Shown here: positions 1 through 64,000 of the stretch, one piece after another | Layout of the letters: every line of letters starts with the position of its first letter | How positions within the stretch are numbered: the stretch's first letter is position 1 | From: Octopus vulgaris | Lineage: Eukaryota | Assembly (NCBI GenBank): GCA_951406725.2 | Contig: OX597814.1 | Coordinates: 122,946,001 to 123,010,000, forward strand | Length of the DNA stretch: 64,000 nucleotides | Direction: 5' to 3' | Notes under the pieces: model-generated | Databases searched by the model: none | Told to the model about the DNA's origin: nothing | What the model saw: only the letters and a program-made list of their open reading frames with translations | Program-made: the position numbers and the translations under genes

Positions 1-214
1 GATGATGCAGCCTTGATTTCTGAAGTCACGTCGTGGTTGGAGGACCAAGCTGGGGTCTTCTACAAAAACGGTCTCCAGAGCTGCATCAAATGATGGGAGA
101 AATGCGTACCTCTTGGTGGTTCCTATGTAGAAAAAGACTAATAACTGTGCCAAGTTTCGTTGCTCTACCTGGTATGGGAAGTGGGTCAGGGGCATTACTT
201 ATTGAACGCCCCTC
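1..214 (+). mobile_element. Mariner transposon 3' end (transposase C-terminus plus right TIR)
   Basis: Frame 1 reads DDAALISEVTSWLEDQAGVFYKNGLQSCIK*WEKCVPLGGSYVEKD*, matching the mariner C-terminal W-KC---G-YVEK motif. It ends in ...ttattgaacgcccctcg followed by TA/(TA)n. Confidence 0.75.
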
Positions 215-267
<53 letters not shown>

Positions 268-269
268 TT

Positions 270-470
270 GTGTGAATGTGTCTTTAAAACAAAACTGGAT
301 CTCTTCCTGTCAAGGGTTCCAGACGCGCCTACCTCACGACAGGAGACACGGATGAGGCAGCAACAGCAAACTCCCTCATTGACCATATCAGACGAGGTTT
401 CAAATAATGGTGTAGCACAGTCAACGGTGGTACTCCGGCACGACAGTAGCTTTCAAGCTGAAGCATTTTT
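270..470 (+). mobile_element. LINE 3' end fragment (CR1/L2-like), candidate partner of the CORE-type SINE
   Basis: Reads VFKTKLDLFLSRVPDAPTSRQE, typical of a LINE ORF2 C-terminus. The following 3' UTR (ggtggtactccggcacgacagtagctttcaagctgaagc) resembles the SINE family B tail. Confidence 0.55.
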
Positions 471-597
471 AAAGATTTAAAGATTTATGTATGTGTGTGT
501 GTATAATATATATATATTATGTGTATATATATATATATATATATACATGTATATATCGATTATACATATCCATCTGCTCAACTTCGTTTCCCTCTTC

Positions 598-652
598 CAA
601 TTTCTCTCTCATTCTCTTCACATCTCTCTCTTCAATGTTCTCTGCCTCTATG

Positions 653-725
<73 letters not shown>

Positions 726-860
726 TTCTTTGTTATCTCTCCTTTTTTTACGCTACATTCATTTACCAACTGACTTTCTCTTTCTCTCACTTTCTGCCCC
801 TCCTTTCTCTCTTCCTCTTTCTCTCTCTCACTCCATCTATCTTTCTCTGTCTCTCGCTCG
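598..860. repeat. (CT)n-rich pyrimidine microsatellite region
   Basis: Directly visible CT repeats. Confidence 0.9.
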
Positions 861-1380
861 CTTCTTTCCTGACACCCCTTCCTTTATCCTCTCACTAACT
901 ATCTCCTCATCCGCAATCATTCTATTTCCCCTTTGTTTCTCTCCTTTTCTTTCACATTTTATCCGCTCCCTAACTCCCTCCCTCCTTTACTGTTTCAGTT
1001 AATCTATGACGCGAATTTCCTTCCAATCATTTATTATGACACACCTCCATATCTCTACCTCCTCTCAAACGACCAATCAAATTACCTACAATTATCCATT
1101 AATATTTCCCTGACACTTTTTATAAACTCCTCCTCCTTGTGCGTTTTTTTTCCCTCTGAATATACAAACGTGTTTATATATTAGAGACGTTAATACAGGA
1201 ATGGGAACAGTAGAGCTGTACTTGGTGAGATAAACATGTGCCTCCTGTATACTACGTCACTTGAAACGTCTATAGTCCTTCCCTACAGGTGTCAATGCTT
1301 AACACCAATTTTTTCTCTCTCCCTAATTATCTAGCTAGCTATCACTATCTCTCTTTCCCCCTCCCTCCCTCTCTCTCTCC

Positions 1381-1428
<48 letters not shown>

Positions 1429-1474
1429 ATATCTGCTCTGTGTTATGGCTGGTGTAATATTAGGAAATCATAAA

Positions 1475-1670
1475 GGCAGCGAGCTGGCAGAATCGTTAAC
1501 ACGCCCGGCAAAATACTTAGCAATGCTTCGTCCGTCTTTACGTTCTTAGTTCAAATTCCTTCGATGTCCACTTTACTTTTCATAAAATAAGTACCAGTTG
1601 GGCACTGGGAACAATGTAACCGGCTTGATCTGTCCCACCAAATTTGCTGGCCTTGTGCCAACATTTGAAA
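1475..1670 (+). mobile_element. tRNA-derived SINE family A (octopus OK-like), diverged copy
   Basis: Head ggcagcgagctggcagaatcgtta, B-box-like gttcaaattcc, core aagtaccagtt. Homologous to more than 10 other copies in the window. Confidence 0.8.
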
Positions 1671-1676
1671 CGAATA

Positions 1677-2468
1677 CAGTGATCCCTGGTTTATCGCGAT
1701 AGATTGGTTCCGAGACCGGCCGCAATAAGTGAATTTCCGCGAAGTAGGGACACCATGGACTTTTAAAACCCTCCCTGTACTGTTAACAACCCACCCATTA
1801 CAGTAGTCTATTAATAACAAGGACAACTATTAAGTAATAACACTTTTGATTTTAAAAAAATAAAGATTGTTACTATACTCAACACGAAAGAAGTTGAAGT
1901 AAAATTTGAATGATGATGGTAATGAATTTACTGCGCTGTAGAAATGATGATGTTGAAGGTGCAACCGTAGTAAGAACTGGCTCTTTTTTGCGAAGCTGCA
2001 AAAACATTGTGATAAGAAGTTGCTGCCGCTGTTTCTTTTTCCATTCACAGAGCATCTTGTAGGGATTCATGACTTCGTCGACTTTGTTGTAAAATTGCAC
2101 AGAACCAACCATATCGTCGTCCCATTCCTGTGACCCCTCTTTCAATTCTTTAGCCCGGTTACAGAGCTTGGCCAGCCGTTCCAAAGTCAAGCCAGTTTGG
2201 TCGACAGCTTATTCCATTTCTTGCTGCGTTTCTTCTTCCTCTTTGCTGGCCAACTTCGTCAAGTCTTCGAGGTCTACGTCGGTTAGCGGCTAGGAGTGGC
2301 AGTCTAATAACGCGTCGATGTCTCCTGTGGTCATGTGTGCAAAGCCGTCAACTCCAATGATCGCAGCCAACTGCAAAGCTTTCTTTTTTAAAAATATATT
2401 ATTTTTTTTTTAATCCGCGAAGTCGTGAATCCGCGATAGTTGAACCGCGAAGTAGCGAAGGATCACTG
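1677..2468 (-). mobile_element. Tigger/pogo-type non-autonomous DNA transposon (internal deletion derivative)
   Basis: Termini ta|cagtgatccc ... ggatcactg|ta (TIR plus TA TSD). The minus strand encodes a Tigger-like transposase C-terminus (..LTDVDLEDL..LTLERLAK..KKKQRQQLLITMF). Confidence 0.85.
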
Positions 2469-2879
2469 TATTAGGGAACTAAACTGTTGATAATTCTGTT
2501 GTCAAATGATATGGAAACGATGATATTAAGCTTTAATTCAGTTGTGTTCTATCCATCAATGCAGCTCTCTGTTTATCTATCTATCTCTGTACCACATCAA
2601 TATATCAAGTGTCTAAGCATTTGTTTTAGATTTCCTTTCTCGTTGGATTTAGCTCTCATCTCTCACTCTTTCTCTGTGTATCTAACACGTCCGTCTTTCT
2701 TCCTTTCTATACATCTACTTCCCTTTCTTGCTTGCTACGTATCTACTTCTCTTTCTCCCCCATCTCTCTCTCTCTCTTTCTGGTATATGAGTGTTCTACC
2801 GAATGAAATGCTTGCTCATTGGTAGAGTATCTTTGTCTCTATAGTAACTCTTTGACTTACTCTTCATTGATGGTAAATA

Positions 2880-3920
2880 ATGGGTTTCAAAGCGAAACGA
2901 CGTGTCGTCATTGACGTCCAGACGAAGGAAGAGTGCAGGTTGTCCAACATACACAGAAGACTATGGGTTGCGTATGGAGATGACACATTTGACAAGAGCA
3001 ATATATACAGATGGACGAATAAGCTTTAAAAGGGAAACCATAATTTAAGGCAAACCATGCAGTAAAAAACCTATCAAATGCGACCACTGATATGAATCAC
3101 CAGCGAGTGGACCAACTGATTTGTGCAGACAAACGAGTCAAAATCGGTGAGCTTGTACAACTGGATTGTGATCACAATGTATTGCAGAATATAGTCGGAG
3201 GCTTTGGGTGCTGGACACTACATGCAGTTGTTGATATAGAATGGAAGTGGGGAATTCTTATTTCTTTATAGCCCACAAGGGGCTAAACACAGAGGGGACA
3301 AACAAGGACATACAAACGGATTAAGTCGATTATATTGACCCCAGTGTGTAACTGGTACATAATTTATCGACCCCGAAAGGATGAAATGCAAAGTCGACCT
3401 CGGCGGAATTTGAACTCAGAACGTAACGGCAGACGAAATGCCGCTAAGCATTTCGCCGGCGTGCTAACATTTCTGCCAGCTCGCCAACTTATTGGAAGTG
3501 GGGGATTCTATCCTGGAGCGCTGAAAGTACTTGAATCCAACGGAGAAATGTTTTTCTCGGATATGATGATAGGAGATAAAACGTGAATGTGTGTATTTAT
3601 AGACTGTAAACGAACGCTCAGTTCGTGGAATGGCGTCACATCTCTTCTACACGACCTAAGAAGTTCTATAGCCAGTGACCAGCACAGAAAATCATGGTGA
3701 CTCTTGCTTGAGATCACAACGGTGTCATTCTCCTTGATTTTCAGACACCCAACTGTACCTTAAACAGTAAGCGATACATGGAGACATTCAAACAGATTAG
3801 AAAAGCCATTAGAAGGAGCAGACGACACAAATATTTGAAGAATATCCACATTCACCATGAGTATGCACGGCCGCACACGTCTTTGGTAAAAAATCAATCA
3901 ATGGGCAAACTGAGTGGGTC
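2880..3920 (+). pseudogene. Degenerate mariner (DD34D-type) transposase interrupted by a SINE
   Basis: N-terminal HTH-like MGFKAKRRVVI..IHRRLWVAYGDDTFDKSNIYRW, then MIGDKT (TGDETW-like), DHNGVILLDF and IHIHHEYARPHTS (HDNARPH-like). Contains stops and frameshifts. Confidence 0.8.
3258..3485 (-). mobile_element. SINE family A inserted in the mariner relic, with ~17 bp TSD
   Basis: Full family A copy on the minus strand, flanked by tggaagtggggaattct / tggaagtgggggattct. Confidence 0.9.
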
Positions 3921-4048
3921 AGAGAGAGAGAGAGAGAGGAGGAACAATAGGAAGTAGATATATAGAGGAGAAGAAAGAAGAACATGCTAGATATACAAAG
4001 AAAGAGTGAGAGAGGAGAGCAAAATCCAACAAGAAATGGAATTTTAAA

Positions 4049-4216
4049 AGGCGTAGTAGTGGCTGTGTGGTAAGTAGCTTGCTAACCAACCACATGGTTC
4101 CGAGTTCAGTCCCACTGCGTGGTACCTTGGGCAAGTGTCTTCTACTATAGCCTCGGGCCGACCAAAGCCTTGTGAGTGGATTTGGTAGACGGAAACTGAA
4201 CGAAGCCCGTCGTATG

Positions 4217-4292
<76 letters not shown>

Positions 4293-4495
4293 TGTGTCTG
4301 TGTCCCCCAACATCGCCTGACAACCGATGGTGGTGTGTTTACGTCCCCGTAACTTAGCGGTTCGGCAAAAGAAACCGATAGCATAAGTACTAGGCTTACA
4401 AAGAATAAGTCCTGGGGTCGATTTGCTTGACTAAAGGCGGTGCTCCAGCATGGCCACGGTCAAATGACTGAAACATGTAAAAGGGTAAAAGAGTA
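4049..4495 (+). mobile_element. tRNA-derived CORE-type SINE family B (octopus OR-like) with internal (TA)n(TG)n
   Basis: Head gtggctgtgtggtaag..ggttccgagttcagtccc, CORE-like accttgggcaagtg, central microsatellite, tail ggcggtgctccagcatggcc..tgactgaaac. Confidence 0.9.
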
Positions 4496-4794
4496 ATCTA
4501 CCACATAGCTCGAATCTGCTCACCTGACTTCTACCTGTTCGGGATAATGAAGGATAGTCTTCGAGAACAACGATATAACAGAGATTAGGTGAAGAAGAAA
4601 GTATAGCAGTGAACACTTGAATTTTTTCACTAAGGAATGGAGAGCTGAGTTCGTGGAAGTCGTAATTACATCAATTTTAATGGCGACTACGTTGAGTTGT
4701 AACTTTGTATAATGGAAGTTGCTGTACGGATATGCAAGGTTTGAACAACATCTGTTAACACAAAGTTTTCAGAAACTTGTGTGGGGCGGGGTGC

Positions 4795-5190
<396 letters not shown>

Positions 5191-5528
5191 CGCAGTCCGT
5201 CATGAAAAGTTTTTTGAAACTGTCAACATAAAAAGTCTTGATGCTTTTTTGTTATATTTTCATGAGTTCTAATTGGCTGAGTTTCATTCGTATTGAAATT
5301 TTATTGATGAATTACGCTTAGACATTGCAACACACACACTCTCGCACACAGAGACACACACACACACACAACTGTACGTACACACAAATCATACTTACAT
5401 AAATGGTCATAACATCTATCACACAAATTAATACTCACAAAAACCTGTAAAAGATACAGATGCCTAAAAACTACCAATACTACACACATAAAATTTCCAC
5501 ACAAACGCATACATGTGTGCTCCCATGA

Positions 5529-5600
<72 letters not shown>

Positions 5601-5816
5601 CGTGCTCTGTGTGTATATGACCATTCTAGAACAATAATAAACGCATTTGAAAAAACATACAACAGAAAGAGTAAAAAAAAAAGGAAATTATAACCCAATT
5701 ACACACCATGAAGAGCCAACCTCATAAACGCTAGAGACAACCTCAAAGATAATACATCAAAACCACACACAACCGAAATAAAAAGCAACATCAAACAGCT
5801 AAACATATAAATAGCA

Positions 5817-5817
5817 A

Positions 5818-5908
<91 letters not shown>

Positions 5909-5913
5909 ATATA

Positions 5914-6003
<90 letters not shown>
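5817..6003. repeat. Long (TA)n microsatellite
   Basis: About 185 bp of TA repeat with few interruptions. Confidence 0.95.
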
Positions 6004-6004
<1 letters not shown>

Positions 6005-6371
6005 AGGCTGCACGAAAAGCAGCAAACTGGCTAGTATTTGTAGAGAACATTGACTGCAAAACTAATAGTATAACACTATATAGAGTAATTTAATTAGTAG
6101 CTTCAACAACATCACTAATGGTTACACCACATAAGCATATCACAATAACAACCTCAAGTATTATAGCCGCTTTAAAACACCGAATAAATGGCCGTTTCAG
6201 ATATTTCTGGAAAAACTCATTCACCGCCCAAAAAACACGTAATGTATAGCGTCCACGTATTTCATAATATTGGTCCCCTTCTTTTCGTCGTAGTCCCACA
6301 CAAGCAATAGGGAATTTTAGAAATTTACAAGACTCGGGGTCAGATAAGATAATAAACATAGGATAATGAAC

Positions 6372-6762
6372 GTAGGAGTGGCTGTGTGGTAAGTAGCTTG
6401 CTTACCAACTACATGGTTCCGGGTTCAGTCCCACTGAGTGGCACCTAGGGCAAGTGTCTTCTACTATAGCCTCGGGCCGACCAAAGCCTTGTGAGTAGAT
6501 TTGGTAAACGGAAACTGAAAGAAGCCCGTCGTATATATGTATATATGTGTGTGTGTGTATGTTTGTGTGCCTGTGTTTGTCCTCCAACATCGCTTGACAA
6601 CCGATGCTTGTGTTTTCAAGTCCCCGTAACTTAGCGGTTCGGCAAAAGAGACCGATAGAATAAGTACTAGGCTTCCAAACAATAAGTCCTAGATCGATTT
6701 GCTCGACTAAAGGCGGTGCTCCAGCATGGCCACGGTCAAATGACTGAAGCAAGTAAAAGAGT
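6372..6762 (+). mobile_element. SINE family B, full length
   Basis: Near-identical to the 4049-4495 copy. Confidence 0.9.
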
Positions 6763-7138
6763 ATACCATAAATCACGTAAGGTCTGAAGGAATCACAGTA
6801 AAGACCAATTTGTACCACTAGTCGTATCAATGTCGTAACTTCCTGCAAGCCTTTAATTCTCCATAATTTTTTCATAAAACTGGCTCTCTGGTTTCTATGG
6901 GATACACGTGACCGAAATCCTTACATTCGCCATGAACAGGACACAGGTCCGTTACAGAGTTCGAATTTTAAGGAGAGTAGGAGAGTTTATTTACATCGAT
7001 TTCAGTATTCGACTGGTAGTTTATTTTAACAATCCTGAAGGGAGAAAAGACGAAGGTGACCTCGGTGGGATTTCAACTCAGAAATACCGCTAAGATCTGT
7101 GCGACAAGAAGATTGCTTCTCAACTATATGGTTGAGAA

Positions 7139-7553
7139 GGCGGCGAGCTGGCAGAAACGTTAGCACGCCGGGCGAAATGCTTAGCGGTATTTTGTATGCC
7201 GTTACGTTCTGGGTTCAAATTCCGCCGAGGTCGACTTTGCTTTCATCCTTTCGGGGTTGATTAAATAAGTACCAGTTACGCACTGGGATCGATATAATCG
7301 ACTTAATCCGTTTTTCAGTCCTTGTTTGTCCTCTCTGTGTTTAGCCCCTTGTGGGTAGTAAGGAAATAGGTATTTCGTCTGTCTTTACGTTCTGAGTTCA
7401 GATTCCGCCGAGGTCGACTTTGCCTTTCATCCTTTCGGGGTCGATTAAATAAGTACCAGTTACGCACTGGGGTCGATATAATAGACTTAATTCGTTTGTC
7501 CGTCCTTGTTTGTCCCCATCTGTGTTTAGTCCCTTGTGGGCAATAAAGAAATA
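7139..7553 (+). mobile_element. SINE family A dimer inserted in a family B head
   Basis: One head plus two body/tail units, flanked by a ~28 bp duplication aagaagattgct(t/a)ctcaac(t/c)atatggtt. The family B head fragment resumes at 7553-7633. Confidence 0.88.
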
Positions 7554-9069
7554 AGAAGATTGCTACTCAACCATATGGTTCTGGATTCAGTCGCACAGCG
7601 TGGCACCTTGGACAAGTGTCTTCTACTATAGCCAGTACATTTACCGCCACCCAGTCATATGAAAAATACTCAAGATCACTTTAAGAAACACCGTAAAATG
7701 CTAACTAGCAAACTGCCAGAAAAACAATCAAACCAATATATTACGTGGAACCTATAATTTCACGCATTGCTCTGCCTTCTCGCCCTCAAATTTCAGTTGA
7801 TATCACCATGACCTTCCCACGCTTCAATAAAGCAAAACACACAGACAGCTTTATATGCACATGACGTCATTAACATTCTAACACCCTTCTCCTGACCCGG
7901 ATGTGGAAATCTCCAGTTCTGCTTAAATTACCTAGAAACCTAACTGCACAATAAATTCAAAGTAGCACCTACTAAATTTATCTCCCTGTTTAGTAACAAC
8001 GCCACAAAACATCAAATACAACGAGTATTCGCGCTCAACAATATAACCATATCGCGCACAGCAAATGCTAGAAGTTATACACAACTCTTTAACAACACAA
8101 AAAATACGAAATAATGAAAACAAAACGACACACAGACAAGAGCAAGCACAAGTAAAACTGTTGACAAACAGAAAGAAACAATAAGATATTTAACAAACAA
8201 TTTATTGGAGCTATAAAGGACGCTGCCAGTCCTGCATGAGGCTATAATGTCTCCAGTACAAACTATAAATTACAAAGAGCGCAAACAGCGTAGTAAGCAT
8301 CATAGTAGTTGCACACACCACAACTGCAGATAACTTTTACAACCAAACAAAAATACTAAAATTGAAAGATCGCATGAACATGTAAAGTTCTTAGTTTGCT
8401 GTAGCAAGCTTTAATACAAACAGTCTCTGTCACTACACGATTGACATAAATACTTTCTCTATTCTCATGCACGAACAGAAATACGCTCACACACATAAAC
8501 ATAAAGAGAGAAGGGGGAAATGGAGGAAGAGTAGAGAAGGAGAGAACGGGGCAAACATTAAAATGTCTGATATCAAATAAGTCAGCGTTTAATCAGCGAC
8601 GTCTGATGTAGACCAAAACGTCTCATGCTCCCACCATATATTCGAACATATGTTCGAAATGAGCTGGACAGTTTAGAGAGTACAATGTCCAGTCTGTCAC
8701 ACTCCAGCCCCAAAGGATCCATTTCTGAGTGAATTTGAGAACTGAAAACTGTGTAACGGCTATAGAAGTCTTTCGTATGTACCCGTAATTTAAAAGGCTT
8801 CAGCATTTTCACACGGAGTTAAATTGATTCTAGTTGAGAATTATAAGGATACACGTGTCTGTGGAATACTCAGCCATTTCGTACGGTGATTCATTGAACA
8901 GGTTATCCATTTGATCGAACAACTGGATTTTTATAGGTTGAAATAGATGTGAGAAGTGATCAGGCCGATCTGCGGATCACGAACTGTTGTTCAAGTCAAC
9001 TGCTTGCATGCGATGTGGTTGATCAGAAATGATTTTAGGGGTACTCGGCAATAACAGTATGTATACATC

Positions 9070-9083
9070 CACACACACGCACG

Positions 9084-9138
<55 letters not shown>

Positions 9139-9141
9139 GCA

Positions 9142-9216
<75 letters not shown>

Positions 9217-9473
9217 CAAATACACTTGGAATCTACCACACTTAGAAATATATGACATACCACTCGCATTCTACGGACATTAAGCCTTCACACTTGCATA
9301 TACGCACCCACAGACACAGGTGTCTGAGTGTGTGCGCGTATGTGTGCGTGTGAGTTTGTGTGTGTGTGTGCGTGCGTGTATGTTAGTATGAATGTATGTA
9401 TGACATGCTACCTACGCACATATCAAATGTACTACACATATGCATATATATATATATATATATATATATTATT

Positions 9474-9514
<41 letters not shown>

Positions 9515-9573
9515 CATGCTACATACACCCGAACGTTGACTCTACAACACATACACACTCATATTTACACCAC

Positions 9574-9619
<46 letters not shown>

Positions 9620-9625
9620 TAGATA
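9070..9625. repeat. (CA)n/(TA)n microsatellite cluster
   Basis: Directly visible. Confidence 0.9.
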
Positions 9626-10763
9626 CTCAGAGACGAAGTTAATTAAACGTCTTCTGGGTGTATGTTTTTCGGGGATTTTTCTTCTTTTTTTTACTTTTTC
9701 CTTGTTTTGTTTACCTTTCATGTTTTTTTTTCTGCTGCAAGGTGTTGTTTTCAGCAGCCATCTTCTCACGAAGGCCGCTTATTAACATCAACTATATAGC
9801 CTCAAACCAGTTGCTACCTTCCAATACTCTTGAATCTCATGCATTTCATGTTCTCCACATTATTTTCTCTTCTTTATCGAATATAACAAAAAAAAATATA
9901 TAACACAAACACACACGAAGGTTTCGGCTTGATCGATTCTGCAAAAAGAAAAGGACATGGAAGTAATAACAATACTACTACTAATAATAATAATAATAGT
10001 AGTAGTAGTAGTAGTAGTAGATTTTCGTTTTTTTACTTGCCACAGGGGTATCAGTTGAGAGGGAGAGCGAGATTACAAGGACAGTTTACACTCTGTGATG
10101 GGGTTTACATAAAAAGGAGAAAGGAAGAAAGTGAGGGGGACAGGCAAATGAGATAAAATGCAATAATATCCTAAAGGTTCTTTTTATCTCAAAGACTTAA
10201 TTTCTTGGGTAGCGTGATGCTAAAAACTCTGATATACCCTGGATCACTCGACCTGACATTGAACCAAAACGTTTCCCTGATTTTACTGCGTAAAAATCCC
10301 AGTAAAGTTTCTTCAATGAACGCTATTTCCAATAATGGTCAACTCCAGTAAGGAACAGCTTCTGAAAGAGATAAACAGAGAACGCACATCTATTGATTGT
10401 TTGATCGTAGAGTTGATATGCTGGCCGTATGGTAATCGAATTGATCTGTGAATTTCAGTTTTTGGATAGAATCAAGAATGAAAAAAAACAAAATTGAAGA
10501 AATGAAGAAAGTGAAACAGAAGAAGTAAAAAAACAAGGATGATACAGCAGTAAGGAGATATTGAAATATATCATAAAACATTTCGTCCCTAAATCTACTG
10601 CGGCGTCATATTACGACCCAATATCCTCTGTCGAGTGTTATAAAATAACATATCAACCATATGAATCTAATCTCTCAACACCGAGCTCTTTATTACTGTT
10701 ATATTACATGCAGAGTAATGGAGTAGCGATTCTACATTAAACTGAAAAATCTTTAGCGTTATG

Positions 10764-11300
<537 letters not shown>

Positions 11301-11983
11301 TATTAGAATCCTAGTTATGTGCTTTCTCTGACTTTCTATTCCATTATATATTAGTTGATTTATTTTCTAGATATTCTCTGATTAAATATCTTCGTCACTA
11401 TATGTTATGTTCCGAGGTCAAATAATGTCGGGGGCAACTTTTGCTATTTCGTTCCTCGAGGGATCGATAAAAGAAGAACAAACCATGTATTGTAAGTCGA
11501 TTCAATTTACTACACCTGTCCCCTATACACGCGTAACCTCGTGCCAAAGTAAGAAATTATTTACGTTCCAAATATTAAACTAATATTCGATGGATTTTAC
11601 TCCAGATTTGATTTATCAAATTTCGGTTAAGTTTATCACATCATGCAGATAATTTTAATTCACTAGATTTTTAGCTGGAAGTGACAAACGTATTTCGTTC
11701 AACTAAAAGAATTAATAAACAAAATCTCAGATATTCTTCATTGAATTTTTTATTGAATTTTTTGAAATAAATATTATTGAAGTGACAAATTGAAAGCCTT
11801 TTAATAAAATGATGACTATTCAGCATCTCTCTGTCATTATCGACAACCGTAGTTGGCCGACTGGGTAGTGTGGAATTCTAACGTGGAGGATCATCAACGA
11901 TCCACTTCACTTCAGACATCCCAGTTCACTTAGCTGTCGTACTATGGACTATGGTCATTGTAGTGTAATATTCAAAACATCTC

Positions 11984-12217
11984 TTGTGTATAATTTGTTT
12001 CATATAGGAAATTTTTACATGTAACTACTCCAGTCCAAAGGTTAACCGACCTTACATGTATTTCCAACATAGTAGTCGCGAAAAAAGAAGACTCGAAGTT
12101 GTGTATAATTTGTTTCATATAGGAAATTTTTACATGTAACTACTCCAGTCCAAAGGTTAACCGACCTTACATGTATTTCCAACATAGTAGTCGCGAAAAA
12201 AGAAGACTCGAAGTTGT
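11984..12217. repeat. Perfect 115 bp tandem duplication
   Basis: ttgtgtataatttgtttc...gaagactcgaag starts at 11984 and at 12099, with ttgt microhomology at the boundaries. Confidence 0.95.
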
Positions 12218-12339
12218 TTTATGTTCGCCATTTACGCCTTTGAGAAATGCATGAAAGACACATCTTCCCAAAAGAACTTTGACCTGGTAAACTAAATAAA
12301 AAAACTAGTAATATTTCAAACTAGCAATGGAGTGTGTAC

Positions 12340-12485
12340 GTGGTCGTTTGCCTTGCTAAAAATAGCTGCCAAATATCTTTTTATATCACGTTCTACCGTT
12401 TAAAAAGAAAGGATACATTGGCTGATGTAGTCCGAAATACACTAATAGGAAAAAACAGGATGGTTATGGCTGGAATACCTTTGCG
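12340..12485 (+). repeat. Dispersed repeat family D fragment (unclassified, SINE-like)
   Basis: Motif gctaaaaatagctgccaaat..ctaccgtt..gatgtagtcc..gatggttatggctggaat recurs at ~15395, 30890(-), 38665, 46600 and 59270/59460(-). Confidence 0.55.
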
Positions 12486-12524
12486 GCACCAAAGTTAACA
12501 AGGCATTATTACTAGAAACAGTAA

Positions 12525-12722
12525 GGCGACAAGCTGGCAGAATCGTTAGCACGCTGGACGAAATGCTTAGCAGTATTTCGTCTGTCTTCACGTTCTGAGT
12601 TCAAATTCCTCCGAGGTCTACTCTACCTTTCATCCTTTCAAAGTCGATAAATTTAGTACCAGTTGCATACTGGGGTCGATGCAATCGGCTTAATCACTTT
12701 CCCTAAATTTGAGGCCTTGTAG
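12525..12722 (+). mobile_element. SINE family A
   Basis: Head, core and ccctaaatttgaggccttgt tail variant. Confidence 0.88.
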
Positions 12723-13004
12723 AAAAGTTTATTAGTAAAAACAGCACTAGTAACAGAACTTACGACTTACCCATCGTCATAATATATCTTACGTAAGTAA
12801 ACTAATTTAAGAAATGAGATCTTGTGATCCTTATGCCTTTTCTTAAGAATATCGGTGTCTAAAGTAAAATATTTGATAGTTTGTAGCTAAGAATTAATTG
12901 AAACTGAATCCATATTCATTTCGTTAGAAACCTTTACATGTAACCACCCCAATCAAAGGTTTCCTTTTCAGGAACACATCTCTCATTACCGTCACTTTTA
13001 TTTG

Positions 13005-13233
13005 TCGTCTTTTACATGTTTCACTTATTGGACCGCGATCATCCTAGGGCATCGCCTAGAAGGATCTTCTCGAACAGACCGTATTGTACTTTTTTGAACA
13101 TTGGTATTTACTCTATCATTGTCTTTAGGTGAACCGCTAGGTTATAGGAATAAAAAGAAACCAACATCTGTTGCTAATGAGTAGAGGGGACAAACACAAA
13201 TACATGTGCACATACATATACATATGTGTATAC

Positions 13234-13278
<45 letters not shown>

Positions 13279-13432
13279 GTGTGTTTGTATGTGTGTGTGT
13301 ACATGATTAGCTTCCCTGTACCAAAGTCACTCAGGAGGCATTATTTGCCTCTGGGCTATAGTAGAAGACACTTGCTCAAGATAGCGCGGTGGGACTGAAC
13401 CCGAAACCACGTGGTTGTTAACCATACAGGCA
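13005..13432 (-). mobile_element. SINE family B, diverged copy
   Basis: Reverse complement of family B (ctatagtagaagacacttgctcaag, gggactgaaccc, internal microsatellite). Confidence 0.75.
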
Positions 13433-13466
13433 TGGTAATGTATAAAGATATATTGTGCAACATTTA

Positions 13467-13970
13467 TTGGGTTGGTGCATAATTATTGCAGCTTTTTTTC
13501 GACAAATTTTATTGAGAAAAAAACAATAACAATATTTAAGAAAAACATCTTTAAATGACAGTCTGACCCTCTGCCAAACAAATGGGAAGTAGTAATTGAA
13601 GTAGATGGTGAATATGCTCCATAATAATCATTTAAAGATGTTTTTTTGTTAAATGAAGGCGGCGAGCTGGCAGAAACGTTAGCACGCCGGGCGAAATGCG
13701 TAGCCGTATTTCGTCTGCCGTTACGTTATGAGTTCAAATTCCGCCGAGGTCGACTTTGCCTTTCATCCTTCCGAGGGTCGATAAATTAAGAATCAATTAC
13801 GCACTGGGGTCGATGTAATCGGCTTAATCCGTTTGTCTGTCCTTGTCTGTCCCCTCTATGTTTAACCCCTTGTGGGTAATAAAGAAACAGATGTTTTTGT
13901 TAAACGTTGTTATTGTTTTATTGAATAAAATTTGTTGAAAAAAAGCCGCCATAATTATGCTACAACCTAA
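13467..13970 (+). mobile_element. Mariner-derived MITE with ~90 bp TIRs, carrying a SINE insertion
   Basis: ttgggttggtgcataattattgcagctttttttcgacaaattttatt.. mirrors ..aataaaatttgttgaaaaaaagccgccataattatgctacaacctaa. The interior encodes LPNKWEVVIEVDGEYAP* (mariner C-terminus). Confidence 0.8.
13658..13889 (+). mobile_element. SINE family A inserted in the MITE right TIR
   Basis: Full copy flanked by a gatgttttt(tt)gttaaa duplication. Confidence 0.9.
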
Positions 13971-15469
13971 GTTAAGATAAAACAAAATTTCAGATAGTTT
14001 TTATTTATTTCATCATATATAAAAAAAAATTTATATATATTTACATCATGGAACATTATTATTTGCTTTTCAAGTTTTATAGATATTTTAAAATTCTTCA
14101 GAACTTTTTAGGAACAACTTGTTATTCCCCTAGATAGAGTATGTCTTCTAATTTTATATATTTTCGTTTAATATACATTGTGTATTGTGTGTTGGCAAAC
14201 TGTTCGACAATTAGTCACATGGCTTGGATTTCACTGTGTGTTAGTCTGTAAAGCATAGGTTTAGAGAAGCTAACTGATCAAATAAGGATTAATGTAGCTT
14301 CTCACTATGCGCGGTTTATATAGCTGAGTGATGTTAATATTAACAGATGGCAAACAAAATCGCTAGAGCAAAGATAATACTTAGTGAAAGTGTTCACAGC
14401 TGCCCAAGGCTCATTTACAGGAACGAAACGCTCCATTCTCTACTGCTTATTTCCTCTCAAGAGCTCCTACGAAATTGTTGGTGAATCAATTTATCAGAAA
14501 TACGGGTGCGAGTGAATATTTGGACATGTGTTATGAAATGAGAAAAATAACCCATTAAGTGATCTCGTAGTGAAATCATTTCGTTGTTTGGTTTCGTTTT
14601 GTTATTTTTCATTCTATACGCATATTAATAGAGGTGTAGTTATTTTTGCATATAGAAAATCAATTAACATGTGTAAACAGCAAAGTGAAAGAAATGCGGG
14701 ATGTCTCTCAGCTAACATTTACAGAGTTTGATAACATTAGAAAACTCTATAAAGCATGTATGAATAAATATATGTTGGCGCAATGAAAGATTAAAATATT
14801 AAGTTGATGTCACTAAAACATACCTCTGTTACACAAATGCTAGATTTCGCCGTGATAAATGTTATCTACTCCAACGACAAGATTACGTCAATGACGCCAT
14901 GCTGCACTTCTTTTTACTTCTTACTCTATACTGAAAACGAACAGTTTCTATAAACAGAAATCTCATCTTTCCAAACAATTATGAAGACATGACACACCTA
15001 CTGCCATCACCAGCACTAAATCACATCCATTCTATATCTAAAATAAGCAAATCACATTTACTACATATGCTTATGTAAAATCTACGTGTAATCTACAAGC
15101 CAATGATGGGGAAGGCCACCACCTGATACAAATAGTTGATCAGATATTTCTAGCACTTATTTACAGCTTTGAGAACTGGGATATATAAAAGTTAAGTGCC
15201 TCTCTGAAGATCTTTCTGTTTGCAACCCTACACACTTACCATACAGCCAGTTACGGCAGTCAGTAAGCGCTAAAAAAATTCTTGAAAAATTTATCATCTT
15301 CTAAAATGTTAAGAATAATAGTAAATGCTAGAAATATCAGGAAAATTTCATTCACATCATACCTTACTGTATTAAGATGTTTAGAATACACTGAATAGTC
15401 CTAGATACATGGTGTGTAAAAGGAAGACGGGATAACGACACTTAATCATTGAGATGTGAAGACAAACAC

Positions 15470-16047
15470 TTTTCTACTCTAGGTACAAGGCCTGAAATTT
15501 GGGGGTAGTAGGCTAGTCGATTTTATCGGCCCCAGTACGCAACTGGTACTTATTTTATCGACCCCGTAAGGATGAAAGGCAAAGTCGACCTCGGCGGAAT
15601 TTGAACTCAGAACATAAAGACAGACGAAATACCTATTTCCTTACTACCCACAAGAGGCTAAAAATAGAGTGGACACACAAGGACAGACAAAGAGAGTAAG
15701 TCGATTACATCGACCCCAGTGCGTAACTGCTACTTAATCTATCGACCCCGAAAGGATGAAAGGCAAAGTCGACCTCGGCGGAATTTGAACTCAGACGTAT
15801 TGGCAGACGAAATACCAATTTCTTTACTACCCACAAGGGGCTAAACACAGAGAGGACAAACAAGGACAGAACAACGGATTAAGTCGATTATATCGACTCC
15901 AGTGCGTAACTGGTACTTATTTAATCGACTACGAAAGGATGAAAGGCAAAGTCGACCTCGGCGGAATTTGAACTCAGAACGTAGCGGCAGACGAAATACC
16001 GTTAAGCATTTCGCCCGGCGTGCTAACGTTTCTGCCAGCTCACCACC
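15470..16047 (-). mobile_element. SINE family A trimer
   Basis: One head plus three body units containing gatgaaaggcaaagtcgacctcggcggaatttgaactcag. Confidence 0.9.
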
Positions 16048-16056
16048 ATATTTTTT

Positions 16057-16219
16057 TGTGGCGAAAGAGTCAGCAGAAGTTCACCATTACCTTCTGCCGG
16101 AACCGCGTGGGACTTAGGTGTTTCGCTCATAAACCCACACATCGCCCGGTCTAAGATTCGAACTCGCGATCCCTCGACCGCGAGTCCGCTGCTCTAACCA
16201 CTAGGCCATGTGCCTCCAC
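16057..16219 (-). mobile_element. tRNA-derived SINE family C, 5' half
   Basis: Minus strand gtggaggcacatggcctagtggttagagc..gagttcgaatct has clear A/B boxes. Homologous to 29305-29464. Confidence 0.8.
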
Positions 16220-17195
16220 TAAAGACAAACACTTACTGAACAGACTCTACATGCTCATCTTCGGCTCTAAACTGCAATTATTCTTTTAGAAACGTTTCAC
16301 ATTAGAATACTGATAACAATGGCGAAAAGTTTCTTCCATTGGCATCTTCTATTGGCATTCAAGAGAAACGAAAATCCTTGATATGCAAATTATCACAGAG
16401 TATTATTCCCCTTACTCTGAGCTTTTATTCAACTGATTCAGTCTCTGTCTGTTTTATAGCTATTACAATGTTCTCAGATTCTAACGTACCTTGTTCTATT
16501 GTAAATGCTCTCAGTACACTGATCTCTTCTCAGCTTGTCCGTTTGTATTTCAGTCCATCACACAGTCAAACCGGAACTTCATTCTATTAGAACTTCCTTC
16601 CAGTCAGTGTTTCCATACACTTTCATACTCGGTTTTTGTACTCTTTCAATAATTAATCCGTAAATAAATTGTTAAATAAAAGAATGCAGAACAGAAACCA
16701 TAGCGATGCGGAATAATAATAGTTACAGATTATAAAATTTAAAATATTGACATAAATAATCTACTTCGAAAATATTCCAAGAAAAACTTTGAAATGTAAT
16801 TTTAATTTCACAAACAACATTATGAAAGATATCGCATGGAAGCTCTGGGCTAGCTGAAACCATACAATTGTAGTATTAATGAAACTGATCAAATTTAAAT
16901 TATAAAAAAAGAAGTCTTATTCAACATATTAGCGGCTATATTGCAATGTGTCTATCAAATTTGAAATCCTCTGTTCTTAATTTGATTATATACTTTTTCT
17001 TCCAGAAAGATTAGAGGCAAGGTCGAAAGAACATCAAGAGAACAAACAGAATTTTAAAAAATAAGAAGTATAGATGATGAAAGGCTATAACAGGAATTAA
17101 GCTAAGGTTACAGAGGGAACACATAATCAATTAGTTTCTAACTGAACATCTTCAAAAGTTCTGGAGACGTTTAATAGTGTATACATATGTATGTA

Positions 17196-18118
17196 TTGGG
17201 TTGTCCGGAAAGTTCGTGCCGATTTTTAAAGGAAAGAAAAAGGTCAATAAATACTTGCCATTACATTTTTAATCAACTAAATATGAAACATTTTGTTGCG
17301 CAATGCGTCTCCATCTTTCCTTTAATTTGAAAATAACCTCTTCCCAGAATTGAGGTGGTTTCGTGGCAAAGAATTGATCAAGGTATCTTTTTATGTCATC
17401 CAAGGAATTGAAATTTTTACCAATAAGACTATTCTGCAGAGACCTGAATAAGTGGAAATCCGAAGGACCAATATTTGGTGAATATGGAGGGTGGGAAAAT
17501 ACATCCCAGCAATTTTTGTCTGGTTTCTAAAACAACACCCTTCTGATCGTTTCTCTTGAATTGCTGCTTTTAACTCGTCCAGTTGTGTGCAGTATTTCTC
17601 AGAGTTAATTGTCTGGTTACTTGGGAGAACCTCATAGTACAGGATTCCTTTCCAATCCCACCAGACACAAAGCAAGACGTTTTTAGGGTGAAGACCCACT
17701 TTTGGGATGGCTAAGGGTGGCTCATGTCGCTTACCCCAGGATTGCTTTCTCTGAACATTTCGGTAGATAATCCTTTTCTCAGCACCAGTCACAATTTGCT
17801 TTAAAAAAGGCGTTTTCATTCCGTTTATAAAGTGAATCACAGATGGAAATGCGATCCAAAAGGTTCTTCTCACTCAACTCGTACCCAAACATCGTAGCGA
17901 TTTGTGTACCCAAGCTTTACCAGGTGCTCATGAACGACGGATTTTGATAGGTTGAGGCTTTCTGCCACTTCTCGGGTTGTGCAATGTGGGTTATTCTCAA
18001 TTAATGACTTGATTTGGTCATCATCTGTAGTGGATGGTCTGCATGATCGCTTTTCATCAGTAAAGCTACAATCTCCAGCTCGGAACCTTGCGAACCACTT
18101 CTGTACAGTTCTTTCGGA
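17196..18118 (-). mobile_element. Mariner element, 5'-truncated, decayed transposase
   Basis: TIR ta|ttgggttgtccggaaagttcgtgccgattt. Motifs ERTVQKWFARF, IVTGAEKR, LHPKNVLLCVWWD and HPPYSPNIGPSDFHLF. The region of the second catalytic Asp is deleted. Confidence 0.92.
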
Positions 18119-18119
18119 G

Positions 18120-18238
18120 TAACGCTGCGATGGACTGGCGTCCCATCCAGCTGGGGGGAACACATACGCCACAGGAACCGGGAAACCGGGCCAATGAGCC
18201 TGGCTAGGCTTGAAAAGGGCGCATAAATAAAAACAAAT
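18120..18238 (+). mobile_element. SINE 3' fragment with V-domain-like motif (possibly the 3' part of family C)
   Basis: gctgcgatggactggcgtcccatccag...ggaaaccggg..atgagcc followed by an A-rich tail. It abuts the mariner truncation. Confidence 0.55.
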
Positions 18239-18249
18239 AATAATTTCAA

Positions 18250-18720
18250 AGGAACAGAGACTGTGGGAGCAGTGATGCACAAAGCAAAGCGAGGACACGA
18301 TTTGGTATTAGTCTAGTTGTTGTGGTAAACACTTTCTTATTGTGCAAACTCACTTTCATTTGTAGGTTGTCTGCATTGTGTAGAGTTTCTGTGTCAGTCG
18401 AACGTTCAGTTTTACAGAACAGAAATTAATTAGAACCTTTAATAAAACATTAATAGTGTCAGGTTGATAGGAGTCAACCAAGAGGAAATGACATCGATTC
18501 TGATAGATTTGTAACCATTGAATAAGAATTAGTTGTTCGTAGATAAATAATTCAACTAAGTTCGGAAATAGCAGAAGGCAATTTAGAAGGAATAGAGAAA
18601 CCTGCAAAGACTGTATAAATGCTCTGTTGTTCTTAATAAATCTATAGAGCATAGATATCATATATTTATTACTTAATCTGCTTTAGTCTGTTCTGATAAG
18701 GTCTTGACTGGCCTTCGGGA
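18250..18720 (-). pseudogene. Old Penelope-like RT/thumb remnant
   Basis: PNLVELFIYEQLILIQWLQIY resembles ANLFM---E---W-RYIDD. Downstream LCFVHHCSHSLCS resembles YL-F-S-HP. Confidence 0.3.
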
Positions 18721-18795
18721 TTTCATTAAAACTGTTTCCTTTACAAACACATAACAGAACTTGTTCTCATACTCTCTGTCTTTCCTCCCTTTTTC

Positions 18796-18851
<56 letters not shown>

Positions 18852-18909
18852 ATCTCTCTCTCTCTATCTCTCTCTCTCTCTCAATATATATATATATATT
18901 TTTTTTTTC

Positions 18910-19140
18910 TTTTGTTTTCTTATACATGTTTCATTCATTTAACTGTGGCCATGCTGGAGCACCTTCTTTAAGTCGAACAAATCCACCCCAGTGCTTATTT
19001 TTCTAAACTTAGTACTTATTCTATCGGTCTCTATTGCCGAACCGCTAACTGACGGGGACGTAAACACACCAGCATCGGTTGTCAAGCGATGTTGTGGGGA
19101 CAAACACAGACACACAAACATATACACTCACACACACATA
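18910..19140 (-). mobile_element. SINE family B 3' half; its central (TA)n holds the PLE insertion
   Basis: ggccatgctggagcacc..gccgaaccgctaa..ggggacgtaaacacacc, then (CA)n(TA)n. Confidence 0.85.
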
Positions 19141-19142
19141 TA

Positions 19143-19233
<91 letters not shown>

Positions 19234-19282
19234 AAACAAGTAAAAAATAGAAAATGCTAAAATAATTTTATAGTGAACATTT

Positions 19283-19320
19283 CAGTACCGGTTTCGGTCA
19301 TTTTGAGACCTTTTCAACTG
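19283..19320 (-). ncRNA. Minimal type I hammerhead ribozyme, U3-A8 core variant
   Basis: Minus strand CAG-UUGAAAA-GGUC(UCAAAAU)GACC-GAAAC-CG-GUA-CUG: stems I and II, GAAA, NUH triplet and palindromic ACCGGU stem III. Confidence 0.75.
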
Positions 19321-19674
19321 TAACGATTAAATAATTAAATTTAGAAAAATTAGAAGAAAAGTTTTTTTAAAACAATATTTCTATAGTAGTGTTCAGATTT
19401 AAGTGGCATTCTGCCTTTCTCTGACTCCCTTGTTTGCACTTGTGTGTTCGAGGTAGTTGTGAGTTCTTGGTAGGGTAGTAGAGGGAAGGCTGGTGAGGAA
19501 AGGGGGTGGGAGAATCTGGGAGTGCCCTGATGGTCGTATTTTGAATGGTCAGTGGCGGCTGGCAGTCTCAGTTCAATTCAGGAGAATATTTATATCGACA
19601 GGCTTGTTTATAGAATTAGCGTAGGTGTTATACTAAAAAACATTAGTGACAAACTTAAGGGGTAGGGGGTGGAG

Positions 19675-19922
19675 AGAAGAAGAAGAAGAAGAAGAAGAAG
19701 AAGAAGAAGAAGAAGAAGAAGAAGGAGAAGGAGAAGGAGAAGATGATGGTGATGGTGGTGATGATTATGACGACGATGATGATGATAACGATGATGATGA
19801 AGAAGAAGAAGAAGAAGAAGAAGGAGGAGAAGGAGAAGATGGTGGTGATGATGGTGGCGATGATGATGACGCCGATGATGATGATAACGATGATGATGAA
19901 GAAGAAGAAGAAGAAAAAAACA
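19675..19922. repeat. (GAA)n/(GAT)n compound microsatellite inside the PLE 3' UTR
   Basis: Mirrored at 22415-22660 in the inverted arm. Confidence 0.9.
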
Positions 19923-20047
19923 GAGAAGGGAGAATATGAATGGGTGTAAATATAGCTATGAAGGGGCTGATTAGTAATGGATTCTATGGAGTGTAGTATT
20001 TGTGTGTGTATATATATTTTTTTCTTTTATTCTAAAGTTGAGGTATA

Positions 20048-21427
20048 TTAATTGTTTGTCGTAGACCCGTTAAGAAGTGGCTTGTATTTTGTAATAAAGA
20101 GATTTTCTTTACTTATTCTTTGTCTCGAGGTTGTATCGTCCCTAAATTGGTAGAGGGGGAAAATTCTGAAGTTTGGTGTTTTTTTGTTGGCGCAAGTATC
20201 TATGTGTTGGCTAAAAGCTATTTTTCTGTTTTGGGGAATTTTTATCTGGGATCTGTGCAGGGCCATTCGTTTACGCAAACCATTTTTTGTTTGGCCTATG
20301 TACTGCTCTTGACACCCGGAGCAGGTTAGTGAGTATATTAGGTTCTCCGAAGCACATGTGAAGTTGCTTTTCACTGTAAACCGTTGTCCCTGTTTGAAGG
20401 AGAACTCAGAACCCTCGATTAGATAGTCGCATATCCCGCAATTGGGTCTTCCACATTTTTTTACTGTCGGCTTCTGTGTTGAAGAGTGAATTCGGGCTTG
20501 TGTAAGGAGACTTTTCATGGATCTAGGCTGTCTTTTGCTTTTTATGATCGTGTGTGTTTGGAGGATTGTGTTCATTCTGTGGTCTTTTTTTAGGAGGGGT
20601 ATGTTGTGGAGGATGGTGTCGAAGGCTTCGTTATTGAGAGGGTTGTGTGTGGAGATGTATGGTAAGGCTTTTGGTTGTAAGTTTTTCTTTGATTTGGGAT
20701 GTCTCAGTTCCTTGATGTTAAGTTGAAGGGCACGTTGAATGCACTTGTCAATAAGTGAAGGTGGATAGTTCCTGGTGATTAGGGTATCTTTTAGTTCTTG
20801 TAGTCGTGTGTCTCTGGTGTTTGCGTTAGAGACTATAGTGCATATCCTTTTTGCTAGATTGAAGGGGATATTCATCCTGGTGTGTCTGGGGTGGCATGAA
20901 TTGAATGGAAGATATTGCTTAGAGTCTGTAGGCTTATAGTATATGTCTGTTTCTATTATATTATTAGCTTTCTTAATGAGGATATCGAGGAAGGGGAGTT
21001 GTTGTTGGCTATATTCCATCGTGAATTGGATGTTTACGTCCAGTCCGTTTAAAATTTTCTGGAATTCTATGAGTTTTTCTATATTTTTATGCCAAATGAT
21101 GAAACAGTCATCTAGATATCTCTTCCAGTTGTTTTCTATGTAGATGGAGAAAGGGCTGCCATATCTTTCTAGAACCTTACGATACAGACTGATCTCTAGG
21201 TATCCTATGACTAGGTTGGCAAAGGAGGGGGCCATTCGTGTACCCATCGCAGTCCCCGATTTTTGTCGGTAGAAGTTGTCATTGAAGGCGAAGAAGTTAT
21301 TTTCCAGGATGAATTTAACCCCTTCTATCACAAATTCTTTTTTGATGCGGTGTGGTAGTTCGTTGGCGTGATTCTCTAGCCAGAATTGGATTGCCTCTAG
21401 TCCTAGGTTGTGGGGGATATTGGAGTA
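20048..21427 (-). CDS. PLE reverse transcriptase (partial) plus GIY-YIG endonuclease, uninterrupted frame
   Basis: The 427 aa ORF extends upstream without stops to the junction. RT motifs QKSGTAMGT and WKRYLDDCF; endonuclease NLIYSLTCSGCQEQYIGQT..RMALH..SQH (CCHH). Confidence 0.9.
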   Translation of the reverse strand, partial: YSNIPHNLGLEAIQFWLENHANELPHRIKKEFVIEGVKFILENNFFAFNDNFYRQKSGTAMGTRMAPSFANLVIGYLEISLYRKVLERYGSPFSIYIENNWKRYLDDCFIIWHKNIEKLIEFQKILNGLDVNIQFTMEYSQQQLPFLDILIKKANNIIETDIYYKPTDSKQYLPFNSCHPRHTRMNIPFNLAKRICTIVSNANTRDTRLQELKDTLITRNYPPSLIDKCIQRALQLNIKELRHPKSKKNLQPKALPYISTHNPLNNEAFDTILHNIPLLKKDHRMNTILQTHTIIKSKRQPRSMKSLLTQARIHSSTQKPTVKKCGRPNCGICDYLIEGSEFSFKQGQRFTVKSNFTCASENLIYSLTCSGCQEQYIGQTKNGLRKRMALHRSQIKIPQNRKIAFSQHIDTCANKKTPNFRIFPLYQFRDDTTSRQRISKENLFITKYKPLLNGSTTNN

Positions 21428-22291
21428 CTTCCATTCAATTCATGCCACCCCAGACACACCAGGATGAATATCCCCTTCAATCTAGCAAAAAGGATATGCA
21501 CTATAGTCTCTAACGCAAACACCAGAGACACACGACTACAAGAACTAAAAGATACCCTAATCACCAGGAACTATCCACCTTCACTTATTGACAAGTGCAT
21601 TCAACGTGCCCTTCAACTTAACATCAAGGAACTGAGACATCCCAAATCAAAGAAAAACTTACAACCAAAAGCCTTACCATACATCTCCACACACAACCCT
21701 CTCAATAACGAAGCCTTCGACACCATCCTCCACAACATACCCCTCCTAAAAAAAGACCACAGAATGAACACAATCCTCCAAACACACACGATCATAAAAA
21801 GCAAAAGACAGCCTAGATCCATGAAAAGTCTCCTTACACAAGCCCGAATTCACTCTTCAACACAGAAGCCGACAGTAAAAAAATGTGGAAGACCCAATTG
21901 CGGGATATGCGACTATCTAATCGAGGGTTCTGAGTTCTCCTTCAAACAGGGACAACGGTTTACAGTGAAAAGCAACTTCACATGTGCTTCGGAGAACCTA
22001 ATATACTCACTAACCTGCTCCGGGTGTCAAGAGCAGTACATAGGCCAAACAAAAAATGGTTTGCGTAAACGAATGGCCCTGCACAGATCCCAGATAAAAA
22101 TTCCCCAAAACAGAAAAATAGCTTTTAGCCAACACATAGATACTTGCGCCAACAAAAAAACATCAAACTTCAGAATTTTCCCCCTCTACCAATTTAGGGA
22201 CGATACAACCTCGAGACAAAGAATAAGTAAAGAAAATCTCTTTATTACAAAATACAAGCCACTTCTTAACGGGTCTACGACAAACAATTAA
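21428..22291 (+). CDS. PLE thumb/linker/GIY-YIG endonuclease coding segment (5'-truncated)
   Basis: The 293 aa ORF is identical to the left-arm C-terminus except one residue. Its first six codons derive from the junction. Confidence 0.8.
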   Translation, partial: LPFNSCHPRHTRMNIPFNLAKRICTIVSNANTRDTRLQELKDTLITRNYPPSLIDKCIQRALQLNIKELRHPKSKKNLQPKALPYISTHNPLNNEAFDTILHNIPLLKKDHRMNTILQTHTIIKSKRQPRSMKSLLTQARIHSSTQKPTVKKCGRPNCGICDYLIEGSEFSFKQGQRFTVKSNFTCASENLIYSLTCSGCQEQYIGQTKNGLRKRMALHRSQIKIPQNRKIAFSQHIDTCANKKTSNFRIFPLYQFRDDTTSRQRISKENLFITKYKPLLNGSTTNN

Positions 22292-23010
22292 TATACCTCA
22301 ACTTTAGAATAAAAGAAAAAAATATATATACACACACAAATACTACACTCCATAGAATCCATTACTAATCAGCCCCTTCATAGCTATATTTACACCCATT
22401 CATATTCTCCCTTCTCTCTTTTTTTCTTCTTCTTCTTCTTCATCATCATCGTTATCATCATCATCGGCGTCATCATCATCGCCACCATCATCACCACCAT
22501 CTTCTCCTTCTCCTCCTTCTTCTTCTTCTTCTTCTTCATCATCATCGTTATCATCATCATCGTCGTCATAATCATCACCACCATCACCATCATCTTCTCC
22601 TTCTCCTTCTCCTTCTTCTTCTTCTTCTTCTTCTTCTTCTTCTTCTTCTTCTTCTTCTCCACCCCCTACCCCTTAAGTTTGTCACTAATGTTTTTTAGTA
22701 TAACACCTACGCTAATTCTATAAACAAGCCTGTCGATATAAATATTCTCCTGAATTGAACTGAGACTGCCAGCCGCCACTGACCATTCAAAATACGACCA
22801 TCAGGGCACTCCCAGATTCTCCCACCCCCTTTCCTCACCAGCCTTCCCTCTACTACCCTACCAAGAACTCACAACTACCTCGAACACACAAGTGCAAACA
22901 AGGGAGTCAGAGAAAGGCAGAATGCCACTTAAATCTGAACACTACTATAGAAATATTGTTTTAAAAAAACTTTTCTTCTAATTTTTCTAAATTTAATTAT
23001 TTAATCGTTA

Positions 23011-23048
23011 CAGTTGAAAAGGTCTCAAAATGACCGAAACCGGTACTG
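23011..23048 (+). ncRNA. Minimal type I hammerhead ribozyme, U3-A8 core variant
   Basis: cag ttgaaaa ggtc tcaaaat gacc gaaac cg gta ctg in the PLE 3' UTR, 60-90 nt before the element end. Confidence 0.75.
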
Positions 23049-23161
23049 AAATGTTCACTATAAAATTATTTTAGCATTTTCTATTTTTTACTTGTTTTTT
23101 CATATATATCAACTCGTGTGTTCCTTTTCACCCTTATACATATATATATATATATATACAT

Positions 23162-23211
<50 letters not shown>

Positions 23212-23637
23212 TTATATATATATATATTTTTACAGTTGCCCCTTGATTTATACGCTTTCATGAATTTGGTTTTAATCTTATATTTCCAAACAAAATTCTT
23301 CGTTGATATATACGAAAACAATTCCCTTATTGGCAAGTCTTGAAATATGATAAATAGTGCCATTATAATAGGCTTCATTTTCTAACTTTCATTATTTTCA
23401 TTAGCTTTCATTACCCCTCTTTGATTGTGGGTCCTCCTTATAACCACAGTACCCATATGTTTGTGTGTGTGTGTGTGTGTAAGTGTGGTACACATACACA
23501 CGATTATTATTCCCGTTTCAACAAATAATTCTTTAAATATCATTTGTCATTTTTAATAAGAGCCTCATTAAAGCGTATCTTCAAGTTGCGCGATGATTCG
23601 CGGAATCAACTTGATGTGTAAAACAAGTGACAATTGC

Positions 23638-23733
<96 letters not shown>
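23638..23733. repeat. (GATA)n microsatellite
   Basis: Directly visible. Confidence 0.95.
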
Positions 23734-23734
<1 letters not shown>

Positions 23735-23810
23735 TTTATATTAAGTGCATTACTATACATAAATGCCTCGCGCTTAAAGTCAAAACTACCATAATAAACA
23801 CATTGTACCA

Positions 23811-23929
23811 AACGCGAGGGAATATGATTTCATAATTAGTGCACAAAATGCACTAATTATGAAATCATATTATCTGCAACTGAATCTGGTTATAAAAGGC
23901 TCGCTTCGAGAGTTGCATTCCCTCGCGTT
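23811..23929. other. Nested inverted-repeat structure (three stems)
   Basis: Outer aacgcgagggaat/attccctcgcgtt; perfect 23 bp hairpin 23821-23843/23849-23871 with a caaaa loop; third stem tgcaact/agttgca. Confidence 0.85.
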
Positions 23930-24059
23930 GTCATGGTCATAACGGTCCCCTTTAATCGGCTATCAAACCCATGACTATTTGATGGAGTTTGATTGGGCTC
24001 CTGTTTTAAAACAAAGTCGGGATTAGGACAACCAATATAGTAGACTAAAACTGAATTCA

Positions 24060-25500
24060 TATTACTGCTGGCTTGCAGTCTCCTTTTGAGGAAAAGCCTG
24101 GAAGAGGGTACTCCGACGTAAAACTTGCAGTCAACTAAGTATTAATCATCTTGCTTTGCTTGTCACTGGAATCTACTATTTTAACCCAAAGAGTGGCAAA
24201 AGTTTTGTACGAGCGTTTGTCACTGAAATCCAATGAAGTACAGATGCCCCCGACAAAACACCATCATCGTACAATCATCACTTTTCAAAAGTCCTATGGC
24301 AATAGAGGTGTAGCGATGTATGCAGACTTGACCGGTTGGAAGCATACAATTACAAATCCGCACATAAGGCGGCAGGGTTCTTATCTTAACATCGCTAACA
24401 TGTTTTCATGAACATGAACCGCTTCCGGTGGAGAATCCTGTATCTGAGCAGCCCTTTTAAGAACACAGCTCACCTAGATATGCAGGGAAGGTGCTAGAAA
24501 AGTTGCACAAAAAATTGCTATCTTTTCTCTGCTGGTTAATTTACTGTAGCTAAAGATGGTTCAATTTAGCAGGAATGAACAAAGAATTGATATAAACAAT
24601 GATAACAAGTATGCAAGGAAGAAGGTTTCTCTTAACCTGGCCTGTTGGAATGTAAGAATCCCTTTAGATCAAGCAGATAGGCTTAAAGGAAGAACAGCTC
24701 TTGTAACTAAGGGGCTAAGGCGTCTTAATGTTGATATTGCAGCTCTTTCTGAAACAAGATGTTCAGGTAAGGATTATCTTGTCGAAAGAGCAGCAGCTTT
24801 CACATTATTCTGGGTTGGGAAGCCAAAGGGAGAGAAAAGGGAAGGTGGTGTTGGGTTTGTAATCAGAAGTGATTTGGTAAAGGACCTTGAACAACCACAA
24901 AGCATAAACAAACGCATAATGAAACTCCGGATCACCCTTTCTTGTGAACGTTTTGTAACTGTTTTCTCCATTTATGCTCCTACACTTTCAGCTAGTGAGG
25001 AAAATATCCATGCATTTTATGGAGCTTAGAAGTATTCTGTCTGTTCCTTTGAATGAGAAGTTGGTTGTGCTTGGTGACTTTAGTGCACGTGTTGGTAGAG
25101 ACTGTGGTGCTTGGAATGTACTTGGGCGTTACGGAATAGAAAAGATGAGCAACAATGTGTTGCATGTGCTACAAATGTGCTCTGAGCTAGGGTTGGTTGT
25201 TGGGAATACTTTCATAAGTTGAAGCATAGAGTTATCTGGATTCACCCAAGATCAAAGCAAGATCACATGAATGACTTCGTATTAACTCGGAAACCTGACT
25301 TACAAGATTTGTGCAGCCTCAAGCTATTGTGTGGTGTTGATTGCAATATTGATTACAAAATGATTAGGGCTAAGTTCAAGTTCAGGGTTCAGGGCCTGCA
25401 AGAAGATTTGTAGTGCAGGTGTACGAGTACCAAAGAGAATTGATGTAGGGCGGCTAAAACAACCACAAGCTTGCAGTTATTTCAGGAGAGATGCAGCAAT
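24060..25500 (+). mobile_element. RTE-clade LINE 5' part: probable 5' UTR and decayed AP endonuclease
   Basis: LACWNVR, DIAALSETR, GGVGF, IYAPT, VLGDFSARVG, VGNTF and WIHPRSK in shifted frames (24556-25413). The 5' boundary is approximate. Confidence 0.85.
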
Positions 25501-25687
25501 GTTCATTTTGATGGTTGGCAGGATTCTTTTCGGAATGGAGTATATGCCAGGTCCGCTTTTGCATGGTCGGGTCGTCGGCGACTAAACTAGCAAACCCACC
25601 AAGCTTACTCAGTGAGGAGGGTGATTGTTGAACACCCTGCAGGACGAAGAATAAGACCCGCCAAAGTAGTCAACACCCATCCAACAT

Positions 25688-25750
<63 letters not shown>

Positions 25751-25751
<1 letters not shown>

Positions 25752-28135
25752 AGAAATTTAAAAAGGAAAATATGCAAACTTACATGGTTTTAATATAATT
25801 TTTAATATATCGACCGGTTTCGCTATCGCTATTCATGATATTATGTCAAATTTATTGGAATATATATTTTTTCTTAAGAAGAAATTTGGTCCATGTTGTG
25901 TGTGATGAAATTCACGAGCGAATGACTTCACAAGTAGACAAATAAAGGGAGGTAATTGGCTGTTATTATTGTTATTGTTGTGTGTAAAGGAGATAACTGT
26001 TCGGCTTTCGGTAATGGGTGAGGATTAAATATGTGTACAGAAAAGAGACAGGTTTTAAAAAAACCTTGTTTAGTAGGGGATTTATGTCCAGTGATGTAAT
26101 CGTGAATGGAATATGTAAAAATATAAAAGTTGGTTACGCGTGCATATTAAGACGTGTTTTGTATTTTTCAATGAAAAAAAAATTCTTTATTTAACCATTC
26201 TAGTTGAGAGATTGCGTCTTTGCACTGGTAGTAAGGGAAGACTGTGAAATTTGGTTTGATGTTACCTGCACATTTTTCTATGTGTTCAGTGAGAGGAAGT
26301 TGTCTGTATTGCGGGAAACGGATTTGCTCCTTATGCAGAGTGATTCTCTTTCTCAAAGTTAAACTCGTTTGTCTAATGTACTGATGACCGCAACCCGAGC
26401 AGGTTATTGCATAAATTAGTTTATCAGAGGTACAGCTGAAGCTAGTTTTAATTGTGAACCTTTGTCCTTGTTTGAAAAGGAAACCTGAGCCTTCAAGCAG
26501 GTTCGATAGTTCAGGCGTCCACATTTTTCAACCGTTGGTTTCGTGGTTGTTTTGTAAAGCTTTGCATTTGTTAGTAGTCTCTTTAGCGATTTGTCTTGTT
26601 TTTTTGCATTTGATGACTTTGTGTGTTTTCAGGATGTCGTTCATTTTTGGATCTCTAGTTAGTAAAAAGAGAGTTTGCACAATAGTGTTGAATGCCTCAC
26701 TGTTTCTGGGGTTGTGTGTTGATATAAAAGGTAATGTTTTGGTTTGAGGTGTGGTGCTATGTTTTCTTGTTCTTAGTGTTTTTGTGTCTAATTGTTTGGC
26801 ACGTTTAATTCCCTCGTCGATAAGAGAGGGTGGATATTGTCTTTCAATAAGTGTTGTTTTGAGGTCTTGAAGACGAAGGTCCCGAGTTGTTCTATCAGAC
26901 ACTATTGTGCAGATCCTTTTTGCTAAGTTAAAAGGGATGCTTATTTTTATGTGTTTCGGGTGGCATGAGTTAAGAAGAAGATATTGTTTTGAATCAGTTG
27001 GTTTATAATAAATGTCAGTTATGATTTCATTGTTAACTTTTTTTATCATGATGTCTAAAAATGGAAGTTGTTCTTTGTTATATTCCATTGTGAATTGAAT
27101 GTTATTATTTATGCCATTTAGTGTTGTTTTGAAATCCAAAAATTTGTCGATGTCCTCCTTCCAAATGATAAAACAGTCACCCAGGTATCGCTTCCATTTT
27201 GCTCTTATGTAGAGGTAAAATGGGTAACCATATTTCTGAAGTGATATTTCATATAAGGTGAATTCAAAATAACCCATTATTAGGTTCGCAAGGACAGGAG
27301 CTGCTTTCGTCCCCATCGCAACTCCACATTTCTGACGATAGTATGTGTTCTCAAATAGGAAATAATTGTTCTGAAGTATAAATTTTAAGGATTCAATAAT
27401 AAAAATCTGGTTTATGCGTTCCGGGAGGACTTCAGTGTACTTTTCCAACCAGAATTTAATTGCTTTTATTCCATAATCATGGGGGATGTTGATGTAAGGA
27501 TTGATTACATCGAGGGTGACCAATACTGCCTCTTCATTAATCGTTTTTGATAGGTGTTCTAGCATGTCTAAATCATCCCTAATGAAGCTTTTGATGTATT
27601 TCAGCAAGGGTTTCAGTAGGATGTCTAGAAAATTGCTTAGTCAGTGGGTTTCACAGGCCGGCCCAGCTACAATGAGTCTTAAAGTCAAGTCTTCTGGCGT
27701 TTGGATATTTATATATTTGCCTGGTGATTGTTTGCAGGCTTCATTGATTATCTTGCTCTCGTGTATTTTAGGGAGGCCATAAAAAAGACTGGGTTTACAT
27801 TTGAAGTTCGCGATGTAGTCTGTTTCTTTTTCTGTCAGGTCTTTTCCATGTAGAAGAATTAAGGATGCAAGATTTTTCATTGTTTTTTGTTGTTTATAGT
27901 TTATAATTTTTGCGTAGAAGGGCTCGTTTTCTAATATGGAAAGTACTAGTTTTTTATAGTGTTCTGTGTCCATCAGAACTACAGCACTTCCTTTGTCAGC
28001 TTCTTCAATTGTCAGGTCTTTGTCGTTTTTTAGTTCAGTCAGATTTTTCCATTCTAGATTGTTGAGGTTAGGATTAATTTTTCGTTTAATAGATGTGTAG
28101 GGGAAATTTTGGATATGGTTGCAGTAGTCATCCAG

Positions 28136-28140
<5 letters not shown>
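25751..28140 (-). mobile_element. Second Penelope-like family (Neptune-type), 5'-truncated, frameshifted
   Basis: ADKGSAVV, FYGLPKIH, LRLIVAG, YINIP, GVAMGT, RYLGD (catalytic DD mutated), YKPTD and LIYAITCSGCGHQYIRQT. Flanked by (TA)n on both sides. Confidence 0.93.
25807..25841 (-). ncRNA. Minimal type I hammerhead ribozyme, A3-U8 core variant
   Basis: Minus strand AUAUC-AUGAAUA-GC(GAUA)GC-GAAAC-CG-GUC-GAUAU, ~55 nt from the PLE 3' end. Confidence 0.68.
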
Positions 28141-28212
<72 letters not shown>

Positions 28213-28216
<4 letters not shown>

Positions 28217-28420
28217 ATTAATCCAAACATGAACAAAGAGAAAACACAACAGCGCGAGGACGTGGAACAAGTATAGTGTTATTGGACGCTCAGGAAAGGA
28301 AAGAAAGAAGGAGGATTTAACGTTTTGAATGGAGCTCTTCGTCAGAAACATTGAAAAAGGAAAGGTTCAAGGAAGGGAAAAAGGAGAAAGAAAATCGCCA
28401 ACGATACACACGCGGTCACA
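28213..28420 (-). mobile_element. Short non-coding PLE-3'UTR-like piece with degenerate hammerhead (28316-28348)
   Basis: Minus strand ttt-ctgacga-agagctccattc-aaaac-gtta-aa: canonical CUGACGA, GAAA mutated, palindromic AACGTT. Bounded by (TG)n and (CA)n(TA)n. Confidence 0.5.
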
Positions 28421-28435
28421 CACACACACACACAC

Positions 28436-28514
<79 letters not shown>

Positions 28515-29304
28515 CCCTAATAGAACACTTCGAATTTATTTTTCATTAACTTTCTATGACAGTTATCTATTCTCTGTATTATATAAAATGGCTGTTTCGT
28601 TTCTTTGTCCATGCCTGGTCGATTTTTATACCAACTACTCGTGATGTCAACAACTGTTAGATATTGTATGGCTATAAGTCTCCTGAGTTTGATAGCTAAA
28701 TACATTATACGAGCTTGTAAGATGCAATGTAATTTTGGCAAACTTTTCATTGAAAAAGAATTTAAAACCCTGTTTTCCCCTGACATCTGTGGCCCTTCCC
28801 ACTGTCAGGTCATTTTAATGCGATATGCATTGATATCGTTATGAAATTTTATTATTTTCCATAAAAGAAAAACACAACTGTTCGTTACTAACTAAATTAC
28901 TCGGGTTAAATGTATCAATTATGTTCAAAAATAATTGTGAACTTAAACTGGTTTCATAAAAGAACTATAACTGATTTAATCATTCACTTACGAAAGTGGT
29001 ATTTCGCACACAATAAAAGATTGTTACTTGAATATATTATAGAATTTTCTCTTCAAAACTATTCTATTTACATAAAAATACTCATAAAATCTAAAATACA
29101 GAGGTTTAAAATTAGTTATTAAGCCACAGTTATGCTTTTATGTAGCTTTTTTACGATGAAGCTTACTAAATAGGCATCGATAAATTTAGGATGGTGGTTT
29201 GGTAGTAATGTTTGATCGTGGGATAAAAATTCTTTACGGTATTTGTCCGAGCGCTTATGTTCTGAGTTCGAATATCGCCAGAACATCGCAGCGTTACTCA
29301 AACA

Positions 29305-29464
29305 GAGAGAAGGTTGTGGCGAAAGAGTACAGCCAGCCAGAGCCTCGTGGAGCTTTTAGGTGTTTTCGCTCAATAAACACACACAACGCCCGGTCTGGGA
29401 ATCGAAACCGCGATCCTACGCCCGCAAGTCCGCTGCCCTAACCACTGGGCCATTGCGCCTCCAC
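29305..29464 (-). mobile_element. SINE family C, 5' half
   Basis: gtggaggcgcaatggcccagtggttagggc..ggtttcgattcc, homologous to 16057-16219. Confidence 0.8.
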
Positions 29465-30544
29465 ATGAACCTATATTAGAAACAAATATATCTGTGACAA
29501 AAAATGTTCCATCTTCGTTTAAGTTGTTCTCTCCTTCCCTGTTTTGGGTTCTTTTTTTTTTTCGATTTACAAAGTTATTCGTTGCTATCATTGTGGTAGG
29601 AAACACTTGAATTGGAGTAAGCAACAATAAACAGACAATTGATTTGAGTTATGAAAATGGTTGAATGGATCGGGGTAATTTTAGAAATAGTTTTGAAAAG
29701 TTTTCACCGCGTTCTCTTTCTGGAAATCACCGCTTTCAATCCCGCTGTCCCATGTTGTTTATTTATCCGGAATTTGAAACAATCGATTTAAAGTCGATCA
29801 CATATCATCACTTGTACCTCAGAAGCTATTTATTAATTGTCTTCTTCATGATCCGTTGAGTTAATGATCATCTGAAGCTGTTTTCACATTGAGTAGAAAC
29901 TCTTTTATGATACTACGTAGATCTAATTGCGTAAGCATCGGAGATGTTGCTGTCTGGAATGTGATTGAAGGGCAACAGTAGACTTAGTGTTTGTGATTTG
30001 TCGATTCCAATAAATTTATATAATAACAGTGTTACACAAAGAACTTCCAAGAGGGTGGCATCTAATGTAGATACACAACAGCAGTTAAGGTCGCGGATTG
30101 ACAGTATTTTTAGAGCGTCGGGTATAATGCCTCGCCATTTTTGTTTTAACTCTGTACTTCGAGTTCAAATTGTACAAAACTTTACTTTGCCTGTGATCCT
30201 TTTGATATTTATAAAAGAAAAGGATGGGGCCAAACCAGAACGGCGCATTGTCAGGATTATTAGATGGTCGGAAAAAACTTTTTCTATTACCTGTCACGGT
30301 TGATTGAATCTTGATAGCAAAGCCTAAGAAGACACCGATGTCAGGCAGTATCTGATCAAATCGGCGGTCTTTTCGAAGGCATGGAGAGGTAAAACTTGAA
30401 AACATGAACAACTCATAGTATTCCGAATGGAAAAATTGACCGCGCCTGCACATACGTTTACAGATGCGTGATCAACACTGTCCTGCGGAGGTCCTACGGT
30501 AGTAGTTACAAAAAGTGCTGTTATTATTGTTATTTAACTGTTCC

Positions 30545-30745
30545 GGGAGACGAGCTAGCAAAATCATTAGCGCTCTGGACAAAATGTTTTTCAGCATTTC
30601 TTCCGGCTATTTAAGTTACGAATTCAAACCTCACCGAAGTCAGTTTTGCCTTCATTGTTTCTAAGTCGATAAAATAAAGTACCAGTCAAATAGTGGGGTC
30701 GATGTAATCGACTCGTCCCTCTCCAGAAAATTGCTGGTCTTGTGA
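30545..30745 (+). mobile_element. SINE family A, diverged
   Basis: gagctagcaaaatcattagc..ttttgccttcat..gtcgataaaataaagtaccag. Confidence 0.7.
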
Positions 30746-31153
30746 GAGATTTTTTATTATTTAACTCCAATTTGTTACTGACCAAGTAAACCCACCACCA
30801 AAAGGGTTCCACCTGCTACGATTTCCAATATCTACGACTACGTTTTCAAATGTGCCTCTTCCATATATCTCTTTAGACGACATGGCGTGAGTTGGGGGAG
30901 ATCTGTCTGCTATTTCTAACATGTCGATTCAATAACACCGTTTGCAAATTCTATGCTTGGAATGACCAATTTTAAATACTATCCGAACTTACTCACAAGG
31001 TACAGGAATCTTATATGTATACCATTCTGCCTAAATAATGGAACTGCAGATACAATATCCCTGCATATCTCACGTCTATTTTCATTCCTCCACTTCACAC
31101 TCTATTTCATATCTTATCTAGAATAACTATTGCTTAACCATTTTCTCACACCA

Positions 31154-31199
31154 TCTCCGATGAAGGGATTTATAAAATATCACGGAAACATCTGTAAGA
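31154..31199 (+). ncRNA. Degenerate hammerhead motif in a PLE-3'UTR-like segment
   Basis: tct-ccgatga-agggat(ttataaaat)atcacg-gaaac-atct-gta-aga: core has U4C and stem II is imperfect. Followed by a T-rich tail and TA run at ~31265. Confidence 0.45.
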
Positions 31200-31765
31200 C
31201 CTCTTTATAAATGTTTTGAAATCTTTTACAGCCTTGGATTTTTATCTCATTCTGTTAATTTTTTATATATACGCATGCTGATATATGACCTACGTTGGAC
31301 TCCGAACCTGGAGCTTAACTATAGTCTATCCATAGCATTTACTCAGCATTACCTGACACCTTTGGGTCTTTTTGACACCATTACATCTCAACAGCCCTCA
31401 TCGTTTGTTTTTACTGTTTTATTCTCATTGTTCTGCCTTTTACTGTTTTTACTGTCTTGTATTCTTTTTACTGTCTTGTATTGTTCTTACTGTCCTGTTC
31501 TTGTTACCACTTTTACCCTTCGTAACACGGAGTAGATGAAGCAGAGACAACTGAAGAAGGGGAATATTCCTTGTGTTGTATGTCTTGTACTCTGTTTTTT
31601 TCGCTGTTTGAAAAAAAGTTCGTTTCTATGTTTTTGTTCTTTGTTTTCGTTTCTCATTATGTTCAACGTTTTTTTATGTCCTGTACCCATATATGCATGT
31701 ATATTTACATATATGTGCAGGTATGTACATATATGTATGTATATATGCATATAGTTATATATTAT

Positions 31766-33014
31766 TTGTATGACGGTATGCAGGGAACAGTGCAGTTTGA
31801 CGGATCGCCCTCGGAGTCATTCCCCATCCAGAGTGGAGTGAAACAGGGTTGCGTTCTGGCGCCGACGCTCTTCGGAATCTTCTTCTCCCTTGTCCTGTCC
31901 TATGCCTCCAGAACGTCCGACGACGGAGTGTTCCTCCACACCAGGGCTGATGGTGGATTGTTCAATCTTGCGCGCCTCAGAGCTAAGACCAAAGTCCGTC
32001 AGGTGCTGATCAGAGAGATCCTCTTTGCTGACGATGCCGCCCTAACATCACACAACCAACCGGGTCTCCAGAGGCTGGTCAGCTCCCTGGCGGATGCCTG
32101 CCAAGAGTTCGGCCTTACCATCAGCCTGAAAAAGACAGAGATCATGGGCCAGGACGTCGGAGGGATCCCCAGCATCAGTGTCGGCGACCACAGCTTGCAG
32201 GTGGTGAACGATTTCACTTACCTGGGATCGACGGTCTCCAGCAGCCTGTCCCTCGAGCCGGAGCTGAACAGACGGATTGGGAAGGCTGCTGCTGCCATGG
32301 CTAAGCTCTCCAGGAGAGTGTGGGAAAACAACATGCTCACAATAACCACCAAGATCGCAGTGTACCGAGCCTGCGTGCTGAGCACCCTACTCTACGGCAG
32401 CGAGAGCTGGACAACATACACCCGGCAGGAATGCCGCCTCAGCGGCTTCCACATGCGGTGTCTTCGACGGATCCTTGGCATCTCCTGGAAGGACCGAGTA
32501 CCAAACGGAGTCATCCTGGAACAGACTAATATGCCAAGCATGTATGCCCTCCTCGTGCGGAGACGACTGCGCTGGCTCGGACACGTCTGCCGCATGCAGG
32601 ACGGTCGCATGCCTAAAGACATCCTGTACAGCGAACTCACCACGGGATCCCGACCCAAGGGACGTCCACAGCTACGATACAGGGACGTGTGCAAGCGCGA
32701 CCTGAGGACTGCCAACATCTGTGTGGACACGTGGGAGGAAACAGCTGCTGACCGCTCTGCCTGGCGTCGGACGGTGAGGAAAGGCGTTTCCATGGCTGAG
32801 GAGAGGAGAGCACAGCTGTGGTTGGACAGGCGGGACAGGAGGAGGACAACTGCAGCAACACCCCACACGTACCCATCGAAGTTCGTGTGCAGCAAATGTA
32901 CCAAGGACTGCCACTCTAGAATTGGACTGTTCAGTCACAGCAGACGCTGCACATCATCAAAGTAGGCCCCACCCTTGGCGCAACCCATTGTCTATCAAGA
33001 CAGAAGGGGAAAGA
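31766..33014 (+). mobile_element. RTE-clade LINE, 5'-truncated, uninterrupted RT plus C-terminal zinc finger, GC-rich
   Basis: GVKQGCVLAPTLF, LFADD, FTYLGS, LLYGSESW, RLRWLGHV and CSKC..HSRIGLFSHSRRC*. Short 3' UTR with stem-loop tgtctatcaagaca, then (TA)n. The first ~65 aa of the ORF track are flank. Confidence 0.95.
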
Positions 33015-33036
33015 TATATATATATATATATATATA

Positions 33037-33044
33037 TCATCTTC

Positions 33045-33075
<31 letters not shown>

Positions 33076-33640
33076 CTCCCCTCTTCTTCCCAACTTTATC
33101 ACCAATGCTTTTTAGTATAACACCTACGCAAATTCTATAAACAAACCTTTCAATAGAAATATTTTCATGAATTGAACAGCAGGAACTGCTAGCAACCACT
33201 GACCAACGACAATCAAGGCAATCCCAAATTCTTCCTCCTCTTCTCCCCTTCCTTCCCATTCTTCTTCTTCTTCTTCTTCTTCTTCTTCTTCTTCTTCTTC
33301 TTCTTCTTCTTCTTCTTCTTCTTCTTCTTCTTCTTCTTCTTCTTCTTCTTCTTTTTTTTCTTCTTCCCTACCAAGAATTCACATGGACCTTGAACCCACA
33401 AGAGTAAACAAGAGAGACAGAGAAAGGCAGAAACAAGGAAAATGCCACTTATATTTGAACACTATACAAATATTCTTTTAAAAAAACTTTTCTTTTAATT
33501 TTTCTAAATTTAATTATTTAATAGTTACAGTTGAAAAGGTCTCAAATGACCGAAACAGGTACTGAAATGTTCCTTATAAAATAATTTTAGCATTTTCTAT
33601 CTTGACTTGTTTTTTCATATATATCAACTCGTGTGTCCCT

Positions 33641-33646
<6 letters not shown>
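33037..33646 (+). mobile_element. Solo 3' UTR of the first PLE family (diverged copy)
   Basis: Colinear with 22600-23130 (tagtataacacctacgc, aatgccactt, ttttcatatatatcaactcgtgtg). Lies between two (TA)n tracts. Confidence 0.9.
33528..33564 (+). ncRNA. Hammerhead motif (U3-A8 variant), third copy
   Basis: cag ttgaaaa ggtc tcaaat gacc gaaac ag gta ctg. Core and stems are conserved; differences from the 23011 copy fall only in loops. Confidence 0.7.
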
Positions 33647-33684
<38 letters not shown>

Positions 33685-34779
33685 GTGTGTGTGCACGCGC
33701 GAGTATGTATGTGCATGTATGTAAGTATATATGTATTATATATCTTTTACTTGTTTCAGTCGTTGAAATACGACCATGCTGGAGTACCGCTTTGAAGGGT
33801 TTAGTCGAACACATCAAATTCGAATATTCATTTTTAAAAGCCAGATACTTATTCTATCGTTTTCTTTTTGCCGAACTGCAAGGTATATATGCACACACAC
33901 ACACACACACATGATGCTCCTGTTACTAAAGCAGTGAATTCCAATCTCACCACCTCACTTCATGTTAATATCTTTCAGCCAGAGAGAATGATTGATGCTT
34001 TTAAAGCTTTTAACTATTCCATACCAATCTTGGCTATCAATCGACGTCACGTACAGATCGATTTGGCTGTGGTATAACAACAAACTAACATTAGCCAGTT
34101 GCAAAGGGATGAAATTCTACCATTTGAGAATAACTAAAGCAACCAACGAAATGATATGCACGGAGAAATAACCAAGTTTTATTTCTTTGTAGAATATTCT
34201 TGCCTCAAGGAGAATTTAGCTAAAGAAACCTCAAAAGTTTATAAGAAATTATTTTTAAAATTCGTCAAAATCTTTAGAGGCAGGATTTTATTTTCATAAA
34301 TCAAAACAACACGGAATATCTTTTAATCATTTTAATTTTTTTCGTAATATCGCCGTCAGCTAAAGACGCCCCGGAGTCGTAGAGTAAATGGCAAGAATTA
34401 TAAACTGTATTTGAATTTTGTGAAAGAAATCTTAATGAAATTTAATATGATGAAAATTTCCTGGTCTGTTTTATGGAATTTTTAAATAAATATTATAATG
34501 ATTTCTATAAATATTATTGTTGTTTTTGAGGAAATTCAAATTGAAAACATTTTATTTAAGTTTACGCAAATTTATTAAATATTTGAGGTATTTGTGATTA
34601 AGTTCAAAAGTATTTTCTAAACTGAGATGAGGTGGTTTTTGATATGCATGATTTCTTCCCAGGAGAAATAGTCATGCAAATTAATTTGATTTTAAATAAG
34701 AATCCAAACTGCGTTGTGTACTTCACAAGTTACAGAGTCACGTGTCTTGCAACAGATGTTGAAATATTTTCATTACTAA

Positions 34780-35209
34780 GGCGGCGAGCTGGCAGAAACG
34801 TTAGCACGCCGGGCGAAATGCTTAGCTGTATTTCGTCTGTCGTTACGTTCTGAGTTCAAATTCTGCCGACTTTGCCTTTCATCCTTTCGGGGTCTATTAA
34901 ATAAATACCAGTTACGCACTGGGGTCGATATAATCGACTTAATCCTTTTCTCTGTCCTTGTTTGTCCCCCCTATGTTTAACCCCTTGTAGGTTGTAGAGA
35001 AATAAGAAATAGGAAAACTTAGCACGCCGGGCGAAATGCTTAGCAGTTTTTCGTCTGTCTTTACATTCTGAGTTCAAATTCTGCCGAGGTCGACTTTACC
35101 TTTCATCTTTTAGGGGTCGATAAATTAAGTACCAGTTAGCTACTGGGTCAATCTAATCGAGTGGCCCCCTCCTCCAAAATTTCGGGCCTTCTGCCTAGAG
35201 TAGAAAAGA
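34780..35209 (+). mobile_element. SINE family A dimer
   Basis: Two consecutive units; the last has the ccaaaatttcgggcctt tail variant. Confidence 0.88.
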
Positions 35210-35294
35210 ATATTTTCATTATATATATATAAAGACTTTCCCTTATTCTGATATCTTTGTTGCTATTTCAAATCAAACATTTTCGTCACTCTTT

Positions 35295-35505
35295 TATTAT
35301 TTTAGTTGTTTCAGTCATTTATCTGCGGCCATGCTGGAGCATCGCCTTTAGTCGATCAAATCGACACCAGGACTTATTCTTTGTAAGCCTAGTACTTATT
35401 ATATCGGTCTCTTTTACCGAACGGTCAAGTTACGGGGCCGTAAACACACCAGCATCGGTCGTCAAGCGATGTTGGGGGTGGACAAACACATAAATATATA
35501 CACGC

Positions 35506-35554
<49 letters not shown>

Positions 35555-35716
35555 ACGGGCTTCTTTCAGTTTCTGTCTAAAAAATCCACCTGCAAGGCTT
35601 TGGTCGGCCCGAGGCTATAGTAGAAGACACTTGCCCAAGGTACCACGCAGGGGGAATGAACCCGGAACCATGTGGTTGGTAAGCAAGCTACTTACCACAC
35701 AGCCACTCCTGCGCCT
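35295..35716 (-). mobile_element. SINE family B, full length
   Basis: Reverse complement of family B. Confidence 0.9.
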
Positions 35717-35729
35717 TTTATTGAAGTTT

Positions 35730-36993
35730 ATACAGTAGAAGTCTAAAATTTCATAACTGGTTGTTGATATGTGATGTTTCATTATTTTTTAATCACATTT
35801 TCTTTGTTTCTGATAAAGTTAACATATCAAAATGGCATTTATGAAAGAAAAATCACAATGTGTTTTGTGGTTTCATGAAACTAAATCGCCAATTCCTGTT
35901 CTACGAAATTTTAGAAAAGACTATAGCCGAAATCCCCCAGGTGCTAAAAGCGTCAAGAACTGGTATAACAAATTCAAAGACTCCAGTAGCGTTGATGACC
36001 GCAAAAGAACTGGCAGGCCACGATATAGTGAAGGGATTGTTGATGTTGTGCGTACTGCTTATAAACGTATCCTTAGGAAATCAACTCGCAGAGTTTCAAG
36101 AGAACTAAGAGTTTCACAGCCAACCATTTTCAAGATTTTGCACAAACGTCTGAAACTTCGGGCATACAAAGTGCATATCGTTCAAACTTTGAAACCTAAC
36201 GATCTTCCCAAACGTGCTGCTTTTGCTGAAGAAATTCTTAACAGAATCGATACGAACAATGGCTATCTTTGACGTGTTGCGTCTTCTGATGAGGAAACTT
36301 TTCACATATCAGGAAAAGTTAACAAACACAATGTAAGAATACGGGCATCGGAGAACCCACACATTGTTGTAGAGCACAAAAGAGACAACTGTAAGGTTAA
36401 TGTCTGGTGCTACCTGATGCATGACAAGGTCACTGGACCTTTCTTTTTTGTTGAGTTCACTATTTCAGCAAACGTTTACCAGGACATGCTGGAACATTAT
36501 GCTCTACCTCGGCTTGAGTAATTTCAGCCATCTATAGTTTTCCAAGATGGGGCCCCTCCACACTGATGTATATGTGTCCGTCAACTTTTGAATAAAACCT
36601 TTCCAAACAGGTGGATTGAAAGAGGTGGACCAACACCATGGCCTCCACGTTCACCAGACATTACCCCACTAGACTTTGGTGGGGCAGGTATCTGAAGGAC
36701 AAAGTGTACAGTACACAAGTTCACGATCTTCAGTATCTAAAGGACAGGATTGCTGAAGCAATTTCATCAGTAACAATTGATATGCTTCAGAAGACATGGC
36801 GTGAAATTGAATATCAATTTGATGTGCTCCGAGCCACAAAAGGGACCCATGTTGAAGTTTACTGAATTTCATTTTATGTGAATAAAAACTTCTAGGCAGA
36901 TGCGTTAAGTGTACCAAAAGCTGTTTTTGTATCTTGAAAATTTTTTTGTTCTGTATAGGTTTATAATCAGAGGAAGACTTTGTAATCACCCTG
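35730..36993 (+). mobile_element. Tc1/mariner superfamily DD41D (rosa/Visitor-type) transposon, decayed
   Basis: CVLWFHETKS..RNFR N-terminal HTH, SDEETF, and QDGAPPH to WPPRSPDITPLD with 41 residues between the Asps. Right TIR ..ctttgtaatcaccctg|ta. Several stops. Confidence 0.88.
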
Positions 36994-37003
36994 TATATAT
37001 AGA

Positions 37004-37727
37004 CGCAGGCGTGGCTGTGTGGTAAGAAGTTTGTAAGAAGATTTATGTTAAAATGGCCCGACTTGGCACCGTCCAGGTGCTTGAATGAGGCGAGGAGCCT
37101 GGTCGGGCATGACAGTTTATAATTGATAATAAAGGTAAGAGGCTTAGTGCCTCATTTTTGTTATTGAATTTTGCAAAAATTTAAGAGGTTTATTGCCCAG
37201 TGAATGAAATATAAAAGAGCAATGTTCTCGGGTAAGCAGCGATCAGCAGGCGTTGCTTGTTGCCCTCATTTATCATCATTTTCATTTGTCATTTCATATA
37301 ACACTATGTCTATGCCCAGCCCGTAGCTTCCCTTCTATGTAAGGCCTTTATGGCCAATATAATGAATAAAAGAAGTTTGTTTTCCAGTTGCATGGTTCTG
37401 ATTTCAGTCCCACTGCGTGGCATGACGGGTAAGTGTCTTCTCCTATAGCGTCGGACTGACCAAAGCATTTTTGAGTGGTTGTGATGGTTGAGGAGAAAAC
37501 TGAATGAAGCCCGTCTCATTCATATGTGTGTGTTCGTGCGTTTCTTCGTCTCCCACCACTGATGTGTATACGTGCCCGTATCTTAGCGGTTCGGTAAAAG
37601 AGACTGATAGAATAAGTACCTGGCTTTAAAAAATAAGTACCGGAGTCAATGCATTCGAGTAAAATTCTTCAAGACAATGCCCCAGTTTGGTCGCAGTCTA
37701 ATGACTGAAAAAGTAAATGATAAAAAG
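37004..37727 (+). mobile_element. SINE family B split by a ~335 bp insertion
   Basis: Head gcaggcgtggctgtgtggtaagaagtttgt; the body resumes at 37370. Confidence 0.8.
37035..37369 (+). mobile_element. Retroposed LINE 3' end (possibly L1/Tx1-like) with 11 bp TSD
   Basis: TSD aagaagtttgt at 37024-37034 and 37370-37380. Short ORF end KMARLGTVQVLE*, then a UTR ending in aatgaataaa. The clade call is tentative. Confidence 0.55.
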
Positions 37728-38269
37728 ATATATATAATCTTTTTTAATTAAAGATTTTTCGTATTTTCTCATTCGCCCTCTCTATTTTATTCTGGGTTAT
37801 TACTATACTTATAGTTAAAAGAACTAATATATAATACACATGATAACGTTTATTATTGCTGTAAAGGATAACTGAAAAGGTGTCCCCGAGAACTTGGTTC
37901 CAATACGTTGAGGATCGCAGTTTTGATCCACGCTGGAATTAATTAATATTATTAAAGCTGGTGACATCTCTCACAACACAAACGTTCTTCATACAGAACT
38001 TCTTTTAAGAATAAATATATTCTCATACAAGTCTATACTTATAATGATTTCCGTAATTCTCTTCACTTCTTTGATTGCCATTCTTATAACAGCTGGAGTA
38101 GACTCACAGAATTCCATAAACTCTTTGAAGCCAAACAAGGCAACTTATGATCTCGCTAATAATTGTCTCACATTAAGATTCCTGCGCGACTTCAAATCGC
38201 CGCATATTGTTGAACATTACAAGCCACTGACGTAACCACGTTCACCACCACCACTAACACCTCCACACC

Positions 38270-38362
38270 CCCATCGTAACTAACCTCACTACCATCAACG
38301 CCCCCATAATTGACCTCTCTACCATCAACACCACCATAATTGACCTCACTACCATCAACATC
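38270..38362. repeat. 30 bp minisatellite, 3 copies, within an ACC-rich low-complexity tract
   Basis: Unit ccataattgacctc(a/t)ctaccatcaac. Confidence 0.8.
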
Positions 38363-39299
38363 ACCAATGAACACGCATCACCCCACCAGCATCATCCTCT
38401 TCACCCACTTCCCCAATCACCACCAACAACACCTTCATTACCTATGCCAACACCACCGTCACCACTACTAACACCATCACCACTACCGACAACAACAACA
38501 GCAGCGGCAACAACAACATGTTTATGACAACCATGTACACCGCCAACCCCAATATAACCACCATCGTCACCACCGTCCCTACCAAGAGAATCACTGCCAC
38601 TGCCACCAACACTAAGCATCACAAACACCACCATCATAATCAGCAACACCACCAAAGCCACCACGTAGTCGTTCAGTCTGCTTGAAATAGCCGACAAATC
38701 TCCCTCAAACAAGACCGCACTATATAAATTATTATAGGAGGGACATATTGAACAAAAGAGTCCAAGATACACAGTGTCTGAAATGAAAGATGGAATGGTG
38801 ATGGCCGTAATGCCTTTGATCGTAGGTGCGTTCGATCAGGGCTGATGCAGTTCTCAGCAACAATAACAGCAACAACAACTATAAAATATGTATTTCCAAC
38901 AAACGCTCTAAGAGTATATTACCATATATTATTATTTCCTGGCCTGTATATCTTTTGTGTGTGCTTATTGAAGAATGAAGAGCAATAGTGGATGAACAGC
39001 GAAAATCTTTACCAAATATATTTATTGCAAATATCCCGTATTTATAAATCAGGCTGAAATCTCTCTCTAACCAATATATATTTCCTTTATTATAACTTTA
39101 ACAGAAATAATACTCCGATCCACCTTCCATAACACATAATCATTGACAGCACAATATTATATAGAAACATATTGGAGGGGAAGCCTTTCGCATTTCTTTC
39201 TAGAACAAAAGTTGGTGTTGTTGTTATTGTTAGTGTTTAGCCTCTGGCTAACGCTGGTTGAGCTGATATATGGAGCATGGTCTTTCAGTTAGCTAGTTC

Positions 39300-39620
39300 G
39301 ATCCTCATCAATCATTGGCATTCTACAAAGCTCAGGTACGGCTCACAATGAAGTATTATTCTCACGTCTGGGGCGATGTTACTACTTCAATCGCAGACAT
39401 ACTAAAACGTGTCCAGAAAAGTTCCATTGAACTGACTGAACAAAAGCAACTCAAAGAAAAACTCCAGCCTCTAATCCGCAAGTGCTTTGTCTCCTCTCTC
39501 AGCATTTTCTACCGCTTCTATAATAGCCTTGGCTCCTCGGAACTGGTAACGCTCAAACATTCCCGACTCTTTTCTTTCTCCTCTCCTCGTCCTGTTTGCT
39601 GCACATCCTTCCCTAATCAC
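39300..39620 (+). mobile_element. CR1/Jockey-group LINE 3' fragment
   Basis: FYKAQVRLTMKYYSHVWG..LKRVQK..LQPL..SSLSIFYRFY (LYK--VRP-MEY-S-VW motif). Confidence 0.75.
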
Positions 39621-40076
39621 CCCCCCCCCCCATCAATACACCCATTCCTTTTTCCTGGAATTTCACCCCAACCAGAATTCACTCACTGCCTGTGTCTTTC
39701 TCACATAATTATTTTCTCCTCTAATTGTGCTGTCCTCGTTTCGAAAATTGATTAGTCCTAAATTTAGATTGATCTTCTTTATTCCTTGAGTTACTCCCTT
39801 GTTATATATTGTGTGTATAAGGCGATTACTTCTGGGATATACTTTAATATATCTTACCTGAAGGATAACGCAGGTGCAGTTAGATTGATTATCAACATCA
39901 GAAGTGAAACCGGTATGCAATAATATATTTTAGGATTTGTAATAATGCATTTTGAAATAAACTTAATGTAATAATGCGGTTTTTTCTTTAATAATCAAAT
40001 TAATTAAAATACAAAAGGAGTTGTGCATTTTATTCTCTAATATCTTTTCTATATCTCGTTACTTGTAAGTTTTTCT

Positions 40077-41512
<1,436 letters not shown>

Positions 41513-42198
41513 GGTTACACTAAAGTGTCTTATTTATTGATTCGTAAATAAGGATCGATATAAAATTGGCGTATACGTGAGTGTACGAGCATGTATCATT
41601 ATATACGCGCCCGTGTGCGTGACGACTATGTTTCTTTGTTTTTGGTGTATTGATGTTCGTGTTTGTGCTTGAGTATGTGTGAATTCATGAATGTTTTCAA
41701 TATAGACGTCCCAATTGTGAAATTTTTTCCACTATTTAACTGACAAATAGAATTGTATTCAAACGAGACATCGTTACATTTCTGACAATGACCATCATGC
41801 GTATAACATTCTAAAGTGAAACGTGTAAAGTGATTTATTTCAGCTGGAAATACAAATTACAGTTTAATGTAATTTAGCGAATAGGAAATATTTTTACATT
41901 TTCTAATATTTCTTTCATTAATAACATGCAGAGGGTTCTCTGTTTCTATTGAAGCTTATTTATTTGTTTATTACAGAAAATACCTTATTTTATTTTCCCG
42001 CCACCCGCCATTTTCTCTGCTACCTTTAGATTTGCTTTGGAACCAATTTAATAGAAAATTGATTTTGGTTTAGCTTTATTTTTCGGATGTTTTCTTTCCT
42101 TGTCATTTCCTATAACCATTTCGTTTTATTGTTTTTCGGTCTCTTTTTACTTTATTTTTACACTTGGCTAAACCAGAATAAATAAAGATCCTTCATAT

Positions 42199-42243
<45 letters not shown>

Positions 42244-42874
42244 ATGTTGTATGAGTTTGTTATATTATGAAATCAATCCGGGATTTAAAGAATAATAAAT
42301 TCTTTTTGACAACCGCTTCATTCATGGATACATTGTAACCGACTCGAGAAAAAAATTAAGACAGAATCTTTTAAATAGTTCTTGTTGAGAACAGGAGAAA
42401 GTAGAAGAAATAAAGAATAAGTGTGATAAAAATGTGAATTTTGTTTTATATTTTTCCATATAATATGTGTTTTCTGCAACGCAAATAGCACATAGATTTC
42501 CCACTAAACCTGTAGCTCTTCACTCGGCGTTTTATATTTTTCTCCGGCGTTTCTTTGCAAAAATCAGATAAAATGAGCGGTTTACTTTCACGTAAGATGT
42601 TTTAGTGTCTTCCGTTTTTTCACTCATTATTTCTTTACATATTTTCATATTCAAATATTCAATTCTATTTTGTCTATTTATTTTCTATTCTTTTTTTCAT
42701 TTATGGAAACGTGTGGCAAGCAAGGAGATAAACCACATTAATTATTTTGAATTTTTCCTTGCTATTATATTATTCAGTGCCAAATCTTTACATTGAAATA
42801 CACAACTATAACAAATTCAACATTCATTTTACTTATTTTTCGTTGTTAAAATCATTTCTCTTTTACTTGCAGCT

Positions 42875-43442
<568 letters not shown>

Positions 43443-45044
43443 AACTTCGAATTCTTCCACTTTTTAATAATTTCAACTCGCTGAAGTAAATTTGCTCATC
43501 CTTAACAAAGAAATAGCTTTAAAGAAATAAAATTAAAATGAAATAAGCCAAAATAAACCTTAAAAAGTTTGGTGTATATTGCTTCCTAAATAGTAGTTTA
43601 GAAAAATAAGAAAAGATACCGCAAGAATTACAGGATGGCTTATTTTTTTACGTACACCATTATATAGTGTCTGTGGTTATAATATGTGCAATATATTTTA
43701 TATATAGAACTTTCTTATAGAATCTACGAGAGTATTGAATATATACTATATGTAAAAGCATTATTTAGCAGGTGAAAGTCTGTTGCATGATGTATTTAAC
43801 TGTGTAAATGCATGTGATGATATTCAGTATTTTAGTATTGAAGAGTGACAAAGATATTTATGATTGAAGTCTGGTAGAAAGACACAGTGAACGAGGTGAA
43901 ATATATAGAAAGAAATATTACTTTCAAAGAGCAAAGGCCGTTAGAGATCGGAAGAAAGAAAAAATGAGAAAGGACAAAACACTGCAAGAGTAGAGTGGTA
44001 TTAAGTAAAATATTGCCTTTCAACCAGAAAAATGTATTTTTTCTTCAGTATCATGTATACGCGTGCATCCGGTTATCTACCTGCTTTTGTATGTGTATGT
44101 GCGTGTATCTGTTGTATCTCACTTCGTTTATGAGCAACACACTATATTTGATGTATGGGCATTTGTCTGAATTTGGGCACATGTATGCCTTTTAGAGGAT
44201 CTGCAACTGTTCAAACTTGAAATATTATAGCTATGTTACATCTGTGTTTTCAATACGATCATGATTGATTGTAAAATTATAAAATCTATCAAATGCGTAG
44301 ACTGAAAGGATTTTAGCTGTGCATTGTACATAAACAATGAAGCTTTATTGCTGAATGTTGTACTTTCTTACATGTTTTTGTGGCTTTGTGTAGAAATCAT
44401 TTTCCAAATTCTCATTAAAATGTATTTCGGATATTTTTAGATGTGAAGACGTACAAAACATTGAGAAAAGCGGAGTATTTATGAGACCTGTAGAGAAAAG
44501 GAGAGGGGAAATGGCGGTAGTTAGAGTGGAGCATGTCATCTTGTCGTTTTTATTATGGATAAAGATGAGAGTAGGTAGTGGATACAGAAATGAAAGAAAA
44601 ATTGCTTTTAAAGAGCATATGAGTAAATATAGATCTAAGACAGTTGATAGTTTGACTCTGAAAGAGCTTAAATATGATGCAAAATACAACTGATTGGAAA
44701 CTGCTAATCTAGATTAGTAAACGCTAAATAAAGTCGTAGGACGGTTTAACATGAGATTTTAAAGCCGCATGATAAAACATTGTTAATAAATAATAGTTTC
44801 TACCTACGCCCTTAATATCCTTTCTACTATAGGCACAAGGCCTGAAATTTTGGGGGAAGAGGCAAGTCGATTACATCGACCCCAGTACTCAACTGGTACT
44901 TACCTACGTTCTTAATATCAGGGCTGATGTCTGCGAAGTCAAAATTTCCAGAAATTACAGATTTTTTTTTTATGAAGCACATTGTCTCTGCCAAAGAGAA
45001 CGACATTACTGTTAAAGTACAAACTTTGAAACCATTATATTATA

Positions 45045-45312
45045 GAAAATACCCAACATAACTTGCATAAACACCCAGCGTCAGCAGTGGAAACACCAAA
45101 CGTCTGTTGTTGAAACAACCAGCATCTGTTCCACAAATAAAAAGAAAAATTCCTGTTGCTGGAACCCCAAGTATCTATAGTTAAAACACCTTTCATTATT
45201 ATCTAAAACACCTAAAGTCTGTAGCTGAAACTACCCAACATCTGTTGCTAAAACCACACAACATTTATTATTAAAACCACAAAAACATCTATTATTGAAA
45301 GTACCTACATTT
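45045..45312. repeat. Diverged 22-23 bp minisatellite, about 11-12 units
   Basis: Units like aaacaccaaacgtctgttgttg, aaacaaccagcatctgttccac and aaactacccaacatctgttgcta. Confidence 0.65.
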
Positions 45313-45759
45313 TTTCTTCTTTCACTTTCACTTCACTTTTACTACAACACAAAACCAAATGTTCTCCCATATGTGTTTCAAATGATATTAGCATGAAGGA
45401 AGCAGTCATGTGACTTACACTGTAAAAGGCTCCTTTATAGACACAGGAAAGTGTATTTCAACATAATAGGTAATTAACGATATTTATCGAAATTAAATAG
45501 TTATTAAGTATCGATTTTTCGATAAATACACCATTATATTTGAAATGATCGATCGAATGCTCTATTCCGTGTTCATTCGATCACTCACTGTTGGTTTGAG
45601 ATTTTAATAATTAACGAAATCGCTTTATTGTCAATGGAAGTTGGTAATTTTTCCTTTTTTTTTTTTTCTTTTTTTTTTCTCTCGCGGAATTACAGAAAAC
45701 TCCACTGAAATAGTCTGAAGAGTATCACACAGTTACCTGCTTCTATAAACTTAAACGAC

Positions 45760-45830
<71 letters not shown>

Positions 45831-46029
45831 CAACAACAACAATAACAACAGCAACAATAACAACAGAATTATAAGAATAATAACAACCTCAACAAAAAAA
45901 ATTATGCTATTTTCCCGCGGCAGTTTCATTCATATCTAAATTAAATAAAAGGCGGATGGGGGATTTTTACGCAAATATACTGTGAAATATTTAAAACAGA
46001 GATAAGAATGACAACTGTACCTGCAATTG

Positions 46030-46030
46030 A

Positions 46031-46092
<62 letters not shown>

Positions 46093-46185
46093 CGAGCAAC
46101 GAGCAGCAGCTGCAGTAGTAGAAGTAGTGGTAGTAGTAGTAGTAGTAGTAGCAGCAGCAGTAGTAGTAGCAGTAGTAGTAGTAGT

Positions 46186-46220
<35 letters not shown>

Positions 46221-46279
46221 TAGTAGTAGTACGAGCAGTAGTAGTAGTAGTACGAGCAGCAGTTGCAGTAGTAGTAGTG

Positions 46280-46310
<31 letters not shown>

Positions 46311-46314
46311 CAGA

Positions 46315-46355
<41 letters not shown>

Positions 46356-46420
46356 TAGTAGTAGTACGAGCAGTAGTAGTAGTAGTAGTAGTAGTAATGC
46401 AGTAGTAGTAGTAGTAGTCA
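46030..46420. repeat. (AGT)n/(AGC)n compound microsatellite
   Basis: Directly visible. Confidence 0.95.
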
Positions 46421-46759
46421 CGGTTATGGTGGAGGTGGTAGTCGTCGTCGTCGCAGTGGTGGTGGTACCATTATTTTAAAATATAATAGCTCATTAAAAT
46501 ACTCAAGCAATTATTACCGCTGCCTTTCACCTACTACTGCTATTATTATGGACACTACTACTACCATTGCCGCTGCTGTTGCTGCTGCTACTGCTGCTGC
46601 TGCCGCTACAAAAAGCGACCAAATGTCGCTAAAATCAAACACTATTGTCGTAGAAAACGAAGATGTTGGACAAAGAATTCCTAGTTACACGAAGGGGATG
46701 TCATGAACAGGATGCCATTAATCAAATTCTTGCTTGATCAAGGTTGACATTCGATTAGA

Positions 46760-47020
46760 GTGGGGGAGCTGCAGGCGAAACCGACGCTGCCATTAACGTT
46801 CTTCAATCGTTTCACGTCAACGGTTGCCGGAAAGACAGGTGCAGAGACATAATTCCAAAGAACCAGCATCCTAAGATAGACTATCTGAGCACAGTGGTTC
46901 GTACAGGACATAGGAGATGGAAACAGCACGAGTAACGATATATGTTGGGACGAGTAAATGAGGAACTCTTGATACAAGGTGTGGTATAACACCAATCATA
47001 TCCATGAAGAAGGAACCTTT
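46760..47020 (-). mobile_element. CR1/Jockey-group LINE extreme 3' fragment
   Basis: CTNHCAQ..LVLWNYVSAPVFPATVDVKRLKNVN resembles LWN-LP--VFP---D---FK--VN. Confidence 0.6.
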
Positions 47021-47026
47021 GTAATA

Positions 47027-47256
47027 CCTATTTCTTTACTACCCACAAGGGGCTAAACACAGAGAGGACAAACAAGGACAAACAAACGGATTAAGTCGAT
47101 TATATCGACCCCAGTGCGTAACTGGTACTTATTTAATCGACCCCGAAAGGATGAAAGGCAAAGTCGACCTCGGCGGAATTTGAACTCAGAACGAAGCGGC
47201 AGACGAAATACCGCTAAGCATTTCGCCCAGCGTGCTAACGTTTCTGCCAGTTCGTT
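47027..47256 (-). mobile_element. SINE family A, young copy
   Basis: Near-consensus; flanked by a tgtaatacc duplication. Confidence 0.9.
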
Positions 47257-47394
47257 GTAATACCGTTAGGAAAATGAGAGGGAGGGGACGGTACAGCTGT
47301 GAGTCAGCGGTCGGAATGTGTCTGTGAGCGATTTTATGTCAATCAGTGGAGTAACCTCCCTTTCGATACCATCTTGGATATCCTGTGTGTAGCA

Positions 47395-47767
47395 GCAGGG
47401 CGTGGCTGTGTGGTAAGAAATTTGCTTCCCATCCACATGATTCCGGGTTCTGCCCCACAGCGTGATACCTTGGGCAAGAGACTTCTGTTACAGACTCATG
47501 CCGACCAAAGCCTTGTAAGTGGATTTGGTAGACGAAACTGAAAGAAACCCGCCGTATGTGTGTGTGTGTGTGTTCCCCATCACCGCTTGATAACCGGTAT
47601 TAGTTTGTTTACGTCCCCGTAACTTAGTGGTTCGGCAGACTTAACAAAAAGAATATGTACCAGACTTAACAAAAAAAATAAGTACTAGTGTCGATTCGTT
47701 CAACTAAAATTCTTCCAAGTGATGGCCCTGCATGGTCGCAGTCTAATTGAAATAAATAAAAGATAAA
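47395..47767 (+). mobile_element. SINE family B
   Basis: Head, CORE-like segment, (TG)n and tail. Confidence 0.85.
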
Positions 47768-47889
47768 ATATAACAGATATCCCAAACCTGGAAGCAATGC
47801 GCCATGGTGTTTTTTCCAATCCGTAATAGTTATGTCTGGGAGATTAGCTTTTTTATTTCTTTGTCAGTTTGAATAGATACATCTTATAT

Positions 47890-48247
47890 TATTATTATCA
47901 TTTCTTTTTACTTTTAATCTGCATGTTTGTTACAGTCACTTGCCGAGACACACTCAGTGTCCTGGGGCGAGTAGAGGATAAGAGATATTACAGTATGACT
48001 GAAAGCTTCGGGAGGGGAAGTAGTGAAATATCTTCATATAATACAACACAAACATTTAAATAGATAGGATTTTTCTAAGGATGTGGGCAGTACTAGTCAG
48101 TACAAACTTTTGGATTTCTCTGAGATATGGTTCTCCTGGAATCTGATCTAGATGTTTCTGACATACCTTTTTTTATCATACCTAGGGCACCTACAATAAC
48201 AGCAATAGTTCTCATTTTAAGATACCACATCTTTGCATTTCAATTTC

Positions 48248-48248
<1 letters not shown>
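47890..48248 (-). mobile_element. RLE-type (R4/Dong-like) LINE 3' end fragment
   Basis: KMWYLKMRTIAVIVGALGMIKK..EIQKFVLTSTAHILRK. Bounded by TTA repeats. Confidence 0.75.
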
Positions 48249-48325
<77 letters not shown>

Positions 48326-48416
48326 CATTATTATTATTATTATCTTATCGTTGTTATTATTATTATTATCATTATTATTATCATTAATATTCTTATTATC
48401 ATCATCATCATCATCA

Positions 48417-48498
<82 letters not shown>

Positions 48499-48505
48499 CA
48501 TCATT
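48249..48505. repeat. (TTA)n microsatellite between two RLE elements
   Basis: Directly visible. Confidence 0.95.
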
Positions 48506-48509
48506 ATAT

Positions 48510-50812
48510 TTGCCTTGGCACAGCTTCTAATGCTGGAGATGTACTGCAGTGTCAGCTGTTCACTACCAGTGAACTAAGGTAACACCTCTTATTTTTCGAG
48601 CACCTTCCAGAGTATTCGAGCGGTTCCATGCAGTGCTGTTTTCTGCAAGTGCTCCACCGTTATTGCAGACCCTATTTGTTCCACGTACTTCTCGAGATTT
48701 TTACTCACTGTTCCCATGGCTCCAACAATTATTGGTACTACTGCTACCTTTTTCATCGACCACAACTGCTTAACTTCCCAAGCTAACCTGTCATATCTCT
48801 CGACTTTTCTTTCTTCCTTATCGCATACTAAGTTGTCAGCTGGGTATGCTATATCTATGATCCAGCATAGTTTGCTTTCTTTCTCGATTAAGACTATGTC
48901 TGGCTTCCTATTCTCTATCTCATGGTTGCACTGAATCATAAAATGACATAGGATCTTTACATTTGTATTTCCGACGATGCCTTCGGGTTTGTGGTCGTAC
49001 CAACTTTTTGCTCTGTCAAGTCCATACTTGTTGCGAAGTGTCAAATGGACAAGCCTAGCTATATTGTCGTGGCGTCTCTTATATTCCTTCTGGGCTAATG
49101 GCATACATTGACTGGAAATATACCATACGGTTTCACTGGTTTGTCCACAGATTCTGCACTTATCACTTTCTGCTGTGTTGTGTATTTTATGTAGTTTGTT
49201 CTTAGTGCCTGCTCATGGGCAGTACAGATTAGAGCCTCCGTTTCCGGTTTTAAATCGCATTTAGTCATCTACAATCATCTTTTTTCTCTGTCTGTCTTAT
49301 CTTCAACACCCCTATGAAATTGACCAAGCATTCTTTTCTTTACCCCCCTATTTTCAGTTTCATTCGTTTTGCAATTTCTTGTATAGTGCTTTATCTTTGC
49401 AATCTTTCATCCTACACAAATCTGACTTTCTTACTTCTAATAATAGCAGTTCTGCGGCACTTTTTACATACCATGCTATGTTGTTTTTTTCTTCTCTAAT
49501 GCTGTGTTCGCATCCAGTAAGTCCTCTTCCCCCTCTTTTTCTTGGTACATACAGTCTGTCTGTGTCAATTTTGGGTTGGAGTGTCCTATATCTAGTTAGC
49601 AACTTCCTTGTCTTTTTGTCTAAGCTATATAGTTCATCTACTGTCCATACGATTACCCCTGCTCCATATCTAAGGAGTGAAACCGCCCGGGTGTTGATAG
49701 CTTCAATCTTATTCTGTCCGTTTAATTTCGACTTAAGGATCAGTCTCAGTCTGCGCAAGAACTCTACCTTAAATTTTTCTGTTATTTCTTTCTCCATCAA
49801 TTTATCCATTTCCAATATCCCCAAGTACTTATAGCCCGTCTCTTCTATCTGCTTCATAACCTCCCCCGACGGTATCGTTAGACCGTCTATACATTTGATT
49901 TTGCCTCTCTTCAAGACTAACACACCACACTTTCTCAGACCGAACTCCATTCTGATATCAGCACTGAAGGTATACACTGTTTGAACGAGGGAACTGACTT
50001 GGACTTCATCGTTACCATAAAGTTTGAGGTCATTCATGAACAACAAATGATTGACTATTTGCTGGCGGCTTTTGAACACATACCCAGCTTTTGCTTTTCC
50101 TCAGAATCAGTGTTAGTGGTATCAAGCACAGTACAAAGATCAGCGGGGACAGGCAGTCCCCTTGGAAAATGCTCCTCCTAATCTCTACTATCCCTAAACT
50201 TCCTCTGTATACTGTCAGGTCCGTCCTCCAATTCGCCATACTTTTTCCAAGCAATCGCTCAACATTCGAGGCAATTACAAATAGGTTCATACATTCCATA
50301 ATCCAAGAATGTTGATCATATCGTACGCCTTAAGATAGTCGATCCTTGACATGGCTAAGTTAGTTTTTTACCTCTTGCAATTTCTAAATACAGTTTTGTC
50401 TATCAGGTGTTGATCCTTAGTACCTCTACACTTACGCTTGCAACCCTTCTGCTCATGTGGCAGGACTCCATTTTTTTCCAGATGTTCGTACATTGACTCT
50501 GCGAGTATTCCAGTCAATAATTTTCACATAAGTGGCAAACAGGATATCGGCCTGTAATTATCTACTGTATTGCCTTTTCCGATGTTTTTCGAGCACAGCA
50601 CTGTCCTACCCAATGTCAACGATTCTGGTGTTACTTGATCGGCATTTAACAATGTGCTGAGTTGCTCAGCTATTCGTGCATGACATTCACCAAATATATT
50701 GATCCAGTAGCCTTGAACTCCATCTAGTCCCAGGGCCTTCCAGTTACTCTTTTTTTTTTTTTTTTGCTGATTTCCTTCACTTCCCTAACTGAAATAACTA
50801 GTTCTCCCTGTT
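48510..50812 (-). mobile_element. R4/Dong-like non-LTR retrotransposon (RT, CCHC-like knuckle, restriction-like endonuclease), 5'-truncated, frameshifted
   Basis: YRPISCLP, IFQGDCLSP, HLLFMNDLKLY, YKYLGI, RLYVPRKRGGRGL, CRICG, RRHD, RKPDIVL, IIDIA and PIIVGAMG. Confidence 0.9.
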
Positions 50813-50829
50813 TGGACAGACTACAATTT

Positions 50830-51225
50830 GTTTCAGTTCTAGCCCGATTGAAGGAGGGCGGCAGTCAATCCTCACTACAGACTCGGCCGACAGACGGATC
50901 CGCCCCACACGTGACAGCAGCTGTTCAACATCACCCCACAAATCAGCAATGCCCCGACACTGAACGAGGACGTGCAGAACGGTTTCGTTATTCTACGCGC
51001 ACTTCGGACAAGTCCGTCTGACAGCACATCCGTACCTGTAGAGTTTATTATGAACAGGTAGCGAATCCCGGTAGCACTGCCAGGCCAAGGACATCTGGAA
51101 ATTATCCATGATAGCTCCCGACCGGAAGTCCTCCAGAACAAACTAGTAAGTTCGTTCTCGTCGGCACCCAGAGTACCCCTGAGAACATCGTCGCACTTCC
51201 CCGCTACTCTGTGTGCCTTGGGCAT
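50830..51225 (-). mobile_element. L1/Tx1-clade ORF2 C-terminal (zinc-binding) fragment
   Basis: Minus strand LPVHNKLYRYG..RTCPKCA*NNETVLHVLVQCRGIADLWGDVEQLL (CxxC..ET--H----C motif). Confidence 0.75.
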
Positions 51226-51229
51226 GTGA

Positions 51230-51329
<100 letters not shown>

Positions 51330-51732
51330 GACGTCGCACAGAATACAATATCGTGAGGTTATTGATTGAAGATATTGTGTTTACCGGGGATTTGTATTGT
51401 TTGTCAAGTCATAACAAGGACCTCAGACAGACAGTACTTTACGCAATATGCGTGCAGTTCCAAGTAATGCCGACTTTTGCAATACATTAAGATTGTAGGG
51501 TATCTCTAAGGTTTTCAGATTTTTTTTTTTTCAGATTGGATGGTATTGAATCCAGTGCTCCGATGACAATAGGCTTCACTTAAATGTTCAACTCTCGTAG
51601 CTGCCACATCTTAGCAATCTCAGTTCTCAGGTCTCCATATTTATTAACTTTTTCTCTTTCTTTCATGATGATATGTTGATCTCCTGGTGCTGCTACGTCG
51701 ATTATTAGGCACTCTTGTTTGTCCCTCCTATC
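51330..51732 (-). mobile_element. Third RLE-type LINE 3' fragment
   Basis: CLIIDVAAPGD..KEREKVNKYGDL..PIVIGALD..LQKSALLGTARILRKVL. The 3' end abuts (TTA)n/(TTG)n. Confidence 0.8.
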
Positions 51733-51743
51733 ATTATTATTAA

Positions 51744-52323
51744 GGCGGTGAGCTGGCAGAAACGTTGGCACGCCGGGCGAAATACTTAGCAGTAGTTCAG
51801 CTGCCGTTACGCTTTGAGTTCAAATTCCGCCGAGGTCGACTTTGCCTTTCATCCTTTCGGGGTCGATAAATTAAGTACCAGTTACGCACTGGGGTCGATG
51901 TAATTGACTTAATCCCTTTGCCTGTCCTTGTTTGTCCCCTCTGTGTTTAGCCCCTTGTGGGTAGTAAAGAAATGGGTATTTCAGCAACCGTTACGTTCTG
52001 AGTTCAAATTCCGCCGAGGTCGACTTTGCCTTTCATCCTTTCGGAGGTCGATTAAATAAGTACCAGTTACGCACTGAGGGTCGATATAATCGACTTAATC
52101 TGTTTGTCTGCCCTTGTTTGTCCTCTCTGTGTTTAGCCCCTTGTGGATAGTAAAGAAATAGGCATTTCGTCTGTCTTTACGTTCTGCGTTCAAATTCTGC
52201 CGAGGTCGACGTTGCCTTTCATCCTTTCGGGGTCGATAAAGTAAGTACCAGTTGTGTACCCGGATCGATTTAATCAACTGGTCCCCTCATCCAAATTTCG
52301 GGCCTTGTGCCTATAGTAGAAAG
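51744..52323 (+). mobile_element. SINE family A trimer
   Basis: One head plus three units; the last has the ccaaatttcgggccttgtgcctatagtagaaa tail. Confidence 0.9.
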
Positions 52324-52327
52324 GGTG

Positions 52328-52404
<77 letters not shown>

Positions 52405-53018
52405 TGTTATTAATGCAGTCGTTATTCTCATCTAAATTGTTAATATTTCACCGTACATTTCAGTCATGTTGGTGGTAGAATGGAGTGAAAGCGCAGTTAG
52501 TGATATAGAAAAAGATGAAATGGTGAAAGCTGACACGCCTTTGATGTGAGATCTGATTCTTCAACGGTTGACCTGGGCTAAACAGCAAAGGCATTTTCTA
52601 CTACTACTACTAGTAGAACATGTATGTATATATATATATGTGCGTGCTGCATTTTACATATTATTCTTCTAGGATTCTTAATAGTACATTTGAACTCCAT
52701 TATATATTATCTGAGTTATCATCAGACAATTTCCTTTTCTATATTCTCAATTGACAAACTTTAATATTCGAGAAAGAAGTATCGATAATCACAAATTATA
52801 AAATGGATATGAACAGTATGGATGAAGTAAAATGTCTGGGGGAAGCATTCTGCATACTAAATATGAATGCAGTTGGGCCCGATTTAGATATAATATAGTG
52901 AAATGAAAAACTTCGATCACGTGCGCTCAACAACAAAGGGAAACAACTACAGTAAAATCGTTTAATAGTAATTGTATTTAGTATGCAGAACACTTACTTG
53001 ATGCATTTTCCATCATCT

Positions 53019-53059
<41 letters not shown>

Positions 53060-54929
53060 TTGCCAACATTCGCATATGACTGAAATGTGTCTATTGCTAT
53101 TAACATTTAACTTTGAATACCAGGTTCGTTTCATTATCTATATCATTCAAAACTTTCGATCAACTGAACTTACTAGATTGATCTCCCTTGCTTTTTGGTG
53201 TAAATACCACACGCAAGTCGTTTTACCTATTAATCGCATGAATAATCTTCGTTGATCGAAGTTTTTCAGCCCACTGTATCATAATGTAAAATCCCTGCCA
53301 TTTGTTTATTTAAGATACAGAGCGTTCCCCAGTGGTATTTTTCCCCCAGCTGTATGATTGATATTTATAATCAGTGTCACACCATTCTTTCTATTTCTTT
53401 ATATATTAATATCACTTAAGTCTTAAGTAGTATCTTTCGCCTGAGAGGCTTTAGTAAGACCGAAATAACCCCAATGATTTCACCAGTCGGTTTAAAGACC
53501 AGATCCGCTCCAAAATCCCTTGTCTATATTGCCCAACAATTTCGATTAATCGATTTTAATGGAATTATCTATCTCGGTTGTTGTTTTGATATTTCAAGAG
53601 CAGCAAGGGGCTTTTGTCGACTACATCCTTGCATAATCTCAGTTAATCAAAATGTTTACCACTTTCTACATTATGTATGCGAGATCTACTCGAATTTATA
53701 AGAAGATTTGCTTTCAGTGTTGAAACACCGTTATTTAGACTTGAAACAAGAAAACTGAGAATGTGATTTCATTCCAAAACTTTCATTGTAGAATTGCTGA
53801 AAAGAATTTAAAGAAAAATGAATCCAAACGTTTTCGTTATATTACTTAACTAAATCATACGATTTGATAGTTTCAGTAAAGTTTTCACGAAAATAAATTT
53901 ATGACAGAACATTTCTAACTTAGAAATTGCCTGCCAAGTGTGTGCACTTACTTCCCAGTTTTTCTCTGTCTTCATTACTAGCAACCTCTATCCATCTTTC
54001 CTTTGCTTATTTCAGATTTGTGTTTATTTCAGAGATTTAACACAACAAATAACTTACAAGTATGATTGAATCTTGTGCTTGTGGTCTACAAACCAACTTT
54101 TTCGACCTCTTTAAAGCAGAATCACATGAAGGTGAGTGTGTTCTGTATTCAGATGGACGATGTTTTATACGTCTGATCAATATACTTTCGTCGAATTAAA
54201 AACTGAATTAGTCTTTGAATGCATTTAGGAAACGTGACCAGTTCTAAAGAAAGAGTGTTGGTTTTAAAAATAGGCAAGATGTTAAGATTGTATATTCTGT
54301 GAGGCAGAGAAGTCAACGATTCCAATCAACGCGGTAAATAGAAAATCTTTAAATTAATCCATCTTTTGTTTCCTTGTTTGCTTATGCATTAGTTTATTCA
54401 ATTCTGCCGTTCCATCCCCGGGGGGCAGTGATGGAAGCACGCCTCTTTTGTTCGATTACTGTTGAACAAGCTCCAGGACATGTGCAGTAATGATTACATC
54501 AGAAACACAACTACAACAAATTGATTTGATTAAACAAAGACAGGAGAGAAGTCATTATACTATGACTAAGTACATATCTATTGTCTGTCTCATTATGTAG
54601 TATTATTATTATTATTGTTTAATGCTATATTGCAATGTTCTCATAGGTTGCGACAAAGTATATAACCATAGTTTGTATTTAAGTAAGGGCGGTACATTAG
54701 CAGATTCGTTTTAGCGTAAACAAAACACACAGTGGCATTTAGTGGAAGGATTTTACTTAATAAGTTCAAATCCCATCGAGGTCGAGGTTGCTTCTCATTC
54801 GTCCTAGGTTGATAAAATAGTACCAGTCGAATACTGGAATCGATATATTCCCCCAAAGGGATTAACAAACTTGGTCATTCGTAAATGGAATGTATCTCTG
54901 ATCACCGAAAGACCAAGTGATTGATTCTA

Positions 54930-55495
54930 TTGGGTTGTCCGGAAAGTTCGTGCCGATTTATAGTAGCTTACCTTTCGACTTATTTTAGAACATGGTTGAG
55001 TCCATAAAATAGGATTTGACTACACCTCTATTTAGAGCACAGTTTAAGCTATATTTTCGTGGACGAAGGTTTATGTTCCTATAACCTGTGTTAATTGTGT
55101 AACCCTTTAAAATGGAAGATAAGAAAGTTCATTTTCGGCACTTGATGCTTTAGAAACCAGACAAAAATTGCTGCAGCTCGGCTGGGATGTGTTGCCCCCA
55201 TCCTTCATATTCACCAGATATTGCTCCTTCGGATTTCCACTTATTCAGGTTTCTGCAGATTAGTCTTAATGGTAAAAATTTCAATTCCTTGGATGACGTA
55301 AAAAGATACCTTGATGAATTATTTGCCATGAAATCACCTCAATTCTGGGAAGAGGGTATTTTCAAGTTAAAGGAAAGATGGAGACGCGTTGTGCAACAAA
55401 ATGGTTCTTATTTGGTTGATTAAAAATGTAATGGCAAGTATTTATTGACCTTTTCTTTCCTTTAAAAATCGGCATAAACTTTCCGGACAACCCAA
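54930..55495 (+). mobile_element. Mariner internal-deletion derivative, same family as 17196-18118
   Basis: Both TIRs (ttgggttgtccggaaagtt.. / ..aactttccggacaacccaa) with TA TSD. MEDKKVHFRHLML is joined to TRQKLLQLGWDVL..HPSYSPDIAPSDFHLF. Confidence 0.93.
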
Positions 55496-55849
55496 TATTT
55501 ACCCGGACGAGCAAATGGATTGATAAGTAGTAGTAGTAGTAGTAGTAGTAGGAGGAGGAGGAGGAGGAAGGGCAGCAGCAGTAGGAGGAAGACCACACCA
55601 AGTGTATGATTTTGGTTTGTATTGTAAGAAATATATATATATGTATATATATTCATAGTTTGTTTCACAAGTTAGTCTGGAAGTGAAGGTTTGGTATCCT
55701 TGTAGGATTTACGAGAAACCGGCTGTTATAGTGCGACTGAAAAGCTGATATTAACAATCGCTGAAATATATAAAGCTTTCAAATAATACCTGGTGCTATG
55801 AAATTCTATAAAAAAACAAAATCAATAATTCGCGCGAACCAGCATAAGC

Positions 55850-57410
55850 CTTTAGCAACAGTCACAGCTTTCATATGTTGAGTGATTCGTATAGGTTATG
55901 AACGGTTGTTGTGGGAATTTTGAGTAATTTTTCAAGTAAAATTTACTTTACCTCTTTCAGAGACGGTGGTGCAGGGAAGCGTCTCTCTACCTACGGTACC
56001 AAAATGTATCATAAACGTTCCATTATATTAAGATCTAATTATTGTGGGAGCCAATCCAAGTGATCTACTTTACTTCTGTGCATTTCATACCAATTTTGGA
56101 CAATATTAACCATGTGAACTGGTGCATTATCGTCCCTTTTGGCGCTGCCAACAGGGAAGAATGTTTATATCATAAGATGAACCTGATCAGCTAAAATACA
56201 TAAATAATCTGCCATGTAGGACAGCTGAGGGACCAAGAGAATTTCGTGATATTGTTGTCCAAATCATTACAGATCCACCTCTATGCTTCACCGTAGAGAC
56301 CAAACATTTCAAAGATGAAGGATTCCCTACGATTTTTCCATGCATAAACTCACCTCAAAATGGGCAAAAATATGAATGATAATTCATCAGAGAAGACAAC
56401 ATTGCTACATCAAACCACTGACCATTCTGATAGCCGAGACACCGTTTTTCTGCTAATCCACATTGATAGGAGACAGGAGAGGTTTAACAGTTATAGTCCC
56501 CCCGCATGGTATCCAGCTTTATGGAGTTCACAATGAAAGACTTTGGTTGGTGCAGTGTTGTCAAGATGATAGTTTAGCTCTACAGTCACTTTTGCTGCCA
56601 TAGTTTGATGAGTTTAGACACAAGACTTTTCACTATTCGGCACTTCCTTTCAGAGAGATTTGTCTTCCGTCTAGAATTATGTTTATTGCCAGAGATAGTT
56701 TTAACTTGGTATTGAGAATTCAGAGATAATTCTAAACATTGAACCTCTTGAAACATTAAGCAATACATCAATTTTACTGACTGTTGCTCCTGGCATCCAC
56801 GCTCCAATAATTTATTTATCTGGAAATCAGATAGTTCACGCATTTCGGCTTTAAGTATAAATATCTGTAAAAAGAAAAGGAAATTGCTATATTATGAAGT
56901 ACAAGGCATTCATAATGGATATAAATATATATATATACAAACTAGAACAGTTTTGAATTTATCATGCTTATTTCTTTATTGCCCACAAGGGGCTAAACAT
57001 AGAGGGGACAAACAAGGGCAGAAAAACGGATTAAGTCGATTACATCGACCCCAGTGCGTAACTGGTACTTATTTAATCGACCCCAAAAGGATGAAAGGCA
57101 AAGTCGACCTCGGCAAAATTTGAACTCATAACGTAGCGGCAGACGAAATACATATTTCTTCACTACCTACAGGGGGCTAAACATCGACTCCAGTACGTAA
57201 CTGGTACTTATTCAATCGACCCGGAAAGGATGAAAGGCAAAGTCGACCTCGGTAGAATTTGACCTCAGAACGTTACGGCAGACGAAATACTGCTAAGCAC
57301 TTCACCTGGCGTGCTAACGTTTCTGCCAGTTCGCCGCCATATTGTCATACTGCCAACAGAAAAAAAGTAGTTTAATAATAAGAGGTGCTTCCATTATTTT
57401 GTCCAACTCT
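55850..57410 (-). mobile_element. Tc1-like (DD34E) transposon, decayed, with SINE insertion
   Basis: MRELSDFQ start, FSDE, DDNAP and WLPQ*LDLNIME. TIR-like gagttggacaaaataatggaagcacc at ~57385-57410. The left boundary is approximate. Confidence 0.75.
56968..57339 (-). mobile_element. SINE family A dimer
   Basis: Head at 57339 plus two body units. Confidence 0.88.
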
Positions 57411-57680
57411 TATAGGTATTTGTATTCTTTCTTCAATTAAGGAAGTTTCAATTAACAGAGAATTTTTTCCTGTCACTTAGTACATCACCCTTACTTTATT
57501 TGTACGCAGTAAATTAAGAAATGGTTGGTAACGTTTGAGTTTAAATTGAATTGTACTCAGTGGACTTTATGACAATGCAATTTAACATTTATTGCTGTTT
57601 ATCATATGTCAGGATGGTCTAGCAGTAAGCAATGCTAACGTTCCAAACAATAGGTTATATGGAAAGTTATATTTTGAAGA

Positions 57681-57835
57681 GGCGGCGAGATGGGAGAAAA
57701 GTTAGCCCGCCGGGTAAATGCTTAGCGGTAGTTCGTCCATTCATAGGTTCTGAGTTCAAATTCTGCAGATGCCGAGTTTGCCTTTCATCCTTTCGGGGTC
57801 GATAAAATAGGTATTAGTTGAACAGTGAAGTCGAT
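57681..57835 (+). mobile_element. SINE family A, diverged
   Basis: ggcggcgaga..gttctgagttcaaattc..tttgcctttcatcctttcggggtcgataaa. Confidence 0.75.
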
Positions 57836-59986
57836 TGTGACCGGCTTAACTATTCCTGGGCAAGAGTATAAGAAAACTGTACCTTTCTTCCGAGCTACGT
57901 CGAGCCAGTGTGACAAAGTAAGTTGGGTCTTTTATGGAGAGAACATGCCGAGCCCTTCGTCCTGCAGTTGATTGAACATAGGTGACCTAATCCAACTCAA
58001 TATTTTGAAAACTTTCGCCCCCTAAAAGAGGAAGAAGATCAGTAAATTACTGTGATGTTATTGGAAGTGACTCACAACTTAAAATAGGGGATCTATGAAA
58101 GCTAACGGCACAACATTGTTAGATACATATTGATTCTGACAGCTTGAAGAAGAAAGATCGTCTGTTCTAAAGTTCATGTGTCGGCTAATGATGTGAAACT
58201 TTTCTGCAAGACAAAGATCGCAGTATTTTTATTCGTTCCTAAGCGTTGATGTTTTGTCTATTGTTGCCTGTAAATTTTAAAATTTCATAGCGCTTCACAT
58301 GTCCTCATACCTGAAGGTTCACTGAAAGCTAAAGGAATCAATCTCTTCCAATGCAAACTCATTCAGTTTATTGTAGCGTAAATTTATCTCTATATACGAT
58401 TACTTCACTGAGGAATTTGTACAGAGGAATCAGATTTTCTTCTTGTAGTTTGTTAGATTTCCGAAGTTTACTTCGTATACTACCGTCATTATATAACACT
58501 AACTGTAGGCCTCGAATTTAGTAGAGAATATAATAAATTACATCGCGCCAGCACTTGACTCTGGGAGGGTGGAAGATGAAGTTTGAATTCAGAATGCAAA
58601 GAACAGAACTTTAACCACTATCACAAGGTATTTTGTCCAATGCCTCAATGATTCTGCCAACCCACGCTTCTGCAGACAATATATTGCCATCAAAGTCAAC
58701 AGGTTGCTTATGAAATTATCACAGATCTCTATACTGCCCTCTAAAGAAAAAAGCATTTAACACCCAATGGCCAGTGCGCATGTTTATGGAGAGATATGAT
58801 ACAAACTATACAATTTACTGATGTTGAAAGTGTCAGTGTTATACAATCTGATTTGTGTTGCGTGTGATTTTAGAGCGTTCTTGAATCCTCCCGTGGATTT
58901 ACTTTGAGACTAATAGACTCCATCTTACTCAAGATAGATCAAAAGAGGATAAACTTCAATGGTCTGCTAGCGTATGAGAATATTCAGCAACGGATGTGAT
59001 TACCTGGTGAGAGATGTGGGGTTGTCGATGGACGACAAATAAGAAGTGTAGGATGACGTCATATGATCACTGTGTGATGAATGTTCACAGAACTGAAAAC
59101 AAGCTGTTGCTGATACTGCTGTTGTTGTTGTTGCTTCTGCTGTTGTTGTTGTTGCTGTTTTACTTCAGTTCAGCTCTGACCCTGCATACCTATGATCAGG
59201 TGTTGTTGAAGACATTTCGTATCCGAGAACTACATTATCCATTGTGTCCTTCCGTTTGCCACCATAGAATGTGGTTCAAGAGATACTTCGCTGCTATTTC
59301 AAATGAATGGCGGTTGTGGCTCACACAAAGATAACTTCGAACTTTACATCACTCTTGAGGTACACCCACCATTGACAGGATAAAATTTGGAGAGTCCCTG
59401 TTCTTTTGACATACACTATTATAAAACTCCAAACCAGTTGCGATAATCCTGTCTCTTAGTATATCTAGGACAGTAAGTGTAATCTGAGAAAATTTAGTTG
59501 ATGATTTTTAGCAAGTAGGATTATTGTGTTCAGGCTCTTCGTTGGTTCGTTTTCAGATAGATGGATCACATATGAGGGTTAGCTTTGCAAGCTGATCATC
59601 CTAGCAAAGACTGTTAAAACGGTTGTCGATGTTATGAACAATAAGATTACATTCATTGAAGTTTTGTTTTTCTCTTCGTCTATCTCTCATCTCTCTATAT
59701 ATATATAATTCTTCTAGCTGGGGTGATCATAAATATATCGAACAATAACATAAACAAAATATTAAGCTGTAAAATAGGAAAGGATAAAACAATAAATATG
59801 GTATGAAACATTGCAAAATAGACTTCAGGAAAAGGAAAAAATAAAGTTTTGAGATGACTACCACAAATATCTGATGAGACTGAGTAGACAAGGCATCCAT
59901 TTTATAAAATATTACATTTATCTACACACATGCATATTCATATAAAAATAGATAAATTATACAGAAAATATGTATGTGAGTGTATG

Positions 59987-60025
<39 letters not shown>

Positions 60026-60026
60026 A

Positions 60027-60084
<58 letters not shown>

Positions 60085-60135
60085 AACATATAAGTTTATG
60101 TGTTCGTATCTATATGAGGAGTATATTTACATACA

Positions 60136-60265
60136 TATACATACATATATATGATTGTACACACAGATATATACCTTTACATATAAATGTATATATATAT
60201 ATATATATATATACATTCATATGTAGAGGTATATATCTGTGTGTACAATCATATATATGTATGTG
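60136..60265. repeat. Fold-back palindrome centred on (TA)n
   Basis: Arms tgattgtacacacagatatatacctttacatataaatgta and tacattcatatgtagaggtatatatctgtgtgtacaatca are reverse complements with 2 mismatches. Confidence 0.85.
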
Positions 60266-60438
60266 TGTATACACGCATATGTATATATACATATGCATAT
60301 ATACATAGATGTATATATATATATACATATATGTATAAATGTAAGTTTATGTGCGCTCATCTATAAATATGCGTGTGTGTAGATACATATATATTTATAT
60401 ATGCATATATTATTTATATACATACGTACATACATACA

Positions 60439-60472
<34 letters not shown>

Positions 60473-61228
60473 AACACACTTCTATGCACGAATATATATG
60501 CATATATATATATATATATCTATATATGTTCTTATACATAAATATGTACGCACACATATTACTCCTATGTTTGTATATGTATTTATATGTGCTTCCAAAC
60601 ATCTTGGATCATTAATAAAATGATATACTGTATTTGTATATAAACCACAATTATAGCAGCGATGCACTATTATAAATCACACAAAGTAAAACGAAACCAC
60701 ATACATCTCCAAGCCCCGACCAATTCCAACTCTGCCATGTTCCAGCCCGAGCTCCGTCTGTAAATTTATTGGCAATAAATTCTGACATTGCTTTTCCTAT
60801 GCATTGCGTCACTGCTTTCAATCAACCGCCGTTGCTATTGGAGACCATTCTTTTAAAGGAACCATTAATACTATTGAAGTCAATCACAAAATAGTATATA
60901 TAGATATCTATATTGCTTTTCTTCGAAAATTTTCTCTCCTAATTTCTTCGCCAATTCTGGCAATTGGTGGTCATGTGATACTGCGAATGTATCCTAGCCC
61001 TCTAACGGTAGACTAACACTGGTCAATAAACAGGAAGACATGGACGTTTCATGACTAGAATAAAGAAGAACAATTAATTGTTGAACACGTGATATAGAAT
61101 TGAGAGCATCCGAGTGACCTGTTAAGTCTTTATTACAACCGGACGTTCTTCAACTGACCAACTTTATATGCGTATACGCATGTGCCTATATATGTTTGCA
61201 AGTATGTGTGTGAAAGAATGCACATATA

Positions 61229-61294
<66 letters not shown>

Positions 61295-61337
61295 GATATA
61301 TATATACTCGCACATATGTATATGTGTATATACATAC

Positions 61338-61389
<52 letters not shown>

Positions 61390-61961
61390 ACGTATGTATA
61401 AGTGTGTGTGTGAGAAAGAGAGAGAGAGAGAGATGCACATGTCTGGCAAAAGACTGTGACGGAAGTAAAAGAATTACAGAGTGAAAGACAAAAATTAGCC
61501 ATTCAAAACACTAAGGCTGTTAACTTGGCTTGAAACTTTATTATTTAGTGTCAAAATGTTCGACGCGCTTACTGCGACCTGGTCACTGACACGGTTTACA
61601 TGTATATTGCGCGTGGGTTTGCAGGTGTGTGAGTGAGAGTGTATCGTACTATGCTACAAAAAGAGAGAGAGAAAAAACAACGAAATCTTCCTTATATTAT
61701 ACCAGACTGACTTGAAACCGGAAACACAAACCAAACATTATAATCCTGTATATGCAAAACCAAAATGGACTACCTTGAGCTAAACAATAACAAAAAAGTA
61801 CGAAAGAAAACAAAGCGAGTTTAAATAAGAAAATGAATGATAATTTTTGTTTCTCTCTACCTTTTCCTCTTTCACCTTTCTTTTCTTTCTGTGTCACGCC
61901 CTCTCTCCTGTTCACTTCTTTTACAGTTTTTTTACACCCTCCCTACCTTTACATCTCTCTT

Positions 61962-61997
<36 letters not shown>

Positions 61998-62164
61998 TAT
62001 TAATCACCCCTGCGAGAGATTTGAACTCACAACGTAGAAGTACATACACAAATACCACATGTGTTTTATCCACCGATTTACAGATTTACTTCATTCTTAG
62101 CTTGAAATCTTCAGAGCTTGGAGGTTGAGGAAAATATCATGGTATATGTGTTTAGAAAATTAAA

Positions 62165-62550
62165 TAGTGACTGTGTGGTAAGTAGCTTGCTTACCAACCA
62201 CATAGTTCCGGGTTCAGTCTCACTGCGTGGCATATTAGGCAAGTGTCTTCTACAGTAGCCTCGGGTCACCAAAGCCTTGTGGGTGGATTTGGTAGACGGA
62301 AACTGAAAGAATCCCGTCGTATATATGTATACATGTGTGTGTGTGTCTGTGTTTGTCCCCCCCAATATCGCTTGACAACCTATGCTGGTGTGTTTGCGTC
62401 CCCGTAACTTAGCGGTTCGGCAAAAGAGACCGAAAGAATAAGTACTAGGTTTACAAAGAATAAGTCCTGGGGTCGATTTGCTCGACTAAAGGCGGTGCTC
62501 CAGCATGGCCGCAGTCAAATGACTGAAACAAGTAAAGGACTAAAAGACTA
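62165..62550 (+). mobile_element. SINE family B
   Basis: Near-consensus copy. Confidence 0.9.
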
Positions 62551-62595
62551 AAGTGAGACGTTTTCTCAACAAGGCCTCCCAATACTGATTGCAAA

Positions 62596-62790
62596 TTTTG
62601 ACACAAGGCCAGCAATTTCCGGAATAGGGATAACTCTATTACTCCAGTTCACAACTGGTACTTATTTTATCGATCCCGAAAAAATGAAAAGTAGAATGAA
62701 CCTCGGTGATATTTGAACTTAGAACATAAAGATAGCTGAAATGCCGCTACGCATTTTGACCGGCATGCTGGCGATTTTGCCAGCTCGACG
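62596..62790 (-). mobile_element. SINE family A, diverged
   Basis: caactggtacttattttatcga..tttgaact..gccagctcg. Confidence 0.7.
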
Positions 62791-63494
62791 TCTTACATAG
62801 GCCTTTGAATACTAAGATAGGAATTCTCAGTCTTTTCGTTGTTCTTTATTGGTAATTAGGTTTGAAATTCTGATTTGAAATCTGCTGCATTGTAATTACC
62901 CTTCTATACGTCCAGAATCGATTAGCTGGAACGACTGAGCTGACAACGTATAAAGCAGAAATAAATTGCTTCAAAATCCTTTTCAGAACCTGTTTTATCA
63001 TTCCGGACAGTGTTCTTGAGAGAAAAATAGGATTTCAAACCAGAAAAAAAAACAAATAAAGAATTCTTTCCAGTGTTTGTATCATTAACAAAAATCTGGT
63101 ATTACCAAATGGTAATAGATGTTGAAATTCCTGTATGATAAAATCACAAAATTGTTTTAACTGTGTTACAGAAACTGCGTATATATGAAAATGTTTGAAG
63201 GCTTTTCGCAGTAAATGGTACAATATCAACTGGTAATAGATCAATAGTTGTTTGGAGACAGTTGTACACAATATATGTGCACCATGGCCAATGCTAGCAA
63301 TGGATCAACTCGATATGGTTGTTAATTGATTACATGAGTTATTCTGTCATTTTTGTTCTGTACCACCAAAAATTGTGCAACAATTTTCTCCACAAAATCT
63401 GAAAACTTATGTCCATCGATCCAACTTTATCAATAACTGAAAGTCAGACATTAGTCAGGAAAACTCAGCATTTCGAGCATCTTCTTGCCTTGCA

Positions 63495-63622
63495 TACCAG
63501 CCACATGGTTCCGGGTTCAGTCCCACAGCGTGATATCTTCGGCAAATGTCTTCTACTATTGCCTCGGGCCGACCAAAGCCTTTTGAGTGGATTTGGTAGG
63601 CAGAAACTGAAAGAAGCCCGTC

Positions 63623-63710
<88 letters not shown>

Positions 63711-63925
63711 TTGTGTGTGTCTGTGTTTGTCCCCCCAGCATCGCTTGACAACCGATGCTTGTGTGTTTACGTTCCCGTAACTTAGAGGTTCGGCAAAAGA
63801 GACCGATAGAATAAGTACTAGGCTTACAAAGAATAAGTCCTGGGGTCGATTTGCTCGACTAAAGACGGTGCACCAGCATGGCTATAGTCAAATGACTGAA
63901 ACAAATAAAAGAATAAAAGAATAAA
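63495..63925 (+). mobile_element. SINE family B with (aataaaag)n tail
   Basis: Near-consensus, slightly 5'-clipped. Confidence 0.9.
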
Positions 63926-64000
63926 AGAATATTGCTGTTGACCAGGAATAATGCAGAGTATCATTTTGGCAACTTTTCTTTCGAGGCATCCATAGTAATT

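Follow-up and report, generated by a model that had tools for sequence, protein, structure and literature searches.

A candidate minimal hammerhead ribozyme with a U3-A8 core in Penelope-like elements of Octopus vulgaris

Introduction

Przybilski and Hammann are said to have found in 2007 that any Watson-Crick pair at positions 3 and 8 of the hammerhead core retains some cleavage, depending on context. Natural hammerheads in several of which the C3-G8 pair covaries to U3-A8, often with a stem II of only 2 bp, were described by Perreault et al. in 2011 (PMC3088659). Of the double mutants at 3-8 in a pairwise scan of a type III hammerhead, the G-C swap alone rescued activity, and the others were low (PMC9901934). 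An inhibitory C3-G17 trap has also been described in the hammerhead (PMC3884650).

The closest described systems are carried by Penelope-like elements (PLEs). Cervera and De la Pena reported minimal hammerheads (min-HHRs) with U3-A8 in the pseudo-LTRs (pLTRs) of the Schistosoma mansoni Cercyon PLE in 2014, with about 1,300 matches, and stated that their own CUGANGA descriptor misses U3-A8 (PMC4209133). The S. mansoni motif was silent as a monomer and weakly active as a dimer or trimer, with low rates, and the same paper proposes a model in which one motif at each end serves RNA processing for retrotransposition. Lunse, Weinberg and Breaker describe, by the title of their paper, small PLE-associated hammerhead variants that cleave as dimers (PMC5785218). 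The PAc hammerhead of an Anolis Poseidon element cleaved only in the presence of the element's protein and shows rescue at 3-8; insertion in vitro could do without its cleavage, and RNA-seq gave no reads with a start or end at the cut (PMC11167929). Cleavage was found in one of nine retrozyme dimers (bioRxiv 2026.07.22.740005). The features of EN+ PLEs, among which a CX2-5CxxC linker defines the Neptune/Nematis type, are given in PMC8557442, which also reports that Naiads proliferate without canonical hammerheads.

Results

We analyzed a 64,000-nt stretch of Octopus vulgaris contig OX597814.1 (positions 122,946,001 to 123,010,000, forward strand), called the window. A sequence-only reading had placed a PLE-borne minimal hammerhead with a compensated core at three sites, and its sequence and all three sets of coordinates were correct (Table 1). 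In copy 2, the core from U3 to A9 spans 23014-23020, with U3 at U23014 and A8 at A23019. The 4-bp stem II (23021-24/23032-35) has G10.1-C11.1 (G23021-C23035) as its closing pair and is followed by GAAA at 23036-39. Stem III has 2 bp, and its six bases form the palindrome ACCGGU (23039-44). N17 is A23045, the last base of the GUA triplet, and the predicted cut lies right after it. Stem I is CAG/CUG and, allowing for a single A-A mismatch, probably reaches to 23006-23053. The order of N3-UGAN-N8-A, GAAA and UH around three stems is that of a type I hammerhead; the canonical C3 and G8 are absent, and U3 and A8 can pair in their place. A9 directly adjoins G10.1, without the extra base between 9 and 10.1 that is common, though not universal, in min-HHRs.

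The hammerhead pattern matched three times in the window against 0.03 expected, and 0 of 100 shuffles reached three. A fourth match from a relaxed scan (29027-29088, minus strand) is AT-rich with long loops and was set aside. That scan demanded a 4-bp stem II and therefore missed the A3-U8 motif listed in Table 1. The best Rfam match for a 171-base stretch was Hammerhead_HH9 at 19.7 bits (E 0.01), below the gathering score of 52. A canonical motif of the same genome was also under threshold (Hammerhead_1, 12.3 of 34 bits), so the Rfam miss is not due to U3-A8 alone. No hammerhead was among the 150 of 240 Rfam matches listed for the whole window, where microsatellite noise was seen. In stability, the monomer fold did not stand out from shuffled sequences (z −0.6 to −1.1). 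The very short palindromic stem III (ACCGGU) that allows min-HHRs to dimerize is present and is broken in copy 3. That it favors a dimer, as the sequence-only reading had proposed, is borne out in silico: the homodimer has a minimum free energy (MFE) of −27.1 kcal/mol vs. 2 × −9.8 kcal/mol, with stem III formed between the molecules.

Table 1. Positions of the PLE-related and other features. Positions refer to the window, except for the last two rows, which refer to locus L332.
Feature	Position	Strand	Remarks
Minimal type I hammerhead, copy 1	19283-19320	-	identical to copy 2; inverted arm of the same insertion
Minimal type I hammerhead, copy 2	23011-23048	+	38-nt motif, U3-A8 core
Minimal type I hammerhead, copy 3	33528-33564	+	one base shorter; in an older, 5'-truncated PLE copy
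pLTR, minus arm	19222..19664	-	without tail, then (TA)n
5'-truncated PLE ORF, 463 aa, inverted arm	20048..21439	-	RT end and GIY-YIG; RVT_1 E 0.00085, GIY-YIG E 0.0002, both under curated cut-offs
5'-truncated PLE ORF, 294 aa	21407..22291	+	RT thumb, C-X4-C-X2-C linker, GIY-YIG endonuclease (E 7.8e-05)
pLTR, plus arm	22667..23143	+	99.4% match to 5' pLTR of full copy L211
34-nt tail extension of plus-arm pLTR	23110-23143	+	3' ends cluster at +64 and +98 from the cut
Non-coding 3' fragment of the U3-A8 PLE family	33037..33658	+	78-86% identical; right after the unrelated RT frame
A3-U8 hammerhead, second PLE lineage	25807..25841	-	GUC triplet; stem II of 2 bp; stem III palindrome shared with copy 2; not noticed in the sequence-only reading
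Broken RT + GIY-YIG ORF, second PLE lineage	26168..28366	-	~65% DNA identity to the first lineage
Non-PLE RT frame, 479 aa	31526-32965	+	PLE copy 3 starts just after
Endonuclease/exonuclease/phosphatase fragment	24550-25029	+	
Frame resembling a mariner-type transposase	17870-18307	-	presumed fragment
U3-G8 motif in L332	787-812	-	
U3-G8 motif in L332	5638-5663	+	

The assignment to a PLE holds: RT and GIY-YIG ORFs lie upstream on the same strand, and the motif occurs in both pLTRs of a full copy, L211. This copy has the order pLTR-ORF-pLTR, with direct 443-bp pLTRs that are 99.3% identical and carry one motif each. Its two motifs are 4,398 nt apart and sense to the ORF, which is broken in two places. 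The ATG of the full element lies 123 nt after the predicted cut. One motif per pLTR, sense to the ORF, was seen in L333 as well as in L211. Copies 1 and 2 of the window belong to a single inverted, 5'-truncated insertion, of which they form the two arms (100% complementarity over 454 nt), and therefore count once. The sequence-only reading had counted three copies; the motif is indeed at all three places, but they do not represent three insertions. All three are truncated passengers. The elements show an RT followed by a C-terminal GIY-YIG, pLTRs, an inverted 5'-truncated copy and a 30-40-bp tail, as in EN+ PLEs, and both window ORFs have a C-X4-C-X2-C linker before GIY-YIG, as in Neptune/Nematis. 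Judged on these sequence features, the putative host type is an EN+ PLE of Neptune/Nematis type, whose inverted arms, (TA)n targets, 34-nt tail and linker match the description in PMC8557442.

The U3-A8 family is young and high-copy, with 100% identity over 141 nt in 40 of the 40 loci scored out of 436 candidates. In L333 (4734-4855, minus strand), a truncated pLTR of this family is joined 64 nt upstream of the 5' hammerhead of a U3-G8 element on the same strand. Both hammerheads share the palindrome, and a heterodimer is possible. The window also holds a non-PLE RT frame and an endonuclease/exonuclease/phosphatase fragment, which are probably LINE remnants, and a frame that looks like a mariner-type transposase fragment.

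Copy 3 differs from the others by one base lost in loop II and a C to A change at 33557. The claim that it differs only in loops is right for the former. Position 33557, in contrast, is a loop position in the monomer only, and the private A there (1/59 homologous stretches) breaks the dimer palindrome, and with it the 6-bp self-duplex in the prediction is lost (−8.3 to 0.0 kcal/mol). This change is decay and not tolerated variation, and copy 3 is probably inert. Between copies 2 and 3, ~45 bases of AT-rich flank just upstream are as conserved as the motif; consequently, the three copies alone do not show selection, and copy 3, with its palindrome-breaking change, does not supply the evidence of selection for which it had been used. 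Within the family, differences numbered 11/885 in the core and 963/9810 in the flank; as the loci were picked on the motif, we do not take these figures as proof.

At the base of stem II, G10.1 is changed to A in 9/59 stretches and C11.1 to U in 20/59, giving G-C, G-U and A-U subfamilies. These two changes were the only stem II variants listed across four public sequencing runs, in which 0 of 39 listed variant places were among the 17 positions of core and stem III (chance probability ~0.2); made up of contigs, the runs are uninformative on RNA ends. Both the length and the sequence of loop II vary. It is in these stem II changes between subfamilies that real signal emerges.

The 3' ends of insertions were located relative to the predicted cut. 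Among 81 ends counted, 42 lay at +64, 24 at +98 and none at the cut itself. Only one piece had its 5' start in the 0-4 bin, a count biased by the choice of loci with a whole motif. Since no insertion ends lie at the cut, the reverse-transcribed template would be uncut or re-ligated RNA. The sequence-only reading had the ribozyme simply processing PLE RNA ends, which is not what inserted 3' ends 64 or 98 nt downstream of the cut show.

Genome-wide counts (G000) were obtained for each combination at positions 3 and 8 using patterns with the shared stem III ACCGGU and a reversed-pattern control. U3-A8 gave 11,549 matches (control 66), A3-U8 1,760 (323), C3-G8 179 (31) and G3-C8 172 (54). The four remaining classes, which overlap, gave 661 vs. 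301 for R-R, 1,029 vs. 203 for Y-Y, 666 vs. 260 for K-K and 694 vs. 691 for M-M (A/C-A/C). With any 4-nt stem III, canonical C3-G8 had 3,801 matches vs. 391 in the control, which makes canonical cores common as well, and a first look for A3-U8 with a 2-bp stem II returned 1,470 candidates. Stem I was scored in the first loci in genome order (six previously sampled M-M loci were not recounted). At least five of its six pairs formed in 22/30 U-A, 18/30 A-U, 26/30 C-G and 21/30 G-C loci, vs. 2/15 R-R, 0/15 Y-Y, 6/30 K-K and 5/24 M-M loci. No PLE lineage was found among the listed R-R, Y-Y or M-M matches. A C3-U8 repeat (14/15 Y-Y loci) and an A3-G8 repeat (5/15 R-R loci) were rejected as hammerheads, as both are without stem I and have no PLE protein in their 1.5-kb flanks. 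At positions 1501-1528 of L230-L244, an abundant unrelated repeat mimics the C3-U8 core plus GAAACCGGUC and has no stem I.

Among 74 endonuclease matches, which are redundant and pre-selected loci, 66 had a motif downstream: 40 U-A, 16 A-U, 8 G-C, 2 mismatched single copies and 0 C-G. Three U-A lineages, one A-U lineage and one G-C lineage encode RT-EN proteins ~50-58% identical to that of the window. The G3-C8 lineage (L193, L206, L209 and L210, positions 1501-1526) has a 1-2-bp stem II and a GUA triplet and avoids C17. On an unrooted tree of 23 of 24 picked rows, made by a quick method, the 3-8 types fit the protein lineages with the minimum of three changes. L198 was left out for its length. 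L153, in which one lineage's endonuclease lies 946 nt from another's motif, was treated as neighboring insertions and also left out.

Lineage-level covariation was seen in stem I, stem II and the 3-8 pair. In an alignment of 19 lineage rows, pairing reaches 89.5% of cells, as opposed to 56.2 ± 2.9 in shuffled alignments (0/500) and 31-41% when slid; the choice of rows was by hand and by pattern, and the shuffle test is inflated by relatedness among them. For each of the six pairs of stem I, both sides change. The search patterns impose the core and the 3-8 pairing; stem I lies outside them. U4, G5, A6 and A9 are invariant in 19/19 rows, which is likewise imposed. L141 (broken core) and L096 (a misaligned retrozyme) were dropped from this alignment, and L152 was added. 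The view of the sequence-only reading that the 3-8 pair is compensated is supported, and the U-A, A-U and G-C lineages of this genome are stronger evidence than its three copies.

With the shared stem III, 24/30 C3-G8 loci belong to a 359-nt tandem family without PLE protein. L094-L120 (e.g., G000:C1:20002278-20004542) contain 359-360-nt tandem repeats with canonical C3-G8 and the same palindrome, often in inverted arrangements. This family looks like a non-LTR retrozyme mobilized by PLEs. The U3-A8 motif does not have the short non-coding tandem units of a non-LTR retrozyme and sits in a coding element. At positions 1501-1534 of L245-L266, two abundant canonical CUGANGA families have a 7-bp stem II and a stem III other than ACCGGU. 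No PLE protein was tied to the canonical families in 23 loci or five longer stretches, and consequently there is no C3-G8 PLE outgroup with which to root the tree.

A wobble core also belongs to a PLE lineage. In L332-L336, U3-G8 is combined with the loss of one base beside N17; this lineage accounts for 43 of the first 100 K-K matches and 15/30 K-K loci and is nested in a U-A lineage in the tree. Its motifs have two near-invariant forms, and L332 has an open RT-EN frame of 775 aa. The lineage is young and has many identical motifs, and Watson-Crick pairing at 3-8 is therefore not a strict requirement for recent spread. N17 is A in 21/21 G3 loci, C in 16/18 A3 loci and A in 12/22 U3 loci, counts that rest on few independent lineages. 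In the U3-A8 family, U3 pairs with A17 in the MFE folds of both monomer and dimer.

Discussion

We consider it likely that the minimal type I hammerhead in the PLE pLTR is a slow, conditional ribozyme whose cut after GUA would require the pairing of two copies via ACCGGU, probably with the help of protein. We infer that the hammerhead fold is under selection in master copies, and the folding model points to dimer formation. Two motifs, in tandem pLTRs or in two transcripts, would pair through the palindrome, and the dimer would then cut slowly after GUA, probably assisted by the element's own RT-EN protein. Cleavage could trim read-through or tandem transcripts to RNA of unit length or make circles; alternatively, it could generate a 5' end ahead of the ORF. 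The RT would enter the RNA 64-98 nt downstream of the cut. The U3-A17 fold, the 0/81 3' ends at the cut, the spread of U3-G8, the low activity of 3-8 double mutants other than G-C (PMC9901934), the PAc results on insertion and RNA-seq reads (PMC11167929) and the cleavage of one in nine retrozyme dimers speak against this reading.

Several of these points are shared by a reading that we consider doubtful, namely that the fold is kept for a non-cleaving role in protein binding or RNA dimerization, that it places the RT start 64-98 nt downstream and that catalysis is vestigial. Such a role fits the insertion ends, which have set places relative to the motif (+64 and +98) and do not lie at the cut, and it fits the recent spread of a U3-G8 lineage with one base lost and the dominance of non-canonical cores in the ACCGGU-class counts. 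Outside this genome, PAc cleavage is dispensable for insertion in vitro (PMC11167929), and Naiads spread without canonical hammerheads (PMC8557442). Against this reading, N17 avoids pairing with N3 in the G3 and A3 lineages, which fits a need for an open cleavage site. The 3-8 pair, moreover, matters in the active conformation, and U4, G5, A6 and A9 are invariant in the 19 rows, where the search patterns impose them. At the other extreme, along the lines suggested by the sequence-only reading, is an efficient ribozyme by which every transcript would be cut to give the RNA ends for retrotransposition. Full elements do carry one motif at each end, as in the model of PMC4209133, and with a circle that is cut and re-ligated, the motif would likewise stay whole in insertions. 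We nevertheless regard this as improbable, as none of the 81 3' ends falls at the cut and only one piece starts in the 0-4 bin (in a 5' count biased by motif picking), no loop I-II tertiary contact is evident, and the PLE min-HHR rates reported in PMC4209133 are low.

A chance likeness that arose in AT-rich repeat DNA and was spread by transposition would explain why the monomer folds no better than shuffles, why Rfam scores the motif under its gathering threshold and why unrelated repeats such as the C3-U8 family (14/15 loci) give core-like matches. It is, however, hard to reconcile with lineages whose RT-EN proteins are ~50-58% identical and in which the motif stays at one position while the stem I sequences differ and remain complementary. 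The pairing in the 19 rows and the lineage data largely refute chance, to which we assign a negligible probability. The slow, dimer-dependent ribozyme is the preferred reading.

The U3-A8 hammerhead of this locus is a fresh example of a variant published in 2011 for nature and in 2014 for PLEs. The novelty implied by the sequence-only reading does not stand, as U3-A8 has been in print for PLE hammerheads since 2014 (PMC4209133), and the motif alone changes nothing. Its statement that CUGANGA searches miss such cores agrees with what PMC4209133 says of its own descriptor, and 11,549 U-A vs. 179 C-G matches suggest that CUGANGA censuses miss most hammerheads with an ACCGGU stem III in this genome. 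Tentatively, one PLE clade may have run through a series at 3-8, with U-A dominant (~11,500), A-U and G-C fixed separately and a young U-G with the loss of one base. Three Watson-Crick pairs in related PLE lineages are natural support for the 3-8 tertiary pair, and U-A, A-U, G-C and U-G cores in one clade allow one to ask whether cleavage rate tracks lineage success. Natural A3-U8, G3-C8 and U3-G8 PLE lineages were not found in a literature search, a weak blank given that the likeliest source (Lunse et al.) and alignments in figures were not covered. If unreported and active, these lineages would be a natural mutant series in which selection of PLE hammerheads for attenuated cleavage, gated by protein or dimer formation, could be weighed against selection for the fold alone.

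The natural U3-A8 hammerheads of PMC3088659 have the same core swap; the passages of that paper do not tie them to PLEs and give no A3-U8 or G3-C8. The putative U3-A17 pairing resembles the inhibitory C3-G17 trap of PMC3884650. Like the Cercyon min-HHRs of S. mansoni (PMC4209133), the motif described here has U3-A8, lies in pLTRs and occurs mostly as single or inverted motifs from truncated copies. A 2-bp palindromic stem III, a 4-bp stem II (7-8 in Cercyon), the lack of an added base from 9 to 10.1 and the number of matches (~11,500 as opposed to ~1,300) set it apart from them. The PLE hammerheads of Drosophila, rotifer, shrimp and mosquito are also of type I with a small palindromic stem/loop III and a dimer model; the text of PMC4209133 gives no swapped cores for them, and the alignments there are figures. 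The likeness to the small dimer-cleaving PLE hammerheads of PMC5785218 is one of title only. In PAc (PMC11167929), as here, a pLTR hammerhead lies near the ORF start, and ends and tail are set by internal RT start sites and not by the cut. PAc, however, is a canonical C3-G8 hammerhead of the Poseidon clade that overlaps the start codon, whereas the predicted cut here lies 123 nt before the ATG of an element with a linker of Neptune/Nematis type.

Follow-up and report, generated by a model that had tools for sequence, protein, structure and literature searches.

The terminal repeat of a decayed, 5′-truncated Penelope-like element (PLE) carries a 35-nt minimal hammerhead motif in which the Watson-Crick pair between residues 3 and 8 is A3-U8 and does not have the canonical C3-G8 identity. 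The motif lies on the minus strand (25841-25807) of the 64-kb stretch of DNA analysed here, which we call the window. Our results make it likely that this is the pseudo-LTR hammerhead of a two-ORF, Neptune-like Penelope family that uses A3-U8 in place of C3-G8, and that its RNA would need to dimerise with a member of the same family in order to cut after GUC. The following features of the element are referred to throughout.

25807..25841, minus strand: predicted minimal type I hammerhead with an A3-U8 core, read from the sequence; it equals the family majority, and A3-U8 is the family state
25813..25818, strand-symmetric: ACCGGT palindrome, the predicted 6-bp intermolecular helix III of the dimer
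25780..25836, minus strand: upstream ORF of 18 codons, opened by the core residues A3-U4-G5; not the ORF1 start
25750..26170, minus strand: 3′ UTR/pseudo-LTR of the A3-U8 PLE family with a terminal (TA)n microsatellite, delimited by genome copies and by the layout of copy L322
26168..28141, minus strand: broken, 5′-truncated ORF2 of the same element (reverse transcriptase with C-terminal GIY-YIG endonuclease), identified by ORFs, Pfam and homology

On the minus strand, the arms AUAUC (25841-37) and GAUAU (25811-07) form a stem I of 5 bp. They enclose the core AUGAAUA (25836-30), the segment GC GAUA GC (25829-22), which folds into a 2-bp stem II with a GAUA loop, and the segments GAAA (25821-18) and CCGG U C (25817-12). 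Stem II is closed by G10.1-C11.1, and A9 directly precedes G10.1 without an extra nucleotide. The cleavage triplet is GUC, and the predicted cut falls between 25812 and 25811. All other hammerhead core positions, namely U4 G5 A6, A9, G12 A13 A14 and A15.1-U16.1, are present together with the NUH triplet (GUC). This reading reproduced exactly the motif sequence, the 5-bp stem I, the GUC and the ACCGGU of the original prediction. Its placement about 55 nt from the 3′ end also held, since the (TA)n end of the host element is found there. Of the 30 nearest copies, 14 continue beyond this point with another tail of about 55 nt; the family has two 3′ termini.

A loose type I hammerhead descriptor found four matches in the window, and only the one at 25841-25807 possesses the palindrome and a 5-bp stem I. 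No Rfam match was obtained in the window at the gathering score, and none over 25807-25841 at E values up to 10; the motif is far shorter than the 77-nt Rfam HH9 model. The monomer folded no better than its shuffles (z = +0.73), and the same was true of its 71-nt and 146-nt contexts (z = +1.01 and +0.37). Stem I was absent from the predicted fold of the 146-nt context. Inspection for a loop-loop contact between stems I and II revealed none; the loop has 4 nt on a 2-bp stem, and the flanks vary among families.

The host element was characterised by its copies in the same genome (G000; 2.8 Gb in 227 contigs). A search with 25750..26170 gave 1,736 first-look candidates, the best 40 of which scored 90-96% identity, the window's own copy set aside. 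Longer copies consist of a pseudo-LTR with the hammerhead, an ORF1 of about 450 aa and an overlapping ORF2 in another frame. The stretch is recognised as a pseudo-LTR from L322, in which ORF2 ends before the motif and the next ORF1 starts after it. The ORF2 of the window copy contains in-frame stops, and its frame is locally shifted across the Cys-rich linker. Its Pfam matches to RVT_1 and GIY-YIG are weak, lying under the curated cut-offs, and over 660 aa it is 57% identical to an open PLE ORF2 of the same genome. The motif lies about 300-330 nt past the end of ORF2. The element thus displays the hallmarks of PLEs: a reverse transcriptase followed by a C-terminal GIY-YIG domain, pseudo-LTRs, a tail and inverted truncated copies. 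A linker of the form CX2-5CxxC before the endonuclease is described as a feature of Neptune and Nematis elements (PMC8557442). Sister copies L128, L080 and L030 carry the linker CGRPNCGTC (CX4CX2C), which is decayed and out of frame in the window copy; judged by this linker alone, the element appears Neptune-like. It does not have the arrangement of a retrozyme, as a single motif follows a coding region and there is no short non-coding tandem repeat.

None of the eight longer stretches retrieved had two same-strand motifs around a complete ORF2 of the A3-U8 family; in L323 two same-strand motifs surround a deleted ORF2. The 64-kb window contains no second motif of the window copy's family. Because its ORF is broken and 5′-truncated and no same-family motif accompanies it, the window copy, a fossil with an intact motif, probably has no present activity.

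A fossil with a broken ORF might be expected to carry a decayed ribozyme, and with no Rfam match over the motif it might equally be a chance match. We give almost no credence to the reading that A3-U8 arose here by random decay from C3-G8 or is a coincidence. Among the 30 copies most similar to the window copy, 29 retained A3 and 29 retained U8. The family pattern with positions 3 and 8 left free matched 587 sites in the genome and none in the reversed control. Among the first 100 of these 587 matches, 96 were A3-U8, four had single changes and none was C3-G8. The motif was fully intact in 14 of the 30 nearest copies; copies therefore decay after insertion. The AUGAAUA core proposed in the original prediction is thus fixed, and a CUGANGA consensus, which would have reduced this copy to a decayed one, did not occur. 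As judged from these copies, A3-U8 is the state of the family and decay is ruled out.

To what extent other hammerheads of this genome depart from C3-G8 was evident from patterns built around the ACCGGU palindrome. The class pattern TGANNA-N6-16-GAAACCGGTH had 14,497 matches in the genome compared with 1,428 in the reversed control. The first 30 of these comprised 21 U3-A8, four A3-U8, one C3-G8 and four unpaired cases, the last of which by inspection also lacked a stem I. An A3-U8 version of the pattern matched 1,672 times (control: 302), and a version allowing either C or G at positions 3 and 8 had 244 matches (control: nine). A hand count of the first 100 of these 244 gave 52 C3-G8, 44 G3-C8 and four mismatches. 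Most C3-G8 matches belong to a 359-nt retrozyme-like tandem repeat, and the G3-C8 matches with enough upstream DNA are located downstream of a PLE ORF2. In one lineage defined by a fixed 5′ arm of stem I and a fixed stem II, the first 100 of 143 matches were 85 A3-U8, ten G3-C8 and five others (hand count). ACCGGU hammerheads in this genome show all four Watson-Crick 3-8 pairs. Cores with a purine at 3, a pyrimidine at 8 and a short CG palindrome showed no excess (591 matches, control: 955), and the freedom at 3-8 therefore seems to belong to the ACCGGU class.

Several individual loci illustrate this diversity. G3-C8 PLE hammerhead families were found at L264, L271, L273, L284 and others, and one of them has stems I and II in common with an A3-U8 group. 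L242-L248 (G000:C1:20,002,278-20,004,542) and similar arrays are built of the 359-nt repeats in tandem, each unit bearing a single C3-G8 ACCGGU hammerhead, and L203 carries a U3-A8 motif related to them. The U3-A8 PLE family at L124-L126 has a longer palindrome (AACCGGUU) and a stem II of 4-5 bp. Two further sets of U3-A8 or A3-U8 families, one at L207, L208, L220 and L222 and the other at L197, L198, L200 and L217, have a stem II that is irregular at its base and lacks G10.1-C11.1; in the first set two unpaired bases precede G12. Across both sets, stem I is either well formed or decayed. L065 (G000:C1:7,828,096-7,828,240) is an inverted pair of one insertion, with a U3-A8 and an A3-U8 motif on the same stems. 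An independent A3-U8 subfamily inside the corresponding AGAAAU/AUUUCU family was rejected, since the L065 motif is a singleton, the only A3-U8 among 13 non-U3 copies. Avoidance of pairing between bases 3 and 17 was not upheld as a rule, since U3 was found together with A17.

A tree of the ORF2 C-termini adjoining the motifs placed A3-U8 in two positions, one being the window family and the other a group joined to G3-C8 copies with support of 100/99. At least three changes of the pair are required, all from one Watson-Crick pair to another, and a single A3-U8 clade was rejected (p-AU 0.000117). The tree has no root; A3-U8 may therefore have arisen twice or represent the ancestral state. Its 22 rows were picked from a 61-row quick tree after that tree had been viewed, omitting long-branch, fragmentary and redundant rows; the 61 rows were what remained of 73 with enough coverage after removal of 11 identical rows and one near-copy. 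In these trees A3-U8 is common to at least two separate lineages and U3-A8 to at least three families. The earlier proposal that each PLE family has a ribozyme variant of its own is correct in that families have their own variants, but the same variant recurs in separate lineages.

Covariation was assessed with 26 family representatives. Stem I was paired in 91.5% of cases, with double-sided changes in all five pairs, and stems I and II covaried across the representatives. None of 500 shuffles reached the covariation score, and pairing fell from 93.5% to 26-41% when the partners were slid. As the search pattern prescribed helix III, that helix is uninformative here. The pairing of 3 and 8 in all 26 is not independent evidence, as the representatives were hand-picked, many through patterns fixing these positions; the fair test of the 3-8 pair is provided by the counts with free positions. 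Across families the 3-8 pair changes together with stems I and II, while U4 G5 A6 A9 G12 A13 A14 and the palindrome are constant. Because stems I and II covary as well, selection on the hammerhead fold is well supported by these comparisons. The original prediction had drawn the same conclusion from three motifs within about 10 kb; it is the genome-wide families and the tree that support it, not these three motifs.

The other hammerheads of the window are the following.

23011..23048, plus strand: U3-A8 hammerhead of another PLE family (stem I CAG/CUG, 4-bp stem II, ACCGGU, GUA), from sequence and a weak Rfam HH9 match
19283..19320, minus strand: second, inverted copy of the U3-A8 hammerhead, from sequence
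28315..28349, minus strand: decayed C3-G8 minimal hammerhead of a third, short repeat, from sequence and genome copies

The U3-A8 hammerhead at 23011..23048 matched HH9 with an E value of 0.33 and lies about 740 nt downstream of its ORF2. The U3-A8 PLE occupies 19222-23109 as an inverted pair of 5′-truncated copies whose arms are 98-100% alike, and contains long GAA/GAT microsatellites in its 3′ UTR. The C3-G8 relic has a short CG-type palindrome instead of ACCGGU, and its A9 is followed by an additional A; nine of the 25 fetched copies, among them the window copy, have lost G12. Its repeat (28215-28400, minus strand) is about 190 nt long and has 1,765 first-look candidates in the genome. No PLE ORF was found within 1.5 kb of the repeat in the 24 other fetched copies, and it may be a non-autonomous PLE derivative. 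The claim that three different 3-8 pairs occur within about 10 kb is accurate as to distance, all of them lying inside 9.1 kb, but the third is a relic that has no ACCGGU, has lost G12 and is not flanked by a PLE ORF in those 24 copies. Elsewhere in the window, frames at 31526-32965 and 24550-25029 (both plus strand) resemble RTE-type LINE reverse transcriptase and endonuclease, and broken frames at 17391-18307 (minus strand) resemble a mariner transposase.

The way in which the motif could act was considered in terms of two RNAs. The cofold minimum of two motif copies corresponded exactly to the active secondary structure, at −15.3 kcal/mol, a rough energy that ignores the core. In the predicted homodimer, ACCGGU forms a helix of 6 bp, and each of the two stems I, 5 bp long, joins the two molecules. 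In our model, a lone RNA would have no stable fold. Two copies would anneal through ACCGGU to form helix III, and stem I would form between the strands, creating two active sites. The A3-U8 pair would take the structural role of C3-G8, bringing the 2′-OH of residue 8 close to the cleavage site, while G12 would act as the general base, a mechanism carried over from the canonical hammerhead; A3 is unable to mispair with C17. A tandem transcript would usually supply the partner in the form of its second pseudo-LTR, and cutting would trim the element RNA from longer transcripts. All four 3-8 pairs are reportedly active according to Przybilski and Hammann 2007. Contigs from four of 24 listed runs (organisms A and B, assumed to be RNA) cover the pseudo-LTR of L142, and these contigs carry no information on ends, strand or level.

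Published observations on related ribozymes fit this model. PLE hammerheads are described as having short palindromic helices III and as cutting weakly, as dimers (PMC4209133, PMC6765202), and swapped 3-8 pairs are active in vitro (PMC3088659). In the PLE ribozyme of the anole, a C3G/G8C exchange gives partial rescue, and cutting needs protein (PMC11167929); the element's own protein may likewise serve as a chaperone here, as shown for the anole PLE. We consider a same-family dimer, possibly assisted by protein, the likely mode of action.

The palindrome common to the A3-U8 and U3-A8 families had led to the suggestion that their RNAs cut each other in trans as a heterodimer. A mixed duplex is indeed predicted (−16.9 kcal/mol), and compatible partners with different 3-8 pairs exist elsewhere in the genome, namely A3-U8 and G3-C8 forms with AAAGCA/UGCUUU arms in common. 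However, catalysis would require an inter-strand stem I, and the two window families have 0 bp of stem I pairing in both directions, the mixed dimer being held by the palindrome duplex alone. The arms of the A3-U8 family reached at least 4 bp only with their own subfamilies and 0-2 bp with all 15 representatives having another 3-8 pair; among the representatives as a whole, 19 of 325 cross pairs reached 4 bp. The 3-8 variant itself is irrelevant to the choice of partner because bases 3 and 8 are on the same strand in the dimer. Cross-cleavage of the two window families is extremely improbable; at most, the shared palindrome could trap their RNAs in an inactive duplex. In the same-family model, stem I would restrict productive pairing to relatives.

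A reading that deserves more weight, although we regard it as rather unlikely, is that the fold is conserved while cleavage in vivo is negligible, the motif being a site of protein binding or RNA pairing near the start of reverse transcription. The predicted fold is very weak, PLE hammerheads have low activity in vitro (PMC4209133), and one of the two 3′ termini is about 55 nt away from the motif. In the anole PLE, uncut RNA is the main template, catalytic mutants still insert, and no RNA-seq ends were reported at the cut site (PMC11167929). As cleavage is dispensable there for insertion in vitro, a non-catalytic role is conceivable for the window motif. Against such a role, comparison of the families shows conservation or covariation at every catalytic-core position, at the NUH triplet and at the 3-8 pair, which is buried; this is not obviously needed by a mere binding site. 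Moreover, cleavage by the anole motif is seen in the presence of protein (PMC11167929). Self-cleavage of same-family dimers is the reading we prefer.

Residues A3-U4-G5 of the core form an AUG in fair context (A at −3) that opens the 18-codon ORF, which raises the idea that A3 was fixed as part of a functional start codon and that U8 followed to preserve the pair. An ORF start overlapping the hammerhead is known from the anole PLE (PMC11167929). In complete copies, however, ORF1 starts about 170 nt downstream of the core AUG (in L321, A3 is at 6074 and the ORF1 start at 5902), and the AUG used there is homologous to the ORF1 start of a U3-A8 family. The small ORF ends at a stop codon, its length varies among subfamilies, and related families do with U3, G3 or C3. 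A variant in which the core AUG opens a first coding exon followed by an intron was rejected: ORF1 starts elsewhere, no AG acceptor was found between the small ORF and ORF1 in L142, and a donor-like GUAAGU is not conserved in L142, L147 and L152. The same lack of splice signals speaks against fixation of A3 as a start codon, which we judge very improbable.

Only slightly less doubtful is a wider proposal, in which all four 3-8 pairs would be active, stem I would act as an address recognised by kin only, unrelated elements would jam one another, and the cut would remove the upstream AUG in the core to permit cap-independent translation of ORF1. Self-cleavage 25 nt downstream of the core AUG would remove it from the RNA. 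A second AUG with an immediate stop remains downstream of the cut, which weakens such a translation switch. Ribozyme cleavage is reported to drive cap-independent translation in viral 5′ UTRs (PMC13725137), and a switch is for that reason conceivable for A3-U8 families, yet unsupported here. We return to the dimeric pseudo-LTR ribozyme as the preferred interpretation.

A separate observation concerns the ORF1/ORF2 overlap, where a heptamer is kept in three PLE families.

L121 offset 3288 and L124 offset 3176 (both minus strand), L096:1180, L103:1190 and L115:1185: UUUUUUA heptamer

We take this heptamer to resemble a −1 ribosomal frameshift site. No strong hairpin was predicted downstream of it. 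A frameshifted ORF1 is noted for some PLEs (PMC8557442, legend to Fig. 1).

The motif resembles the minimal PLE hammerheads of Cervera and De la Pena 2014 (PMC4209133) in its pseudo-LTR location, type I topology, short palindromic helix III and G10.1-C11.1 pair, in the presence of many families per genome and in the proposed dimer mechanism. It differs in several respects from the hammerheads presented there. A3 or G3 is absent from the Fig. S3 representatives compared, and the motif here is A3-U8; a natural 3-8 swap described in that paper is U3-A8 in Schistosoma. Stem II has 2 bp instead of three or more, the extra nucleotide between 9 and 10.1, usual there and absent in few examples, is missing, and the palindrome is ACCGGU instead of the usual two-base insert. 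The PLE variants of Lunse, Weinberg and Breaker 2017, as summarised in PMC6765202, share the reduced stem III, the association with PLEs and cleavage as dimers. Of the 3-8 variants, Perreault et al. 2011 (PMC3088659) name U3-A8 as a natural one in the passages compared; in this genome, whole families have A3-U8 or G3-C8 as their state. The Poseidon element of the green anole (Frangione et al. 2024, PMC11167929) likewise has a PLE hammerhead near an ORF start, and its 3-8 pair was tested by the engineered C3G/G8C rescue. Its core is C3-G8 and the ORF start lies inside the motif, whereas here the core AUG is merely upstream and there are two ORFs. Type I topology and a weak palindromic helix III are also found in animal non-LTR retrozymes, which have been proposed to derive from PLEs (PMC7229834; bioRxiv 10.64898/2026.07.22.740005). 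This genome contains such a retrozyme-like element in the 359-nt C3-G8 ACCGGU repeat; the motif at 25807..25841 instead follows a reverse transcriptase-endonuclease ORF and lies outside short tandem arrays.

Dimeric PLE hammerheads, a 2-bp stem II and natural U3-A8 are thus already published (PMC4209133, PMC3088659, as far as these sources were compared). In a full-text literature search, in which colon spellings such as 'A3:U8' are unsearchable, we found no report naming natural A3-U8 or G3-C8. The work of Lunse et al. 2017, reportedly the largest collection of such hammerheads, was outside this comparison, and the absence of the two pairs from the literature is not secure. The present analysis adds the G3-C8 families, the series of four pairs, the occurrence of A3-U8 in two lineages and, against heterodimers, the argument from stem I.

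The structural lesson is one of confirmation, the C3-G8 pair being well established in the active hammerhead. What one genome adds is all four Watson-Crick forms of the 3-8 pair as family states, among them related A-U and G-C lineages on the same stems, which are ready-made natural constructs for a comparison of rates. From the stem I argument follows a rule, open to testing, as to which PLE transcripts are able to process one another. A search that insists on CUGANGA overlooks most ACCGGU-class hammerheads here, U3-A8 and A3-U8 together making up 25 of the first 30 listed. Counts of animal ribozymes may for this reason be too low, and claims of PLE clades without hammerheads may err in the same way.
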